Assembly (NCBI GenBank): GCA_964637695.1
Contig: CAZWVF010000001.1
Location: 7,445 to 71,444 of the forward strand
Source of the DNA: an uncultured Gemmatimonadota bacterium
GTDB lineage: Bacteria; Blakebacterota; Blakebacteria; Blakebacterales; Blakebacteraceae
DNA: 64,000 nucleotides
Reading direction: 5' to 3'
The position numbers and the translations under genes are program-made. The stretch's first letter is position 1. Every line of letters begins with the position of its first letter. Under the pieces are notes generated by a model, which saw nothing but the letters and a program-made list of their open reading frames with translations, was not told the origin of the DNA and ran no database searches. Of the stretch, positions 1 through 64,000 are shown piece after piece.

Positions 1-1675
1 TTTCATTGCCCGACTCTTCAGCTTCGACCTGATCGGAGTTGTCCCTGTCGCCGGCGGTGTCCCTGCTTCCGGCGGTGTCCCCGCTTCCGGCGGTGTCCCC
101 GCTTCCGGCGGTATCGCTGTTTTCAATCGGGTCGACAGGCTCTTTTCCGGTTTCCTCGACGAACCTGATCGGCCGGGCCCTGACCGCCATCATCCTGGCC
201 TCGATGCGTTTTGAAACAGGCTCCAGCGGCCGGAGGAAGGGTCTGGGGCAGACTCCGATGAAGACAATGAAGAAGATCAGAGGCACCATGCTGACTATTT
301 CTACGGCATCCAGGTCTTTCAGAGAGCGGTTCTCCTCCCTGTCGAGCGGTCCGAAGAGCACTCCGCGCAGCATTCGCAGAATGTAGAGGGCTGCGATAAT
401 GATGCCCGGTACCGCCAGGACTGCCAGCCAGGGGCTGACCTGGAATGCACCCACCAGAATCAGGAATTCGCCCACGAAGCCGTTCAGACCGGGCAGACCC
501 GCCGAGGAGAGGGCCACCACCAGCAGGAACGCGGCATAGACCGGCATTACCTTCGCAATACCACCGAATTCAATGATGTCCCTGGTATGCCGTCGCCGGT
601 ATATGAAGCCGACCAGCATGAAGAGAGCCCCAGTGGAGAGCCCGTGGTTGATCATCTGCAGGATGCTTCCAGAAAGGGCTCCTGCCTGGAATGTGAAGAT
701 GCCGAGCACTATGAATCCGAGGTGTGCCACCGAGGAATATGCCACAAGCCCCTTTATGTCGTTCTGCACCCATGCCATCAGCCCTCCGTATATGATGCCG
801 ATGATCGCCAGGATCGCCATCCATGGCAGTGCGATCGTCGCCGCCACCGGGAAGAGGGGCAGTGAGAACCTGAGCAGGCCGTAGGTGCCCATCTTAAGCA
901 GTACGCCCGCCAGGATTATGGATCCGAAGGTAGGTGCCTCCACGTGAGCGTCGGGAAGCCACGTGTGGAACGGCCACAGAGGTACCTTGATAGCAAATGC
1001 CAGAGTGAACGCCAGGAAGAGCCACGTCTGGATTCCCAGAGGTATGGAGATCTTCTCCATGGCGGCGATGTCGAAGGTGAACGATCCGGTCAGCCCGCCG
1101 TGCAGGAAATAGAGGGCCAGGATCGCAACCAGCATCAGCAGCGATCCCAGCAGGGTGTAGAGGATGAATTTGAATGCCGCGTAGATCCGCCGTGGGCCCC
1201 CCCAGATGCCGATCAGGAAGTACATCGGGATCAACATCGCTTCCCAGAAGACGTAGAAGAGGAAGAGGTCGCGGGCTGCAAAGACGCCGATCATGCCGGC
1301 CTCGAGCAGCAGGATCGAGGCGATGTATCCCTTCACGCGCTTCGTTACGGCCGTCCAGGTGCCCAGCAGTGCCACAGGCGTGAGGAACGCGGTGAGGCAG
1401 ATCAGCAGCAGGCTCATGCCGTCAATGCCCATGTTGTAGCGGGCCCCGATACCCGGTATCCAGGCGAAATCCTCCACGAACTGGAATCTGGCCGTATCCG
1501 GGTCGAATCCGCTCCAGAGAGAAACCGCCATGGCGAAAAGGAGGAATGTGGTCAGCAGTGCGGTTCCCTTCAGCATGGCGTGCCGGTCCTTCGGTACCAG
1601 CACTACCACCGCCAGGCCGAGCAGGGGAAGGATGATCATCCCCGAAAGCCAGTGCGACCAGAGGAACTGATTCAT
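1..1675 (-). CDS. nuoM: NADH-quinone oxidoreductase subunit M (partial; C-terminus runs off window start)
   Basis: Minus-strand frame is open from the ATG at 1675 to position 1 with no TTA/CTA/TCA on the plus frame. Hand translation gives MNQFLWSHWLSGMII..., typical NuoM multi-TM sequence. It lies immediately downstream of nuoL with an ATGA overlap. The last ~70 aa form a hydrophilic acidic tail containing DTAGSG repeats. Confidence 0.88.
   Translation of the reverse strand, partial: MNQFLWSHWLSGMIILPLLGLAVVVLVPKDRHAMLKGTALLTTFLLFAMAVSLWSGFDPDTARFQFVEDFAWIPGIGARYNMGIDGMSLLLICLTAFLTPVALLGTWTAVTKRVKGYIASILLLEAGMIGVFAARDLFLFYVFWEAMLIPMYFLIGIWGGPRRIYAAFKFILYTLLGSLLMLVAILALYFLHGGLTGSFTFDIAAMEKISIPLGIQTWLFLAFTLAFAIKVPLWPFHTWLPDAHVEAPTFGSIILAGVLLKMGTYGLLRFSLPLFPVAATIALPWMAILAIIGIIYGGLMAWVQNDIKGLVAYSSVAHLGFIVLGIFTFQAGALSGSILQMINHGLSTGALFMLVGFIYRRRHTRDIIEFGGIAKVMPVYAAFLLVVALSSAGLPGLNGFVGEFLILVGAFQVSPWLAVLAVPGIIIAALYILRMLRGVLFGPLDREENRSLKDLDAVEIVSMVPLIFFIVFIGVCPRPFLRPLEPVSKRIEARMMAVRARPIRFVEETGKEPVDPIENSDTAGSGDTAGSGDTAGSRDTAGDRDNSDQVEAEESGNE
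42..113. repeat. 18-bp tandem repeat (~4 units, ccggcggtgtccccgcttc-like) inside the nuoM 3' region
   Basis: The sequence ccggcggtgtccc(t/c)gcttccggcggtgtccccgcttccggcggtgtccccgcttccggcggtatcg is seen directly. On the coding (minus) strand it encodes DTAGSG DTAGSG DTAGSR. Confidence 0.8.
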
Positions 1676-3633
1676 CACGTCAGCAGCCATATCAGGAGGA
1701 CCGATGCGCCCAGAGCCAGTGACAGCGCGTAGATGCCGACATGTCCCGGCTGAAACCGGCGGAAGGCCTGAGCCAGTGTCAGGGCCAGCTGGGCGGTTCC
1801 GTGAACGGTTCCGTCGATGCCCGATACATCGAAGGTCCGGTAGACCCACTTGCTCATATTCCGCAGCGGCCTGGTGATCACCATGAAGTAGAACTCATCT
1901 ATGAAGTATTTCTGTCGCAGAACCATCCACACTCCGGGAGCGTTTGTCTCCAGAACCTCGGGGTAGGGGGCCCTGCGGCCGTAGAAGCGGCGTGCCAGCA
2001 GCATTCCAGTTACCGCCAGAACGATGCTCGCCAGCATCAATCCGATCTGCAGGCCGCCCGATGCCTGCCCCTGGCCGATTTCAAGGGTTCCGGCCGCCGT
2101 TTCCATGACAACACCGCCGCCGGCCCCGTGACCTGCGGCCCCGACAGCCCTGCCCACGAATTCCTGCAGCCATGCGCCCCCGCCCAGGATGCGGGGCAGG
2201 CCGATGAATCCGGCCGTCAGCGAAAGGAAGGCCAGGATCAGCAGAGGTACGGTCATCACCGGTGGTGATTCATGCGGTTTCACACCCTCGGGAACCCGGC
2301 TCTCACCGTAGAAGGTCAGGTAGAGGAGGCGGAAGATGTAAAATGCCGTGATGACAGCCGTGATTGCTCCGATCGCCCACAGGAATGGATGCCCGAAGGG
2401 ACCCGCCCACGCCTCATAAAGGATCTCATCCTTGCTGAAGAAGCCGGAGAAGACCGGAATGCCTGCCAGGGCGAGTCCGGCCACCAGCATCGTGGCGTGC
2501 GTTACGGGCAGGTGCTTCTTCAGGCCTCCCATCTCGTGCATCTCCTGGCGGTTGCCCATGGCGTGCATCACGCTGCCGGCACCCATGAAGAGGAGGGCCT
2601 TGGTGAAGGCGTGCGTTACAAGGTGGAAGATGCCTGCCGCGAATGCACCTGTACCGAGGGCCAGGAACATGTATCCGAGCTGGCTGATTGTGGAGTAAGC
2701 CAGTACCCGCTTTATGTCGTTCTGGGCGATGGCTATGGTTCCCGCCATCAGAGCCGTCAGAGCGCCGACAGCAGCCACGACGGCCATGGTCTGGGGCGAC
2801 CTGATGAAGATGGGAGCCATCCGTGCCACCAGGTAGACACCTGCCGTAACCATGGTGGCCGCGTGGATCAGCGCCGAGACTGGTGTGGGACCCTCCATCG
2901 CATCGGGAAGCCATATGTGAAGAGGGAGCTGGGCGCTCTTGCCCGTGGCGCCTATGAACAACAGGAGGGTAATGAGGACCGTCGCGGTGCCGCCTATCGC
3001 CAGTCTGGCGGGTGCATCGTGCAGGATCGCCTGTATGTCGAACGTTCCGAAGAGCGCAAAGAGGGCCAGCATGCCCAGCATGAAGGCCGCATCGCCGATC
3101 CTGTTGACAATGAATGCTTTCTGGCCCGCGTCGGCCGCAGTATCGCGCGTGAACCAGAAGCCGATCAGCAGGTAGGAGCAGAATCCCACACCCTCCCAGC
3201 CCACAAAGAGCAGAACCAGCGTGTCACCCAGCACCAGCAGGAGCATTGCAAAGGTGAAGAGATTCAGATATGTGAAGTAACGTCCGAATCCCTCGTCACC
3301 GCGCATGTATCCGATTGAGTAGATGTGAATCAGGAACGCGACTCCGCTGACGGCGAGGATCATCAAAGCAGAGAGGGAATCGAGCCAGAGGGCGGCGTCT
3401 ATGCTCACCCTGCCGGCGTTTATCCAATCGAAGAGGAGGATCCTTACACCGTCGGCGTCGGGGCCGAGACCGATGAATCCGGTAAAGGAGATTATTGCAG
3501 CGGCAAAGGAGGCGCCCACCAGAAGCGAGGCGGTCCATCCGACGACGCGTTCGGGCAGTTTCCGGCCGAAGATCAGGCCGAAGATCACTCCGGTCAGCGG
3601 AAAGAGCAGAACCAGTGTCGTGGAGATCCTCAT
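1675..3633 (-). CDS. nuoL: NADH-quinone oxidoreductase subunit L
   Basis: 652-aa ORF. Multi-TM antiporter-like sequence with NuoL/MrpA motifs (HAATMVTAGVYLV, GYMFLALG). Confidence 0.93.
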   Translation of the reverse strand: MRISTTLVLLFPLTGVIFGLIFGRKLPERVVGWTASLLVGASFAAAIISFTGFIGLGPDADGVRILLFDWINAGRVSIDAALWLDSLSALMILAVSGVAFLIHIYSIGYMRGDEGFGRYFTYLNLFTFAMLLLVLGDTLVLLFVGWEGVGFCSYLLIGFWFTRDTAADAGQKAFIVNRIGDAAFMLGMLALFALFGTFDIQAILHDAPARLAIGGTATVLITLLLFIGATGKSAQLPLHIWLPDAMEGPTPVSALIHAATMVTAGVYLVARMAPIFIRSPQTMAVVAAVGALTALMAGTIAIAQNDIKRVLAYSTISQLGYMFLALGTGAFAAGIFHLVTHAFTKALLFMGAGSVMHAMGNRQEMHEMGGLKKHLPVTHATMLVAGLALAGIPVFSGFFSKDEILYEAWAGPFGHPFLWAIGAITAVITAFYIFRLLYLTFYGESRVPEGVKPHESPPVMTVPLLILAFLSLTAGFIGLPRILGGGAWLQEFVGRAVGAAGHGAGGGVVMETAAGTLEIGQGQASGGLQIGLMLASIVLAVTGMLLARRFYGRRAPYPEVLETNAPGVWMVLRQKYFIDEFYFMVITRPLRNMSKWVYRTFDVSGIDGTVHGTAQLALTLAQAFRRFQPGHVGIYALSLALGASVLLIWLLT

Positions 3634-3637
3634 CCCG

Positions 3638-3937
3638 TCAGCCCTTCAACAGTGTCAGATCGTCGGTATCAACGGTACCGCGCAGGCGTGCCACGTGCAC
3701 CACCAGAGCAAGACCGACGGCGGCTTCAGACGCTGCGATTGCTATAACCAGGAATGCCAGAACGTGACCGTCGTGCCCGGGCAGGTACCTGGCGAACGCG
3801 ATGAGGGCCAGGTTCACGGCGTTGAGCATTATCTCGACGCTCATGATGATCACGATGACGTTCCGCCTTATCAGAACGCCCACCACACCCATTCCGAAGA
3901 GGAGGGAGCTCAAAATCAGGTATTGAGTCAGCGACAT
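3638..3937 (-). CDS. nuoK: NADH-quinone oxidoreductase subunit K
   Basis: 99-aa ORF with three TM helices. Typical NuoK sequence LNAVNLALIAF...EAAVGLAL. Sits between nuoL and nuoJ. Confidence 0.9.
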   Translation of the reverse strand: MSLTQYLILSSLLFGMGVVGVLIRRNVIVIIMSVEIMLNAVNLALIAFARYLPGHDGHVLAFLVIAIAASEAAVGLALVVHVARLRGTVDTDDLTLLKG

Positions 3938-4563
3938 CAGCCGGCGCCCCCTGCAGTGAAGTCTCCGGCACTGTCTCCCGCAGTGACCTTTCCACCTTCA
4001 GACCCATCGGAGGGCCGGTCGGGTGAGGGGGGCCACAGTTCGGGCGGCAGGCAGGCCACCGGCCACCGGGAACGGGTGACCAGGACAGCTCCGATAATGG
4101 CGACCAGCAGCAGGACGCTGATCAGCTCGAAGGGGAGAAGGTAGCGGGTCAGCAGCAGTTCGCCCGTTCTTTCGATCGATCCGAAGTCACTGCCGACGGT
4201 CGGTGCAGCAATGCTGTTTGCCCCGGCACTGCTCAGAACTGCAATGCCGGCCAGTGTAATGCCGATCAGGGCTCCCGTGAGTACCGCTATGGCACGCCGA
4301 CTGAATCTGCCGGGGAAGGGAGCCTCGACACCGACGTTCAGGATCATGATGACGAAGAGAAAGAGAACCATTATGGCGCCTGCATAGACCATTACCTGGA
4401 TCATGGCCAGCAGGGAGGCGCTGAGCTGCAGGTAGAGGACGGCCAGGCCGAGCACGACAACTATCAGCGCAAGGGCACTCTTGACCGGATTGCGGTGAAG
4501 GATCACCGTCGCTGAGGCCGCCAGGATGACCAGCGCCATTATGTAGAAAAGTGCGGATTCCAT
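3937..4563 (-). CDS. nuoJ: NADH-quinone oxidoreductase subunit J
   Basis: 208-aa hydrophobic protein at the operon position between nuoI and nuoK. Confidence 0.82.
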   Translation of the reverse strand: MESALFYIMALVILAASATVILHRNPVKSALALIVVVLGLAVLYLQLSASLLAMIQVMVYAGAIMVLFLFVIMILNVGVEAPFPGRFSRRAIAVLTGALIGITLAGIAVLSSAGANSIAAPTVGSDFGSIERTGELLLTRYLLPFELISVLLLVAIIGAVLVTRSRWPVACLPPELWPPSPDRPSDGSEGGKVTAGDSAGDFTAGGAG

Positions 4564-4598
4564 TGTCAGCTCTTTACTTTACTCTCTTTACTCTCTAT

Positions 4599-5123
4599 CT
4601 ACCCGGGGAACTTCAGCGGGCTCCCCTCCAGATCGAGCAGCCGGTCCTTGCCGTAGATGAAGTTGTCGAGATCGAAATCGGCGCACTCGAATTCATTTTC
4701 CAGGTAGATCGCACCGCAGGGGCACGCCTCCTGGCACATTCCGCAGAAGATGCAGCGGAGCATGTTGATCTCGTAGACCGCCGCGTATTTCTCTTCCGCG
4801 TATTTCTCCCGTTCATCCCAATCAGCCGGTGCGGCCACGATGTGTATGGCGTTGGCCGGACAGGCATATGCACAGAGGAAGCATGCGGTGCATCTCTCGC
4901 GGCCATCCTCGTCCCGCTTGAGGCGGTGCAGTCCCCTGAAACGCGGTGCCACGTCAGGTTTCTCCTCCGGATACCTGACGGTCCACCCCCGCATGAAGAA
5001 ATGCTTCATGGTCACCCGCAGGCCGCGCAGGATCGCCGGGATGTAAAGCCGCTCCAGCCAGCTCATCTCCCGCCGGAATCCGTGCTTCGGATATGTGCTG
5101 TTGGCGGACATCAGTTCATCCAT
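4599..5123 (-). CDS. nuoI: NADH-quinone oxidoreductase subunit I (2x[4Fe-4S] ferredoxin)
   Basis: Two CxxCxxCxxxCP motifs ([12 protein letters not shown] and [12 protein letters not shown]). Confidence 0.92.
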
Positions 5124-6160
5124 CTCTCACAGATCAGTATCGCTGCTGCGGTTATGACGATATTCACCAGCGCCAGCGGAACGAGCACCTTCCACCCCAG
5201 CCGCATCAGCTGGTCGTATCTGAAGCGCGGGATGGTCCAGCGCACCCAGATGAAAAGGAAGATCACTGCGAATGTCTTGGCTGAGAATACAGCAATGCCT
5301 GCAAGGGCGTAGAGCAGGGGAGATCCGCTCAGCCGGCCCAGCAGCGGGAACTGCCATCCCCCGAAGTAGAGTGTCACCAGAAGGGCGCTGGCTGCGATCA
5401 TGTGAGCGAATTCGCCCATCTGGAAGAGACCCAGCTGCATGCTGCCGTATTCGGTGTGATATCCTCCGATAAGCTCCTGCTCCGCTTCGGGCAGGTCGAA
5501 GGGGGTGCGGTGCGTTTCAGCGAAGGTGGCAACCAGGAAGATGAAGAAGCCGAGCGGCTGCTGCCATATGTACCAGCCGGCAAACGCTCCCTGGTTGGCG
5601 ACTATGGTGGAGAGCTGCACGGTGCCGGCCGCCATGAACAATCCGATCGCCGAAAGCCCCAGGCCGGCCTCGTAGCTGATCATCATGGAGGCAGCGCGCA
5701 TTCCTCCCATGACGCTGTACTTGTTGTTCGACGCCCAGCCCGCTACCAGCACTCCGTAGATTCCGAAAGATCCCACAGCGAAGAAGTAGAGAACGCCGAA
5801 GTTGGGATCGGCTATCTGCAGTGGAACATCGATCCCGGCTATATTCAGGATTGGGGGTCCGAAGGGGATCACACCTACCAGTATGAGGGTGGGTGCAAAG
5901 GCCATTATCGGGGCCAGCCGGAAGAGGAGGGGATCGGTGAAACGGGGTACGAAATCCTCCTTGAACATGAACTTTATGCCGTCTGCCAGAGGCTGCAGCA
6001 GCCCCAGCGGGCCGGCCCGGTTGGGTCCTACCCTGCCCTGGAAGAAGGCTGCGAACCTTCTCTCAGCGTATGTCGTGTAAGCCACAGCGGCCATGAGGAC
6101 CACCAGCACAATGGCGATCTTGACCGAATCGATCAATATCAGGGTGAGAAAAGGGTTCAT
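5111..6160 (-). CDS. nuoH: NADH-quinone oxidoreductase subunit H
   Basis: 349-aa ORF starting [16 protein letters not shown]. NuoH/ND1 signature sequence. Its start overlaps the nuoG stop (ATGA). Confidence 0.93.
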
Positions 6161-7824
6161 CTCTCACCCTCCTGCTTTAAAGCCTCCGGCTTCAGGTCAT
6201 CCAGTTTCAGTCCGCCCGGCGGGATCGTGCCCCAGGAAATTCCCTTGAAAGGCCCGATGGTTCTCGACATCTCCTCGAAAACGGCTTCGGGAGAGTGAGG
6301 GCGCTCCCCCAGTTCGCAGCGGCGGATCAGGTCGGAGATGATCTCCAGCTCCGGTCTGGCAGAGGGCAGGCCATCCACAGCCTGGCTGAATCTCTGCAGA
6401 TGTCCGTTCCCGTTGAGGAATGTGCCGCTCTTTTCGGCCCATACCCTGCCCGGCAAAACAACAGTTGCTCTTTCAGTGACAGGTGACAGGTGGCTGGAGA
6501 TCACTATCAGGTGATCCACACCCTGCAGTCTGCCGGCCGTCTCTCCGTCGAGTCCGGAAGCCAGAACCAGGAGGGTGTTAAACTCTCCGCTGTCGATACC
6601 CTTCAGGAGCCGCGGCACTTCCAGCGCCGCCGGTGCTATCGTCTCGAGGCCCCTGCTGTCGGGGTTCAGATCTCTCCTGCGCAGGAAATCGATCTCCCCG
6701 GCGGGATCTACAGGGCCTTCAGGTCCATACCATGAAAAGAGGCTGCCGCCGAGAGCCTCTATCAGTCCGGAGAACATGTAAAGCTCTTCACAGGTGGCAC
6801 CGGCCCAGATGAGACCTGCCGGATCACCCTTTTCTGTACTCCTGAGCGCGGAAGAGGCTGCTTCGAGTGCAGAATCCCAGTCCATGCTTCTCAAAGTGCC
6901 GTCAGAACCGGCGGCCGGTTCCTCGAGGCGGTCTTCTTCTATCCACCCGGTTTCGAAGCGTCCTCTGTCACAGATCCACCAGTCGTTGACGTCGAGATTG
7001 GGGCGGGGGCGAATTCTGACGACTCTGTTCTCATAGCGGTCTATATAGATGGAGCATCCCCTGCTACAGAGGGGACAGACCGATGGAGTTGATTCCAGGT
7101 AGAAGGCGCGGGCCTTGTAGAGGAACGGTTTCACAACCAGGGCGCCTACCGGACATACATCGGCCAGACAACCCTGGTATTCGTTGGTGAGGTTGTGGTT
7201 GATATAGGTTCCAACGTCTGCATGGACACCGCGTTCAAATACTGCAAACTCTTCTCCCCCTTCAATATCCGCCAGAAATCTCACGCAGCGCGTGCACTTG
7301 ATGCACCGGTTCGAGTACATCTTCAGCCTGGCGCTGAAATCCTTTTCGGGGAAGGTCAGTTTCTCGAGTCTGTGCCGGGTAATCCCCTCACCGTGTTCGA
7401 ACGAATTGTCCTGGAGCATGCACTCGCCCGCTTTGTCGCACCAGGGGCAGTCGAGGGGGTGGTTGAGAAGCAGGAATTCCATTACCGCCTTCCTGGCTTC
7501 CAGGACGGCTTCAGACCTGCTCAGTATGACCTGGCCCTCTGATACCGGCAGAATGCAGGAAGGTTCAAGCTTGGGCCGCCCCTCGATTTCGACAAGACAC
7601 ATCCGGCAGTTGCCCTCAGGGCTCAGCCCGGGGTGGTAACAGAAATGCGGGATATCCAAGCCGTTGAAAAGGGCGGCTTCAAGGATCGTGGTGCCGGCAG
7701 GGACGTTAAGCTGGTGGTCGTCGAGAGTGAACTGGACAGTGGATTCGCTCTCCGGCAGTCTCACAACGGGAGCTGTTCCCTCTCCCATGTGGGCTTTCAG
7801 TGTCACTTTCGACCGGTCCCTCAC
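6157..7824 (-). CDS. nuoG: NADH-quinone oxidoreductase subunit G, short form (555 aa)
   Basis: N-terminal 2Fe-2S ferredoxin motif (CYHPGLSPEGNCRMCLVEIEG) and 4Fe-4S cysteine clusters. It ends after ~555 aa, where E. coli NuoG has ~908 aa. The true start may be the internal MGEG. Confidence 0.88.
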   Translation of the reverse strand: MRDRSKVTLKAHMGEGTAPVVRLPESESTVQFTLDDHQLNVPAGTTILEAALFNGLDIPHFCYHPGLSPEGNCRMCLVEIEGRPKLEPSCILPVSEGQVILSRSEAVLEARKAVMEFLLLNHPLDCPWCDKAGECMLQDNSFEHGEGITRHRLEKLTFPEKDFSARLKMYSNRCIKCTRCVRFLADIEGGEEFAVFERGVHADVGTYINHNLTNEYQGCLADVCPVGALVVKPFLYKARAFYLESTPSVCPLCSRGCSIYIDRYENRVVRIRPRPNLDVNDWWICDRGRFETGWIEEDRLEEPAAGSDGTLRSMDWDSALEAASSALRSTEKGDPAGLIWAGATCEELYMFSGLIEALGGSLFSWYGPEGPVDPAGEIDFLRRRDLNPDSRGLETIAPAALEVPRLLKGIDSGEFNTLLVLASGLDGETAGRLQGVDHLIVISSHLSPVTERATVVLPGRVWAEKSGTFLNGNGHLQRFSQAVDGLPSARPELEIISDLIRRCELGERPHSPEAVFEEMSRTIGPFKGISWGTIPPGGLKLDDLKPEALKQEGER

Positions 7825-9113
7825 TTCACCGCCCCTCCCGTCCGAGCTTCAAACTCAGGTCTGAATTTCTCAACAGCCGATCCGACCGGGGCTGCCGCAC
7901 CGTCACCAAAGGCACAGATTGTGTTGCCCGTGATTTTTTCAGTAACGGAGAGGAGTTGATCTATATCCTCTCCGGTTCCAAGTCCGGCGGTTATTCTCCT
8001 GAGGATCTCCACCATCCAGTGGCAGCCCTCACGGCAGGGGGTGCACTGGCCGCAGCTTTCATTCCTGTAGAAGGTGGCCACATTCAGAGTGGCATCGACG
8101 ATGTCGTCCCCGCTGTCGAGCACGATGGTGCCGCCTGACCCGAGAAAAGTGCCCAGTTTCATGGCCGATTCGAAGTCCAGCGTGGAGGATTCCACCTCCC
8201 CGGCAGTCAGCATTGGTGTTGAAGAACCGCCGGGGTAGAGCGCTTTGAACGGCTTGCCCCTTGATGGTCCGCCTGCAAGGTCGTCGAGCAGGGCACTCCA
8301 GGGAACGCCCATTTCAACTTCATAGACACCGGGTCTGGCTACCCGGCCGCTGATACTGAAGAGCCTGGTTCCTCTGCTCTCCTCCGTACCGTATGCGGAG
8401 TACCACAGACCGCCGTTAATGGCGATCGAAGGGAGATTCGAAAGTGTTTCGACGTTGTTGATGATGGTCGGTGAACCGTAAAGACCGACGATGGCCGGGA
8501 AGGGGGGGCGGACCCTCGGATAGCCGCGTCTTCCCTCGATCGAATTGAGAAGGGCCGTTTCTTCACCGCAGATGTATGCACCGGCGCCCCTGAAAATTGA
8601 AATCTCACAGTCCCAGCCGCTGCCCAGAATGTCACTGCCGAGATAACCTGCCCGGCGGGCCTCCTCCAGGCAGGCATCGAGTCGCACCGTTTCCATCGCG
8701 AACTCGTCACGCATATAGATGAAGGCCCTGCTGCAGCCTGTTGCGTACGATGCGATCAGTACGCCCTCTATCAGCCGGTGGGGAGTATGGCGCAGGAGCC
8801 ACCGGTCCTTGAACGTGCCGGGTTCCCCTTCATCGGCGTTGCAGACCAGGTAAACAGGTTTGCCTGTATCCTTCGGTATGAACCCCCATTTTACTCCGGC
8901 CGGGAAACCGGCTCCTCCACGACCCCTGATGCCGCTCAGCTTGACCTCCCCTGTTATCTCGGCGGGAGTCATGCCTGAAAGAACCTTTTGCAGTCCCTCA
9001 TAACCTGAACCACGACTGCGGTAATCCTCAAGTGTGAGCATCCCCTCCAGGGCTTCTGGAGTCATGAGGATCGGGGGTTTGCCGCCCAGGCTGCGGAAGG
9101 TGGGATGCATCAC
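7821..9113 (-). CDS. nuoF: NADH-quinone oxidoreductase subunit F
   Basis: NADH/FMN-binding motifs (GRGGAGFPAGVKW) and the 4Fe-4S motif ESCGQCTPCREG. Confidence 0.94.
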   Translation of the reverse strand: MMHPTFRSLGGKPPILMTPEALEGMLTLEDYRSRGSGYEGLQKVLSGMTPAEITGEVKLSGIRGRGGAGFPAGVKWGFIPKDTGKPVYLVCNADEGEPGTFKDRWLLRHTPHRLIEGVLIASYATGCSRAFIYMRDEFAMETVRLDACLEEARRAGYLGSDILGSGWDCEISIFRGAGAYICGEETALLNSIEGRRGYPRVRPPFPAIVGLYGSPTIINNVETLSNLPSIAINGGLWYSAYGTEESRGTRLFSISGRVARPGVYEVEMGVPWSALLDDLAGGPSRGKPFKALYPGGSSTPMLTAGEVESSTLDFESAMKLGTFLGSGGTIVLDSGDDIVDATLNVATFYRNESCGQCTPCREGCHWMVEILRRITAGLGTGEDIDQLLSVTEKITGNTICAFGDGAAAPVGSAVEKFRPEFEARTGGAVK

Positions 9114-9652
9114 ACTCCGCTCCCTTCCTCCACGGGCATTCCGCCTGGAACTCCCGCCCCTCCTTCCGGATGCCGTTCTTCGCGCAGAGCTTCAATCACC
9201 TTCTCACACATTTCGGGCCGGAATGCTTCGAAGTAGTCGAAATCGACCTGAATGGCGGGGGCTGTACCGCAGCAGGCGAGGCATTCGGCGCTCAGAAGGG
9301 TGATCGATCCATCTTCGGTTGTCTCACCGAAATCGATACCGAGCAGTTCCTTGAACTTCCCGGCTACCTCGCGACCGCCGGCCAGCTCGCATGAAAGTGT
9401 GCGGCAGACGGTGATCAGGTGCCGGCCGGCCGGTCTGGTCCTGTAATTGTGGTAGAAGGTCGCCACCGAGGCCACTGCTGATTCAGAGAAGCCCAGCTCG
9501 GAGGCCACGCAGCTCATAACTTCCTTTGAAAGGTATCCGAATTCCTTCTGGGCAAGCTTCAGGGCCTCTATCAGCAGGCTGCGGGTCTCCGGGTATTGAG
9601 CCCGCGCCGTATCCAGTGCCTGCTGAGCTTCTGCCGAGAATTGCAGCGACAT
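9110..9652 (-). CDS. nuoE: NADH-quinone oxidoreductase subunit E
   Basis: 180-aa ORF with the thioredoxin-like 2Fe-2S cysteines (CRTLSC...CLACCGTAP). Confidence 0.9.
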   Translation of the reverse strand: MSLQFSAEAQQALDTARAQYPETRSLLIEALKLAQKEFGYLSKEVMSCVASELGFSESAVASVATFYHNYRTRPAGRHLITVCRTLSCELAGGREVAGKFKELLGIDFGETTEDGSITLLSAECLACCGTAPAIQVDFDYFEAFRPEMCEKVIEALREERHPEGGAGVPGGMPVEEGSGV

Positions 9653-10920
9653 CAGCAGTCGAGCTCCCCGGCGATTACGTTGAGGCTTGAAACGGTCGCT
9701 ATGGCATCCGAGATACTGCCGCCCTTCAGAAGTTCGGCTATCGCACTGTAGTAGTAGAAGCAGGGCCTGCGGACGTGCACGCGGTAAGGTGTCTGGCCGC
9801 CGTCACTGACAACGAAGAAACCGAGTTCGCCGTTGGCCGCTTCCGTGGAATAGTAGTATTCACCGGGAGGCGGACCCGCACCATGCATGATCAGCTTGAA
9901 GTGGTGGATCATACTCTCCATCCTGGTGTAGACGTCCTTCTTGGCCGGCAGGGTTATCTTCGGATCTTCGATCGCAAATGGACCTTCCGGAATGTTCTCT
10001 ACGGCCTGGTCGATGATTCTGAGGCTTTCGAGCATCTCCCTGAGCCGGACCGTATAGCGGTCCCACACATCGCCCCGATCCCCGACCGGTATCTCGAAAT
10101 CAAACTCGTCGTAGCACATGTAGGGACTGGCCCTGCGAACGTCGTAATCGATCCCGGTGGCTCTCAGGTTGGGGCCGGTGAACCCGTAGGAGAGGGCGGT
10201 TTCGGCATCTATCATGCCTACACCCTGGGTACGGTCCATGAAGATCCTGTTGCGGGTCAGTACGTCGTCGAAGTCCTTGAAGGTTGCCGGGAACCTCCTT
10301 ACGAAATCCCTTACATCGTCCACGAAATCGACGGGAACGTCACGGGCGAGGCCTCCGACGCGGCCGAACGTGGTTGTCAGGCGTGCACCGGTCTGCTTCT
10401 CGATGATCTGGTAGAGCCGTTCCCGCTCCTCGTAGAACCAGAGAAATCCGGTGAAGGCACCCAGATCCACACCCAGTATCCCCATGCTGACCAGGTGGTC
10501 CATTATCCGGGAGAGTTCTGCGATTATGGTGCGCACGTACTGTGCCCGTCCGGGCACTTCGATGCCCATCATCGCTTCCACCGCCACAAGCCATCCCACG
10601 TTGTTCATGGGGGCCGAAACGTAGTTCATGCGGTCGGTGCAGTTGAGGAACTGGTTGTACGAGTAAACCTCGCCCAGTTTTTCAAAGGAACGGTGAAGGT
10701 AGCCGATATGCGATTCCACTTCGACGATCCGCTCACCCTCGAGGGTCACGACGTTGTGCAGTACACCGTGCATGGCAGGGTGGTAGGGACCGAGGTTGAG
10801 CAGTACCCGGTCGCTCTGGGCCTCCTCCCCGTACAGATCCATTTCCGGAGGTACAGATTCCCACTGGAGAGCCTCGACCTGCCGCCGGCGGATCTCATCG
10901 CGGTCGGCCCGGCGCGTCAT
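9652..10920 (-). CDS. nuoD: NADH-quinone oxidoreductase subunit D
   Basis: 422-aa ORF with a 49-kDa-subunit signature ([13 protein letters not shown]...RVHVRRPCF). Confidence 0.94.
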
Positions 10921-10929
10921 TTCGTGCCT

Positions 10930-11487
10930 CTACAGGTCATGGAGCTCTTTCCACGAGATCATGTGTTTGTTGCCCAGCTGTTCGCCGTGCCTGCTCCTGG
11001 CCCTTTCGGGGCCTTCTATCGGGAAATCCTTCCTCTGCGGGTGTCCCTCGTAGTCGCCGGGCATCAGTATGCGCTGCAGGTTGGGGTGACCGTCGAAGTG
11101 AATGCCCATCATGTCGAACACCTCCCGTTCGGCCCAGTCGGCCGCCGCGAATAGACCGGAAAGTGTTGGTACGGAACCTCCTTCGGGCACATACGCCTTC
11201 ACCCTGATGCGTCGCCCGCCGGAGAGATCGAGGAAGTGCCATATGACGGCGAACCGGTGCGGATGACTTTCGGTATGCTCCTGATAATCGACTGCGGTGA
11301 CATCGAGGAGTATGTCAATGCCCGCTTCCGATGACCCTTCCTTCAGAACTCCGGCAACATCGTTTATGGCGGCAGGATCGATCAGCAGAACCGGCATGTT
11401 GAAGGAATATGAAGATTCCACGAGCCTGTCACCTATGCGGAGACCGACCAGGTCCGCCAGAGCTTCGGACCACCTGGTATCAATCAC
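10930..11487 (-). CDS. nuoC: NADH-quinone oxidoreductase subunit C
   Basis: 185-aa ORF with the 30-kDa-subunit motif (EREVFDMMGIHFDGHPNLQRIL). Confidence 0.9.
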   Translation of the reverse strand: MIDTRWSEALADLVGLRIGDRLVESSYSFNMPVLLIDPAAINDVAGVLKEGSSEAGIDILLDVTAVDYQEHTESHPHRFAVIWHFLDLSGGRRIRVKAYVPEGGSVPTLSGLFAAADWAEREVFDMMGIHFDGHPNLQRILMPGDYEGHPQRKDFPIEGPERARSRHGEQLGNKHMISWKELHDL

Positions 11488-12066
11488 GTCGGGAGCTCTT
11501 TCCCGTTACCGTTCAGTTTGTCATTCAGTGATTTCTGCCACTGCGCATCAACAGCCTGCTGCACCCTGCGCCTGATATAGGCCCTGGCTTCGTGGGCCTG
11601 GCCCGGTTTCTCCTGGATCATTTCCTGCAGCAGGACGAGGCCGTGCAGAAGCAGTTCGGGGCGGGGGGGACATCCGGGCACGAAGACATCCACCGGTATG
11701 AATTCATCTACACCCTGACACACGCTGTATACGTCGAACATGCCTCCCGAAGAGGCGCAGGCGCCCATCGAGACGCACCACTTCGGTTCGGGCATCTGGT
11801 CCCAGACCTTCCTGAGAACAGGTCTGGATTTAAGACATACAGTTCCTATGACGATGAGAAGATCTGCCTGCCGGGGGCTGAACGCCTGTCTCTCCATTCC
11901 GAAGCGGGCAATATCGTACCTGGAGGCCATCGTCGACATGTACTCGATCCCGCAGCAGGCCGTGGCAAATGGTGTGGGCCAGAGGCTGTATTTGCGTCCC
12001 CAGGAGATTACATCCTTCATCTTCCCGGCTATCACGCTGTCGGAGAGCAGGGAGATCATTCCCATT
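11484..12066 (-). CDS. nuoB: NADH-quinone oxidoreductase subunit B
   Basis: NuoB 4Fe-4S motifs (CCGIE...GACASSGG...CPPRPE). The track ORF extends to 12284 and overlaps nuoA. The internal start MGMISLLSD at ~12066 fits operon spacing. Confidence 0.85.
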
Positions 12067-12412
12067 CGAGCCCGCCTTTCCGCCACACGTACGCCAGCCC
12101 GAGAGTCAGAATCGTCACGAATACAAGCATCTCCACCAGCCCGAAGAGACCCAGCCGGCGGAACAGAACCGCCCACGGAAAGAGGAATACCGCTTCGATA
12201 TCGAATATTATGAACACCAGGGCGACCAGGTAGAACCTGACCTGCATGCGGCGCTGCATGGCATCCCTGACGGGAACGCCGCATTCAAAGACATCGAGCA
12301 GGTGTTCCTGGGAAGATCGGGCGCCGAAAAGCCGGGGCATCATCAGCAGCAGGCCGCACAGGATCAGGCTGAAGAAGAGGAGGAGACCCAGGGCGAGAAA
12401 GTCATGGTTCAT
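12056..12412 (-). CDS. nuoA: NADH-quinone oxidoreductase subunit A
   Basis: Three-TM small protein with FDIEAVFLFPWAV. Likely start is MNHDFLAL at 12412; an alternative upstream ATG is at 12472. Confidence 0.8.
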   Translation of the reverse strand: MNHDFLALGLLLFFSLILCGLLLMMPRLFGARSSQEHLLDVFECGVPVRDAMQRRMQVRFYLVALVFIIFDIEAVFLFPWAVLFRRLGLFGLVEMLVFVTILTLGLAYVWRKGGLEWE

Positions 12413-12480
12413 CTGCAGATTCCACTCATTAACTGCTGCTCTGTAAAGGCGGAACGTAGTGAAATTTTTCACAAGTCCCG

Positions 12481-12509
12481 TTAAATAAAAGGGCTTTTAC
12501 TTAAGCCCT
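12481..12509 (-). terminator. Intrinsic-terminator-like hairpin on the minus strand just upstream of nuoA
   Basis: Minus strand reads AAGGGCTT-AAGTAA-AAGCCCTT followed by TTTTATTTAAC. This is a 7-8 bp GC stem with a U-run. Its position, 10-70 nt 5' of the nuoA start, is unusual. Confidence 0.4.
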
Positions 12510-12851
12510 CACGAACTATTAAATGATCGTTGTCCATTTTCTCAAGGATTATCTGCAATACCAACGCCACAGGACCGGTCTATTAGACATTTTTCTATAA
12601 GCAAATCAAAGCGACGGATCGTTTTGATTAACAGGTCGTGGAACACCGGTCGGAGATTTCAGGTATAGATGTATACAGGTGTTTTATGATTCAGGGCATT
12701 GGAGGTCGAAGGTTCGGGTCCTCCAGGGTGTCTAACTCATTGAGACACTTTGAAGAGTCTGTCGGATGCCGGCGCAAGCCGCAGCCGATGCGATTCTCCG
12801 GCAGACTCCTGAGTATCTGTTGATTGAATCCGACGAAAGGAAGTAACAGTC

Positions 12852-14510
12852 ATGCACCGATCCTCGATTTGCATACCGGCGGCCGGCAGAAAGCACTGCA
12901 CGATCCTCCTGCTGGCGGCGCTTTTCATCACGCCGGTCTATGCCCAGGTTGAGACTCCGCAGATTCAGGAGCCCGAACCGATCCAGGCGACGCAGATAGA
13001 AATGTTCACGCAGGAAGACGCCGAAATGGTCCTCAATCTTCAGCAGGTGATCGATCTGGCGCTCGACCAGTCGTTCCAGGTCTACCAGCTGAAGCAGAGT
13101 TATCTGCAGACCGCCTATTCACTGGAGCAGGCCAGGAGGAACCTGCGAACCAGGGTGGATCTGCAATCGACGATCCCCAGTATCCAACAGGGGCTGAATC
13201 CTACATTCTATTTCAATCCGGCCACTCAACAGCAGGAGCTGGCCTACCTGCGAACCGGGAGGACAAACTTCTATTCCAGGATCACGGTGCAGCAGCCGCT
13301 GATCACTAACGGATCGATATCGCTGGAATCCCGCCTCAGCGGTTTCGATTCCTTCAATGAGCGTGCTTCAGGTGATCCGGCCGAGACCCGTTCGATGTCA
13401 CCCACAATAGGGATCAATTTCAACCAGCCGCTCTTCCAGTACAACGACATCAAGAACGAGCTGAGGAACGCAGAGCTCAGTTTTGAATCCCTTGAGGCCA
13501 CTTATACCCAGGACGAGCTGAGCCAGATCAACGGGATCACCAACCAGTTCTACTCTCTCTTCAGGCAGCAGAAGTCGCTGGCCGACGTTGCGGAGTCATT
13601 CCGGTTGAGCGACATCAATTACCAGATCGGTCTGCGCAAGTACCAGGCGGGTCTGATAGCCGAGGTGGACAAGATGCGCCTGGAAGTGCAGAGGGCCAAC
13701 GACCTCGACCGGCTCGAAAACGCCAGGAACTCTCACGAACAGCAGCAGTTCCAGTTCAACCGCCAGGTGGGACTTCCCCTGGAGACGAAGATCTGGGTGG
13801 TTGCCAGCGAGGAGTACCGACCGATCGAGGTGGACGTCAACCGGGCGCTCGAACTGGCATTCGAGAACAGGGCGGAAATGAGACTTCAGGAGATCACCCT
13901 TGAGCAGTCTGACCTGAACCTGCGCCGCACGATCAGCATGGGTCGTCCAAACCTGCAGCTCAACCTGGGTTACGACCTGCAGGGCAACTCCACACTTGGC
14001 GGACTCAATGCCTCAAATTCCTGGTCGGATCACCTTTCCGAAGCCTTCAATCCCGACAACCAGAGCCCCAACACAAACGTCAGCCTCACGCTGCGGGTGC
14101 CGCTATTCGACTGGGGCCGCAACGAGGCGGCTGTACAGAGGCAGATGGCCGGCATCGCCGTGCAGGAACGAAGGTTGGAAGAGGTAGTGGAGAACCTGAA
14201 AAGAGATGTCATCAACCGCGTACGCTCTGTAGAGAGCGCCATGCGACGCATGGAGATCCAGACGGCCAACCGTGTAGTGGCCGAGAGAAGTTACGAGATC
14301 AGCCAGCTGCGCTACGAACGCGGTGAAACAACGATCATTGAGCTGCTCAACGACCAGCAGCAGTACAACAGCACGCAGGAGAACTTCCTGAGTGCGCTCA
14401 TCACGTTCGAGCAGGCCAAGGCGAGTTTAATGGAATACACGCTGTGGGACTGGGAGACCAACGAACCGGTCCGGCGGCGGACGTCGCCCCCGACGCCATT
14501 CGGCAAATAG
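12852..14510 (+). CDS. TolC-family outer membrane efflux protein (OMF 1)
   Basis: 552-aa ORF with a signal peptide. Long coiled-coil-rich sequence with the repeat structure typical of outer membrane factor proteins. First gene of an efflux operon. Confidence 0.82.
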   Translation: MHRSSICIPAAGRKHCTILLLAALFITPVYAQVETPQIQEPEPIQATQIEMFTQEDAEMVLNLQQVIDLALDQSFQVYQLKQSYLQTAYSLEQARRNLRTRVDLQSTIPSIQQGLNPTFYFNPATQQQELAYLRTGRTNFYSRITVQQPLITNGSISLESRLSGFDSFNERASGDPAETRSMSPTIGINFNQPLFQYNDIKNELRNAELSFESLEATYTQDELSQINGITNQFYSLFRQQKSLADVAESFRLSDINYQIGLRKYQAGLIAEVDKMRLEVQRANDLDRLENARNSHEQQQFQFNRQVGLPLETKIWVVASEEYRPIEVDVNRALELAFENRAEMRLQEITLEQSDLNLRRTISMGRPNLQLNLGYDLQGNSTLGGLNASNSWSDHLSEAFNPDNQSPNTNVSLTLRVPLFDWGRNEAAVQRQMAGIAVQERRLEEVVENLKRDVINRVRSVESAMRRMEIQTANRVVAERSYEISQLRYERGETTIIELLNDQQQYNSTQENFLSALITFEQAKASLMEYTLWDWETNEPVRRRTSPPTPFGK

Positions 14511-14588
14511 GTTTACGGGGAAAGGTACTTAAAGTGTCTCACTGCGTCCTCTGACAGGGGCGCACACATCATCGAAGGAGGATTCCCG

Positions 14589-16199
14589 GTGCGGATCTTT
14601 CCTATATTCCGGTTCGTTTTTGCCGGATTATCAGTTGCCGTCCTCATCATGCCCGCTGCAGCTGGAACAGTTTCAGCCTTCCAGCAGCAGGAGATCGAGA
14701 TACCGGGCCGGCAGGACGCCGACCTGGTTCTCGAGCTGCGGCAGGCGATCGACGTCGCCCTCGATAAATCTTACGGGATTTTCCAGATGCAGCAGCAGTT
14801 CCTGCAATACTCATATCTGCTGGAGGTCTCTCAGCGGGCTCTGAGGACACAGATAAACCTCAGTTCATCGGGGCTGCCCAATATCAGCCAGCGTATTGAC
14901 GCTCAACTGCTGGGACAGCCGCCTGAACTCACTTACCTGAGACGCAACTCCACCTCGGGAGATTTAAGCCTCAGCATATCTCAACCGCTGATCACCGACG
15001 GCAGATTCTCATTCAATGCAGGTTTCTACGGAAGCCAGGCTATCCAGAACCTGACGGGAGGGCTGGACCTGAAGAACAGGTCGATTCAACCCTATGCGGG
15101 AATCGGATTCAGACAGCCCCTCTTCCAGTACAACCAGATCAAGGGCCAGCTGCGCAGCAATGAACTCTCTGTGCAGGGACAGCGCCTCCGCTATACAGAG
15201 GATGAACTGCGGCAGATTAACAGCGTCACGCGCAGTTTCTACAACCTCTTTCAGCAGCAGCAGAGGGTGGAAATAGCAGCCGAGAACTACCGGCAGAGCG
15301 AGATCAACTACCAGACAGGAGTCAGGCGTTACCAGGCGGCCCAGCAGAGCGAAGTTGTGATACTGGGACTGCAGGTGGACAAGGCCAATGTGCTGAGCGA
15401 TCTCGAATCGGAGAAAACGGCTCTGGAGAGACTCCGCTTTGCATTCAACCGGGTAGTCGGCCTGCCGCTGGAAACGACCGTCTGGGTTGAGTCAACACTC
15501 GAATACAGGCCGATTGAGGTGGATGTGGACCGTGCGCTCGAACTGGCCATGCAGAACCGTTCAGACGTGCAGAGGCAGCGGATCCAGCTCGAACAGGACA
15601 ATCTGACACTGAAGCAGCGGATCAGCGAAGGCCGCCTTGATCTGCAGTTCTCCGCCTCCTACAGCCTGACGGGCAATTCGACCCTCGGCGCTCTTGATTA
15701 CGATGATCCGTGGTCGGATCATCTGAGCGCCGCCCTCAGTGCCGACAACCGCAGTCCCTTCACCAACATCTCGCTGACACTCCAGGTCCCCATTTTCGAT
15801 GGGGGGATGAACTCGGCTTATGTAGAGAGGCAGATGTCGGTGATAAGTCAGCGGGAACGCGATATAGAGGAGACCCGCGCCGACCTCCAGGTAGAGGTGA
15901 TAAACAGGGTGAGGGCAGTGGAGGGGACGATGCGCCTGGTGGAGATCCTGGAAGAGAACCTGCAGATAGCAAGGACCAGCTACCAGATAAGTCAGCAGCA
16001 GTTCGAGAGAGGTGAGATAGACCTCGAAACTCTGCTGAGGGCTCAGGATCAGAGAAGGAACACGGAAGACAGACATCTGGGTGCCTGGATAGCTTTCGAA
16101 ATGGCAAAGGCGGACCTCAAGGAGATCACCCTGTGGGACTGGGAGACCAATCAGGCCGTAAGCCAGAGAACAGACTTCCCGGTGCCCTTCGGTGGATAA
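14589..16199 (+). CDS. TolC-family outer membrane efflux protein (OMF 2, tandem paralog)
   Basis: 536-aa ORF with a GTG start and a strong GAAGGAGG Shine-Dalgarno. Clear paralog of OMF 1 with matching motifs (QPLITDG, FNQPLFQYN, TLWDWETN...PxPFG at the C-terminus). Confidence 0.82.
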   Translation: MRIFPIFRFVFAGLSVAVLIMPAAAGTVSAFQQQEIEIPGRQDADLVLELRQAIDVALDKSYGIFQMQQQFLQYSYLLEVSQRALRTQINLSSSGLPNISQRIDAQLLGQPPELTYLRRNSTSGDLSLSISQPLITDGRFSFNAGFYGSQAIQNLTGGLDLKNRSIQPYAGIGFRQPLFQYNQIKGQLRSNELSVQGQRLRYTEDELRQINSVTRSFYNLFQQQQRVEIAAENYRQSEINYQTGVRRYQAAQQSEVVILGLQVDKANVLSDLESEKTALERLRFAFNRVVGLPLETTVWVESTLEYRPIEVDVDRALELAMQNRSDVQRQRIQLEQDNLTLKQRISEGRLDLQFSASYSLTGNSTLGALDYDDPWSDHLSAALSADNRSPFTNISLTLQVPIFDGGMNSAYVERQMSVISQRERDIEETRADLQVEVINRVRAVEGTMRLVEILEENLQIARTSYQISQQQFERGEIDLETLLRAQDQRRNTEDRHLGAWIAFEMAKADLKEITLWDWETNQAVSQRTDFPVPFGG

Positions 16200-16300
16200 G
16201 CGTGCGGGAGGAACGGGACAAAAGCAGGGGCTGTTAACGTATATACTGAAAACGCTGAAACGTATCAGCGGCAGACAGGAGAAGCAGGAAAGGACATCAG

Positions 16301-17644
16301 ATGGCATTTAGCGCCAGGTCACTGGTAAAACCACTGGTCATAACAGTAATCCTTGGCGGTGCAGTCTCTCTGGTCTACTGGAGGGTCACTTCAGAGAAGG
16401 AGAAGGAGGCTGCCGCGGTTCCCGAACTGGGCAGTGCAGAGGAGCAGGAAGCCGCACTTCAGGGACTCTTCCGGGGGACCGATCCGATTCCGGTCAAGGC
16501 CACTCCCGCCGTTCTGGGCACTCTCGTGCAGACCGTCCATGCCGAGGGCCGCGCCCAGCCGCTGCGTCAGGTCAGGGTGACCAGCCAGGTGAGCAGCCTT
16601 CTGGAGAGGGTGCTGGTCAAGGAGGGGGACTACGTCCGGGCCGGCCAGACCCTGATGGTAATCGACGATGAGCAGTACAGGCTGGAACTGGAGGATGCCC
16701 AGGCCTCACGGCTGCAGGCCAATGCAGACTATGCCGCGAGCCTTGACGAGACCGATACCGTCACCAGAGAGGGGCTGGAACTGCCGCAGGCGTCCATGAG
16801 CAGTGCGGAACTGCAGCAGATGGAAACGCGGTACCGACGGGCCCTCGACGCATACCGGCAGGGAAACATGGGAAAGGATGAGTTCCAGGAGATAGAGCTG
16901 GATTACAAGACGGCTCGGATCCTTGCGGGGATGGAGCGGGGGAATATACTGAAAGCCCGTCTGACACAGCGCCAGATAGCGGTCCAGAGGGCCGAGCGGA
17001 ATCTGGAGCGCACCAGCGTCAAGGCCCCCTATTCAGGCTACGTAGCCGACCTCGACGTATCGGCTGGGGAATACATTTCGGGCAGCACACAACTGCTGAC
17101 CCTGCTCGACCTGAGCACGATGAGAGTCCGGGTAGATGTGCTGGAGAGTGAAATAGCCCCCCTGAAGCCGGGAAGGAAAGCCGAGATAGAGTTCACGGCC
17201 CTGAAGGGTCAGGTTTTCAAGGGTACCGTGGTCTCGGTCAATCCGATCATCAATGCCCAGACCCGCACCGGCAGGGTGACGCTCGAGTTGAGCAACCCGG
17301 AGGGGAAGATCACTTCGGGCATGTTCGCCCGGGCGAGGATCTTCTCCAACAATATCGAGAACGTGCTGATGGTGCCTCTCGAGGCCATAGTAGAGAGGGA
17401 CGAGAGGACCCTCGTCTTCGCAGTGGAGCAGTCGGAAACGGAAGATAAACCCGATATAGCCAAATGGCGATACGTGCAGCTGGGCGAGACCAACGACACC
17501 CACGTGATCGTGTATCCCACCGATAATCCTCACGAAGGTGTGAGGCCCGGCATGCTGATACTGATTGAAGGACACGTAAGCCTGCAGCACGACAGCCCGG
17601 TCAAACTGCTGGATATAGTGGACGCGGCCGTGCTCACTCCATAA
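16301..17644 (+). CDS. RND efflux periplasmic adaptor (membrane fusion protein, HlyD/AcrA family)
   Basis: 447-aa ORF with an N-terminal TM helix, coiled coil, and lipoyl/beta-barrel motifs (VKEGDYVRAGQTLMVIDD). Confidence 0.85.
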   Translation: MAFSARSLVKPLVITVILGGAVSLVYWRVTSEKEKEAAAVPELGSAEEQEAALQGLFRGTDPIPVKATPAVLGTLVQTVHAEGRAQPLRQVRVTSQVSSLLERVLVKEGDYVRAGQTLMVIDDEQYRLELEDAQASRLQANADYAASLDETDTVTREGLELPQASMSSAELQQMETRYRRALDAYRQGNMGKDEFQEIELDYKTARILAGMERGNILKARLTQRQIAVQRAERNLERTSVKAPYSGYVADLDVSAGEYISGSTQLLTLLDLSTMRVRVDVLESEIAPLKPGRKAEIEFTALKGQVFKGTVVSVNPIINAQTRTGRVTLELSNPEGKITSGMFARARIFSNNIENVLMVPLEAIVERDERTLVFAVEQSETEDKPDIAKWRYVQLGETNDTHVIVYPTDNPHEGVRPGMLILIEGHVSLQHDSPVKLLDIVDAAVLTP

Positions 17645-17711
17645 AGGCGGATCCAGGCAGATATGGAAATGAACATCCATAGAGACTCCATTTCAGATTC
17701 GGAGATGCCCC

Positions 17712-20700
17712 GTGCACATATCTGAACTATCGATCCGCCGGCCTGTCGCCACCGCCATGTTCTTCCTGGCAGTTGTACTGATAGGTGCGATCAGTTTCAG
17801 CCGTCTTGCCGTAGACCTCTTTCCCAGTCTCTCATTTCCACGACTGGTGGTCTGGACCACATACACCAACGTCTCTCCTGAAGAGGTGGAGCAGTTCATT
17901 TCGGAGAGGATAGAACAGAGCCTTCTGCGGGTTCCCGGCATTCGCGAGATCCACAGCGTCTCACGCGAAGGGGTCAGCCTGGTCACGGTCGAGTTCAACT
18001 GGGATGTGGACATGGAGTATGCGATGCTCAACGTCCGCGAGAAACTCGATATCCTGCGCAGTCAGCTGCCCGAACTGGCAGGTCGTCCCACCATCCTGAA
18101 AGCCGATCCGAACGCCGAACCGATAATGAGCCTTGCTGTATCGGGCAGGGGCGGTCTCCACGAGATCAAGGGCCTGGCCGACAACGTTGTGAAGCGGCGC
18201 CTCGAACAGATTGACGGGGTCGCCCTGGCTGCTGTCACCGGAGGGACCGAAAGGCAGATACGGGTCGAGGTGAACAGGGAGATAGTCGAGTCGCTGGGGA
18301 TCACCCTGCAGCAGGTCCAGAATGCCCTGGCCAACTCCAACATGATGTCCATGGGAGGCAACATCAACCGGGGCAGATTCCAGTGGTACCTGCGCCCGAT
18401 CGGGGATTTCCAGACCATCGAAGACATAGAGCAGGTTGTGGTGGTCAGCAGGGGTTCCCGGCTGGTGAAGATATCAGACATCGGCGAGGTCGTGGACGGC
18501 TTCAAGGAACGGGACAACCTGACCCGCTTCAACGGTTCGGAGAGCATCGGTATCCTGGTACAGAAGGAGGCCGGCAGCAATACCAGCCAGGTCTCTTCCA
18601 AGGTGCATGAAGTTCTGGATGAACTGGAAGTGGAATACACCGGACTCGACGTGGCGATAGCCTTCGACCAGGCCGAATTCGTAAACAACAGCATCGGCAA
18701 TGTGATCTGGGCGATCGCCCTCGGAGGCCTCTTCGCATTCCTGATGCTCTTCTTCTTCCTGCACGATATCAGGAATCCTCTGAACATCGGGCTGGCCATA
18801 CCAATTTCGATCATCGCCACATTCAGCCTCCTCTATTTCGCCGGTATCACTCTCAACATGATGAGTCTCGGCGGGCTGGCACTTGGTGTCGGTCTGCTGG
18901 TCGACAACTCCATCGTTGTGCTGGAGAACATCTTCAGGCACCGGGAGGAGGGTGAAGACCGCTTCGAAGGAGCGATAAATGGTGCGCGCGAGGTGGCGAT
19001 GGCCGTAACCGCCTCCACCTTTACGACCATCAGCGTCTTCCTGCCGATAATCTTCGTCCAGGGTGTCGCCGGGCAGCTCTTCCGCGACCAGGCTCTGACA
19101 GTGGCGTTCAGCCTTCTGGCTTCACTGATAGTATCGCTGACCATTCTGCCGATGATGGCCAGCCGGTTTCTGCACATGGAGTCGTTCATAAAGGAGAAGC
19201 TCGAAGCCGACAGGTCTGCCGGGAGAGATGCAACCGGGACGGCCGGAGGAGCTGCCGGCGTGATAGAAGAATTTACGCCGCCCGGGAAGCCTGCCGGATT
19301 CTTCAAGCGCATTCTTCTGGTCGTATCGTGGCCTTTCAGGAAGCTGTTTAAGCTTGTCAGGTGGGTGTTCCGACTGGCCGGCGGATTGATGAATGCAGCA
19401 GGCCGCATCCTGATGCTCGGTTTCTCTTCGGCGCTCCGGAATGTATCGCAGGCGGCCCGGAAAACGACGGCGCCTCTCTTCCGCGGTTTCGATCGCGCTT
19501 TCGAACGGTTCTCGAACATCTACCACAACGCACTCGAATGGTCGCTCGACCACCGCAGCAGGATCCTGGCCTTCTGCGGGGTGCTCATTCTGCTGGCACT
19601 GTGGATCGGGTACAGACTGGATAAGCGTCTGATACCGCAGGTAGATCAGGGGGAATTCAGCATCTCGATGGTGCTGCCGGCCGGTTCCAGCCTGGAGTCT
19701 ACATCCGAAGCGGCAGCCGTCATCGAAGGCTGGCTGCTCGAAATGGAAGAGGTACAGCACGTATTCATGAATGCGGGTTTGATCCGGAGTGAAAGCGCGC
19801 TGGGCAGCCAGGATTCAGACATAAACATGGCCACGCTCAGGGTGCGGCTGAAGCCGAAGGCAGAGCGCAACACATTCGAGATAGTATCCGAGCTGCGCCA
19901 GCGGGGTACTCAGCTCTATGGAGCCGAGCTGACCTTCAATACAGGGGAAACGACCTTTACAGAGATCCTGGGCACCAGCCAGGCCGATCTGGCGGTCAAG
20001 GTGCGCGGGCTCAACCTCGATGTCATGCAGAAGCTGGCAGACGGGGTTGAGGAAAAGCTGGGCGACGTGGAGGGCCTGCGGGATATCAATTCGGATTTCG
20101 CCATCGGCAAACCGGAGATCCGGCTCACGGTGGACCGGCGCGTCACCGAGCAGTACGGCCTTTCTGTCAGGGCGGTAGTGGATATGGTCTCCTCGACGAT
20201 AAAGGGGAACATCGCTACCGAGTTCCAGGACTTCGACAGGAAGGTTGAGGTTCTGGTCAGGGAGGGGGAGGCCGACCGGAAATCCCTTCAGCAGATCCTC
20301 TCTATGGGATTACCCCTTCCCACCGGCGGCGGGGATCGGATACCCCTGCGCGAGCTGGTGGACTGGCGCTACACCACCGGACCCAACGAGGTGAGAAGGG
20401 AAGCTCAGAACAGGCAGATCACGGTTTTTGCCAGCGTCGAGGGCCGCCGCCTCGATGACGCGATCGCCGAGGTGGAATCGCTGATGCTCGGCATGGCGGT
20501 ACCCGACGGTTATGAAATCGTGGTCGGGGGTGTGAACGAAGAGATGAGACGGTCGTTCAGGAGTCTTTTCTTCGCCCTCGGGCTGGCGATCCTGCTGGTC
20601 TACATGATCCTCGCTGCACAGTTCGAAAGCCTGATCCATCCCTTTACCATCATGTCAACCGTACCTCTGGCAGTGATTGGCGTGGTGCTCGCCCTGCAGA

Positions 20701-21119
20701 TATTCGGCGGGGGGATCAACATCATGAGCCTTGTTGGAATGGTCGTGCTGACCGGAATCGTGGTGAACGATGCGATCATCAAGGTCGACTTCATTAACCA
20801 GCTGAGGAACAGGGGACGTCCTCTGCGCCAGGCGATAGTAGAGGCGGGTCATTACCGACTGCGACCGATCATGATGACCACAGTCACGACGGTGCTCGGG
20901 TTGACGCCGTTGGCCCTCGGAATAGGTGCAGGCGCGGAACTGCGCAGTCCGCTGGCCGTGGCGGTGATAGGGGGGCTCATCTCGGCCACCGGTCTGACCC
21001 TGATCGTGATCCCGGTCGTCTATTCAATCATGGAAGGCATCAGGGGCGAAAGTCTGGGAGACCGCTCCACCTCATTCCAACCGGGTGGTGCGGGCATGCA
21101 CCGTGAGGTCAGGTTGTGA
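17712..21119 (+). CDS. RND efflux transporter permease (HAE1/AcrB-like), paralog 1
   Basis: 1135 aa with 12 TM helices and two large periplasmic loops. N-terminus RRPVATAMFFLAVVLIG. Carries an enlarged cytoplasmic loop of ~70 extra residues. Confidence 0.9.
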   Translation: MHISELSIRRPVATAMFFLAVVLIGAISFSRLAVDLFPSLSFPRLVVWTTYTNVSPEEVEQFISERIEQSLLRVPGIREIHSVSREGVSLVTVEFNWDVDMEYAMLNVREKLDILRSQLPELAGRPTILKADPNAEPIMSLAVSGRGGLHEIKGLADNVVKRRLEQIDGVALAAVTGGTERQIRVEVNREIVESLGITLQQVQNALANSNMMSMGGNINRGRFQWYLRPIGDFQTIEDIEQVVVVSRGSRLVKISDIGEVVDGFKERDNLTRFNGSESIGILVQKEAGSNTSQVSSKVHEVLDELEVEYTGLDVAIAFDQAEFVNNSIGNVIWAIALGGLFAFLMLFFFLHDIRNPLNIGLAIPISIIATFSLLYFAGITLNMMSLGGLALGVGLLVDNSIVVLENIFRHREEGEDRFEGAINGAREVAMAVTASTFTTISVFLPIIFVQGVAGQLFRDQALTVAFSLLASLIVSLTILPMMASRFLHMESFIKEKLEADRSAGRDATGTAGGAAGVIEEFTPPGKPAGFFKRILLVVSWPFRKLFKLVRWVFRLAGGLMNAAGRILMLGFSSALRNVSQAARKTTAPLFRGFDRAFERFSNIYHNALEWSLDHRSRILAFCGVLILLALWIGYRLDKRLIPQVDQGEFSISMVLPAGSSLESTSEAAAVIEGWLLEMEEVQHVFMNAGLIRSESALGSQDSDINMATLRVRLKPKAERNTFEIVSELRQRGTQLYGAELTFNTGETTFTEILGTSQADLAVKVRGLNLDVMQKLADGVEEKLGDVEGLRDINSDFAIGKPEIRLTVDRRVTEQYGLSVRAVVDMVSSTIKGNIATEFQDFDRKVEVLVREGEADRKSLQQILSMGLPLPTGGGDRIPLRELVDWRYTTGPNEVRREAQNRQITVFASVEGRRLDDAIAEVESLMLGMAVPDGYEIVVGGVNEEMRRSFRSLFFALGLAILLVYMILAAQFESLIHPFTIMSTVPLAVIGVVLALQIFGGGINIMSLVGMVVLTGIVVNDAIIKVDFINQLRNRGRPLRQAIVEAGHYRLRPIMMTTVTTVLGLTPLALGIGAGAELRSPLAVAVIGGLISATGLTLIVIPVVYSIMEGIRGESLGDRSTSFQPGGAGMHREVRL

Positions 21120-24100
21120 AAAGTTCAGTCCTGACAAATCAGTGCCTGCGCCGTCCGGTTACCACAGCGATGGTCTTTACGGTCCTGCTGGCCATAGGTG
21201 TGGCCAGTCTGATCCGGATACCCCTGGAGACCTACCCGGAGCTGGAGATACCCAGGATGACCGTAAGGGGAAGCTGGAGCGAAGCGAGCCCTGAAGCGGT
21301 CGAGGCCTTCATGACCTCACCTCTGGAAGCAGAGGCCAGCACCCTGGCAGGCATCAAGGAGGTAAAGAGCACTTCGAGCCGGGGCAATGCCAGGATCGAT
21401 CTGGAGTTCGCTCCCGATACAGATATGGACTTCGCCAGGCTCGAGCTGAACGAGAAGGTCTCCCGGCTCAGGGAATCACTTCCCCCCGGCGTCAATATCT
21501 CGATAAGCCAGTACGTACCGCCCGACATGCAGGAGGAGAACCTGCTGCAGTACACATTTACAGGGATGCAGAGCATCAACGAACTGCAGAAGTACGCCCA
21601 GGACCTGATCGAACGTCCGATGAGCGTGGTGAGCGGCGTGGCCGGCGTCTACATATCGGGTGGAGAGCAGAGGCAACTGAGGGTTGTCCTCGACAGGCAC
21701 AAGACGGAATCGCTCGGTATTGACCACATGGAGGTGGCCCGCAACCTCCAGCAGATAGCCAGCATCGTCGAAACGGTGGGCCTGATAAAGAAGGACACCT
21801 ACCAGTACAACCTGGTGGTCAGGGACGATTTCAATGATCTGAACACCCTGCGCAACGCCATCGTGGCCAGAAGGAGCGATCGTTTCATCCGGCTCGGTGA
21901 GATAGCACGTGCAGTGGATGGATACTCAGAGCCCAGAGGTTACCAGCGGCTGAACGGCCGGGCGAGGGTGGCGATCTTCATCAGTGCGGTGGCGGGCAGC
22001 AACATCATAGATGTAGCCCGGAGGGCGAAGGCGCGGATGGAAGAGATCCGCGAGACCCTGCCGGCGGGAACGCAGCTGATCGAGGAGAGAGACAACAGCG
22101 AAACGATCAGGAACGAGCTGGATGGACTCGAATTCCGCAGCGTACTGATCATATTCCTGATCTTCATCGTACTGCTCGTCTTCCTGCGCGGCATAGCCAA
22201 TCCGCTGATAATTCTCTCCAGCATCGCTACCAGCGTGCTGTTGACGATCTCCCTCTTTTACTTCACGGGCGCATCTCTGAATATGATGACCCTGGCGGGG
22301 CTGGCACTGGGATTCGGGATGATGGTCGACAACTCGATAGTGGTGCTCGACAACATCCACCGGCACAGGGAGCGGGGCAGCGGCAGGCTGGCGGCGGCCA
22401 GCATAGGCACTTCGAGGGTGATGATGCCGATCCTGGCCGGGACGGCTACAACCATCATCGTTTTCCTGCCCTTCCTCTACCTGCAGGGTGAGCTGAGGGT
22501 CGTTTACATGCCCTTTGCCCTGGCGGTGGTAACGAGCCTGGCGTGCTCTCTGGTGGTTTCCTTCACGCTGATACCCAGCCTGGCTGCACGCGTGCTGGGA
22601 ACGCCGGCCGCCCAGGCCGGAGCTGGGGGTGCCCGGTTCGACCCGGGATCAGGCAACAACCAGGTCAAAGAGGATCCGTGGAAGCTGGGAGAGCTGGAGA
22701 TCGAGGAGGAGGCCGGGATCGTTCACGGCATGGATAAGGGAGCAGAGCATACTCTCAAGATAGGGGACAACATTTACCAGAGGGTTCTCCGTTTTATGCT
22801 GACCCACAAGATCATAGTCATACTCATCGTCCTGCCTGTCTTTGCCGGCTCATATCACGTTTTCGATACGAAGGTGACCAAGGGGCGCATCTGGCGGGCG
22901 TATGGACCCAGTCGGGAATACCTCAACGTCAGCATGAGAGCCCCAACCGGGTCAGATCTGGATGTGATGGAGGATCTGGTCAACAAATTCGAAGCGAAGC
23001 TGCTGCCGATTTACGAGTCGGGCCAGATAGAAGACTTCGAGACGAACATTACATCCCGCTATGCCGGCATCAGGATCAGCTTCCCCGAGGATGTGATCAG
23101 GGGGGGGATTCCCTATCTGGTCAAGGATCAGCTTTCGGTGTTCGCAGGCCTGCTGGCCGGCGGTATGAATATCAGCGTCACCGGATTCGGCGACTACTTT
23201 TCGGCGGGCAGCTTTGGGAGTTCATCGTACAGCTCGAGAATCAAGTTCCTTGGTTACAACTACCTGAGGGTGAAGGAGCTGGCGGAGGAGCTGGCGGAGC
23301 GGCTGAAGCGCAACCCCAGGATCCGCGAGGTGGACACAAATTACGGATCGTTTTCGCGCGGTGCCGAAAAGCAGATAGTGCTCCGGTTCGACCGTGAGGC
23401 GCTGGCTGCCCACGGGCTGACCGCCAGGGATATGATCTACTTCGTCGGCCGCTACGTCAGGACGACATCGGGTGGAAGGGTCACCTACGGAGGGGAGGAG
23501 ATCGATTTCCAGGTTAAGGTGGATGGCTATGACGATCGCGACATCATTGAACTGATGAACGCAACAGTAACTACACGCAACCGTGGCAAGGCACGGATGC
23601 GCGATCTGGGCGAAATGACCATCGAGCCGGTCATGGGTACGATCCAGAGGCAGGACCAGCAGTACACGCGTACCGTAGGGTATGAATTCCGCGGTCCATA
23701 CAAGATGGGTGAAAGGGTTCGCGAACAGATCATGGATTCCACGATCCTGCCCAATGGCTACGAGTTCGATGAGAGCGAACGGATCTGGCAGACCGAGGAG
23801 GAGAAGCAGCAGCTCCTGCTGGTGCTCGGCTTTGCCCTTCTGCTTGTCTACATGCTGACCGCCGCACTCTTCGAGTCCTTCTTCCACCCCTTCACGATCA
23901 TCCTGACCGTTCCACTTGCGATGATCGGCGTATTCCTCGGCTACTGGTTCTTCAGCAAGGGATTCGACAGGTCGGCCTACGTCGGAGTAATCCTGATGGG
24001 GGGGATCGTGGTCAACAACTCGATCATCCTGGTCGACCATATAAACTCCCTGCGCCGCTTCCTGCCGCGTCGCGACGCGGTGGTGCGGGCAGCCAGAGAG

Positions 24101-24364
24101 AGGGCCCGTCCGATCCTGATGACTACATTCACAACCGTGATCGGACTGATGCCGCTGATAATCCTCGCCGAGGAAGGGCAGGACCAGTGGTACACCCTGG
24201 CGTTTACGATCTGCGTGGCGCTGCCTGTGGCCACATTCTTCACCCTGACCATTATTCCCCTCGTCTACGAGCTGATGGATTCGATGCAGACACAGTTCAG
24301 GAAGGGTATCGGAACGCTGGCGCTGGCTGCGCAGGGTGAGCAGGCTTCTCCCGAGAAATCCTGA
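21116..24364 (+). CDS. RND efflux transporter permease, paralog 2 (MdtB/MdtC-like pair with the preceding gene)
   Basis: 1082-aa RND protein with N-terminus RRPVTTAMVFTVLLAIG. Its GTG start overlaps the upstream stop (GTGA). Confidence 0.9.
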   Translation: MKSSVLTNQCLRRPVTTAMVFTVLLAIGVASLIRIPLETYPELEIPRMTVRGSWSEASPEAVEAFMTSPLEAEASTLAGIKEVKSTSSRGNARIDLEFAPDTDMDFARLELNEKVSRLRESLPPGVNISISQYVPPDMQEENLLQYTFTGMQSINELQKYAQDLIERPMSVVSGVAGVYISGGEQRQLRVVLDRHKTESLGIDHMEVARNLQQIASIVETVGLIKKDTYQYNLVVRDDFNDLNTLRNAIVARRSDRFIRLGEIARAVDGYSEPRGYQRLNGRARVAIFISAVAGSNIIDVARRAKARMEEIRETLPAGTQLIEERDNSETIRNELDGLEFRSVLIIFLIFIVLLVFLRGIANPLIILSSIATSVLLTISLFYFTGASLNMMTLAGLALGFGMMVDNSIVVLDNIHRHRERGSGRLAAASIGTSRVMMPILAGTATTIIVFLPFLYLQGELRVVYMPFALAVVTSLACSLVVSFTLIPSLAARVLGTPAAQAGAGGARFDPGSGNNQVKEDPWKLGELEIEEEAGIVHGMDKGAEHTLKIGDNIYQRVLRFMLTHKIIVILIVLPVFAGSYHVFDTKVTKGRIWRAYGPSREYLNVSMRAPTGSDLDVMEDLVNKFEAKLLPIYESGQIEDFETNITSRYAGIRISFPEDVIRGGIPYLVKDQLSVFAGLLAGGMNISVTGFGDYFSAGSFGSSSYSSRIKFLGYNYLRVKELAEELAERLKRNPRIREVDTNYGSFSRGAEKQIVLRFDREALAAHGLTARDMIYFVGRYVRTTSGGRVTYGGEEIDFQVKVDGYDDRDIIELMNATVTTRNRGKARMRDLGEMTIEPVMGTIQRQDQQYTRTVGYEFRGPYKMGERVREQIMDSTILPNGYEFDESERIWQTEEEKQQLLLVLGFALLLVYMLTAALFESFFHPFTIILTVPLAMIGVFLGYWFFSKGFDRSAYVGVILMGGIVVNNSIILVDHINSLRRFLPRRDAVVRAARERARPILMTTFTTVIGLMPLIILAEEGQDQWYTLAFTICVALPVATFFTLTIIPLVYELMDSMQTQFRKGIGTLALAAQGEQASPEKS

Positions 24365-24386
24365 TTCAGCCCCTTTTATGCTGTAA

Positions 24387-24419
24387 AATGTGGCGGAAGT
24401 CTTAACAGGTGGCCACATT
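24387..24419. promoter_or_regulatory. Inverted repeat AATGTGGC-N17-GCCACATT upstream of the skp-like gene
   Basis: 8-bp perfect inverted repeat seen in sequence. No T-run follows it. It lies 35-65 nt upstream of the likely skp start. Operator-like. Confidence 0.25.
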
Positions 24420-24453
24420 CTCAAGAGACAATCACTTGCATGGAGGAATTTAC

Positions 24454-25110
24454 GTGTCGAGAAGTTCTACTCTTTCGTGGCAGATGTATGCGGTTACAGC
24501 CCTCATCGCACTCACCGCAGGCGGCATCGGCGGCAGACTGGCACCACCGGTTCCCCGGGCCCGCGCAGAAGGGATTTTGTGGGCCGCACCCGGTTACGGG
24601 ATAGAGATGCCGGCCCGGCAGGAGGAGGGTCAACCTGCTCAGACTCAGCAGGTCCCGAAACTCGGGTTCATCAGATCGGATATCATTCTGAGCATGCACC
24701 CCGGTGTGCCCGGCATTCGCGCCAGCATCGAGGAGCAGCTGAGGGCGTGGCAGCGGCAGCAGGAAGACATGCAGGCCAGGGCCGAAGCTCTTCAGAATGA
24801 ATTGAGGACGGCCCAGCTGAGCCCGGTCAGGCGCCGTACCCGGCAGGAGGAGCTACAGCAGACGATCGACGAACTTAACCAATTCCAGACCCAGATGTGG
24901 TCTTCGGGCGGTCTGGCGGAGCAGAAGGAACAGGAACTGATGCAGCCGATCTTCGACGAGATAGATGCCGTAATCAGGGATATAGCGGAGGGGCAGGGGT
25001 TCCACCTGATATTCGATGCTTCTGCCGGCGGGCTCCTCTTCGGGCATCTCGATATGGACCTGACGAGACAGGCGATGGATAAACTCGGGATCGAACCGCC
25101 TGCAGAATGA
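24454..25110 (+). CDS. skp: OmpH/Skp-family periplasmic chaperone
   Basis: Coiled-coil-rich ~200-aa protein with a signal peptide and an OmpH-like C-terminus (GFHLIFDASAGGLLFG). A GTG at 24454 is preceded by GGAGGA at 7 nt. The track ORF starts at 24409. Confidence 0.62.
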   Translation: MSRSSTLSWQMYAVTALIALTAGGIGGRLAPPVPRARAEGILWAAPGYGIEMPARQEEGQPAQTQQVPKLGFIRSDIILSMHPGVPGIRASIEEQLRAWQRQQEDMQARAEALQNELRTAQLSPVRRRTRQEELQQTIDELNQFQTQMWSSGGLAEQKEQELMQPIFDEIDAVIRDIAEGQGFHLIFDASAGGLLFGHLDMDLTRQAMDKLGIEPPAE

Positions 25111-25343
25111 ATATCACATTCCACGGCGGTGTTCGCACCGTTACGGGCTCGAAGCATCTTCTCGAGCTTCCCGACTGCCGCCTTCTGCTCGAGTGCGGGC
25201 TCTCCACCCATGCAGATCGCGATGAACTGCTCGACTACATGCGCGGAATGTCGTCGCCACCCCGTACAGTCTATATCGTTCACGGGGACGAAAAGCAGAG
25301 CCTCGCCTATGCATCTCACCTGCAGGGCGAAGGGTTCAACTAA
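25107..25343 (+). pseudogene. Internally deleted remnant of an MBL-fold (beta-CASP/RMMBL-type) metallo-hydrolase
   Basis: 78-aa ORF. Residues 1-33 (MNITFHGGVRTVTGSKHLLELPDCRLLLECGLS) match the N-terminus of MBL-fold RNA-metabolising hydrolases. Residues 34-78 (THADRDELLDYM...RTVYIVHGDEKQSLAYASHL) match the C-terminal tail of the same family. The ~350 aa between them are missing. Start overlaps the skp stop (ATGA). Confidence 0.45.
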
Positions 25344-25405
25344 GTCCACGTCCCGCACGAAGGTGATTCCTTCGACCTCCTTTCAGGCAGGCAGGTCGGG
25401 GGGCG

Positions 25406-26413
25406 ATGAGGGGTGGTTATATGAGTCAGCTCGAAGCAGATCTCTTTGAAGGGGAAGGATTCGACAAGGGCCACTGGATCGAAGACCTGAAACCGGGCCT
25501 GACCGTCAAAGGGGTATTCGCCGTTTCCCGCGCAGCGGCAAGACCGAAGAAGGATGGCTCCTCCTTCCTTAGCCTCGAACTTCAGGATAGAACCGGACGG
25601 ATGACAGCCGTTGCATGGGAGCACGCCCACCTGGCTCCACAGCTCGAGCGCGGTGCGGTCGTGCGCGTATCGGGTGTGGTCGACACCTACCGGGAGAGAC
25701 CTCAGGTGAAGGTTCTCCAGATGGAACTGATGACAGGGGATGTTCCGCCGGAGTTGTTCCTGCCGGGGGGCCACCAGGAGAGAGAACTGCTCGAAACGCG
25801 CGTGGCTGAGGTGCGCTCAAAGGTCGAAACTCCATATCTGAAAGATCTGCTCACAAAGGTGTTCGATGAAGATCAGCTCCTGGGGCCGTATCTGGAGGCC
25901 CCTGCAGCCAAACTGCGGCACCAGGCCTACGTCGGCGGCCTGGCCGAGCACAGCCTCAATATGGCGGAACACGCCCTCCATTGTGCCGGATTCTACCCCG
26001 AACTCGACAGGGACCTGCTTGTCGTTGCAGCACTTTTTCATGATATCGGAAAAATTTTCGAGTATCGCGTTGATACCTCAATTGATTATTCAGATGAGGG
26101 AAGGCTGGTGGGACATATCGTAATAGGGGAACGACTGGTCCGTCAGGCAGCGGATTCGATCGCCGATTTTCCTGAAGAGGTCAAGATGCACCTCAGCCAC
26201 CTGATATTAAGTCATCAGGGGAGGCTGGAATACGGATCTCCTGTGAAGCCTCAGTCGCTCGAGGCCGTCGTGCTTTACGCGCTCGATCTCCTCGATTCCC
26301 GCGTGGCGACCTTCCGGGACATACGGGACAGCCACGAGGGGGAGGATCGAACCTGGAGCGATTATGACCGTCTCGACGATCGATTCTGGTATCTGAAGGG
26401 TGGCGTCGGCTGA
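25406..26413 (+). CDS. yhaM: 3'-5' exoribonuclease YhaM-like (OB-fold + HD domain)
   Basis: N-terminal OB fold followed by an HD-domain motif (HSLNMAEHAL...LFHDIGK...HLILSHQG). Confidence 0.75.
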   Translation: MRGGYMSQLEADLFEGEGFDKGHWIEDLKPGLTVKGVFAVSRAAARPKKDGSSFLSLELQDRTGRMTAVAWEHAHLAPQLERGAVVRVSGVVDTYRERPQVKVLQMELMTGDVPPELFLPGGHQERELLETRVAEVRSKVETPYLKDLLTKVFDEDQLLGPYLEAPAAKLRHQAYVGGLAEHSLNMAEHALHCAGFYPELDRDLLVVAALFHDIGKIFEYRVDTSIDYSDEGRLVGHIVIGERLVRQAADSIADFPEEVKMHLSHLILSHQGRLEYGSPVKPQSLEAVVLYALDLLDSRVATFRDIRDSHEGEDRTWSDYDRLDDRFWYLKGGVG

Positions 26414-26486
26414 TATATCCTCCCTGAAGCAGCGCGCCCAAGTGCCCCTAGTCAGGAATTCGGGACACTAAAAACAAGGAGCAGGT

Positions 26487-28757
26487 GTGGTAAAGAATTC
26501 ATCCGGTCATCCGGTCAATAACCTGGTTGTGGTGGAATCACCGGCGAAGGCCAGGACAATCGAACAGTATCTGGGCGAGGGATTCACGGTCCTGGCCAGC
26601 ATGGGACACGTGCGCGATCTGCCTAAGAAGGATCTGGGTGTGGACCTGGAGGGGGGAACCTTTGAGCCCAAATATGTCTCGATACGGGCCAAATCGAAGG
26701 TGATGTCTGAACTGAAGAAGGCGGCTGAAAAGGCCGAAACGATCTACCTGGCGACCGACCACGACAGGGAAGGAGAGGCGATCGCGTGGCATGTAGCCGT
26801 CCTGCTGGGCGAAAAGGACCCTGTCGGAAACCCGCGTTACCGCAGGCTGATATTCAACGAGATAACCAGGTCTGCAGTCACCGAAGCGCTCGATCACGCA
26901 TCAGAGATCGACTGGAACAAGGTGAAGGCCCAGAAGGCCCGGCGTGTGCTCGACCGTATCGTAGGCTATCAGGTTTCTCCACTGCTCTGGAAGGCTCTCT
27001 ACAGGGGTCTGTCGGCCGGCCGGGTGCAGAGCGTAGCCCTCAGGCTGATCTGCGAGCGGGAGAGCGAGATCGATGCGTTCGTACCCAGGGAGTACTGGAC
27101 CCTCGAAGCGCTCTTCGAAACGGCGGTCGAAGGGGGTCGGGTAACGTATGAAGCCACACTCGACAAGGTGGATGGCAAATCCCCGGAGGCGGGCAGTGAG
27201 GCGGAAGCCGATGATCTGGTCGCAGCCGCCAGCCGGCAGTCCTACAGCATTGCCGGCGTCGAGAAGAAGGAGAGGAAGAGGAATCCGGCCCCCCCATTCA
27301 TCACCAGCACACTGCAGCAGGAGGCCGCCCGCAAGCTGGGTTTCCCCGCCCGCAGGACCATGTCGGTGGCCCAGCAGCTCTACGAGGGAATCGAGATCCC
27401 GGGAGAGGGCTCGGTCGGGCTTATCACTTATATGAGAACCGATTCGGTCAGGGTCGCAGCGGGAGCTGTCGTGGCAGCAAGGGAATTGATTTCGGCCGAA
27501 TACGGCAGCGATTACCTGCCCGAAAAACCAAAGGTATACCGAAGTCGAAAAGGTGCGCAGGACGCTCACGAAGCGATAAGGCCTACCGATCCTGCACATC
27601 TGCCCTCCACGACCAGTGCACATCTCGACAGGGATCAGCTCCGGCTCTACGAGTTGATCTGGAAGAGATTCGTGGCCTCGCAGATGAACGCAGCAGAATT
27701 CGAAGCCACGACCGTGCTCACGAAGGGAGGGCGGTTCCAGTTCAGGAGTACCGGCTCGGTGCTCACCTTCCCCGGCTTCCTCGCCCTGTACAGGGAGGGG
27801 AAAGACGAGGAGAACGGCGCGGAAGAGGGTGAGAAGGAACTGCCTGCAGGTTTGACCGAAGGGGCTGAGGCGGTGATGGAGGAGCTGGCAGGAGAGCAGC
27901 ATTTCACCAAGCCGTCCCCCCGTTTCACAGAAGCCTCACTGATCAAGGAACTGGAACAGAACGGCATCGGTCGGCCCTCCACCTACGCGCAGATTATTTC
28001 GGTGCTGCTCGATCGCAGGTATGTTGAACGGGAGCGGAAAAGCCTGATGCCAACCGATCTGGGACGCCAGGTCAGCGAGCTGCTCGTGGATCTCTTTCCC
28101 GACATATTCCAGGTCGAGTTCACCGCCGGTATGGAGGATGAGCTGGACAAGGTGGAATCGGGTCAGGATGAATATGTCGATGTGCTCGGTTCGTTCTACG
28201 AACCGTTTCAGCGCGACCTGGAGGAGGCCATGACCCGCCTGAAGGAGATCAAAAAGAAACTTCAGGAGGAGACGGAGGAGGTATGCGAGGAATGCGGCGA
28301 GCCGATGGTGATCAAGTGGGGCCGCAGGGGACGCTTCCTGGCATGCAGCGGATACCCCGGGTGCAGGAACACCCGCTCACTGGAAGAGGAAGAGTCGGCC
28401 CCGGTCGATGTGAAGTGTCCCGAATGCGAGTCGGAAATGGTCGTGAAGAACGGACGGTTCGGCAAGTTCCTGGCATGCAGCCGCTATCCAGAATGCAAGG
28501 GCACCAGGCCCTTCCTGATCGGAGTCGATTGTCCGGAATGCGGGGAGCCGATGTCGGAGAAGCGAACCAGAAAGGGTCGTGTATTCTTCGGCTGCACCAA
28601 CTATCCGACGTGCAAATTCGCAAGCTGGGATCCGCCGGTGCAGAAGGAGTGCCCGGTCTGCGGCTGCTCGATACTTGTCCAGAAAGGTGCCAGATCGGGT
28701 ACTCTTCATTACAGTTGTCCCAGGTGTAAGAGCGTTCTCGATCCTGAATCTCTCTGA
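26487..28757 (+). CDS. topA: DNA topoisomerase I
   Basis: 756 aa with a TOPRIM N-terminus (VVVESPAKARTIEQYLG), the active-site Tyr region and three or four C-terminal C4 zinc-ribbon repeats. Confidence 0.95.
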   Translation: MVKNSSGHPVNNLVVVESPAKARTIEQYLGEGFTVLASMGHVRDLPKKDLGVDLEGGTFEPKYVSIRAKSKVMSELKKAAEKAETIYLATDHDREGEAIAWHVAVLLGEKDPVGNPRYRRLIFNEITRSAVTEALDHASEIDWNKVKAQKARRVLDRIVGYQVSPLLWKALYRGLSAGRVQSVALRLICERESEIDAFVPREYWTLEALFETAVEGGRVTYEATLDKVDGKSPEAGSEAEADDLVAAASRQSYSIAGVEKKERKRNPAPPFITSTLQQEAARKLGFPARRTMSVAQQLYEGIEIPGEGSVGLITYMRTDSVRVAAGAVVAARELISAEYGSDYLPEKPKVYRSRKGAQDAHEAIRPTDPAHLPSTTSAHLDRDQLRLYELIWKRFVASQMNAAEFEATTVLTKGGRFQFRSTGSVLTFPGFLALYREGKDEENGAEEGEKELPAGLTEGAEAVMEELAGEQHFTKPSPRFTEASLIKELEQNGIGRPSTYAQIISVLLDRRYVERERKSLMPTDLGRQVSELLVDLFPDIFQVEFTAGMEDELDKVESGQDEYVDVLGSFYEPFQRDLEEAMTRLKEIKKKLQEETEEVCEECGEPMVIKWGRRGRFLACSGYPGCRNTRSLEEEESAPVDVKCPECESEMVVKNGRFGKFLACSRYPECKGTRPFLIGVDCPECGEPMSEKRTRKGRVFFGCTNYPTCKFASWDPPVQKECPVCGCSILVQKGARSGTLHYSCPRCKSVLDPESL

Positions 28758-28778
28758 CCCGCCCGCAGGGGTGAGGAA

Positions 28779-29723
28779 ATGAGCCAATCGTTGCGTGATC
28801 TGATCGATCCCTTTACCGAATATCTCCTGTCGGTTCGTGCGCTCTCACAGCACACCGTTACGGCATATTCGAAGGATGTCAGACAGTTCACATCATGGGT
28901 GAAATCGCACACGGGAGAGAACCTGCCCCCCTCAGCGGTTGATCACAAACTTCTGAGATCATTTCTGGGCACTCTCCGCAGCCGGGGGTATGCACCCGGA
29001 ACCGTATCGAGGAAGCTGGCCAGCCTTCGCGCATTTTTCAGGTACCTTCAGCAGTCGGGCATAACCGATCACGACCCTGCCTCTCTGCTGCAGTCACCCC
29101 GACTGCCTCAGCGGCTCCCCACATACTTCAGCAGGGCCGAGATGGCAGAAGCGCTGAAGGGTGGCGATGGAGATGATTTCCAGGTGGTGCGCGACCGCGC
29201 GATACTCGAGTTTCTGTACAGCACGGGGATCCGACTCACAGAGTTGATCGAACTCGATATCGAATCTGTCGACAGGCGGGACCGAACTGTGAGGGTTATG
29301 GGGAAAGGCAAAAAGGAGAGAATCACTCCCGTGGGCGGGCCCGCTCTGAAAGCTCTCGGCGATTACCTGGGCGCCCGATCTGAATTATTGAGTAAGAAAG
29401 GTCGTACAGGTGCAGTGGCGCTCTGGATCAATCGATCGGGCAACAGGCTGAGCGGCCGCAGTGTGCAGAGGATGGTCAGACGCTATCTGCGCAATGTGAC
29501 CGACAGAAAGAAGGTGAGCCCGCACGTGATAAGGCATACATTCGCCACCCACCTGCTCGATGCGGGAGCCGATCTGCGCGCGGTGCAGGAACTGCTGGGC
29601 CACGAGAGCCTCTCGACCACACAGCTGTATACGCACCTTACCACCGACAGGCTTAAACAGGTTTACGAGAAGGCCCATCCGAGGGCCGACAGGGAATACC
29701 GACCGGAAGGGAAGAGGTCATGA
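28779..29723 (+). CDS. xerC: Tyrosine recombinase XerC/CodV
   Basis: 314-aa ORF with the R..H..R..Y catalytic motifs (RHTFATHLL...LGHESLSTTQLYTH). Confidence 0.88.
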   Translation: MSQSLRDLIDPFTEYLLSVRALSQHTVTAYSKDVRQFTSWVKSHTGENLPPSAVDHKLLRSFLGTLRSRGYAPGTVSRKLASLRAFFRYLQQSGITDHDPASLLQSPRLPQRLPTYFSRAEMAEALKGGDGDDFQVVRDRAILEFLYSTGIRLTELIELDIESVDRRDRTVRVMGKGKKERITPVGGPALKALGDYLGARSELLSKKGRTGAVALWINRSGNRLSGRSVQRMVRRYLRNVTDRKKVSPHVIRHTFATHLLDAGADLRAVQELLGHESLSTTQLYTHLTTDRLKQVYEKAHPRADREYRPEGKRS

Positions 29724-30286
29724 AGAGTGATATAAAAAGAGCAATCTCAACCACCATCCTGGGCATAGCCCGGGACGGAAAGGCCGCCCTGGGAGGTGAC
29801 GGCCAGGTCACATTCAACGACACCATCGTCAAGCACGGGAGTACAAAGATCAGGCGGCTGCACGACGATACGGTCCTGACGGGATTTGCGGGGGCGGCGG
29901 CAGACGCCCTGACCCTCTTCGAGAGATTCGAAGAGAAACTGGATGCGCACAAGGGGAACCTGCGGAAAGCTGTGGTGGAACTAGCAAAAGACTGGCGGAC
30001 CGACCGCTTCCTGCGCAGGCTCGAAGCTCTTCTGGTCTGCCTCGATACCGAACATTCATTTGTGATCTCCGGGACGGGCGACATTATCGAACCGGACGAC
30101 GGGATCGTGTCCATCGGTTCAGGAGGGGGGTATGCGCTTGCAGCATCAAGGGCATACCTGGCGGCCGATCCGGAGATGGAACTCAAGGATGTAGTCGAGC
30201 AGTCACTGCTGATCGCATCGCGCATCTGTCCCTATACGAACGATCAGATTTCACTGATGACCCTCCCCGACCAGGAATTGAAATGA
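29720..30286 (+). CDS. hslV: ATP-dependent protease subunit HslV (ClpQ)
   Basis: [10 protein letters not shown]...GDGQVT...GSGGGYA motifs. Ten residues ([10 protein letters not shown]) precede the catalytic Thr. Start overlaps the xerC stop. Confidence 0.9.
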
Positions 30287-31689
30287 CAGATAAGAGGCAA
30301 TCGTCGGAGGAGCTGACTCCGGGGCAGATCGTTGAACAGCTGAACAGATACGTAATCGGGCAGGACGACGCCAAACGAGCCGTTGCCATCGCGCTGCGAA
30401 ACCGCTGGCGCAGGCTTCAGGTTCCTGAAGAACTGCGGGAAGAGATAGTACCAAACAACATCATCCTGATCGGACCGACAGGTGTAGGCAAAACAGAGAT
30501 ATCCCGGCGCCTCGCATCGCTTGCGAGGGCTCCCTTCATAAAGGTGGAGGCGAGCAAGTTCACCGAAGTAGGCTATGTGGGACGCGATGTCGAATCGATC
30601 ATCCGCGACCTGGTCGACCTGGCCGTCAGCATGGTGAAGTCGGAATTCCTGGAGGAGGTGCAGGAACCGGCCCTGCGCAACGCCGACGAGAGGATCCTCG
30701 ATCTGCTCCTGCCGCGTCCCTCCAGACAATTCCCCGTGCAGCCGGCTCCTGCTGCCGGCGAGCCCCTGGAGGAGGACGGTCGGGAGAGGGAGGAATCGTG
30801 GGAGAGAACCAGGGAGAAGCTGCACAGCCAGCTGGCGGCAGGAACGCTGGACGAAAGGGAGGTAGAGGTTGACATGCCCGCCGACCAGCACCCCATGATC
30901 TCGGTGCTGGGTCCTGTGGGCCTGGAGGAGATGGGTGTCAACCTCTCCGAGCTCTTCTCAGGATTGATGCCGCAGAAGAGCAAGAAGCGCCGGGCAAAGG
31001 TGAGTGAGGCCAGGAAGATCCTGCAGCAGGAAGAGGCTTCCAAGCTGATAGATATGGACAAGGTGATCACCGAGGCGCTGAAACGGGTCGAGCAGAACGG
31101 GATAGTATTCCTCGACGAACTGGACAAGGTGGCCGGCGACAGGGGCGGTTCCGACTTCCACGGACCCGATGTGAGCCGCGAGGGTGTGCAGCGCGACCTG
31201 CTGCCGATAGTGGAGGGGAGCACAGTGACCACTAAATACGGGATGGTCAAAACCGATCACATTCTCTTCATAGCCGCCGGGGCCTTCCACGTCTCGAAAC
31301 CGAGCGACCTGATACCTGAGATGCAGGGTCGCTTCCCGATACGCGTGGAACTCTCCAGCCTGACCACGGCCGATTTCATCCGGATACTGACAGAGCCCGA
31401 GAACGCCCTTATAAAGCAGTACACTGCACTGCTGGCCACCGAGGGGGTGACGCTCGATTTCGAGGTGGGTGCGATAGATGAGATCGCCAGGGCGGCCAGC
31501 CTTGCAAACGAGCGGGCAGAGGATATCGGTGCCAGGCGCCTGCATACGATACTGACACTCCTGCTCGAGAATATACTCTTCGACGTTCCCGAGAGCGGAA
31601 AGAAAAGGTACTCCATAACACCGGAAGATGTTGGAGAGAGGCTCGAGGATATCATCGCCGACGAGGATCTGAGCCGCTACATACTGTAA
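30283..31689 (+). CDS. hslU: ATP-dependent protease ATPase subunit HslU (ClpY)
   Basis: 468-aa AAA+ protein with Walker [16 protein letters not shown] and an HslU I-domain. Confidence 0.95.
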
Positions 31690-31728
31690 AAGCGGCTTTC
31701 ATGAATCGAGCATTACAGATACCGCTGC

Positions 31729-32661
31729 TTGAAAGAGGACCGCAAGATGGCTGACCGCAAAGACTTCCTGGACATCTCCGATCATTCACGCGAGGAGCTG
31801 CTGCATTCTCTTGATGAAGCGGAAAGGATCAAGAAGGATCTGAAAGCGGGCAGGGGGTGTGACGCGCTGGCCGGAAAGACCCTGGCGATGGTCTTCCAGA
31901 AGCCGTCGGCGCGGACCCGGGTATCCTTTGAAGTGGGCATGTACCAGCTGGGCGGTTATGCGCTCTACCTGGCGCCTGCCGACATCGGACTGGGCAAAAG
32001 GGAATCGGTGGCCGATATAGCCAGGGTACTGGCCCGCTACAACGACGGCATCATGGCCAGGGTCTTTGCCCACGATGATGTGCTGCAGCTCGCACGGTTT
32101 TCTGACGTGCCTGTCATAAACGGGCTCTCCGACCTTCTGCATCCCTGTCAGCTGATGGCGGACCTTCTGACCATCAGGGAACACAAGGGAAGGATTGAGG
32201 GCTTGAAGGTGGCCTTTGTCGGAGATGGCAACAACCTGTGCAACTCGTGGCTCAACGCCGCATTACGGCTCGAATTCACTCTCTCTATTGCAGTCCCCGA
32301 AGGGTATCATCCCGACAGGGAGATCTTCGAAGGAGCGACGGCCGCCAATCCTGATATATCGGTTACCCACGCACCTTCAGAAGCGGTCGAAGAAGCAGAT
32401 GTTATCTATACCGATACCTGGACCAGCATGGGTCAGGAAGAGGAGGCTGTAAAGCGGAGAGAAAACTTTACCGGTTTCACCATAGATGAGGAACTGGTGA
32501 GCAGGGCGGCCTCGGACGTGATAGTGATGCACTGCCTGCCTGCCCACCGGGGTGAGGAGATCACCGACGCGGTAATCGATGGTCCCCACTCTGTGGTATT
32601 CGATGAGGCGGAGAACAGGCTTCACGCACAGAAGGCTATCCTGGTCGAACTCATGGGTTGA
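31729..32661 (+). CDS. argF: Ornithine carbamoyltransferase
   Basis: STRTRVSFE carbamoyl-phosphate motif, HPCQ, and the C-terminal HCLPAHRGEE motif typical of OTCase. Start is probably at MADRK (31747). Confidence 0.85.
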   Translation: MKEDRKMADRKDFLDISDHSREELLHSLDEAERIKKDLKAGRGCDALAGKTLAMVFQKPSARTRVSFEVGMYQLGGYALYLAPADIGLGKRESVADIARVLARYNDGIMARVFAHDDVLQLARFSDVPVINGLSDLLHPCQLMADLLTIREHKGRIEGLKVAFVGDGNNLCNSWLNAALRLEFTLSIAVPEGYHPDREIFEGATAANPDISVTHAPSEAVEEADVIYTDTWTSMGQEEEAVKRRENFTGFTIDEELVSRAASDVIVMHCLPAHRGEEITDAVIDGPHSVVFDEAENRLHAQKAILVELMG

Positions 32662-32717
32662 GGGTTGATTTTCCTGACCCGGCGTAAAATTCTTGTTTCC
32701 ACCCTGGAAACACACCA

Positions 32718-32790
32718 GTTCCCATCCGGAGATTGCTCGCCGGCAACAGCCGGACTCGCGGTCCACAGAACAGACTCCGGATGGGAACTA
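32718..32790. terminator. Long hairpin (15-bp perfect stem, 43-nt loop) between convergent argF and the OMP gene; a second small hairpin lies at 32695-32711
   Basis: AGTTCCCATCCGGAG ... CTCCGGATGGGAACT seen in sequence. Also GTTTCCA-CCC-TGGAAAC at 32695-32711. Neither hairpin is followed by a clear U-run. Confidence 0.3.
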
Positions 32791-32806
32791 TCTTTGCTGA
32801 TACTGT

Positions 32807-33610
32807 TTAAAAGAGATCGATCACTATTCCCAGCAGGAAATCCACACCCGACCAGTCGATCGTCAATGAATCGCCGGTAACCGAGTTGGTCAGTTTGTCG
32901 CCGGCCTCATCGGTGGGATCTCCCACGTCACCCAGTCGCATGCGGACCGATCCCGCCAGGCTCAGGGGACCGCCCAGATCGTAAATGCCCGTCCACGAAA
33001 AGAGGGCTCCCACCCCCGTTGCGGTTCCCTCCTGATCGATCATGGCCAGAGATCCCATGCCCGCGGCCAGTGACAGTTTCGAGGCGGGGAAGAGAACGGC
33101 GGCGGCACCGACGTGGTAGGAGAGCTTCTCTGTGAACTGGAAGGAGCGTTCGATTCCCGCATGGAGAGGCCACCCCTCAGCGCTGTAATAGAGGAAACTC
33201 TCCACCGGCCCCGATCCCGGGTCGAATGTGAAGTCGATGCGGGAGTTATCCGCCACTCTCTCCATGCCTGCAAAGATGCTCCAATCGGGGCCGAGGCGAT
33301 ATCTGACCTCAATCCCGAAAGTCAATCCGTCGGTCAACTGATTGAGACCCTTATCGAGTCCGGCACCGCCGTCGTTGACGGGAGTTGTGAGCAGCATGTT
33401 GTCGACCCGGATCATATTGTTGACAGATCTCTGGGAAAAGGATGCCCAGCCTCCGAAGAGGGAGATGCTCAACCTGCCGCCACCGGAAGCAACTCCCTTC
33501 GCAGCGGCTGTCGACGCTGACTGTGCACGGATCTCTCCGCCGTGGATCAGCACTGTGGCGGTCAGAGGGATCAGAAGCAGTCGTAAACCTGGATGCAGGC
33601 GCATCAGCAT
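32807..33610 (-). CDS. Outer membrane beta-barrel protein (hypothetical)
   Basis: 267-aa ORF with a signal peptide, alternating amphipathic beta-strand pattern rich in G/S/T/Y, and a C-terminal Phe. Confidence 0.55.
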   Translation of the reverse strand: MLMRLHPGLRLLLIPLTATVLIHGGEIRAQSASTAAAKGVASGGGRLSISLFGGWASFSQRSVNNMIRVDNMLLTTPVNDGGAGLDKGLNQLTDGLTFGIEVRYRLGPDWSIFAGMERVADNSRIDFTFDPGSGPVESFLYYSAEGWPLHAGIERSFQFTEKLSYHVGAAAVLFPASKLSLAAGMGSLAMIDQEGTATGVGALFSWTGIYDLGGPLSLAGSVRMRLGDVGDPTDEAGDKLTNSVTGDSLTIDWSGVDFLLGIVIDLF

Positions 33611-33728
33611 GGCGGTGCCGTACCTTTCAGTATCCCCGATTGAAAACTCTCAGTGCCCTGTCACGCAACAACCGTGGCATTCGAGCGGCGCCGAATCCCG
33701 ACCGGCTGCGTTCCGCCTCCTCGCCCAA

Positions 33729-33907
33729 GGAGCCTGCCGGAGAAACGCTCCGGCTGCGGATTGCGCTGGCATCCGGCTGGCGGCGTTGGTTTTCACAGAA
33801 GGTCCTCGACGTAGCACAGCGGCTACGTCTCCGGGTCTTCCGCTCAACCGCCTGGCCATCCTGCACCAGCGCAACCCTCGCTATCGTCGGATTCTCCGGC
33901 AGGCTCC
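33729..33907 (+). repeat. Structured ~180-bp intergenic repeat element, copy 1
   Basis: ~80% identical to 38146-38324. It has a 16-bp terminal inverted repeat (GGAGCCTGCCGGAGAA / TTCTCCGGCAGGCTCC), inner helices TTGCGCTGG/CCAGCGCAA and GAAGGTCC/GGGTCTTC, and an apical hairpin GACGTAGC-ACAGCG-GCTACGTC. Noncoding. Confidence 0.7.
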
Positions 33908-33992
33908 TGGACACCGCTATGCCTCGTCGCCGCGCCTTGCAGGCCGGACCCGGCATCACTCTCGGTGCCGACATTTGTCACGTGACATGACA

Positions 33993-34865
33993 CTAACGGA
34001 TCTTTCTCAGAAGTTCGCCGGCTTCTTCCTTGTACCGGGCATCTTCAAAGAATACGGCCGGCAGACGACCAACAGCCTCGAATTCCTGGCGGGCCATGCT
34101 GTCCTGGTCCATCTCCAGGTAGGTTTTACCCAGCTCGAGGTGATGGTTGATGTTGTCCGGCTCAACCTGGAGTGCCCGCAGAAAGAGGCTTACCGATTCT
34201 GTATTGGATGCAGGAGGCAGTCCGCCGAAAATGATCTTCGCAACAGCTTTGAGGGCCCAGGAGAGGTTGGCTACCTCCCTGTGCCAGCGGGCCAGCCCAT
34301 GCAGGGAACCGGGATGCCGGGGATCGATCGAGAGTGACTTTTCAAAGACCTCCTTGATCTCCTTCGACATGTTCACCTTCTTCTTGCCGCCGCGATGCAG
34401 TGCGAGCCTGCCGAGGGCCTGCCCGAGCTGGAAATGGCCCTCTGCATCTGCAGGATTGGCTGCGACGGCCCGACGTGCGAAGGCGACCGCCTCTTCGTAC
34501 ATCGGTTCCTGCTCCTTTTTATCCAGGCTGCGGGCGCGCCCTGTAATGTTATCCGACATGAGACAGAGCAGAACGTAATTATCGGGATCGGCGTTGAGAG
34601 CGGGTCTGATAAGGTCAACCGCCGCAGCATACTCTCCGGCTATGTTGAGTTCATCAACGCGGGCCTGCAGTTGAGAAATGTCCTGCTGGGCACTGGCCGG
34701 AACAGGTGCAAGGATGAGCACCGCAAATGAGAATGCCAGGACATATTCTGCACTTTTATACAAACGAAAACTGGACAAGTGCGTCTTCTCCTTTAGAAGG
34801 GGATTGGTGTCAGGGGTTGTGTGGATGGTAAGCGCCCGGAGCGATTCTGGCAAGCACCTGCTCAT
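33993..34865 (-). CDS. TPR-repeat protein with signal peptide (hypothetical)
   Basis: 290-aa ORF with a hydrophobic signal segment (VLAFSFAVLILAPVPASAQQ) followed by tetratricopeptide-like helical repeats. The true start is possibly a TTG downstream of the annotated ATG. Confidence 0.5.
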   Translation of the reverse strand: MSRCLPESLRALTIHTTPDTNPLLKEKTHLSSFRLYKSAEYVLAFSFAVLILAPVPASAQQDISQLQARVDELNIAGEYAAAVDLIRPALNADPDNYVLLCLMSDNITGRARSLDKKEQEPMYEEAVAFARRAVAANPADAEGHFQLGQALGRLALHRGGKKKVNMSKEIKEVFEKSLSIDPRHPGSLHGLARWHREVANLSWALKAVAKIIFGGLPPASNTESVSLFLRALQVEPDNINHHLELGKTYLEMDQDSMARQEFEAVGRLPAVFFEDARYKEEAGELLRKIR

Positions 34866-35042
34866 TCATGATGCAGGCAGTTGCGACATGGCTGATTGGC
34901 ATCTTGACACACAGGGATGCCAAACATACCATAGCGTCTGCTTTCGAACGAATACGAAATTCCGCACTCCCCGAACCAGAGCTCTCCCGCCGTCCGGGAG
35001 GGCAATGCCACAGGGCGGAGCATACTTCAGGAGGAGTAACAG

Positions 35043-35663
35043 ATGCTCGATCTTTTCTACGATGGCGGACCGTTCATGTACCCGCTGCTCATCACCCTAA
35101 TCTTCGGAATGGGAGTGATTTTTGAGCGTTTCTGGGCACTGGCACGGGCAAGCATCAACACCCGGAAATTCCTGCAGCAGATCAAGATCGCGTTGAGGGA
35201 AGAGGGTATTTCTACCGCACAGGAGATCTGTGCGAGCACGCGCGGTCCAGTTGCTTCGATTTTTCATGCAGGATTGATGCGGGTTGACCGCGGCCTCGAG
35301 CACGTCGAGAAGGCCATCGAGAACGCCGGTACGATCGAGATGTCCTTTCTCGAGAGGGGACTCGTCTGGCTGGCGACCGTCGCGAACATCGCACCGATGC
35401 TCGGGTTCCTTGGAACCGTTTCCGGTATGATCGGTGCGTTCGCTTCCATCGCGGCCGCCGGTGACGTTAACGCTACAATCGTTGCCAGCGGCATCTCCGA
35501 AGCGCTGATCACTACCGCCACCGGACTGGCCATCGCCATTCCCGTTCAGGCTGCGCACAACTACTTTGTATCGCGGATCGACAGGCTGATCATCGATATG
35601 GAGGAGAGCGCCAATGATCTGATCGATTACCTGATCGAAATGGAGATGGAGAAGACAGCATAG
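35043..35663 (+). CDS. exbB: MotA/TolQ/ExbB proton-channel protein
   Basis: 206-aa ORF with three TM helices and the conserved C-terminal motif (GFLGTVSGMIGAF...TATGL). Confidence 0.85.
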   Translation: MLDLFYDGGPFMYPLLITLIFGMGVIFERFWALARASINTRKFLQQIKIALREEGISTAQEICASTRGPVASIFHAGLMRVDRGLEHVEKAIENAGTIEMSFLERGLVWLATVANIAPMLGFLGTVSGMIGAFASIAAAGDVNATIVASGISEALITTATGLAIAIPVQAAHNYFVSRIDRLIIDMEESANDLIDYLIEMEMEKTA

Positions 35664-35687
35664 TGACAGGACACTAGGGAGCTAAAG

Positions 35688-36098
35688 ATGGCAGCAAAGA
35701 GAAAGAAGGAAAAAAGGGCGGAGCCGGAGATCCCGACTGCCTCCATGGCTGATATCGCCTTTCTACTTATCATCTTCTTCCTGGTGACCACCTCCTTCAA
35801 CCAGGAGATGGGTATTACTCTGACCCTGCCTCCCATCTCAGAAGCCGAGGAAGTACAGGTCAGGTCGAAGAACATTCTGAACATCTGGGTAAATGCCGCC
35901 GGAGAGGTGCTGCTGGCAGAAGAGATCGTATCTATCCAGCAGATAGAACCGGAGGTAAGGCGGCGCGTTCAGGAGAATCCTCTGCTGATCATATCCCTCA
36001 AGACCGACAGGGATACAGATTACGATACATTTGTTCAGGTTCTCGACAAGGTAATGAAGGCGGAAGCCAAGAAGATTTCACTCGCTGAACCAGATTGA
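35688..36098 (+). CDS. exbD: Biopolymer transport protein ExbD/TolR
   Basis: 136-aa ORF. N-terminal TM helix with the conserved Asp (MADIAFLLIIFFLVT) and a periplasmic domain. Confidence 0.85.
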   Translation: MAAKRKKEKRAEPEIPTASMADIAFLLIIFFLVTTSFNQEMGITLTLPPISEAEEVQVRSKNILNIWVNAAGEVLLAEEIVSIQQIEPEVRRRVQENPLLIISLKTDRDTDYDTFVQVLDKVMKAEAKKISLAEPD

Positions 36099-36104
36099 TA
36101 AGAT

Positions 36105-36515
36105 ATGCCCAAAATCGAAAAACAACAGAAAGCCGACGTGGCGATCCCGACGGGATCGATGGGTGACATCGTATTCCTGCTGTTGATCTTTTTCATGGTC
36201 ACTACTGTTTTCGTCGTCTACAGGGGGATCATGGTGGAGCGCCCTCGTGCTGAAATGACAAAGCGTCTGGAGATGAAGCGCGGTCTGGCATACATGTGGA
36301 TCTCGGCCGATGGCCGGATCAACATTGATGATCACGACGTCTCCGTGAATATGATCGCACAGTTCATCTATCCAAAGAGACTGGCGGAACCGAAACTGAT
36401 GGTTTCGATCATCGCCGACGTCCGTGCACCGTATGGAACCGTAGCGGACGCGATGCGTCAATTAAGAGAGGCTGACGCACTGCTTGTGAATTTTGCCACA
36501 CTTCACACCCGATAG
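36105..36515 (+). CDS. exbD: Biopolymer transport protein ExbD/TolR (second copy)
   Basis: 136-aa paralog of the first exbD (MGDIVFLLLIFFMVT). Confidence 0.85.
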   Translation: MPKIEKQQKADVAIPTGSMGDIVFLLLIFFMVTTVFVVYRGIMVERPRAEMTKRLEMKRGLAYMWISADGRINIDDHDVSVNMIAQFIYPKRLAEPKLMVSIIADVRAPYGTVADAMRQLREADALLVNFATLHTR

Positions 36516-36537
36516 TTTGTTCTGGAGGTGAACTCTC

Positions 36538-37200
36538 ATGGCTACCGGATGGCGTAATCCAAGTCACGACCTCAAGGAGAAGTCGAAGACCGTACTGGAA
36601 CAGTCGCTGACACTCAGCGTTGCCCTGGTAACAATGGTCTTCCTGACCTATCAGACCTTCGAGGTCCGTGCATACGAGGGATCGGGAGAGACCCAGATCG
36701 TGAATATCGAGGAGATCCCCGAGACCGAGCAGATGAAGAAGCCGCCGCCACCGCAGCGGCCCCAGATCCCGGTAGCGACCGAGTCGGAGGACATCCCGGA
36801 AGACGTGACCATCATGGACACAGAGGTCGACCTCAACGCGCCGCCGCCGCCGCCACCGCCACCTCCGGGAGCTTCCCGCAGTAATGAATCACCGGTATTC
36901 TTTGCATGGGAGGAAGCACCAGAACTGCGGAGGATCGTCAAGCCTGATTATCCTGAGATCGCCCGGAAAGCCGGTGTGGAAGGCAAAGTCATCATGAAAA
37001 TCATCGTGGATGAGCTGGGCAACGTCATCCAGGCCGAAATAATGATCGAAGAACCCCCCGGTATCTTCGGAAAGGCTGCAATTGACGCAGTAATGCAGTA
37101 CAAGTTCAAGCCTGCCAGGCAGAGGGATAAGGCGATCAAGGTACAGATGGGTCACACTATCATCTTCACACTGCAGGACACCAGACCGCCGCCCGGCTGA
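36538..37200 (+). CDS. tonB: Energy transducer TonB
   Basis: N-terminal TM helix, a proline-rich spacer (PPPPPPPPP) and a TonB C-terminal domain (YPEIARKAGVEGKVIMKIIVDELGNV). Confidence 0.8.
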   Translation: MATGWRNPSHDLKEKSKTVLEQSLTLSVALVTMVFLTYQTFEVRAYEGSGETQIVNIEEIPETEQMKKPPPPQRPQIPVATESEDIPEDVTIMDTEVDLNAPPPPPPPPPGASRSNESPVFFAWEEAPELRRIVKPDYPEIARKAGVEGKVIMKIIVDELGNVIQAEIMIEEPPGIFGKAAIDAVMQYKFKPARQRDKAIKVQMGHTIIFTLQDTRPPPG

Positions 37201-37233
37201 TACAGATAGAGAAATAGCAGGACTTTGGATAAT

Positions 37234-37271
37234 GGGGTGCCGGGGCTGTTTGGCCTGGCGCCCCCTTTTTC
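37234..37271 (+). terminator. Rho-independent terminator after tonB
   Basis: GGGGTGCCGGGG-CTGTTTGG-CCTGGCGCCCC followed by TTTTTT. ~11-bp GC-rich stem plus a U-tract. Confidence 0.7.
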
Positions 37272-37361
37272 GTATGTTGAACATTGCAGAACACGTTGAA
37301 CAATGGTCGGCGACTATTCGTATAGTAGGACAACAGGTCTCAAAACAACGGATACTTACTC

Positions 37362-38138
37362 ATGACAGAACAGGAAGAGACCGGATCGATTGAATCCCCC
37401 GTGCCCGAAGAATCTGGAGCCGGAATCGCAGAATCGGTCAGTTTCGTTCAGCAGGTTATCCTCGTTTTCACGGATCCTGCGAGCGTGTTTGAAAAGCTGG
37501 TGGCACATCCCAGGTGGATCGGGGCATTTCTGCTTGTGATGGTTGTTTCGATAGCCGGAACGCAGGCCTCCTATCCATTGATGATGGATATGCAGAGGAA
37601 GATGGCTGAGCGGAACATCGAGAACCGGCAGCTCACTCCTGAGCAGGAAGAGATGGCTTTGCAGCGGTTCTCACGGGCCGCAACGCCTGCGACACGCATC
37701 GTAACGGTGGTCTTCCAGGCATTAGGTCAGCTGATCTGGCTCGTTATAATGGCCGGCATCCTGATGTTCGGCGGGAATATCCTCCTGGGTGGAGAGTCGA
37801 CCTTCAAGACTGTGATGGCGATTGCGGCGTACTCGTGGCTTGTGCTGATCCCCAAGGTTCTGCTCACCGTGCCGTTGATGCTCGCCAAGGGGAGTGCGGC
37901 CGTCTCCACCAGCCTTCAGATACTGATACCCTCAGACCGGTGGATGACACCACTGGGCGCAGCCCTGGGTGCAGTTGACCTTTTCTCAATCTGGATGATC
38001 GCTCTCGTTATAACGGGCATCTCGATCGCCTACAGGTTCAGCCGGGCCAGAGCTGCAATACTGGTGATCAGCCTCTACCTGCTGATGGTGCTCGTCGGTA
38101 TCGGGCTGATGGCCGTTTTCGGCAGCATGATGGTATAA
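37362..38138 (+). CDS. Yip1-domain integral membrane protein
   Basis: 258-aa ORF with a hydrophilic N-terminus followed by five TM helices, consistent with the Yip1-family fold. Confidence 0.55.
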   Translation: MTEQEETGSIESPVPEESGAGIAESVSFVQQVILVFTDPASVFEKLVAHPRWIGAFLLVMVVSIAGTQASYPLMMDMQRKMAERNIENRQLTPEQEEMALQRFSRAATPATRIVTVVFQALGQLIWLVIMAGILMFGGNILLGGESTFKTVMAIAAYSWLVLIPKVLLTVPLMLAKGSAAVSTSLQILIPSDRWMTPLGAALGAVDLFSIWMIALVITGISIAYRFSRARAAILVISLYLLMVLVGIGLMAVFGSMMV

Positions 38139-38145
38139 GCACATA

Positions 38146-38324
38146 TGAGCCTGTCCGAGAAACACTCCGGCTGCGGCCTACGCTGGCATCCAGCTGGCGG
38201 CGTTGGTCTTCGCAGAATATCCTCGACGTAGCGCAGTGGCTACGTCTCCGGGTATTCCGCTCGACCGCCTTGCCATCCGGCGCCGGCGTAATCCTCGCTA
38301 TCGTTGGTTTCTCGGACAGGCTCA
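38146..38324 (+). repeat. Structured ~180-bp intergenic repeat element, copy 2
   Basis: 18-bp perfect terminal inverted repeat (TGAGCCTGTCCGAGAAAC / GTTTCTCGGACAGGCTCA). Inner helices TACGCTGG/CCGGCGTA and GAATATCC/GGGTATTC, and an apical hairpin GACGTAGC-GCAGTG-GCTACGTC. It starts 7 nt after the yip1 stop and ends 41 nt before the TolC-like gene start. Confidence 0.7.
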
Positions 38325-38365
38325 TACTGCAGAAAGAGGAAAATAAAATCTTCAGGAGCAACAAA

Positions 38366-39703
38366 ATGGCACAATACAGGTACCGGTTTCCGCTCGCTCT
38401 TCTAACGGTGATCGTTCTGGTCGCCGGTTCAGAACCTGTGTCCGCCCAGCAGCCCCTCAACCTCGATTCGTGCATTGTGGAGGCGCTGGCACATAATCCG
38501 CAGATCGGCAGGGCCCGGCAGCAGGTGAAACTGAGCGAACTGCAGAGGCGTCAGGCCTCCAGTGCACTTCTGCCGTCGCTTTCCCTCACCGGCGCCTTCT
38601 CCAGGTATACCAGCGTATCGCCCCAGAGGCTCCTCAATCCAGCGACGAACCAGATCGTGGAGGGAAGCTCGACCGCCCTGACCACGATGACATACTATTC
38701 GGGCCTCAATCTCTCACAGTCCCTTTACAACAGGTCGACAACGGCTCTTTACACCCAGGCGAGGGCAGGGGAGCAGACCGCCATTGCAGAGGCCGAAATG
38801 CAGAGCCAGCTGGTGGTGCTGCAGGTCTACCAGGCCTACTACTTCCTGCTGCGCGCCCAGCGGAACCTGGAAGTGGCCGAGACGGACACAGGCTACAACA
38901 CAGAACTGCTGCGGCAGGTGAAGACGATGTTCGAGATGGGCAACAGGGCGAAGGTGGATGTCCTACGTCAGGAAAGTGCCCTGGCACAGTCGCAGCAGCG
39001 CCTGATCTCGGCAGGGAACAGCGTCAAGAAGGCCAGGGCCGAGCTGAATTTCCAGATGGGTGCGGATCCGACGCGTCCCCTGGAGATAGTTGACGACCTG
39101 GAGCTGGTACCGCAGGAGGTTTCATTCGAAGCCTCTCTCGAGCAGGCAATGGTGTCGCACCCCGTTATCCGGCAGGCGTCGCTGAGGATCACGGCAGCCG
39201 AAGCCGGAGTCAATGCGGTCGCCGCCTCCCGCTACCCTTCCATGAATCTTTCGGGGAACTATTCGTGGCGGGGAGACTCATATCTCGACATTACCGACGC
39301 CTTCTCCAGCGACTACACATGGAGTGTCGGTGTCGGATTGTATCTGAACATTTTCGACGGTATGCGCACCGGGCTCAACCTGCAGAAAGCGCAGGTAAAC
39401 CTTGCGGGAGCCGAGAGGGACAGGTTCGATGCCGAACGGAATGTCATACGTGATGTTCACGGTGCGGTTCTGGATCTGCAGGAGGCCGAGCAGGTCCTTA
39501 AGACCGCCCGGCGAGCCGTAGATCTGGCCAATGAGGCTCTTCGGCTGGCCGAGGAAATGTTCCGGATCGGTTCGATGACACTGCTGGAAGTTAATGCCAG
39601 CCAGTTCGACCTGATAAATGCGCAGTATCAGGAGGTGCAGGCTCTGTTTAACTTGAAGATAGCCCGGGCCAGTCTCGATTATTCGATGGGCCTCCTTCGT
39701 TGA
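38366..39703 (+). CDS. TolC-family outer membrane efflux protein (OMF 3)
   Basis: ~445-aa protein with a signal peptide (MAQYRYRFPLALLTVIVLVAGSEPVSAQQ) and the TolC repeat architecture. The track ORF starts at 38270 inside the repeat element. An ATG at 38366 is preceded by AGGAG. Confidence 0.82.
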   Translation: MAQYRYRFPLALLTVIVLVAGSEPVSAQQPLNLDSCIVEALAHNPQIGRARQQVKLSELQRRQASSALLPSLSLTGAFSRYTSVSPQRLLNPATNQIVEGSSTALTTMTYYSGLNLSQSLYNRSTTALYTQARAGEQTAIAEAEMQSQLVVLQVYQAYYFLLRAQRNLEVAETDTGYNTELLRQVKTMFEMGNRAKVDVLRQESALAQSQQRLISAGNSVKKARAELNFQMGADPTRPLEIVDDLELVPQEVSFEASLEQAMVSHPVIRQASLRITAAEAGVNAVAASRYPSMNLSGNYSWRGDSYLDITDAFSSDYTWSVGVGLYLNIFDGMRTGLNLQKAQVNLAGAERDRFDAERNVIRDVHGAVLDLQEAEQVLKTARRAVDLANEALRLAEEMFRIGSMTLLEVNASQFDLINAQYQEVQALFNLKIARASLDYSMGLLR

Positions 39704-39809
39704 GCGCACTGCTCCGTAATTACGGTGATGTATCGAGAGCGCCGGAGCGTACGGCCGGCAGAGTGTAATATGGCTCCTGCTGCAGGGCAGGAAGGATCAG
39801 AGTGAAGAC

Positions 39810-41075
39810 GTGAAAAAACGACTTTTCATAATCGGTGGAATCATAATTGTTCTGCTCATGATAGTGGGAAATCTGCTCAATACGGGTGGCGGTGGTGTGG
39901 ATGTGATGGCAGAGGATGTAGGCAGGGGAACCGTTGTAAGCAGGGTGTCGGCCGCCGGACGGATATATCCGGTCATTGAGGTGAAGATAAACAGCCAGGT
40001 CAGCGCCCGCATTGAAAGGCTGGCCGTAAGAGAGGGGCAGCAGGTCGAGCGGGGAGATATTCTGGTGGTTCTCGACAGGACCCTCTACCAGGCAAGGCTG
40101 GAGGGGGCTGAAGCCTTTCTGAACAGTCAGAAAGCAAACGCGGAAGCCGCACTTGCCACCCTGCGCCAGGCCGAATATCTGCTGAACGAGCAGAAGGCAC
40201 TGGCCGAACAGAACCTCACATCAGAGAAGCTGCTGCGTGACGCTCAGAACGGTTACGACGCGGCGAAAGCCCGATACAACGCCTCGCTGGCCCAGGTCTC
40301 CTCCGCCCAGGCCACCCTTGAACAGGCGCAGGAAGACCTTTCCCGTACGACCATCAGGGCCCCGATGTCCGGCACCATAACCGCACTGGGTGTAGAAGAG
40401 GGGGAGATGGTGCTGGGCACCCAGATGACGATGGGTACCCAGATCATGGCCGTTTCCGATCTGAGCCGTATGGAAGTGGAAGTTGATGTGGATGAAACCG
40501 ATGTGGTTGCTGTAGCGGTAAATCAGGATGCAGAGGTTGACGTGGATGCGCTTCCAGACACGATACTGGCCGGCAGGGTTACCGAAATCGCCAATTCTGG
40601 CACAACACTCGGTGCCGGCACGCAGATGGAGGTGACCAACTTCGCGGTAAAAGTGGAACTGATCGACTCCGATCCCCGCCTGCGGCCGGGAATGTCCGCC
40701 ACGGTCGACGTCACAACGGAGACCAGAAACGACGTCCTCAAAATCCCGATTCAGGCGCTGACGGCCCGACGGTATAAGGACCTGGTGGTGTCTAACGAGC
40801 AGGAGGGGGAGGGAAGTGGACAGCAGGAACGCTCAGATGAGGAGGACGAATACGTAGAAGTCGTATTCGTCATACTGGAGGATAACACGGTTGAACTGAG
40901 GCGGGTGGAGTCCGGGATATCCGGAACCACCTATATCGAGATTCTCTCGGGCCTCGATGAGGACGAGAAAGTGGTGACCGGTCCCTTCCGTCTTCTGAGC
41001 AGAACGCTGAAGGATGGGGAGAGGGTAAAGGTTGTAGAAACATTGCTGGGTGAGGAGAATACGGGCAGAGAGTAG
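39810..41075 (+). CDS. HlyD/MacA-family periplasmic adaptor subunit
   Basis: 421-aa ORF with an N-terminal TM helix, a long coiled coil and a lipoyl motif ([16 protein letters not shown]). Confidence 0.8.
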
Positions 41076-41098
41076 TCGGCCTGAAGACCGGAGACGAT

Positions 41099-41845
41099 AT
41101 GATACGGCAGGGAGAACAGGCAGAAATGGCAACACCGATAATTCAACTGCAGGGGATCACCAAAGAATATAAAATGGGCACGCAGATCGTGCGTGCTCTT
41201 CGCGGTGTGGATCTGGATATATACAAGAATGAATACCTGGCGATCATGGGACCATCGGGATCGGGTAAATCTACCCTGATGAATCTTATCGGCTGTCTCG
41301 ATACGCCGACGGCCGGAACATACCATTTCGAAGGCGAGAAGGTCGAATCCATGACCGACGACGAGCTGGCAGAGATCCGCAACCAGAAGATCGGTTTCGT
41401 CTTCCAGACCTTCAACCTTCTGTCACGGGCTGACGCTCTTCACAATGTGGAACTGCCTCTGATCTACAGCGGTACGCCGGCAGGTGAACGGCGCAGGCGG
41501 GCCCTGCAAACCCTGGAAGACGTGGGCCTGGGTGACCGGGTCGATCACCGGCCGAACGAGCTTTCGGGCGGTCAGCGCCAGCGCGTGGCTATCGCGAGGG
41601 CGCTGATAAACAATCCATCAATCATCCTTGCCGACGAACCTACCGGTAACCTTGACACGACAACCGGCGAAGAGATCATGTCCGTACTCGAAGGGTTGTA
41701 TGAAAAGGGCAATTCGATCATCCTGGTTACCCACGAAGAGTATATTGCCGAGCATGCGACGCGGATCGTCAGGATTCTCGACGGCCTGATCGGATCGGAT
41801 GAACATGTAACGAGGCGCCGGAAGTCGAATTCGGTTCCGGCATAA
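41099..41845 (+). CDS. ABC transporter ATP-binding protein (MacB/LolD-type)
   Basis: Walker [13 protein letters not shown] signature LSGGQRQR, Walker [12 protein letters not shown]. Confidence 0.88.
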
Positions 41846-41871
41846 CTGCTGACGAGACGGCGGCCATGTAG

Positions 41872-43107
41872 ATGAATACTCTCAGATTCCTGGTTGAACT
41901 TCGTGAGAGTATCCTGGCCGCATTCCGCGCGCTGCGGGCGAATCTGCTCAGGTCGGTTCTCACAACGCTCGGTATAGTAGTCGGGGTTACAGCTGTGATC
42001 TCGATAATCAGCCTCATTCAGGGGCTCGACAGAACCTTCCGTGCCGAAGTGGCCAGCCTGGGGACCAATGTCGTCTACGTGAACAAGTACTCGTGGATCA
42101 ACATGGGGGATTTCTGGAAGTACAGGAACAGGAAGAACATCACCCTCAAACAGGCGGCCGCACTCGTCGAACAGGTCACCCTGCCGGTTGCTGCTTCCAA
42201 TTCTGTGAGCACCTCTTCCAATGTGAGATGGCAGGGGCGGACCGCCGGCGGCGTTTCGATCGAGGGACACACTCCCGACGGCAGGATAGTGCACGGGCTC
42301 GACCCCGAAAGAGGCAGGTTCTTTACAGATGTGGAAGCGAACGAACGCCGCCAGGTAGCCGTGCTGGGACACGGTCTCTGGTCGGACCTCTTTGAAGAAC
42401 GTGATGCTCTCGGAGAGAGGGTGCGAATTGGTGGTCACGCCTTCACCGTAATAGGGATAATGCCCGAACAGGGCAGCATCCTCGGAATGAGCCAGGATAA
42501 CCGGGTTATAGTACCACTCGAAACTGTGCTCAAGCTCTTTGGAACGCGCCGTTCCATCGGTATCGCCCTGCTGGCACCCAACGCCGAATCGATCCCCCTG
42601 ATAGAGGAAGAGGCACAGGGTATCATGCGGCGTATCCGCCAGATCCCGCCCGGCGAGGAGGACGATTTCGAATTCAACCGCCAGCAGATGCTTGTCGATC
42701 TCTTCCGCAGTCTGACGGCGGGTCTCTTTGCTGTGATGGTGGGCGTGGCTTCACTCTCGCTGCTGGTGGGTGGAATCGGGATCATGAACATCATGCTGGT
42801 GTCGGTTACGGAGCGCACAAGGGAGATCGGCGTGCGCAAGAGCGTGGGGGCAAAGCGTCGCGACATCATGTGGCAGTTCCTGGTCGAATCGATCGTTGTG
42901 AGCGGAGTGGGCGGTGTGATCGGGATGATTGCCGGCATCGGGATAGCCTTCGTTATCGCCGCGGCGACACCCCTTCCTGCAGCTGCCCCCATCTGGGCGA
43001 TCCTGCTCGGCCTCTCATTCAGTACATCAGTAGGGCTCTTCTTCGGAATCTACCCGGCGGCCAAGGCGGCAGGACTCGATCCGATCGTAGCCCTCAGGTA
43101 TGAATAG
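41872..43107 (+). CDS. ABC transporter permease, MacB-periplasmic-domain + FtsX family (paralog 1)
   Basis: 411-aa ORF with an N-terminal TM helix, a large periplasmic domain and a C-terminal FtsX 3-TM domain (IGIMNIMLVSVTERTREIGVRKSVGA). Confidence 0.85.
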   Translation: MNTLRFLVELRESILAAFRALRANLLRSVLTTLGIVVGVTAVISIISLIQGLDRTFRAEVASLGTNVVYVNKYSWINMGDFWKYRNRKNITLKQAAALVEQVTLPVAASNSVSTSSNVRWQGRTAGGVSIEGHTPDGRIVHGLDPERGRFFTDVEANERRQVAVLGHGLWSDLFEERDALGERVRIGGHAFTVIGIMPEQGSILGMSQDNRVIVPLETVLKLFGTRRSIGIALLAPNAESIPLIEEEAQGIMRRIRQIPPGEEDDFEFNRQQMLVDLFRSLTAGLFAVMVGVASLSLLVGGIGIMNIMLVSVTERTREIGVRKSVGAKRRDIMWQFLVESIVVSGVGGVIGMIAGIGIAFVIAAATPLPAAAPIWAILLGLSFSTSVGLFFGIYPAAKAAGLDPIVALRYE

Positions 43108-43116
43108 GGTAGGCAC

Positions 43117-44346
43117 GTGCCGATAGGGATAAGGGAGACAGGACGACTGGCGGCCACCTCGCTGATTGCAAACCCTCTCAGGACTCTGCTGACCAGCCTG
43201 GGTATAATCATCGGTGTGCTGGCCGTTGTGGGCATGAGCAGCCTGATAGAAGGATTGAACCAGTACGTCACAACCGAACTGAGCCAGGTCGGAAGCGACA
43301 CATTCTACATACAATCAAGGCCCAGCATAGAGATCCAGGTGGGGGGACACAGCAACAGGCAGGACTGGGAAGACCTGACAATCGAAGACAAGAGGGCCCT
43401 GGAAGACAACGCTCCATCGATACTCTTCGTATCAGCCTACTCCACCCACTTCGGTGTGGAGATCCGCTACGGCGGTGAAAAGACCAATCCCAATGTGTTG
43501 CTCTACGGCGCCGACCAGTACCTGCCCAGACTGCAGGGGCTCGACCTGGATGCGGGACGGTTCCTGGCCCCGATAGATGACACCAACCGCAGGAATGTGG
43601 CGATCCTCGGAGTCGACGTGGTGGAGACGCTCTTCCCCAATATCGATCCGCTGGGCAGGGAGATCCGGATAGACAGTCACCGCTACCGGGTGATCGGCAT
43701 ACTGGAACGTCAGGGAGAATTCCTGGGATTCAGCCAGGACAACCTGGTCATCATTCCCGTCTCCTCCTTCAGAAAGTACTGGGGCCGCCGCAGTGAGATA
43801 CAGATGGCCGTCATGGCCCGCACGGGTCGTATGCAGGAGGCGATAGACGAATCGATCGTGGTGCTGAGGCTCCGGAGGGAAGTACCGCCCGGTGAACCGA
43901 ACAATTTCGAGATAATGACGGCAGACGCGATCCAGAAGACCATGGACACGCTGATAATCGGCATAAGCCTTGTGATGGTGGGTATTGCCAGCATCAGCCT
44001 TCTGGTCGGCGGTATCGGCATCATGAATATCATGCTGGTCTCTGTTACGGAACGGACGCGTGAGATCGGGATCCGCAAGGCAACAGGGGCCAGAAGGGGC
44101 GATATCACAAGGCAGTTTCTGGTGGAAGCGATTGTGCTGAGCGGGGTCGGGGGAACTGTTGGTACTCTGCTTGGCGTCGGAATGGGTCTGCTGACAGGTG
44201 CCGTTACGCCGCTTCCGGCTGCGGTTCCCGTCTGGGCGCTTCTGGCGGCTATCCTCGTGTGCGGCGGCATCGGCGTTGGATTTGGAGTATATCCGGCCAT
44301 GAGGGCTGCAAGGCTCGATCCGGTCGAAGCACTGCGTTACGAGTAA
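43117..44346 (+). CDS. ABC transporter permease, MacB-periplasmic-domain + FtsX family (paralog 2)
   Basis: 409-aa paralog of the preceding gene with the same motif (IGIMNIMLVSVTERTREIGIRKATGA). Confidence 0.85.
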   Translation: MPIGIRETGRLAATSLIANPLRTLLTSLGIIIGVLAVVGMSSLIEGLNQYVTTELSQVGSDTFYIQSRPSIEIQVGGHSNRQDWEDLTIEDKRALEDNAPSILFVSAYSTHFGVEIRYGGEKTNPNVLLYGADQYLPRLQGLDLDAGRFLAPIDDTNRRNVAILGVDVVETLFPNIDPLGREIRIDSHRYRVIGILERQGEFLGFSQDNLVIIPVSSFRKYWGRRSEIQMAVMARTGRMQEAIDESIVVLRLRREVPPGEPNNFEIMTADAIQKTMDTLIIGISLVMVGIASISLLVGGIGIMNIMLVSVTERTREIGIRKATGARRGDITRQFLVEAIVLSGVGGTVGTLLGVGMGLLTGAVTPLPAAVPVWALLAAILVCGGIGVGFGVYPAMRAARLDPVEALRYE

Positions 44347-44604
44347 TCCTTTCAGATAGTAAACGGCCTTTTCCCTCGATCTCTGCGTCAGCCTTCCGTT
44401 TTCCTTGTGCGGCGTACAGTAATTACGCCTCCGCGTCACCCGTTGACTTCCTTGACCTCAAGGGAAAATCTTCGTTTACATTTCAGAAAGCAGATTGCAT
44501 TTCAAGCCGATGTTGTAACTGGGCTTCTCTTACCACATTTTACATACCTTATGACCTACAATCGTTCTTCGGAATCTGCGGCAGGCAGCCGGGATACGCA
44601 TTTC

Positions 44605-45672
44605 ATGCGCAGGGCGTTGAAACTCGCCGAAATCGGGCGGTGGTCAGCGCCTCCCAATCCAGCAGTTGGTGCCGTCGTTGTGGCAGGTGACTCGATCGTG
44701 GGTGAAGGGTTTCACCTTCGACCAGGTATGCCGCATGCCGAGATCGTCGCCCTCGAGAAAGCCGGCGATCAGGCGAGGGGCGCCACTCTTTATGTGAATC
44801 TGGAGCCGTGCAACCATCACGGTCGCACACCTCCCTGCACTGTCTCAATAATCGAAGCCGGAATAAGCAGGGTCGTTGTGCCCTGCATGGATCCTTCTCC
44901 AGCCGTCAGCGGCAGGGGACTGGAACGCCTCAGGGCAGCCGGTGTGAAAGTAGTGGAAGAAGTTGAATGTGAAGCGGCGTACACACTTAACTCCCGTCAT
45001 TTCAAGGCTGCCGGGGAAGGAAGACCCGCGGTTGTAGCCAAGGTAGCCCGAACCATCGATGGCAGGACTGCCCTGCACGGACCTAAGACCCTGGCTGTCA
45101 CAGGTGAGCCCGCACAGCAGTACGTCGGGCTCAGGCGCTCGGAAGTGAACGGGATAATGGTGGGCATAGGTACTCTGCTCGCAGATGATCCCAGGTTGAA
45201 TGCCAGAGCAGTTGATGGTTCACTGCTGGCGCGCCAGCCTGTACGCGTGGTCGTGGATGCTTCTCTCGATACACCCGATGATGCAACGGTGCTGTCAGAG
45301 CCCGGTGGGGAGGTAGTGCTGGTGGCTGCGGAGGGCTTGGAAGATGAATCGCGTGCTGAAAAACTGGCAGATGCCGGTGCCACTATTCTGAGAGTTCCGG
45401 TTGATTCGGACGGTCGTCTGGATGCTCTGAAAGTGTTGAGGGCACTTGCCGGTGAAGGGATGAACAGTTTACTCGTTGAGGGGGGTGGCAAGCTGCTTTC
45501 CTCTCTGGCTGCAAAGGATTTAATTGATTTCTGGCAGATATGGATCGGTCCGAAGATAATTGGGGCAGGGAGGGGAATATTGTTTGAAGCACTGGAAACC
45601 CCGATTCGCCTGGGTCCCTTACAGACATTGGAAGTTGGGGAAGACCTGCTTGTCAGTGCATTTCCGGAGTGA
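44605..45672 (+). CDS. ribD: Bifunctional riboflavin biosynthesis deaminase/reductase RibD
   Basis: CMP/dCMP-type deaminase zinc motif (HAEIVAL...PCNHHGRTPPC) plus a C-terminal RibD reductase domain. Start assigned to MRRALKLAE. The track ORF begins upstream at 44407. Confidence 0.9.
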   Translation: MRRALKLAEIGRWSAPPNPAVGAVVVAGDSIVGEGFHLRPGMPHAEIVALEKAGDQARGATLYVNLEPCNHHGRTPPCTVSIIEAGISRVVVPCMDPSPAVSGRGLERLRAAGVKVVEEVECEAAYTLNSRHFKAAGEGRPAVVAKVARTIDGRTALHGPKTLAVTGEPAQQYVGLRRSEVNGIMVGIGTLLADDPRLNARAVDGSLLARQPVRVVVDASLDTPDDATVLSEPGGEVVLVAAEGLEDESRAEKLADAGATILRVPVDSDGRLDALKVLRALAGEGMNSLLVEGGGKLLSSLAAKDLIDFWQIWIGPKIIGAGRGILFEALETPIRLGPLQTLEVGEDLLVSAFPE

Positions 45673-45696
45673 TGGCAGAAAGTTGAGGATGGCTGC

Positions 45697-46371
45697 ATGT
45701 TCAGCGGTATAGTAGAAACCATCGGGATAATCAGGAGGATCGAGGAGGGCGAAGCTGTAACCCGCTTTACTGTCACTTCCAGGCAGATTACCGAACGGCT
45801 TTCGATCGGTGATTCGGTCAGCACGGCAGGCGTCTGTCTGACCGTGGTGGAGATTTCCGGTGATGATTTCAGCGTGGAGGCTATTCCTGAAACACTGCGG
45901 TTGACCAGTCTTGGTGATCTGAAGGAGGGAGATGGAGTCAACCTGGAACTCTCTCTGACTCTGATGGATGGTCTGGGAGGTCACCTGGTTTCAGGGCATG
46001 TGGATGGAACGGGTGTCCGTCTCGATGGACCCACCGATGACTATCAGGCAAGGCCGCTGGAAGAGGGAGAGGTGATCCACTGGTACTCGGCACCAGAGTC
46101 TCTGATGCGCTACCTTGTGCCGAAAGGTTCGATCACAGTAGAAGGCGTGAGTCTTACAGTGGTCGACGTTGCCGGCAAAGCATTCTCGGTGGCGCTGATA
46201 CCCCATACGCTTGAAGAAACCACCCTGGGTCGGCTGCAGGTCGGCGGGAGGGTCAATCTGGAGGCCGATATGATCGCCAAGTATGTTGCGGAACAGCTGG
46301 AGCCCTACCTGCAACTGCTCCGGGGAGAAATGAAAGAGGTGACAGCTCAGGAGGATCAAAGAGCACAATGA
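45697..46371 (+). CDS. ribE: Riboflavin synthase (alpha subunit)
   Basis: MFSGIVE N-terminus and duplicated lumazine-binding halves ([13 protein letters not shown] / [12 protein letters not shown]). Confidence 0.9.
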
Positions 46372-47654
46372 GTGAATCAGAAGCAGAGACCCGACAGGGA
46401 GAGGGGAGCCCGGCACAGCTGGCTCCGACTCCCGGCTTCAATGCCATCGAAGAGGCGATCATCGAGATGCGGGAAGGCCGGATGCTGATCGTCGTGGATG
46501 ATGAGGATCGGGAGAATGAGGGGGACCTGTTGATGGCGGCCGACAGAGCCACACCGGAAGCCGTCAACTTCATGGCCATACACGGCAGGGGATTGATCTG
46601 CGTTGCGCTGACTCCCGAAAGGCTCGAACATCTCGATCTGGGACCGATGGTATCGGATAACACCGCCAAGCTGACTACGGCGTTCACGGTATCGGTGGAT
46701 GCCGTTGAGGGCACTACGACGGGAATCAGCGCCCACGACAGGGCCACGACGATAGAGATGCTGCTCAAGCCGGATACGAAACCCTCAGATCTGGCACGCC
46801 CGGGACACATCTTCCCCCTCCGCGCCGAGCGCGGTGGAGTACTGAGCAGAGCCGGTCATACGGAGGCATCTGTGGATCTGGCACGGATGGCTGGTCTGAC
46901 CCCTGCAGGTGTGCTGTGCGAGATCATGAGCACTGACGGCACGATGGCCCGCGTACCCGAACTGCTTGAATTCGCCAAAGGCCACGGTTTCAAGATAATC
47001 ACAATCAAGGATCTCATTGCCTATCGTCGCAGAACAGAAACACTCGTATCGAAAGTAGCCGAGGTAGATTTCCCTACCCGTTTCGGCGGATTCAGACTGC
47101 ACCTGTATGAAAGCAAGGTCGACGACCATCATCACATGGCAGTGGTCAAAGGGAATGTAGCTGACGGTGAACCGGTACTGGTCCGTGCGCACAGCCAGTG
47201 CCTCACCGGTGATCTCTTCCACAGCATGAGGTGTGACTGCGGTGACCAGCTCGAGGCAGCCCTCTCGAAGATAGAGGAGGGTGGCAAGGGTGTTCTGCTC
47301 TATATGCGTCAGGAGGGCCGCGGGATAGGACTGGCCAACAAGATCAGGGCATACGAGCTGCAGGACCAGGGCAGAGATACGGTGGAGGCCAATGTCGAAC
47401 TCGGTTTTGGAGTCGACCTGCGCGACTACGGTGTCGGCGCCCAGATCCTGTGGGACCTGGGTGTGAGACAGATAAGGTTGATGACGAACAATCCCAAGAA
47501 GGTAATCGGTTTGCAGGGACACGGGCTGTCGATCGTGGAGAGGGTACCCCTGCAGATAGATCCGAACGAAGTGAATGCAAGGTACCTGCAGACGAAGAAG
47601 GACAAGCTGGGCCACCTGCTCTCTATTGGTGACAAAAAGGGTGGTGAAGAATGA
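46368..47654 (+). CDS. ribBA: Bifunctional DHBP synthase / GTP cyclohydrolase II
   Basis: RibB motifs ([11 protein letters not shown]) plus the RibA zinc motif ([15 protein letters not shown]). ATGA overlap with ribE. Confidence 0.95.
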
Positions 47655-48157
47655 GTGTGAAGATTCTGGAAGGGGAGAGGTCCGGCGCCGGGCTGAAGAT
47701 CGGTATCGTCGCCGGCAGATTCAACAGCGAGGTCGTTGAGGGACTGCTGGATGGCGCCATGGAGGTCCTGAAAGAGGCTGATGTCACAGATAGTGATGTT
47801 GTTGTTGCATGGGTTCCCGGTGCGCTCGAACTGCCCCTGGCAGCGAGCAGGCTGGTTGAAAGGGAAGGGGTGGATGGTATCGTTGCCCTCGGATGTGTAA
47901 TAAGAGGCGAGACGGCGCATTTCGAGCATGTGTCCAGAGAGGCGATCTCCGGTCTCAACAGGATCGGTCTCGACCTCGGACTGCCGGTCGCTATCGGCAT
48001 TCTGACTGTTGAGAATATGGATCAGGCCAGGATCAGGTCCGGACTCGACCCCGATCCATCCGGCGGAAAAGAAGGACGCCGGAGACACCGCGGCCGGGAA
48101 GCTGCCGAAGCATGTCTTGAAATGATCAACCTGTTACACAGGATTGAAGACAGGTAA
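47651..48157 (+). CDS. ribH: 6,7-dimethyl-8-ribityllumazine synthase
   Basis: 168-aa ORF with lumazine synthase motifs (IGIVAGRFN...[13 protein letters not shown]). Confidence 0.95.
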
Positions 48158-48162
48158 CAGGG

Positions 48163-48579
48163 ATGGGCAGGCGGCGAAAAGCACGCGAGATAGTGCTTCA
48201 GACACTATACGCACAGGCGATCAACGGCGATCCGATGGAGGAGGTTCTAGAGGATCAACTATCGCAGGCAGAGTACGACGATGAGGTAACCAGTTTCGTC
48301 CGCCGGCTGGCGATCAAGGTGGATGAGGTGAAAGAGGAACTGGATGTGATGATAGCCGAGACGGCTAATAACTGGGAGATCGGAAGAATCGCACTGATAG
48401 ACAAACTGATTCTGAGGATGGGGTTGTGCGAACTGATCCACTTCCCCGATATCCCGCAGAAGGTCTGCATAAACGAGTCGATCGAAATAGCTAAGAAGTA
48501 TTCATCGGCTGATGCAAAGAGGTTTGTAAACGGTATACTCGATTCCATATATAGGGATCAGGTTCGGGAGGAAGCATGA
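48163..48579 (+). CDS. nusB: Transcription antitermination factor NusB
   Basis: 138-aa ORF with NusB motifs (AREIVLQTLY...RFVNGILD). Classic position after ribH. Confidence 0.9.
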   Translation: MGRRRKAREIVLQTLYAQAINGDPMEEVLEDQLSQAEYDDEVTSFVRRLAIKVDEVKEELDVMIAETANNWEIGRIALIDKLILRMGLCELIHFPDIPQKVCINESIEIAKKYSSADAKRFVNGILDSIYRDQVREEA

Positions 48580-49298
48580 GACTGGCCTTTATAAGCGATA
48601 TCCATGCGAATATTCATGCACTCAATGCAGCGGCAGAGCGTTTGGAACAGGAGGCTCCCGATAAGATCATCTGTGTCGGGGACGTTGTCGGCTACGGTGC
48701 ATACCCTCTCGAATGTCTCGACTGGGTGCGAGAGCACTGCGAGTTCACGGTCCAGGGCAATCACGATTTTCACGCTGTGGAACATTTAGAGGCGTACAAC
48801 TTCAATCCCAGGGCATATACAGCTCTGGCGTGGACCGGCGATCAGTTGAGGGAGGAAGACAGGCAGTGGCTGCGTGGGCTGCCCATCTCCGAGGTTGTTG
48901 ATGATGCCACGGTAATCCACGGTCACCCGTTGGTTCCGGAGGCCTGGCTATACATACTCGATGGTCACCAGGCGGATCTGGCTCTGCAGCTGGTGGAGCA
49001 GAGTTACGTCGTAACCGGGCACAGCCATATGCAGGGTTGTTTCCTCGAAGGGGAGGGGCGGACGAAGATGATCCATGATGAAGTCATCGATCTGAAGGGG
49101 CGCAGGGCTGTATTGAATCCAGGCAGTGTCGGCCAGCCCAGGGACGGCGATGCCCGGGCCGCCATGGCCATATTCGATACGGATGAACTGATCTTCACAC
49201 TCATCCGGATCGATTACGATGTCGATGGTGCGCGTGATGCTATTATAGAAGCGGGACTGCCGAAGGAACTGGGTGACCGCTTGCTGGTTGGATATTAG
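48576..49298 (+). CDS. Metallophosphoesterase (YfcE/MJ0936-like)
   Basis: 240-aa ORF with calcineurin-like phosphoesterase motifs (ISDIH...GDVVGYG...GNHD...GHSH). Confidence 0.75.
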   Translation: MRLAFISDIHANIHALNAAAERLEQEAPDKIICVGDVVGYGAYPLECLDWVREHCEFTVQGNHDFHAVEHLEAYNFNPRAYTALAWTGDQLREEDRQWLRGLPISEVVDDATVIHGHPLVPEAWLYILDGHQADLALQLVEQSYVVTGHSHMQGCFLEGEGRTKMIHDEVIDLKGRRAVLNPGSVGQPRDGDARAAMAIFDTDELIFTLIRIDYDVDGARDAIIEAGLPKELGDRLLVGY

Positions 49299-49356
49299 GA
49301 GATAGATAGAACATGAAGATGGCCCGGTAGAGGGCAGCGAGGGGAAATAACTGGTA

Positions 49357-52338
<2,982 letters not shown>

Positions 52339-52355
52339 AGAAAGGATTCTGACTG

Positions 52356-52913
52356 ATGAAGGGTATGAAGTGGCTTCTCTCCAAGCTGATGATCCCGGTA
52401 GCTGCCCTCGGCAGAGACCGCAGACCCGTGGTTCGGATGGGGAATGCTCTCAACGTGGTAAAGCAGGTGCTTCTGGTTCTTCCGCTGGATGAGAACGAAA
52501 GGCAGCAAATGCTGCCCCAGCTCTTCCAGTTCAAATCAGATTTCCCCCAGTGGAATCTGGATCTGCTCTTCATCGGAGGCTCTGTCCCCACCGAAGAAGA
52601 GGAATTCAAGGGGATAGGAATCGTACGGGCTACCACCGAAGATGTCTCCTCCCTGGGATTGCCACGCAAGGATCTTGTCAATGGGCTGAAAGAACGCTCG
52701 TACGATCTTGTGATTGATCTCAGCCTCGACTCCCATCCCTTTGTTCCCTACCTGCTCTGGCGTTCACAGATACCGCTGCGGATGGGTGTGAACGAGTCGG
52801 GACGCATGCGGAGCAGGTCGTACAACCTGACGGTCAGACTGAAGGGACAGGACGAAGTTCTTAGAGGGCTTGCCGGTACGCTGGCTCCTATCTGCAAGGC
52901 TGGAACTGTGTGA
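52356..52913 (+). CDS. Hypothetical protein resembling a stand-alone, degenerate GT9 (heptosyltransferase) N-terminal domain
   Basis: 185-aa ORF with YDLVIDLSLDS and IPLRMG motifs similar to the GT9 N-domain (FDLVIDLQ / RIG). It lacks the LGD motif and the C-terminal domain. Immediately upstream of a full GT9 gene with a GTGA overlap. Confidence 0.4.
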   Translation: MKGMKWLLSKLMIPVAALGRDRRPVVRMGNALNVVKQVLLVLPLDENERQQMLPQLFQFKSDFPQWNLDLLFIGGSVPTEEEEFKGIGIVRATTEDVSSLGLPRKDLVNGLKERSYDLVIDLSLDSHPFVPYLLWRSQIPLRMGVNESGRMRSRSYNLTVRLKGQDEVLRGLAGTLAPICKAGTV

Positions 52914-53938
52914 GCAGACGTTACCTTGTCGTCCGGTTCTCCAGTCTGGGCGATGTTGTTCTGACAGCACCCGTCTTTGAAGTATTGAAGTCCGCTCCCG
53001 ATGACATCCACACCACATTTCTCACCAAAGTGGATTATGCCGACCTCCATCGTCACAATCCTTTTCTCGATGAAGTGAGGGCCTTCGACTCAAAGGCAGA
53101 ATCCCTCATATCACTGATCAGCTGGGTGAAGGCGGGGAAGTTCGACATGATCGTGGATCTGCACCGTTCCATACGGAGCCGGCTGATATCTCTTCGATCC
53201 GGCATTCCAACAGTCAGATACAACCAGCAGCGGTTCAGAAGATTCAAAATGATCGTGCGGCTTCGATCGGGTGCACTGAAGGGTCTGAAGCCGGTAGTCG
53301 ATCGTTACCTGGAAACTCTGCGGTTGGACGGTACCGATGCCTCCAGCTTCGACAATGTACCGAAGTTGTACCTGAACGAGGATGAACTTGAAAGGGGCCA
53401 TCGGTGGCGAAACGATCTGACAGGTGAGAGAGAAGGGCGTCTGATAGCACTTTTACCTGGTGCAATGCATCCATCGAAACAGTGGCCTTCGGTCTATTTC
53501 TCGGAGCTGGCCCGCCTTCTCGCCTGGAGAGGCGATATCCCGGTTATACTGTCCGCACCAGGAGAAGAGGAGCTGTCCGCACTTATCGTGAAAGAAGCCG
53601 GAGGAGAGGGAGTTATCCTGGGCGAAGCGCAGAGTGATCTGATCGATCTGGCCTCGTGTCTCGCTGCCACCAATGCCACAATCGCCAACGATTCGGGCCC
53701 GATGCACGTTGCCGCAGCTGTAGGAACTCCGATTCTGGGGCTTTTCGGTCCGACCAGCCCTGAGCTGGGTTTTGCACCCACCGGATCCTCCGCGGCATGT
53801 ATGCATTTAGGGCATTTCTGCAGTCCCTGCAGCAAACACGGGAACAGGCCGTGCTGGCGTGGAAAAAGGTACTGTATGGACGAGATGGAACCAGAAATGG
53901 TGCTAAATGCGCTGGATGAGCTGATAAACGGGGTGTAA
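52910..53938 (+). CDS. Glycosyltransferase family 9 (LPS heptosyltransferase-like)
   Basis: 342-aa ORF with LVVRFSSLGDVVLTAPV, FDMIVDLH and the C-terminal nucleotide-sugar-binding region (ANDSGPMHVAAAVGTPILGLFGPT). Confidence 0.75.
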   Translation: MSRRYLVVRFSSLGDVVLTAPVFEVLKSAPDDIHTTFLTKVDYADLHRHNPFLDEVRAFDSKAESLISLISWVKAGKFDMIVDLHRSIRSRLISLRSGIPTVRYNQQRFRRFKMIVRLRSGALKGLKPVVDRYLETLRLDGTDASSFDNVPKLYLNEDELERGHRWRNDLTGEREGRLIALLPGAMHPSKQWPSVYFSELARLLAWRGDIPVILSAPGEEELSALIVKEAGGEGVILGEAQSDLIDLASCLAATNATIANDSGPMHVAAAVGTPILGLFGPTSPELGFAPTGSSAACMHLGHFCSPCSKHGNRPCWRGKRYCMDEMEPEMVLNALDELINGV

Positions 53939-54076
53939 TTGAAGAAAGACCTTGATTTATAAGAACTTACACCATATATTAAAAGTTGTTCCAAAATCAA
54001 AAATGCCCGAAAATCCAATGCCATAAGCTTGATTATTTTATGCCTTGTGAACGTATGGCCTGTGGAGGACAGCTGA

Positions 54077-54574
54077 ATGCAGACAATCACCAAAGGGTTC
54101 AAAGTTAACGACAAGATTGTACACACAACCTGGGGTGGTGGATATATACGAAATATCACTACCAAAGAGGTCTCTGAAGAGGCAATAGAGTGTTACGAAA
54201 TCGAACTGCTTCTGAACACTTCACGCGTGTTTGTACCGAAAAGTAACCTGGACGTAGCCGATGTCAGGCTTCCGGGTACCAAGGCCGATAACAAGAGGGC
54301 CGTCGATATCCTCAAGGGCAGGAAAGGGCGCCTGGCAAACGACTGGAAAGCCCGGGTGACATTCCTGAAGAACCGTCTCGAACAGGGAACCCTCAAGGTC
54401 TACGCACAGACTGTCAAGGACCTGCGTCTGGGTTATGTCGATGACACGATCTCATCTACCGAGCGGAAAATCTATACGCGGGCGTACGACCTTCTCGCCA
54501 GCGAGATTGCACTGATCCGCGACTGCGACATTAAAGACGCGCATAAGTATTTAGAAAACCAACTGTCCGACTGA
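54077..54574 (+). CDS. CarD/CdnL-family transcriptional regulator
   Basis: 165-aa ORF with an N-terminal RNAP-interacting Tudor-like motif (FKVNDKIVHTTWGGGYI) like the CarD_CdnL_TRCF domain. Preceded by an AT-rich promoter region. Confidence 0.72.
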   Translation: MQTITKGFKVNDKIVHTTWGGGYIRNITTKEVSEEAIECYEIELLLNTSRVFVPKSNLDVADVRLPGTKADNKRAVDILKGRKGRLANDWKARVTFLKNRLEQGTLKVYAQTVKDLRLGYVDDTISSTERKIYTRAYDLLASEIALIRDCDIKDAHKYLENQLSD

Positions 54575-54609
54575 AGCGGTCAAAAGCGGTTATTTTCAGC
54601 AAGAAAAAA

Positions 54610-55434
54610 TCAGGGGCCACGGCGATAGACTTTTATGTCGTCGAAGTCGGCTCCCTCTTCTGCAAAGCAGAAGAGTCCTACCTTACCGGTAGTCAGGCTG
54701 TTGTCAGTGAAGGTGAAGATTATTGAACCGTTCAGCTTGATTGTGAATTCATCCAGGACCATCGAAACCTCCACCCGGTAGGTGTTCCCATCACGGTAAT
54801 TGTAGGTTGTGGAGGCATCCTCACCCAGAATGGACCAGACACCGTCCACCCGCTTGTCCACTCTGGCTTTGGGCCCGCCTGAATTCTGGTCACTCACAAT
54901 CAGGAACCGGTAGAAATTTCCATCACTGTCAACGGTGGAAGGCTGCCACCTGAAAACAACACCGATACCGTCATCGTCGTGAGGCATCAGTTTCACGTTC
55001 AGAGCGATATTCATCCACTCTGATTCACCGACGACAGCTATTGTGCCTTCATAATTCTCTGCATATGGAAATCCGGATGTAGCCGGGGCGTGCACGTTAG
55101 AAGACTGGCGAAGCATACGGGATTTCACTCTCCATAGTGCCGGTCCATCTATTGTGGCAGTTGTCTGGGTTATTACCGACCATCCCACTGGAATGGCTCC
55201 ATCTGCAGTGTATGTAAAGCTCTCCTCGAAAAGGAGATCCGGGTCCTCTCTCTCAGGACTGGATGATCCGCCCCCACCACATCCTTGAAGGATGATAGTC
55301 CACCCGAAAAGGAGGACTACGGATCGAATATATTTTCCATAACGGAATGATCTGGACAATGGGATCACCTCAATCTGGGCACTATCTGTGCGCCGAGGAC
55401 ATTTGAAGATGAGTTTAAGCGTTCTCTCGAACAT
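54610..55434 (-). CDS. Lipoprotein with DUF1080/LamG-like jelly-roll domain (3-keto-disaccharide-hydrolase-like)
   Basis: 274-aa ORF with a lipobox (LQGC) followed by a Gly/Ser linker and a beta-rich domain that has a W...G.W pattern. Confidence 0.5.
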   Translation of the reverse strand: MFERTLKLIFKCPRRTDSAQIEVIPLSRSFRYGKYIRSVVLLFGWTIILQGCGGGGSSSPEREDPDLLFEESFTYTADGAIPVGWSVITQTTATIDGPALWRVKSRMLRQSSNVHAPATSGFPYAENYEGTIAVVGESEWMNIALNVKLMPHDDDGIGVVFRWQPSTVDSDGNFYRFLIVSDQNSGGPKARVDKRVDGVWSILGEDASTTYNYRDGNTYRVEVSMVLDEFTIKLNGSIIFTFTDNSLTTGKVGLFCFAEEGADFDDIKVYRRGP

Positions 55435-55628
55435 TACACGACATCTTCATTATACGAGTATATCTGACTCAAGTTCGCCGAACAATTGATTCCATGCCAG
55501 GCATGAAAACGTTCTGCCCAACTTTATGAAGAGGTTCTATTCATCAAGTAAACAGCGGATAAACTCCTGACGTTTCCTCAGTAGAGTGTAGGAGGGATTA
55601 AGAAGCGCCAACGACGAAGGCTGACCTC

Positions 55629-55778
55629 ATGAAATCCCTTTCCTACCGTCAAATTATTCCCACAACGACAGCTTTCTTATTGATCCTGGGTGCAACGCCA
55701 ATACTGTCCAGTGCCCAGGCATACGATACGAAGGTTCAGATGACCTTTCAGTTTATCAGTAATCGTTGGAGCCTGTGA
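55629..55778 (+). CDS. Small ORF (49 aa) encoding a signal-peptide-bearing peptide, translationally coupled to the downstream lipoprotein
   Basis: ATG at 55629 with GAAGG 8 nt upstream. Product is MKSLSYRQIIPTTTAFLLILGATPILSSAQA|YDTKVQMTFQFISNRWSL. Its TGA overlaps the downstream ATG (TGATG). Below the ORF-track size cut-off. Confidence 0.35.
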   Translation: MKSLSYRQIIPTTTAFLLILGATPILSSAQAYDTKVQMTFQFISNRWSL

Positions 55779-56221
55779 TGTCCAGACTGGCGGTCGCTGC
55801 GACGGTGACTGCAGCTTTCTTGATGCAGATCACTGGCTGTACTTACAGGTCAGTTACGGTGACATCAGACCAGCTCCGGGAACCCGGGATTGAAGTCATT
55901 AAAAGTATCACTACTACTAATGGTGATACATTGCGTTTTGATGAAATGCCCTATACACACATGGCCCGGGTTCTTGGGGATACGATTTATGCATATGTCG
56001 AGGGTGAGCCCGTTCGTGTTGCGTTGCGCAGCGTAAATGTAATCAGCGTCGAACGGGTTTATCTCATACTTCCGGTTAAAGCGACCGGTGACATACTTAA
56101 AGACTTAGGCACTGCTGCTGTAACTTCAGCCATAAAACTCAAACCGATGGCGAAACAATTGATACCATACTTAATACCGGTGGTGTTCGTGCTCATAGTT
56201 GTGAATATGGAAAAAGGGTAA
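55778..56221 (+). CDS. Hypothetical lipoprotein
   Basis: Signal peptide with lipobox (MSRLAVAATVTAAFLMQITGC) and a hydrophobic C-terminal helix. The track ORF starts 12 nt upstream at 55766. Confidence 0.5.
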   Translation: MSRLAVAATVTAAFLMQITGCTYRSVTVTSDQLREPGIEVIKSITTTNGDTLRFDEMPYTHMARVLGDTIYAYVEGEPVRVALRSVNVISVERVYLILPVKATGDILKDLGTAAVTSAIKLKPMAKQLIPYLIPVVFVLIVVNMEKG

Positions 56222-56274
56222 GATGGCTTGAAATGGTATTACTATATCTACATCTACGCACTTTTGCCGTTTAA

Positions 56275-57330
56275 CTATGTAGTGCTTCCAAGAACCCATA
56301 TACCTTCACCGCCCGGCCTCATGTCGATCCGCGCAATGAGCCCTACACGAGGTGCCCAGTACTCCTTTAAGAGGTAAAAGCGGGTCTGGCGATCTATCAT
56401 TCCGGGTCCAAACCGTATGATTTCCATGCAACGATAGGTGCCGGCTGGTACGGTGATGGATGTGTCTCGTGATTTGACGATCCATCCCCAACTGCTGCTG
56501 GCCCAACCCCATAATTCAGAGGAAAGGTTTGGCACCATCAGGCGCGCACTTCTTTTATTGCCGCTGATTCGAAGCTCGCCCGGAATCGGAATTTTCAGCA
56601 TGGTCGTTAATTCTGCCTGGCATCTGTACCTGAACACAATATGGTCGAGAGGATAATTAACGACACTCCTGGTCAAGTCAATGAGTCCACCGACTGAGTT
56701 AGCAAGATAACAGGGTGTATAATTCCATCCCAGGGAACCCCCGACAGGTTCGATCAAATAAACAGGACCAATGGTTCGAACCGTCGGGTGTCTTATTTTT
56801 CCCAATCCTGGAATTTTCTTAGGTACGATACATCGGTAACCCCTTCTGGTGGGTTTTCGTACTTTTGCCCATAAGTCTGCATACGTTATCATTCCACCAT
56901 CACTTATGATTGAAGCATTTCCTCTTACCCACCAATAGATATCAGTAACCACATTTCTGTTCTGTGATCTAATTGTCATATAATGTGGCTCGACTTCGAT
57001 GTGAGAGATGGTGGAATCTCTCCACATCTTTGATAGATCCCCGTAGTCCTTTATCGGTTCAAGCAGGAACTTGCGGCCTGGTTCATACAGCTCCTGTGTG
57101 ACCTCCAGAATAATGTTATCGAGGAATCTGGTTCCCGGTTGCCATGGCCAGCTCTCGATCTGCACGTACTCCCACTTTTTGCCTATCCGCATATCAATGA
57201 AGTATGGAATAGTTTCTTCAGGATATGTCCGTGATGCAGGCCTTGCACATGCAGTAATAGTAACCCAAACCGTTGTCAGAAAAAATGGAAGGGAAGATAT
57301 GAAGCGTAAATTGGCCCTTATTACTCTCAT
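56275..57330 (-). CDS. Hypothetical lipoprotein
   Basis: Lipoprotein signal (MRVIRANLRFISSLPFFLTTVWVTITAC) at the internal start 57330. The track ORF extends to 57444. Low-GC gene. Confidence 0.5.
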   Translation of the reverse strand: MRVIRANLRFISSLPFFLTTVWVTITACARPASRTYPEETIPYFIDMRIGKKWEYVQIESWPWQPGTRFLDNIILEVTQELYEPGRKFLLEPIKDYGDLSKMWRDSTISHIEVEPHYMTIRSQNRNVVTDIYWWVRGNASIISDGGMITYADLWAKVRKPTRRGYRCIVPKKIPGLGKIRHPTVRTIGPVYLIEPVGGSLGWNYTPCYLANSVGGLIDLTRSVVNYPLDHIVFRYRCQAELTTMLKIPIPGELRISGNKRSARLMVPNLSSELWGWASSSWGWIVKSRDTSITVPAGTYRCMEIIRFGPGMIDRQTRFYLLKEYWAPRVGLIARIDMRPGGEGIWVLGSTT

Positions 57331-57537
57331 ATTATCAACTTTGAATAAGCAGGCCCTCTCAGATTGATCTGGGCTGCAAAGGTCATGCCGAAAATCAGAT
57401 CTGAACCGGTCTCGGTCGAAAATCACCATAACTTGTAATACCATAATGACTTACGTGGCTAACGCAGAAGACACATATATGCATTAATTCGTGAGGAATA
57501 CCATTATTGTTTCAAGTGTGCCTGAATTGAGACACGT

Positions 57538-57684
57538 ATGTGTCCCTTGAAAAGTACAGGTCGGGGAGTTACCATCCAGATTAATGGCAAGATGCTCCTT
57601 CAGACAACAGATCCAGAGACAGGCGAGTATATACTGATGGTCTACCGCATAATCCCGGCAGTGGAAGGATTGGAGTATCCATAA
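57538..57684 (+). CDS. Small ORF (48 aa), possible gene remnant
   Basis: ATG...TAA open frame in a 600-bp low-GC spacer. Product is MCPLKSTGRGVTIQINGKMLLQTTDPETGEYILMVYRIIPAVEGLEYP. No confident homology. Confidence 0.2.
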   Translation: MCPLKSTGRGVTIQINGKMLLQTTDPETGEYILMVYRIIPAVEGLEYP

Positions 57685-57751
57685 GGAGGAATTCTATTAA
57701 GCAAAGACGAGTTGACCAAAAGGTACCGGAACAAGAAAAGCGAGGATTGTC

Positions 57752-57907
57752 ATGACTGAGACCTGGAAACTTCGAGAGGGTAAAGTGCTGGTGGTTGAGG
57801 ATGCTGACTCTGCATCACTTGTAGTTATAGCTCGCGATCTGGAGAGTAAAAGAGAGAAAGCAGCCGTATTGAAGGAAGTCGTTCAACAGCTGGAAATTCA
57901 GGAATAA
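57752..57907 (+). CDS. Small ORF (51 aa) with response-regulator-receiver-like N-terminus; possible remnant
   Basis: GAGGA Shine-Dalgarno 7 nt upstream. Product is MTETWKLREGKVLVVEDADSASLVVIARDLE.... The KVLVVED segment resembles the start of a receiver domain. Confidence 0.25.
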   Translation: MTETWKLREGKVLVVEDADSASLVVIARDLESKREKAAVLKEVVQQLEIQE

Positions 57908-58049
57908 AGAACGACAGCAAATCAATTAATCCCTATAGCCGGCGCAAATTATACAACAGGGAAAAAGGATTGAAGTACCCTTGACCACAATTAATGCGCT
58001 TGAACGATTTGTGGTTATGAATCTGAGAATTCCTTGAATCAGAGGATAC

Positions 58050-59276
58050 TCAATAATCGGATTTATCCGTTACTATTGCATACAAATCCAATTCCGCAAG
58101 CTCTCCCCAGGCAGATCGCAGAACCAGAACGTAACCATGCGAAACAGCGATTATTCCACCGGGGCCTTCAACGTCCTCAGACATCTGACCATCCGGGAAT
58201 AATGCTGCATATCGACCTGGATGATCCAGCCACATAGGAGCCTTTTCAAAGGGTAAACGATCTATAAGTAACCCGTTGCTATCGATCCACCACATGCGCT
58301 GGATTGGAGCGATATCATTCCTGCATTCCCTGAGTGCCTTTTCCAGAGGTTCAACTGCTTCACGATTGGGTGGGTATGCTGACTGTCTTAATTCGTCGGT
58401 AACTGATTGGATATACGCATCGTAAAAGGTGTCCGGTAGCGCAGAAGGTGACAGGCTCAAAGATATCTCTTTAACAAGCACTCCTGTATTGTCCACCTGG
58501 AGGAGTGATGAGTAGTCGGGTAAAATAATCCATGCAGATCCGTCCATATCCGTCGACCATCTTACCTCCCGTGCTGCTGGATTGACAGCCTGCATCCGGG
58601 ATCCTGGTCGACTGGGAACAGATACGTGGATAAAAGGGTCAACATCCGTAAAATCATGCTCCCAGATGTTTGCTCCGGATTCATCGACTAGCTGGATCCG
58701 CCTTGTCCAAGGCTCACCGGGTGAACTCCGGCGTACTATTGAAGCCAGCCAGTAAGTGTCATTACCCGCCAGAGCAAAACGTGGTTGGGATTCCTGTTCG
58801 TTGTCATTGAGGTTGAAACTGAAGGAATTGACAAAGCTACCATCGGGATTTAGGTGAGAGATTCTCCTGGACAGGTAATCGTAAATCAGAAGGCTTCCAT
58901 CGTGAGCGGCAGATATGAAGTGAATGGCCTGGAACTCACCCGGTCCTTGCCCCGCACGTTCCAGATTATTCACCCAATGTCCCTCAGAATCGAAGACATG
59001 AATGACCGGCCTGCGATCGCTTACCAGATAGATGAATCCCCTGCCATCGACAGCAGCGGCATGGAATCCACCGACCTCCGCTTCTGGAAGATCAGTCTGT
59101 AGTTCAGCTAGTTTCACGAATCTCCACGGAAATACTGACAGCCCCTGGGGCCTGACATCTGTCGATACTGTGGGTTTTATCAGCATGACCGGAAGAATCA
59201 AAGCGATCAGAAAGACAGGAGAGAATAGTTTTGTGCGACTAATCCTCAATAGGTCATGCATGATATCCGAATCCAT
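58050..59276 (-). CDS. NHL-repeat / 6-bladed beta-propeller family protein (paralog 1)
   Basis: 408-aa ORF with a signal peptide and the family motif GQGPGEFQAIHFISAAHDGSLLIYD. Paralogous to the four downstream genes. Confidence 0.65.
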   Translation of the reverse strand: MDSDIMHDLLRISRTKLFSPVFLIALILPVMLIKPTVSTDVRPQGLSVFPWRFVKLAELQTDLPEAEVGGFHAAAVDGRGFIYLVSDRRPVIHVFDSEGHWVNNLERAGQGPGEFQAIHFISAAHDGSLLIYDYLSRRISHLNPDGSFVNSFSFNLNDNEQESQPRFALAGNDTYWLASIVRRSSPGEPWTRRIQLVDESGANIWEHDFTDVDPFIHVSVPSRPGSRMQAVNPAAREVRWSTDMDGSAWIILPDYSSLLQVDNTGVLVKEISLSLSPSALPDTFYDAYIQSVTDELRQSAYPPNREAVEPLEKALRECRNDIAPIQRMWWIDSNGLLIDRLPFEKAPMWLDHPGRYAALFPDGQMSEDVEGPGGIIAVSHGYVLVLRSAWGELAELDLYAIVTDKSDY

Positions 59277-59395
59277 GATTTTAGATCAGGTGTATTTATT
59301 CAGTAATAGGACGATTAACTGTAAGAATCATTAATTATCATTCATTTACGAAGATGAGTTCAGTTCCCTGTATTCAGCAGAAAGAGGGACAATAA

Positions 59396-59587
59396 TCATT
59401 AGCTTATATAGATTCTCCGTTGGTTCAGGTGGATGTATTCACCCCTGACGGAAAGTATGTCAGGGCTTTCCTGGCTGATGAACGTCTCAAGGACATGGAA
59501 ATCGGTGCAGATTACCTATATAAATCAGATACAACAGAGAATGGATCTCCAGTTCTGATCAGGTGCAGTTACTATATCGAGCCTTAA
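59396..59587 (+). pseudogene. Start-less C-terminal fragment of an NHL/beta-propeller paralog
   Basis: Open frame SLAYIDSPLVQVDVFTPDGKYVRAFLADERLKDMEIGADYLYKSDTTENGSPVLIRCSYYIEP* with no start codon. It aligns with the C-terminal region of paralog 3 (ATVFDVFERNGSFKGKV). Ends 17 nt before the next paralog. Confidence 0.5.
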
Positions 59588-59603
59588 TCCAGGAGTTTCC
59601 TCC

Positions 59604-60752
59604 ATGCGCCAGACCGCTCAATACCTGGCCAGTCTGATTTTATTGATATCCGCCTGCAGTCGTGACTCAGATACCGTCCTGTATCTGCAGGAGGATAGCA
59701 CACCATTGATTCGCAGTCTCTCCCCAAAGATTACCGGGAATCCGTTCAGGTTGATAAAAGAAGTGGAGTTCGGGGATGTATCCCATGGGGAGGAGGGCAG
59801 ACTTTTTCAGCCTGCCGGTGTGGTTGAGGTGCCGGGAGGGATAGCGGTCCTGGATACTGATTCAAATACTGTGAAAGTCTATGAGAATGACGGGACACTA
59901 CGTCTGACTGTTGGTGGCAAAGGACAGGGGCCTGGAGAATTTGATGCTCCGCGTTTTGCATCATGTCTTTCTTACGACAACCGCATTTTCATCACGGATA
60001 TGTTCAATTTGCGATTTACCTGGATCGATCCGCTGACCGGCACATTTGAATCACGGGCTCAGAGTATTACCTGGAGCGCCGCCAATGTGGCTGAAGACCA
60101 GTTCGTAGTTATCCACCCCCGACTTGAAGGAGATAGGCAGATCGAGTGGCTGGAACTGGTGGACGGGGAACTGGAAACCGTAACCGCAATAACCATGGTG
60201 AAACCTGGTCGCGTCATCATGCTGCCAGGTTCTTCAGGCAATCCAATCGCAGTCGACCAGCCTATGTGGCCGCCGTTTGGGTGGTGGGTTCAATCGGGAC
60301 TGATCGCCACCTGCCAGGGTGACGCCTTCCGGATCGAAGTATTTGACTATGAGGGACAACCCACTCGGATCGTTGAATGGATGGCTCCGCGATTACCTGT
60401 TACCGATGCTGTCTGGGATTCCATCGAGGTGTTCATACGCCAGAGATATCAGGACGATTGGGCAACTGTCATGCATAGAATGGAGCGCCCCAAGAAGATT
60501 GCTGCTGTTGAGAACCTGCGGATTGACGGTCGTGGCAGGATCTGGGTGCTGCGGGATGACGGTCCAACCTATGCGACTCATATCGAGTATGAGTATTTGT
60601 ACTGGGATATCATCGATACCGACGGATCCTGGCTGGGCACCCAGACCTTCACTGACGTGCCCTGGTATTTCGGAACCGATGTCTGCTATGTGATAGAGCA
60701 GAGAGAACAGGGGGCAGTAGTGGTTCGGTATAGATTAACCGAGCCTCTCTGA
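59604..60752 (+). CDS. NHL-repeat / 6-bladed beta-propeller lipoprotein (paralog 2)
   Basis: Lipobox LISAC, motif GKGQGPGEFDAPRF, and AGGAG upstream of the ATG. Confidence 0.7.
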   Translation: MRQTAQYLASLILLISACSRDSDTVLYLQEDSTPLIRSLSPKITGNPFRLIKEVEFGDVSHGEEGRLFQPAGVVEVPGGIAVLDTDSNTVKVYENDGTLRLTVGGKGQGPGEFDAPRFASCLSYDNRIFITDMFNLRFTWIDPLTGTFESRAQSITWSAANVAEDQFVVIHPRLEGDRQIEWLELVDGELETVTAITMVKPGRVIMLPGSSGNPIAVDQPMWPPFGWWVQSGLIATCQGDAFRIEVFDYEGQPTRIVEWMAPRLPVTDAVWDSIEVFIRQRYQDDWATVMHRMERPKKIAAVENLRIDGRGRIWVLRDDGPTYATHIEYEYLYWDIIDTDGSWLGTQTFTDVPWYFGTDVCYVIEQREQGAVVVRYRLTEPL

Positions 60753-61113
60753 AACAGGGCATTGATTACAAAGCAGCCTGGATGGATAGAACCTGTTTCA
60801 TCAGGAACAATCAAGCCGTCATGCACAGGAGATACTCAGGATTGCCTTCCCTGAAGAATTGGACGCGAACCGGTTTGTCATTCAGATTACTGTCAATGAT
60901 TTAATCACTAGCAAGAGGACTGAGAGAACGACTCAGTTGTCAATTGGAAGAGGGTGTGGATTTTCTCAAACGCTATCGGATGGTGCTTCCATGACGCAGT
61001 TTCTTCATTCAGGGCTGAGTGAGGAAGACACTAGTTGAGTATTACATAAACTGATAACTATTACGATCGTCCTGCGTATTAGTACTTCCCCGTGGGCGAT
61101 AAGGTGGATTCAT

Positions 61114-62235
61114 ATGATTCGATCCTTCTCCTACCTGCTTATGATCCTGGCGCCGGGATTTTTTTCTACCTCCGGTTGCAGTTCTGACAACGGAACTGTG
61201 ATTACTTGGGATATTTCTGAACAACTCCGCATCGGCAGTCAAATGGGTGGTGGACCTGACATGTTCGGAGAGATCGGCGCGCTGACTGTCGGTCCGAATG
61301 ATCTGGTGTATGTTTACGACAACAGTTCACATGAGATCCGCGTATTCGATCGCAACGGTAGGTTCGTCAACAGTTTCGGTGGTCGTGGCGCGGGCCCGGG
61401 GGAATTCGCATCAGTCTGGGTCATGCTTTGGGGTCCAGAGGATAATCTCTGGACTGTGGATATCGGTAATCAGAGGTACTCAATCTTCGATTCTACAGGT
61501 GTTCTGATTAAAGACCTGAGATCGCCCATAACATCGCGTGATGCATCTGTCGCAGGATTTGATCGATCGGGGAATTTCTATGATCAGTCAGCATACATAG
61601 GTCCCGATAATATATACAGGCGGGAACTGGTCCGGATGACTCGGGATGGAGAACAGACTGGAAAGGTCATTTTACCTGATTTTACAAGACAGGCACTCCA
61701 GCTTGGCTCGATGAGGTTGCCACTTCCTTTTTCTCGTGAACAGGTTCTTTGTTTCGATCCTGAGGGATACATCTGGTATGGGAATAATGACCGTTATGAG
61801 ATTTTCAGGATGGATCTGGATGGTGAAAGGATACCGATTATCACCGGCAGTACCGTAAATCTGCCGTTGTCATCAACCGAACGCGATTCGGTGTTTGCGT
61901 ATGTGGATCGCCTGAAAGCACAATTTCGGATGGCGAGCATTCCGGGAGATATCATACCCCAGGTTAAACCTATCTTCGATGGCATCTATCTGAACCAGGC
62001 AACTGGGGACATCTGGATAAAGCTGATCAACTATGAGGGCAGGGCTACCGTTTTCGATGTCTTTGAAAGGAATGGCAGTTTCAAGGGCAAAGTGCGATAC
62101 GAAACCTTAATTTTTACAGATCCCGCTCCGGTGATTCTTGGAGAAGAGATCTGGTTCATAACCGAAGACGAAATGGGCGTCCAGTATGTCGTAAGAGGAG
62201 TACTGATAAAGATGAAAAAAAACAATAGTAACTGA
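61114..62235 (+). CDS. NHL-repeat / 6-bladed beta-propeller lipoprotein (paralog 3)
   Basis: Lipobox STSGC and motif GGRGAGPGEFASVW. Confidence 0.7.
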   Translation: MIRSFSYLLMILAPGFFSTSGCSSDNGTVITWDISEQLRIGSQMGGGPDMFGEIGALTVGPNDLVYVYDNSSHEIRVFDRNGRFVNSFGGRGAGPGEFASVWVMLWGPEDNLWTVDIGNQRYSIFDSTGVLIKDLRSPITSRDASVAGFDRSGNFYDQSAYIGPDNIYRRELVRMTRDGEQTGKVILPDFTRQALQLGSMRLPLPFSREQVLCFDPEGYIWYGNNDRYEIFRMDLDGERIPIITGSTVNLPLSSTERDSVFAYVDRLKAQFRMASIPGDIIPQVKPIFDGIYLNQATGDIWIKLINYEGRATVFDVFERNGSFKGKVRYETLIFTDPAPVILGEEIWFITEDEMGVQYVVRGVLIKMKKNNSN

Positions 62236-62251
62236 TATTGGAAGGCCGGTC

Positions 62252-63430
62252 ATGATTTCCCGTCTATTATCCCGTGTCACGTTCTTCTGTCTTCTAGTCG
62301 CCTGCGCCAAAACCACTTCACATCAGGTGATTCAGACTGAACGCGATGGTGTTCCTCTGATTAGAACCGTAGGTGGTCCACGTTATGAGGGGCCGATCTT
62401 CGAACTCGTTCCTGATCTGGTGTTAGGGATTGATGAGGGTGAACCGGAATGGCAGATCTTCGGATCGCTCCAGACACTTTTCTCTCCTGATGGAAGGATG
62501 GTGTTGGGAGATTGGCGAAGACATGAACTCTTCATCGTCTCACGTGAAGGTGAGTTACTTCACCGATTGGGAGGAGAAGGAGCTGGTCCAGGTGAGTTCA
62601 GAAACCTCTGGCTCATGCACTGGATAGAACCCGGTGAGGAATTCTGGGTTGAGGACCAGACACTCGTGCGCATCAATCACTTCTCAATGGATGGAGAATA
62701 TCTGGGTTCTTTCAGCCGCGCCCCCCTGATGACCAGGAATATCTTCATTGGGATATTAGGCAAGGACAGGTTTCTGGGCTGGTATGGAGATCGCCGGGGA
62801 GAAGAGAGAGTCAGTGTATATGGTTTTCTCAACGCTGATTTGGAGTGGGACAGGGATTTCATGACTGTTCGGTCATCTCCAAGTTTCAAGACCGGGCAGA
62901 ACTCATACCGTCCCATACCCTTCACGACCGGTGAATCATGCACGACTACACCCGATGGACGCATCCTGGTCTCTCGACCAGATGAAGGACAAATCGCTTT
63001 GTATTCGGCAGAGGGCAAACTCCTCAGATATATCGAACGGGAATGGGAGATAGCACCCGTAACCAATAAGGAAAAGGAAGACATCCGTAATCGGTTCAGG
63101 GCTTCATCCAGCCAGGAATTTCGCACTATGGCTGCAACCATGCCATTCCCCGACAACTATCCACCTTTCAGAAGAGCGACAATGGATGACCGGGGATGGA
63201 TCTGGGTTGAGCATCAACCCAGAGGATTATATCTGAGTATCGCTGGACCGAGAACTTACGACATATTCAATTCCGATGGAGTATGGCTCGGTACACAGCA
63301 ATTCGATGGCTTGATAAAAGTAAGCGGAGACTATGTATACCGTCAGTACGATGCTGAATCAGGTGCACCGCGTCTCGAGCGGTTCATTCTGAAATTACTC
63401 GTCGATGAATACAGAGGCCCGTCCCAATGA
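62252..63430 (+). CDS. NHL-repeat / 6-bladed beta-propeller lipoprotein (paralog 4)
   Basis: Lipobox LVAC and motif GGEGAGPGEFRNLW. Confidence 0.7.
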   Translation: MISRLLSRVTFFCLLVACAKTTSHQVIQTERDGVPLIRTVGGPRYEGPIFELVPDLVLGIDEGEPEWQIFGSLQTLFSPDGRMVLGDWRRHELFIVSREGELLHRLGGEGAGPGEFRNLWLMHWIEPGEEFWVEDQTLVRINHFSMDGEYLGSFSRAPLMTRNIFIGILGKDRFLGWYGDRRGEERVSVYGFLNADLEWDRDFMTVRSSPSFKTGQNSYRPIPFTTGESCTTTPDGRILVSRPDEGQIALYSAEGKLLRYIEREWEIAPVTNKEKEDIRNRFRASSSQEFRTMAATMPFPDNYPPFRRATMDDRGWIWVEHQPRGLYLSIAGPRTYDIFNSDGVWLGTQQFDGLIKVSGDYVYRQYDAESGAPRLERFILKLLVDEYRGPSQ

Positions 63431-63840
63431 GAATTCGAATAATTTCCTTTTCAAGTCTTTTCTTTGTCTTATCCATCACACTGCTGCCTGCTTGTGGATC
63501 AAGGCAACAATCCGCCACACACAGATTCGAAGTCAGTAATGAAAACGGTGTCCCGGTGGCTATCTCTACAGGTGGTCCCAGTTACAATGCTCCAGTCTTC
63601 TCTTTCGAGTTCCTCTTTAGATTAGAACAGGATGAATCCCGCGAAGAGACACTCCTCTTTGGGTTTAACTGGTATATGGTTGGTGAGGATGGCCGTTTCT
63701 ATGTAACCGACACAGGAAGCCAGCGGATCGTTATTTTCGATTCGGATGGTAAATACAGCCATAGTCTGGGTCGTGGAGGGCAGGAACCAGCGACTGGTGT
63801 GCGCCGATCGTTATCTGGGACACCTGGACTGTTCACCTGA
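63427..63840 (+). pseudogene. Truncated NHL/beta-propeller lipoprotein (paralog 5); homology ends abruptly
   Basis: Lipobox LPAC. Colinear with paralog 4 up to GRGGQ. The expected GPGEF motif is then replaced by EPATGVRRSLSGTPGLFT*. ATGA overlap with paralog 4. Confidence 0.5.
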
Positions 63841-64000
63841 CAGTAATAGACTGGGCTTTCGCTCGAACCATAATTATGACCCTGATGGATCTTTGAGCCC
63901 ATTGACTGCATACGAGATTTACGTGATTGATATTGATTCGGGAGGGATCAGGCGTCTGACAACAAACGAATCGCTGGACCACAGCCCTGCTTGGTGGTGA
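63746..64000 (+). CDS. PD40 (TolB-like WD40-like beta-propeller) repeat fragment in a different frame, at the window edge
   Basis: LDCSPDSNRLGFRSNHNYDPDGSLSPLTAYEIYVIDIDSGGIRRLTTNESLDHSPAWW fits the PD40 consensus (SPDG..laF...dG...iyv.d.dgg..rrLT......P.wS). The preceding 20 codons overlap paralog 5 in another frame. Context is cut off by the window. Confidence 0.35.
   Translation: MVNTAIVWVVEGRNQRLVCADRYLGHLDCSPDSNRLGFRSNHNYDPDGSLSPLTAYEIYVIDIDSGGIRRLTTNESLDHSPAWW

Follow-up and report, generated by a model that had tools for sequence, protein, structure and literature searches.

The 64,000-nt stretch of DNA analyzed here (the window) carries two full-length copies of a 179-nt element, both on the plus strand: copy 1 at 33729-33907, which scores 194 bits in nhmmer, and copy 2 at 38146-38324. 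An earlier reading of these letters alone (the sequence-only reading) had proposed two copies in the same orientation at these positions, and both are present. That reading had put their identity at about 80%; the repeat pair is real, and the identity that we measure is 86% over 177 ungapped nts, or 27 differences in 179 positions (85-86%). Each copy is bounded by an 18-bp terminal inverted repeat. In copy 1, the left repeat GGAGCCTGCCGGAGAAAC (33729-33746, plus strand) has one mismatch to the terminus of the family described below, and the right repeat (33890-33907, minus strand) has two. In copy 2, the left repeat is TGAGCCTGTCCGAGAAAC (38146-38163, plus strand) and the right repeat is at 38307-38324 (minus strand). 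The two ends are complementary at 16 of 18 positions in copy 1, and at all 18 both in copy 2 and in the family consensus. A TA dinucleotide, the target-site duplication of copy 2, stands directly on its left (38144-38145) and on its right (38325-38326). Copy 1 has the degenerate flanks AA and TG, and a single substitution would turn either of them into TA.

Minus-strand genes stand on both sides of copy 1, an ORF at 32807-33610 and a TPR protein gene at 33993-34865. Copy 2 sits in the 227-nt spacer between two plus-strand genes, yip1 (37362-38138) and the outer-membrane efflux gene OEP (38366-39703), 8 nts past the yip1 stop and 41 nts ahead of the OEP start. Since the neighbors of copy 1 are on the minus strand and those of copy 2 on the plus strand, co-transcription with them would yield opposite strands of the element.

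Minus-strand ORFs run over both copies, and their similarity is confined to the 62 residues that the repeat itself encodes. A Pfam search of these ORFs reports nothing above threshold, several frames of the element are open simultaneously, and some copies have stops. On these grounds we reject a coding element, in agreement with the sequence-only reading, which had taken the element to be noncoding and the ORFs to be alike through the repeat only. A comparison with Rfam, which that reading had proposed as a check, reports no family at gathering score in the whole 64-kb window (1-64000), not even the tRNA model. For the element itself and a permissive E-value cutoff (E <= 10), the Rfam matches are all at chance level (E >= 0.17). 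The best of them is MIR1437, a model of a plant microRNA precursor, which a long hairpin resembles by chance (E = 0.17, 21.8 bits vs. a threshold of 168).

The fold of each copy is a single long, imperfect hairpin in which the termini of the copy form the closing stem. Every helix sequence quoted in the sequence-only reading is found in the copies, and the stable fold that it described, closed by the element termini, is well supported: the plus-strand RNA folds with -97.5 kcal/mol for copy 1 and -102.2 kcal/mol for copy 2 (z = -7.1 and -8.4), and for each copy none of 200 shuffles is as stable. The same reading took the U-G wobbles, as valid on the plus strand only, for a sign that the plus strand is the structured one, and there the data disagree. 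The minus-strand RNAs fold with -108.8 kcal/mol (copy 1) and -107.1 kcal/mol (copy 2), and for alignments of 16 copies the consensus fold has -100.2 kcal/mol on the minus strand vs. -84.3 kcal/mol on the plus strand. Changes on one side of a pair produce a G.T, valid on the plus strand, 11 times, and an A.C, valid on the minus strand, 17 times. As single-stranded DNA, the copies fold with about -51 kcal/mol (z about -6). Because the minus strand of each copy is more stable than the plus strand, the fold is not specific to a strand. The element body is a quasi-palindrome, and either strand, whether DNA or RNA, forms a long hairpin.

How much of this hairpin is maintained by covariation? Between the two window copies, four pairs are altered on both sides and are still Watson-Crick, and seven are altered on one side only. 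Three of the four compensated pairs fall in the 18-bp terminal inverted repeat, where paired change is to be expected because the same transposase must recognize both ends. The compensatory changes claimed from the two copies hold family-wide. In the alignment of 16 copies, 15 of 63 pairs have changed on both sides, as compared with 3.0±1.6 in shuffled alignments (none of 500 reaches 15) and with 4-8 in slid controls. The reverse complement of the alignment has 17 of 65 such pairs (shuffles 3.7±1.5, slid controls 4-9). Covariation is equally strong on either strand. We also evaluated the body by itself, leaving out the terminal repeats and the most divergent copy. In the 15 copies of this set, 10 of 46 pairs have changed on both sides (shuffles 2.2±1.2, slid controls 1-5). 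This covariation is outside the terminal repeats, so recognition of the ends by a transposase is no explanation for it. The covariation in the body is real, and it points to neither a strand nor a molecule.

The ends of the element connect it to known mobile DNA. Its 18-bp terminus, GGAGCCTGTCGGAGAAAC, is the exact left end of four metagenomic insertion sequences (ISs) of 1572-1753 bp (L038, L134, L089, and L054), whose right ends match it at 13-16 of 18 positions. These ISs are flanked by C-TA...TA-G and contain one ORF apiece, 459-466 aa in length. The Pfam domains DUF772, DDE_Tnp_1, and DDE_Tnp_1_6 are present in all four ORFs, and the three that were scored against the NCBIfam model NF033551 (IS1182 family) obtain 384-400 bits, with a cutoff of 270. 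The nearest annotated relatives of these transposases on plasmids have 44-49% identity and carry the name IS1182 family. As an example, the IS in plasmid pOT10-1 of Roseomonas sp. OT10, which PGAP annotates as IS1182 family, has the ends GGAGCGTGTCCCGGTAAC and GGAGCCCGTCTCGGTAAC and the flanks CTA...TAG. The terminal motif GGAGC..GTC..G..AAC occurs in the element as it does in IS1182-family ISs, and flanks of C-TA ... TA-G are common to both as well. On the other hand, those ISs carry a transposase, whereas the element has 179 bp without a transposase, and its relation to the IS sequences that we have seen is confined to the 18-bp ends and does not extend into the body. A tblastn search of the 64-kb window and of the MAG loci fetched finds no IS1182 transposase gene, and a text search of the literature for the terminus sequence returns unrelated primers only.

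Two side observations concern this terminus. The transposases of the four ISs are only 52-58% identical and yet the ISs have the 18-nt left terminus in common; for transposases at that identity, the conservation of the end is unusually strong. In viral contigs, the degenerate terminus has 17 single-strand matches; none of the 17 fits the element profile, so we take them as chance matches.

The element belongs to a dispersed family. Species-representative genomes were scanned with the apical hairpin pattern, and 12 more copies are found in two MAGs labeled Gemmatimonadota and Zixiibacteriota, many of them at contig ends. A scan of metagenomes with the 18-nt terminus GGAGCCTGTCGGAGAAAC reports at least 120 loci, and a profile search places the 179-nt element at about 25 loci among the metagenome matches listed. 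The full-length copies amount to 16 distinct ones, drawn from the two MAGs and from ten or more metagenomes. Metagenome and MAG contigs often end within the element (L002, L003, L006, L007, L009-L011, L013-L015, and others), and these breaks lower the confidence in any MAG-level taxonomic assignment of the copies.

TA stands directly on both sides of 13 of the 16 distinct full-length copies, including copy 2, and the usual pattern is C-TA/GGAGCC...GGCTCC/TA-G. These flanks can be read in two ways, either as TA with element ends GGAGCC...GGCTCC, or as CTAG with element ends GAGCC...GGCTC. Four copies (L004, L111, L152, and W2) are compatible with a 2-bp duplication only, and judging from these flanks a 2-bp duplication of TA appears to fit better than a 4-bp duplication of CTAG. 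A 3-bp TNA duplication is excluded because under it the flanks form no direct repeats. Published tables give the IS1182 family 4-bp direct repeats (PMC3281130, PMC3852290); ISPse1 of Paracoccus, a member with 1653 bp and inverted repeats matching at 16 of 16 positions, has 4-bp direct repeats (PMC3281130). Set against that tabulated length, the flanks of our element appear to be better described as the 2-bp TA.

Shorter forms of the element also exist. A form of about 55 nts consists of the left 53 nts of the element fused to its right tip at a common CAGGC, and it occurs with an identical junction in at least five loci. One of these is in the window at 12757-12809 (minus strand), a decayed 53-nt match (nhmmer E = 3.6e-9) that is intergenic, 43 nts upstream of an ORF at 12852-14510. 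A micro form of 23 nts, GGAGCCTGTCGGAGAAACGCTCC, is joined at GCTCC and has at least four loci (L079 1140-1162, L102 1505-1530, L113 1395-1417, and L072 4125-4146), two of them flanked by CTA...TAG. Both forms seem to have arisen by deletion across the hairpin, between 5-nt direct repeats (CAGGC for the 55-nt form, GCTCC for the 23-nt form), although the 23-nt form may instead be a footprint left by excision of the MITE.

Metagenomes of soil and rhizosphere have the 18-nt terminus in front of another, different palindromic element of about 125-130 nts (CTAGAGCGATGAGAAGGGTCCAGCTGC...GCAGATGGGCCCTTATCATCGCTCTAG), with 4-10 variable bases between the two. This arrangement is found in 47 metagenome loci among the matches listed, for instance L059 (reverse complement 229-380), L092 (227-380), and L107 (1519-1670). 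Some copies have an additional internal insert (L084, L105, and L107, minus strand), and the right end does not have the 18-mer. It looks like a composite, or like a second non-autonomous family on CTAG sites.

For copy 2 we can compare the occupied site with an empty one. In three syntenic contigs, with Yip1 proteins 79-82% identical to that of the window, the gene order exbB-exbD-exbD-tonB-yip1-OEP is kept, and the yip1-OEP spacer has 73-85 nts and does not have the element (L153 3934-4018, L155 2775-2847, L156 2768-2852). The spacer of the relatives reads ...GCACATATCATC...TTCAGAAAGAGG, and the corresponding letters of the window are GCACA-TA-(179 nt)-TA-CTGCAGAAAGAGG. In the MITE-free spacers, a stretch of about 16-27 nts is locally duplicated; GGATAAGCACNTATCAT, for example, occurs twice in L155. 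As a result, apart from the TA the empty site does not equal the flanks in the window. Toward copy 1, the contigs of these relatives stop within the TPR gene.

Taken from the sequence, the element is very probably a 179-bp non-coding MITE with the ends of an IS1182-family IS, unable to move by itself. It is classed as a MITE because it carries the ends of such ISs and no transposase. Its 179 nts are well within the size of bacterial MITEs, which stay below about 400 bp. It is ordinary mobile DNA, and it is no new RNA gene. The sequence-only reading had argued that it is not a MITE. This claim does not survive the 18-bp ends that match IS1182-family left ends, the TA duplications, the empty site, and the deletion derivatives; a match to a transposon end, which that reading had itself named as telling against its proposal, is provided by the IS1182-type termini. 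Nor does compensatory change speak against a MITE, as had been argued: the mobile hairpin repeats bcr1 show the same (PMC3184786), and the terminal repeats are expected to covary. Long RNA hairpins are a classic feature of MITEs (PMC3184786). The earlier label of an ERIC/Correia-like structured repeat was right in kind, since this is a dispersed noncoding hairpin that covaries; its other half, a candidate RNA gene, is contradicted by the transposon hallmarks and by the strand symmetry.

From the biology of the family, we would expect the DDE transposase of an IS1182-family IS, encoded elsewhere, to recognize the 18-bp ends GGAGCCTGTCGGAGAAAC. Acting in trans, this transposase would insert the element at TA, preferably within CTAG, duplicating the TA. 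Alternatively, the duplication would be of the 4-bp CTAG, with the outer G/C counted as part of the target.

A MITE can still have been put to use by its host. The hairpin could have been exapted, or be selected copy by copy, as a cis-acting RNA element: a co-transcribed hairpin of about -100 kcal/mol might act as a site for RNase III or other processing, as an mRNA stabilizer, or as a transcription attenuator, and since both strands fold, its orientation would not matter. Both window copies are indeed between co-directional genes, with copy 2 tightly placed between yip1 and OEP, and the covariation of the body extends beyond the terminal repeats. There are precedents in the RNA-level compensatory changes of bcr1 (PMC3184786) and in ERIC and Correia elements, whose effects depend on orientation (PMC3184786 and general background). 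Yet the relatives run the same operon without the element, the hairpin has no T-tract terminator in the scan that we made for one, and the copies of the family are found in convergent, divergent, and co-directional settings alike. We consider this role unlikely.

A free-standing, plus-strand structured RNA gene with two paralogous copies is much harder to maintain, and we regard it as very unlikely. In its favor, the plus-strand fold is stable, covariation is above controls, and there is no coding signal. But the minus strand has the more stable fold and no less covariation, and the 11 G.T vs. 17 A.C one-sided changes give no preference for plus-strand wobbles. The plus-strand transcript that the sequence-only reading favored is thus at odds with a fold and a covariation that are strand-symmetric, and also with the placement of the copies, as the two in the window are oppositely set relative to their surrounding genes and a rough assignment from ORFs makes 3 of the family copies with co-directional neighbors sense and 4 antisense. 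A scan of the element for promoters and terminators finds no promoter-like site, only a weak internal motif. The transposon ends, the TA duplications, the empty site, and the absence of any Rfam match at gathering score count against an RNA gene as well.

REP palindromes have 20-40 nts and neither terminal inverted repeats nor target-site duplications. An intergenic, GC-rich, multi-copy hairpin with a stable single-stranded DNA fold (-51 kcal/mol, z about -6) does recall a REP/REPIN-type palindrome mobilized on single-stranded hairpins by a RAYT (IS200/IS605-like) transposase, but its 179 nts far exceed a REP, it is bounded by 18-bp terminal inverted repeats and flanked by TA duplications, and its ends match DDE-type IS1182 elements instead of IS200/IS605, which makes this origin extremely improbable.

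What remains to be explained about the MITE is the covariation of its body. Some pressure or process keeps its two arms paired. Quasi-palindrome template switching is a known mutational mechanism in bacteria. A DNA-level process of this kind, or hairpin-templated repair, in which a change in one arm of the hairpin would be copied onto the other arm, is our leading explanation, at somewhat less than an even chance. Selection for fold-back among the master copies that propagate is by our estimate a possibility to be taken seriously, if not one that we would expect. A host-level RNA role we judge improbable as the source of the body covariation.

The individual ingredients have precedents. In the archaeon Methanosarcina acetivorans, MITEs of 160 and 169 nts derive from the IS1182 family, with ISMac2 as partner (PMC3852290). 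Compared by description, they are like our element in their size of about 160-180 nts, terminal inverted repeats, multiple copies, and an IS1182-family partner, and unlike it in their archaeal host, inverted repeats of 25-26 nts, and direct repeats of 4 or 0 (PMC3852290). In the Bacillus cereus group, the bcr1 repeats are likewise mobile, about 155 nts long, and keep their predicted structure by compensatory changes (Klevan et al. 2007, reviewed in PMC3184786); they differ in their 5-bp direct repeats, in a cruciform-like fold of two stem-loops, and in sequence and host. Correia elements, or nemis, of Neisseria are also small hairpin MITEs with a TA duplication, often co-transcribed with their neighbors (PMC3184786 and general background). 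They are distinguished from our element by other termini, another host, and a partner transposase that is not IS1182. In Correia elements, IHF sites and processing by RNase III have been demonstrated. The ERIC sequences of enterobacteria are imperfect palindromes of about 127 bp, intergenic in either orientation, which form a hairpin RNA. Our element is similarly an intergenic imperfect palindrome found in either orientation. We know of no partner transposase or clear target-site duplication for ERIC, whereas for this family an IS1182-type partner transposase and a target-site duplication are evident.

IS1182-derived MITEs (PMC3852290) and compensatory change in mobile hairpins (PMC3184786) are therefore known already; this family, which is not in Rfam, is probably a new addition to them. 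The main value of describing it is for annotation, as these elements break metagenome assemblies and create spurious ORFs. A MITE can be mistaken for an RNA gene, since changes that look compensatory are seen in quasi-palindromic mobile DNA. Moreover, a widespread 18-bp terminus is now tied to IS1182-family transposases in uncultured bacteria of sediment and soil, and the family offers a tractable case for asking why the hairpins of MITEs remain paired. It is doubtful, in our view, that the fold-back body has a function as a nucleic-acid structure and is more than a by-product, with IS1182-type transposases requiring a hairpin or cruciform to move short non-autonomous elements, or with hosts keeping the hairpins as operon-internal elements for RNA processing or insulation. 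If it had, the 18-bp terminus would mark a large cross-phylum superfamily of non-autonomous elements (the 179-, 55-, and 23-nt forms together with the soil composite), served by transposases only 52-58% identical to one another.

The window has two further pairs of direct repeats, 42732-42914 / 43971-44153 (D2) and 18827-18952 / 22252-22377 (D3). We rejected both as kin of the MITE, to which they are unrelated: each pair lies inside tandem paralogous genes, at 41872-43107 and 43117-44346 for D2 and at 17712-21119 and 21116-24364 for D3, and the repeats of these pairs are 72-73% identical.

Follow-up and report, generated by a model that had tools for sequence, protein, structure and literature searches.

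A probable small mobile repeat in the spacer between yip1 and a TolC-MacAB-type exporter operon

The short spacer between yip1 and a TolC-MacAB-type exporter operon contains a long palindromic sequence, raising the question of whether this is a dedicated regulator of the operon or a repeat that happened to land there. Within the window, the whole 64-kb stretch of DNA that was analysed, Pfam matches identify the upstream gene as yip1, coding for a Yip1-domain membrane protein (37362-38138, + strand; stop codon TAA at 38136-38138), and the first gene 3' of the element as that of an OEP/TolC-family outer-membrane factor (38366-39703, + strand, with an in-frame ATG at 38366). The remainder of the exporter operon (39810-44346, + strand) encodes a HlyD-type adaptor, an ABC ATPase (ABC_tran) and two MacB_PCD+FtsX permeases, while ExbB and TonB are matched further upstream and the ExbD-ExbD identity is taken from precomputed Pfam matches alone. 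These matches bear out the gene names, yip1 and TolC-MacA-ABC-FtsX-FtsX, that had been given in a sequence-only reading of this DNA. That reading had also placed the element within 1-2 nt of the borders reported here, 7 nt after the yip1 stop codon and 41 nt before the TolC-like start, spacings which agree with TAA 38136-38138 and ATG 38366, and had claimed that no intrinsic terminator separates the two genes; a scan of the + strand of the spacer (38138-38366) likewise found no terminator-like site. The evidence set out below indicates that the element is very probably a copy of a small non-coding mobile repeat (MITE) of uncultured sediment bacteria which arrived by insertion, rather than a dedicated regulator of the operon.

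The palindrome, which is almost perfect, spans positions 38145-38325 and its 177-bp core, GAGCC...GGCTC (GAGCCTGTCC...GGACAGGCTC), is located at 38147-38323 on the + strand (hereafter copy 2). This copy is bounded by perfect terminal inverted repeats of 17-20 bp, the left one (GAGCCTGTCCGAGAAAC, 38147-38163, + strand) showing no mismatches to the right arm (38307-38323, - strand; GTTTCTCGGACAGGCTC when read on the + strand), and the sequence of one outer arm, ATGAGCCTGTCCGAGAAAC, is the exact reverse complement of the other, GTTTCTCGGACAGGCTCAT. Chance alone would give 0.03 matches to the 19-nt terminal arm in the window, where three are found. As RNA, copy 2 is predicted to fold at -102.2 kcal/mol, compared to a mean of -65.4 kcal/mol for shuffled sequences (z -8.35; none of 200 shuffles as stable), and the hairpin is retained when folded with 301 nt of context, leaving the AGGAG ribosome-binding site outside it. 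The complementary strand folds at least as well (-107.1 kcal/mol) and the element also folds well as single-stranded DNA (z -7.2). The stable structure proposed in the sequence-only reading was thus recovered, but not its multi-helix character, as the fold is one long, interrupted and unbranched hairpin of ~68 pairs in four coaxial helices. Its basal helix is a perfect 20 bp and its apex an 8-bp hairpin (GACGTAGC-GCAGTG-GCTACGTC, 38225-38246, + strand), which is the same in every retrieved copy but also served as the search key. The sequence following the element, ATACTGCAGAAAG, has no U-tract, and the element is therefore not a canonical attenuator or intrinsic terminator.

Homologues of the window Yip1 protein (79-82% identity) are encoded on three metagenome contigs (L078, L079 and L081), in the same gene order as in the window, ExbD-ExbD-TonB-Yip1-OEP(-HlyD-ABC). 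The Yip1-OEP spacers of these contigs measure 73-85 nt and contain no counterpart of copy 2, compared to 227 nt in the window. The DNA alignment of the orthologs with the window (83-90% identity) ends at 38146, breaking after GCACATA, and restarts at 38330, with the orthologs reading ...GCACATATCATC... where the window reads GCACATAT-(element)-ATACTGCAG. The leader of the OEP gene, comprising the 38 nt before its start and including the AGGAG ribosome-binding site (38328-38365, + strand), is conserved in all four sequences. The locus thus shows an insertion polymorphism, occupied in the window and empty in the three relatives, and since the orthologous spacers are empty the element is an insertion in the window lineage. 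Copy 2 is flanked on the left by ATAT (38143-38146), a putative 4-bp target-site duplication, and on the right by ATAC (38324-38327), an imperfect second copy with three of four bases matching, while the orthologous empty sites read GCACATATCAT; as the spacer has also diverged through small indels, the length of the duplication is not readable from the empty site. This transposon-like nature, apparent in the terminal inverted repeats, the target-site duplications and the empty sites, had been missed in the sequence-only reading. The spacers of L079 (3823-3907) and L081 (2768-2852) further contain a tandem duplication of a ~30-nt unit (TTGGATAAGCACATATCATCYGRATTTCAG) that takes in the last bases of yip1, and the window spacer (38139-38365) retains one shortened unit, interrupted by the element.

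Three copies of the element occur in the window. Copy 1 (33730-33906, + strand; flanks CAAG and CTGG), which forms a palindrome at 33728-33908, has a 177-bp core 86% identical to that of copy 2 and the same orientation. It lies between the start of a minus-strand gene of 267 aa and the stop of a minus-strand TPR gene; the earlier placement between two minus-strand genes, one of them ending in a TPR stop, is upheld, while the label of outer-membrane protein (OMP) is not, there being no Pfam match for the 267-aa gene. Overlooked at that stage were a third copy of 54 nt (12755-12808, - strand), internally deleted with both termini kept and situated 43 nt upstream of an OEP gene, and the nesting of copy 1 in a second repeat family. 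The 54-nt copy sits in a 567-nt divergent spacer between an Oxidored_q6 gene (11484-12284, - strand) and the OEP/TolC-family gene (12852-14510, + strand). The second family is a MITE-like repeat of ~160 nt, TGCCCTGTCACG...CGTGACATGACA, which is also mostly flanked by CTAG and whose termini have an xxxCCTGTC motif in common with the first family. In the window it is split by copy 1 into two halves (33654-33725 and 33911-33992, both - strand), the flank CTA at 33993-33995 being the TAG stop codon of the minus-strand TPR gene. The second family is also found in L041 (770-921), L028, L033, L005, L076, L067 and L036, and the composite of copy 1 within it recurs in L060, L066 and L013, with the reverse nesting in L041.

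Further copies were gathered by an exact scan for the 21-base apical core TCGACGTAGCNNNNNNGCTACGTCTCC. Matches were obtained at 12 loci in two metagenome-assembled genomes from cold seeps, labelled Gemmatimonadota and Zixiibacteriota and both derived from the CSMAG catalogue (PMC10491686), and on 62 further metagenome contigs, giving 74 contigs in total, with all related sequences being metagenomic short-read contigs. The census is accordingly biased towards copies with an intact apical core, which bears equally on the apical invariance and the taxonomic range; no full copy with a variant apical core was found in ~600 kb of flanking DNA. A profile search of all the fetched DNA with nhmmer yielded 44 full-length hits, representing 37 distinct insertion sites. 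From GAGCC to GGCTC the core measures 177 bp in all full-length copies except that in L062 (176 bp), the copies are 87-99% identical to their consensus, and the absence of a conserved ORF from the core marks the element as non-coding. The terminal inverted repeats of 17-20 bp begin with GAGCCTGTC. The major terminal type reads (CT)AG-GAGCCTGTCGGAGAAAC...GTTTCTCCGACAGGCTC-CT(AG), while diverged types, among them window copy 2, have GTCTGAAAAAC or GTCCGAGAAAC arms. Deletion derivatives of 21, 27, 30, 54-55, 64 and 90 nt have kept both termini and lost the interior.

No Rfam family matched anywhere in the window at the gathering score, and at E values up to 10 the region of the element gave only two weak snoRNA matches, both outside the element. 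Searches with blastn (11-base words) against plasmids, 5,426 complete E. coli genomes and phages returned no match, an exact scan of IMG/VR with the 25-nt terminal arm gave none, and a literature search on the terminal sequence GAGCCTGTC found nothing relevant. MITEs are usually smaller than ~200-400 bp. By definition they lack a transposase gene, are bounded by terminal inverted repeats and target duplications, and can form a long RNA stem-loop (PMC3184786); the present element matches this description, with target duplications that are clear in the diverged copies. With no sequence relative in Rfam, E. coli, plasmids, phages or IMG/VR, it thus represents a new family within a known class of elements. 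Neither the ~600 kb of fetched loci nor IMG/VR yielded an autonomous partner sharing its termini, and an all-against-all search for repeated blocks of >400 bp recovered the orthologous yip1 region alone. Pairs of terminal repeats on three contigs were considered as autonomous elements and rejected on account of the genes they enclose: RmuC-like, aminotransferase and epimerase housekeeping genes in L038 (4839 and 8595), citrate synthase in L012 and a probable oriC-dnaN-recF region in L057. An integron attC site was also discarded, as the attC consensus is RYYYAAC/GTTRRRY, which the terminal cores GAGAAAC/GTTTCTC do not fit, and the copies do not occur in cassette arrays.

Among the known systems, the Correia elements (CREE/NEMIS, ~100-160 bp) are likewise non-coding MITEs with terminal inverted repeats and internally deleted size variants, and occur as many intergenic copies, including between promoters or genes and downstream operons. 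The two share no sequence similarity, and the Correia core is not palindromic throughout, whereas the element pairs along its whole 177 bp. Correia elements also duplicate TA, in contrast to the 4-bp duplications of the diverged copies and the predominance of CTAG as flank in the element, and they carry outward promoters and an IHF site. Their transcribed inverted repeats form hairpins in Neisseria mRNAs that are bound by RNase III and cleaved or protected, including one copy upstream of the mtrCDE efflux operon, where it separates the operon from the promoter (PMC2649163). ERIC (IRU, ~127 bp) resembles the element as an imperfect palindrome of the MITE class found in transcribed intergenic regions in either orientation (PMC3184786); it differs in length, host phyla and termini, and the element had no match in the 5,426 E. 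coli genomes. The analogy with REP and ERIC elements drawn in the sequence-only reading was close in kind.

A transposase supplied in trans probably mobilises the element by way of a short staggered cut. In the window lineage it landed ~5 nt past the yip1 stop codon, in a small intergenic gap ahead of the conserved leader of the TolC-MacAB-type exporter operon. That the yip1 and tolC genes are co-transcribed may be inferred from the shortness of the element-free spacer, the conserved synteny and the absence of a terminator. Were the two genes co-transcribed, their mRNA would carry a ~68-pair hairpin without a U-tract, a plausible substrate for RNase III by analogy with the Correia elements, and the likeliest consequence would be processing by a double-strand-specific (RNase III-type) enzyme or an altered stability of the upstream and downstream mRNA segments. 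The sequence-only reading had proposed that the element could serve as an attenuator, as an RNase processing or stabilising site or as a cis-regulator of the efflux genes. That the element measurably affects the expression of tolC or yip1 is possible, if somewhat doubtful. Any effect on the efflux operon is argued to be a by-product of the insertion and not a designed function, and would provide a parallel to the Correia-mtrCDE case.

Conservation of the 68-pair hairpin was assessed over 35 copies, in which 95.5% of the cells are standard pairs. Two-sided changes occur at 11 pairs, compared to 4.1 ± 1.3 in shuffles (none of 500 reaching 11) and 1-4 in slid controls. Seven of these pairs are located in the terminal helix, two of them (columns 1-2 with 180-181) consisting of flank bases, and the strongest, pair 12/170, lies inside the terminal repeat (GC in 24, UA in six and CG in two copies); in the interior helices there are just 1-2 two-sided cells per pair. 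Symmetric change of both terminal repeats is expected of a transposase-binding site and thus does not argue for a selected RNA structure, the binding of a transposase being what would explain the covariation in the terminal repeats. G-T cells outnumber A-C cells (175 vs 57), while the separate events are approximately equal (17 vs 21 pairs), and the excess reflects a few fixed pairs and a structure derived from the + strand, giving no clear sign of strand-specific selection on RNA. The opposite orientation folds ~7 kcal/mol better in 32 of 34 copies; this is no clear sign of RNA selection either, as it tracks shared subfamily substitutions and shows no correlation with gene direction.

These observations bear on the alternative that survives best, namely that the MITE, in this copy or as a family, has been exapted and its hairpin is now kept as an intra-operon processing or stability site which sets the yip1:tolC expression ratio. 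Such a role would accord with the tolerance of copies in very short same-strand spacers, the strictly constant length with 95.5% of cells paired and the Correia/mtrCDE precedent, but is rather unlikely, given that the two-sided changes fall mostly in the terminal helix, for which transposase binding is explanation enough, and are few in the interior helices, that no orientation bias is seen and G-U events do not consistently exceed A-C events on one strand, and that close relatives function without the element. More generally, it is unlikely that the palindrome is maintained by something beyond inheritance from a master copy, although the constant 177 bp, the symmetric two-sided changes and the mirrored flanks described below are compatible with this. 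A hairpin-dependent transposition step, involving a folded single-strand intermediate and an uncharacterised enzyme, would fit, as would exaptation within operons such as yip1-tolC-macAB as an RNase III-type processing site, or co-evolution with a genome purged of CTAG to 4% of expectation.

The sites of insertion bear on how the MITE may have moved. The four bases abutting the element at 108 unique termini are most frequently CTAG (37), followed by CCAG (11), ATAG (six), TTAG (six) and TCAG (five), with CAAG also represented; the compositional bias is confined to positions -4 to -1, with none beyond -4. In the 14 full copies with termini other than AG/CT, the direct 4-nt flanks match at 40 of 56 positions, compared to 20.7 in shuffled pairings (p ~1e-4). 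Five of these diverged copies show perfect 4-bp direct repeats (TAAT, ATGT, ATGA, ATAT and CCAG), none of which reaches a fifth base, and the flanks of the diverged copies are a 4-bp target-site duplication. Among copies of the major type, eight have CTAG on both sides, where, CTAG being palindromic, a duplication and an extension of the inverted repeat are indistinguishable. The remaining copies of this type have unequal, mirrored flanks, NNAG on the left and CTNN on the right (e.g., TCAG/CTGA and CTGG/CCAG). These may derive from a 2-bp TA duplication within a CTAG target, from template-switch symmetrisation of the palindrome, from chimeric short-read joins through near-identical copies or from nesting in other repeats, and the 4-bp duplication and the boundary are provisional in the major subfamily, where either 2 or 4 bp may fit the mirrored flanks. 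IS630 generates a 2-bp TA duplication. A simple TA duplication of the IS630/mariner type was rejected for the family as a whole: it fits 14 of 24 major-subfamily copies and fails in the diverged ones, where the duplicated bases would be TG, CA or AA and the 4-bp identity would be left to coincidence.

IS5 duplicates Py-T-A-Pu, most often CTAG (PMC5493358), and the element resembles it in the 4-bp duplications of its diverged copies and in having CTAG as its commonest flank; it is on this likeness that an IS5-group-like transposase acting in trans is proposed, with a target that would be centred on TA and strongly prefer CTAG. The terminal repeat sequence differs from that of IS5, a plain 4-bp duplication does not account for the mirrored flanks of the major subfamily, and the diverged copies use ATGT, ATGA, TAAT and ATAT instead of Py-T-A-Pu. 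CTAG is itself the rarest tetranucleotide in the 64-kb window, with nine occurrences compared to 241 expected from base composition (ratio 0.037), followed by CTAA and TTAG, which are Py-T-A-Pu targets found flanking the repeats; none of the nine CTAG sites in the window adjoins a repeat copy.

The same flanks allow a different mode of transposition to be weighed, in which the element would be a REP/BIME-like or IS200/IS605-derived palindrome, and a tyrosine HUH transposase (RAYT/TnpA) would recognise the hairpin together with the adjacent tetranucleotide, here CTAG, and move the element in single-stranded form. REP units, which measure 20-40 nt and are linked to RAYT genes, contain an unpaired tetranucleotide that is conserved. 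They resemble the element as G+C-rich extragenic palindromes able to affect mRNA stability, but a REP unit is a small stem loop (PMC3184786), whereas the element is 177 bp long with equivalent inverted ends and direct 4-bp duplications, and target duplications are absent from REP elements. An unpaired tetranucleotide is also found in SMAG units (PMC3184786). The G+C-rich, intergenic, whole-length palindrome, the conserved tetranucleotide abutting the stem, the mirrored flank variants and the preservation of symmetry by two-sided changes (11 pairs vs 4.1 in shuffles) are all in keeping with HUH transposition. This is nonetheless improbable, as non-palindromic direct 4-bp duplications such as those of the diverged copies are not produced by HUH transposition, the ends are equivalent inverted repeats and not distinct left and right subterminal hairpins, and a non-exhaustive look saw no RAYT or TnpA gene adjoining any copy.

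With respect to gene context, almost every copy is intergenic and fits tightly between ORFs, the distance on each side frequently being -2 to 40 nt. Relative to tandem genes, the element has the same orientation in eight cases and the opposite one in 11-12. A stop codon is located within 9 nt in approximately 11 of 35 copies, and in six copies the CTAG flank includes the TAG stop codon of the neighbouring gene. TAG stops coinciding with a CTAG or CTAA flank are found at window positions 33993-33995 and in L068, L016, L059, L032, L057 and L049. This coincidence of stop codons with the repeat flanks suggests that the elements tend to insert exactly at gene ends, the duplication preserving the stop codon. 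The occurrence of many copies in very short same-strand spacers further suggests that the element is not strongly polar and does not strongly block read-through.

The location of copy 2 directly upstream of the OEP gene with no terminator between them, the high stability of its fold and the position of the 54-nt copy, likewise upstream of an OEP gene, could be taken to indicate an RNA dedicated to the cis-regulation of the TolC-MacAB exporter operon, such as a riboswitch, attenuator or leader. A link to efflux genes, prompted by the two OEP neighbours (38366 and 12852), was dropped once the 20 genes directly 3' of other copies were considered. These are functionally unrelated, including genes for gamma-glutamyltranspeptidase, ribonucleotide reductase, SmpB, trigger factor, citrate synthase, IspH, glutamate dehydrogenase and a sulfatase, and the two OEP neighbours in the window are thus best read as a coincidence. 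A dedicated regulatory RNA is highly improbable, in that three orthologous yip1-OEP spacers have the same leader and ribosome-binding site without the element, the 37 other sites adjoin unrelated genes, copies point either way relative to transcription, the two strands fold equally well, and there is neither a U-tract nor an Rfam match. The 37 dispersed sites, the lack of an orientation bias and the empty orthologous spacers point instead to a dispersed repeat. The sequence-only reading had leaned the same way, favouring a dispersed structured repeat over a dedicated riboswitch and regarding the element as not tied to one coding context; both views gain from the 37 sites in unrelated contexts, the first also from the empty spacers and the lack of an Rfam match.

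Numerous matches to the apical core are located at contig ends and many contigs are broken inside the element, the pattern that a repeat interrupting short-read assembly would give. That the yip1-tolC position is an assembly artefact or chimeric join, as might be imagined of an element which often ends contigs and is longer than typical assembly k-mers and reads, is a negligible prospect, since NCBI VAPB, NCBI VAPA and Logan SRR6439359, which are independent assemblies, have the identical yip1-element junction, and one of them (L001) continues through the entire element and on into tolC. Near-identical copies (97-99%) are carried by contigs L004-L015 of two bins, CSMAG_1426 (labelled Gemmatimonadota) and CSMAG_1180 (labelled Zixiibacteriota), and most of these contigs are short and end in the repeat. 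For this occurrence in two phyla, mis-binning of repeat-ended contigs is as likely an explanation as transfer between phyla. In data sets from cold seeps and sediments, the family is likely to fragment assemblies and to cause contigs to be mis-binned.

For annotation, copy 2, copy 1 and the 54-nt copy at 12755-12808 should be recorded as repeat or mobile elements and not as regulatory RNA. They add a MITE family, along with a related second family, from uncultured Zixibacteria/Gemmatimonadota-like bacteria, with insertions at or beside stop codons in a genome almost devoid of the preferred CTAG target. In L057 (3520-3880), a copy directly adjoins a highly AT-rich region containing TTATCCACA-type boxes, which looks like a chromosomal replication origin, the genes just downstream being dnaN and recF as read by eye from the translation. 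In L012 (3373-5174), a citrate synthase gene lies between a full-length copy and a short form of 55 nt, the two being inverted with respect to each other, in a layout that resembles a composite transposon. Both other long direct-repeat pairs in the window look like paralogous coding segments rather than repeat elements: one (42732-42914 and 43971-44153) falls within the two adjacent MacB_PCD+FtsX permease genes, which have the same Pfam domains, and the other (18827-18952 and 22252-22377) within two adjacent ORFs of ~1,100 aa each.
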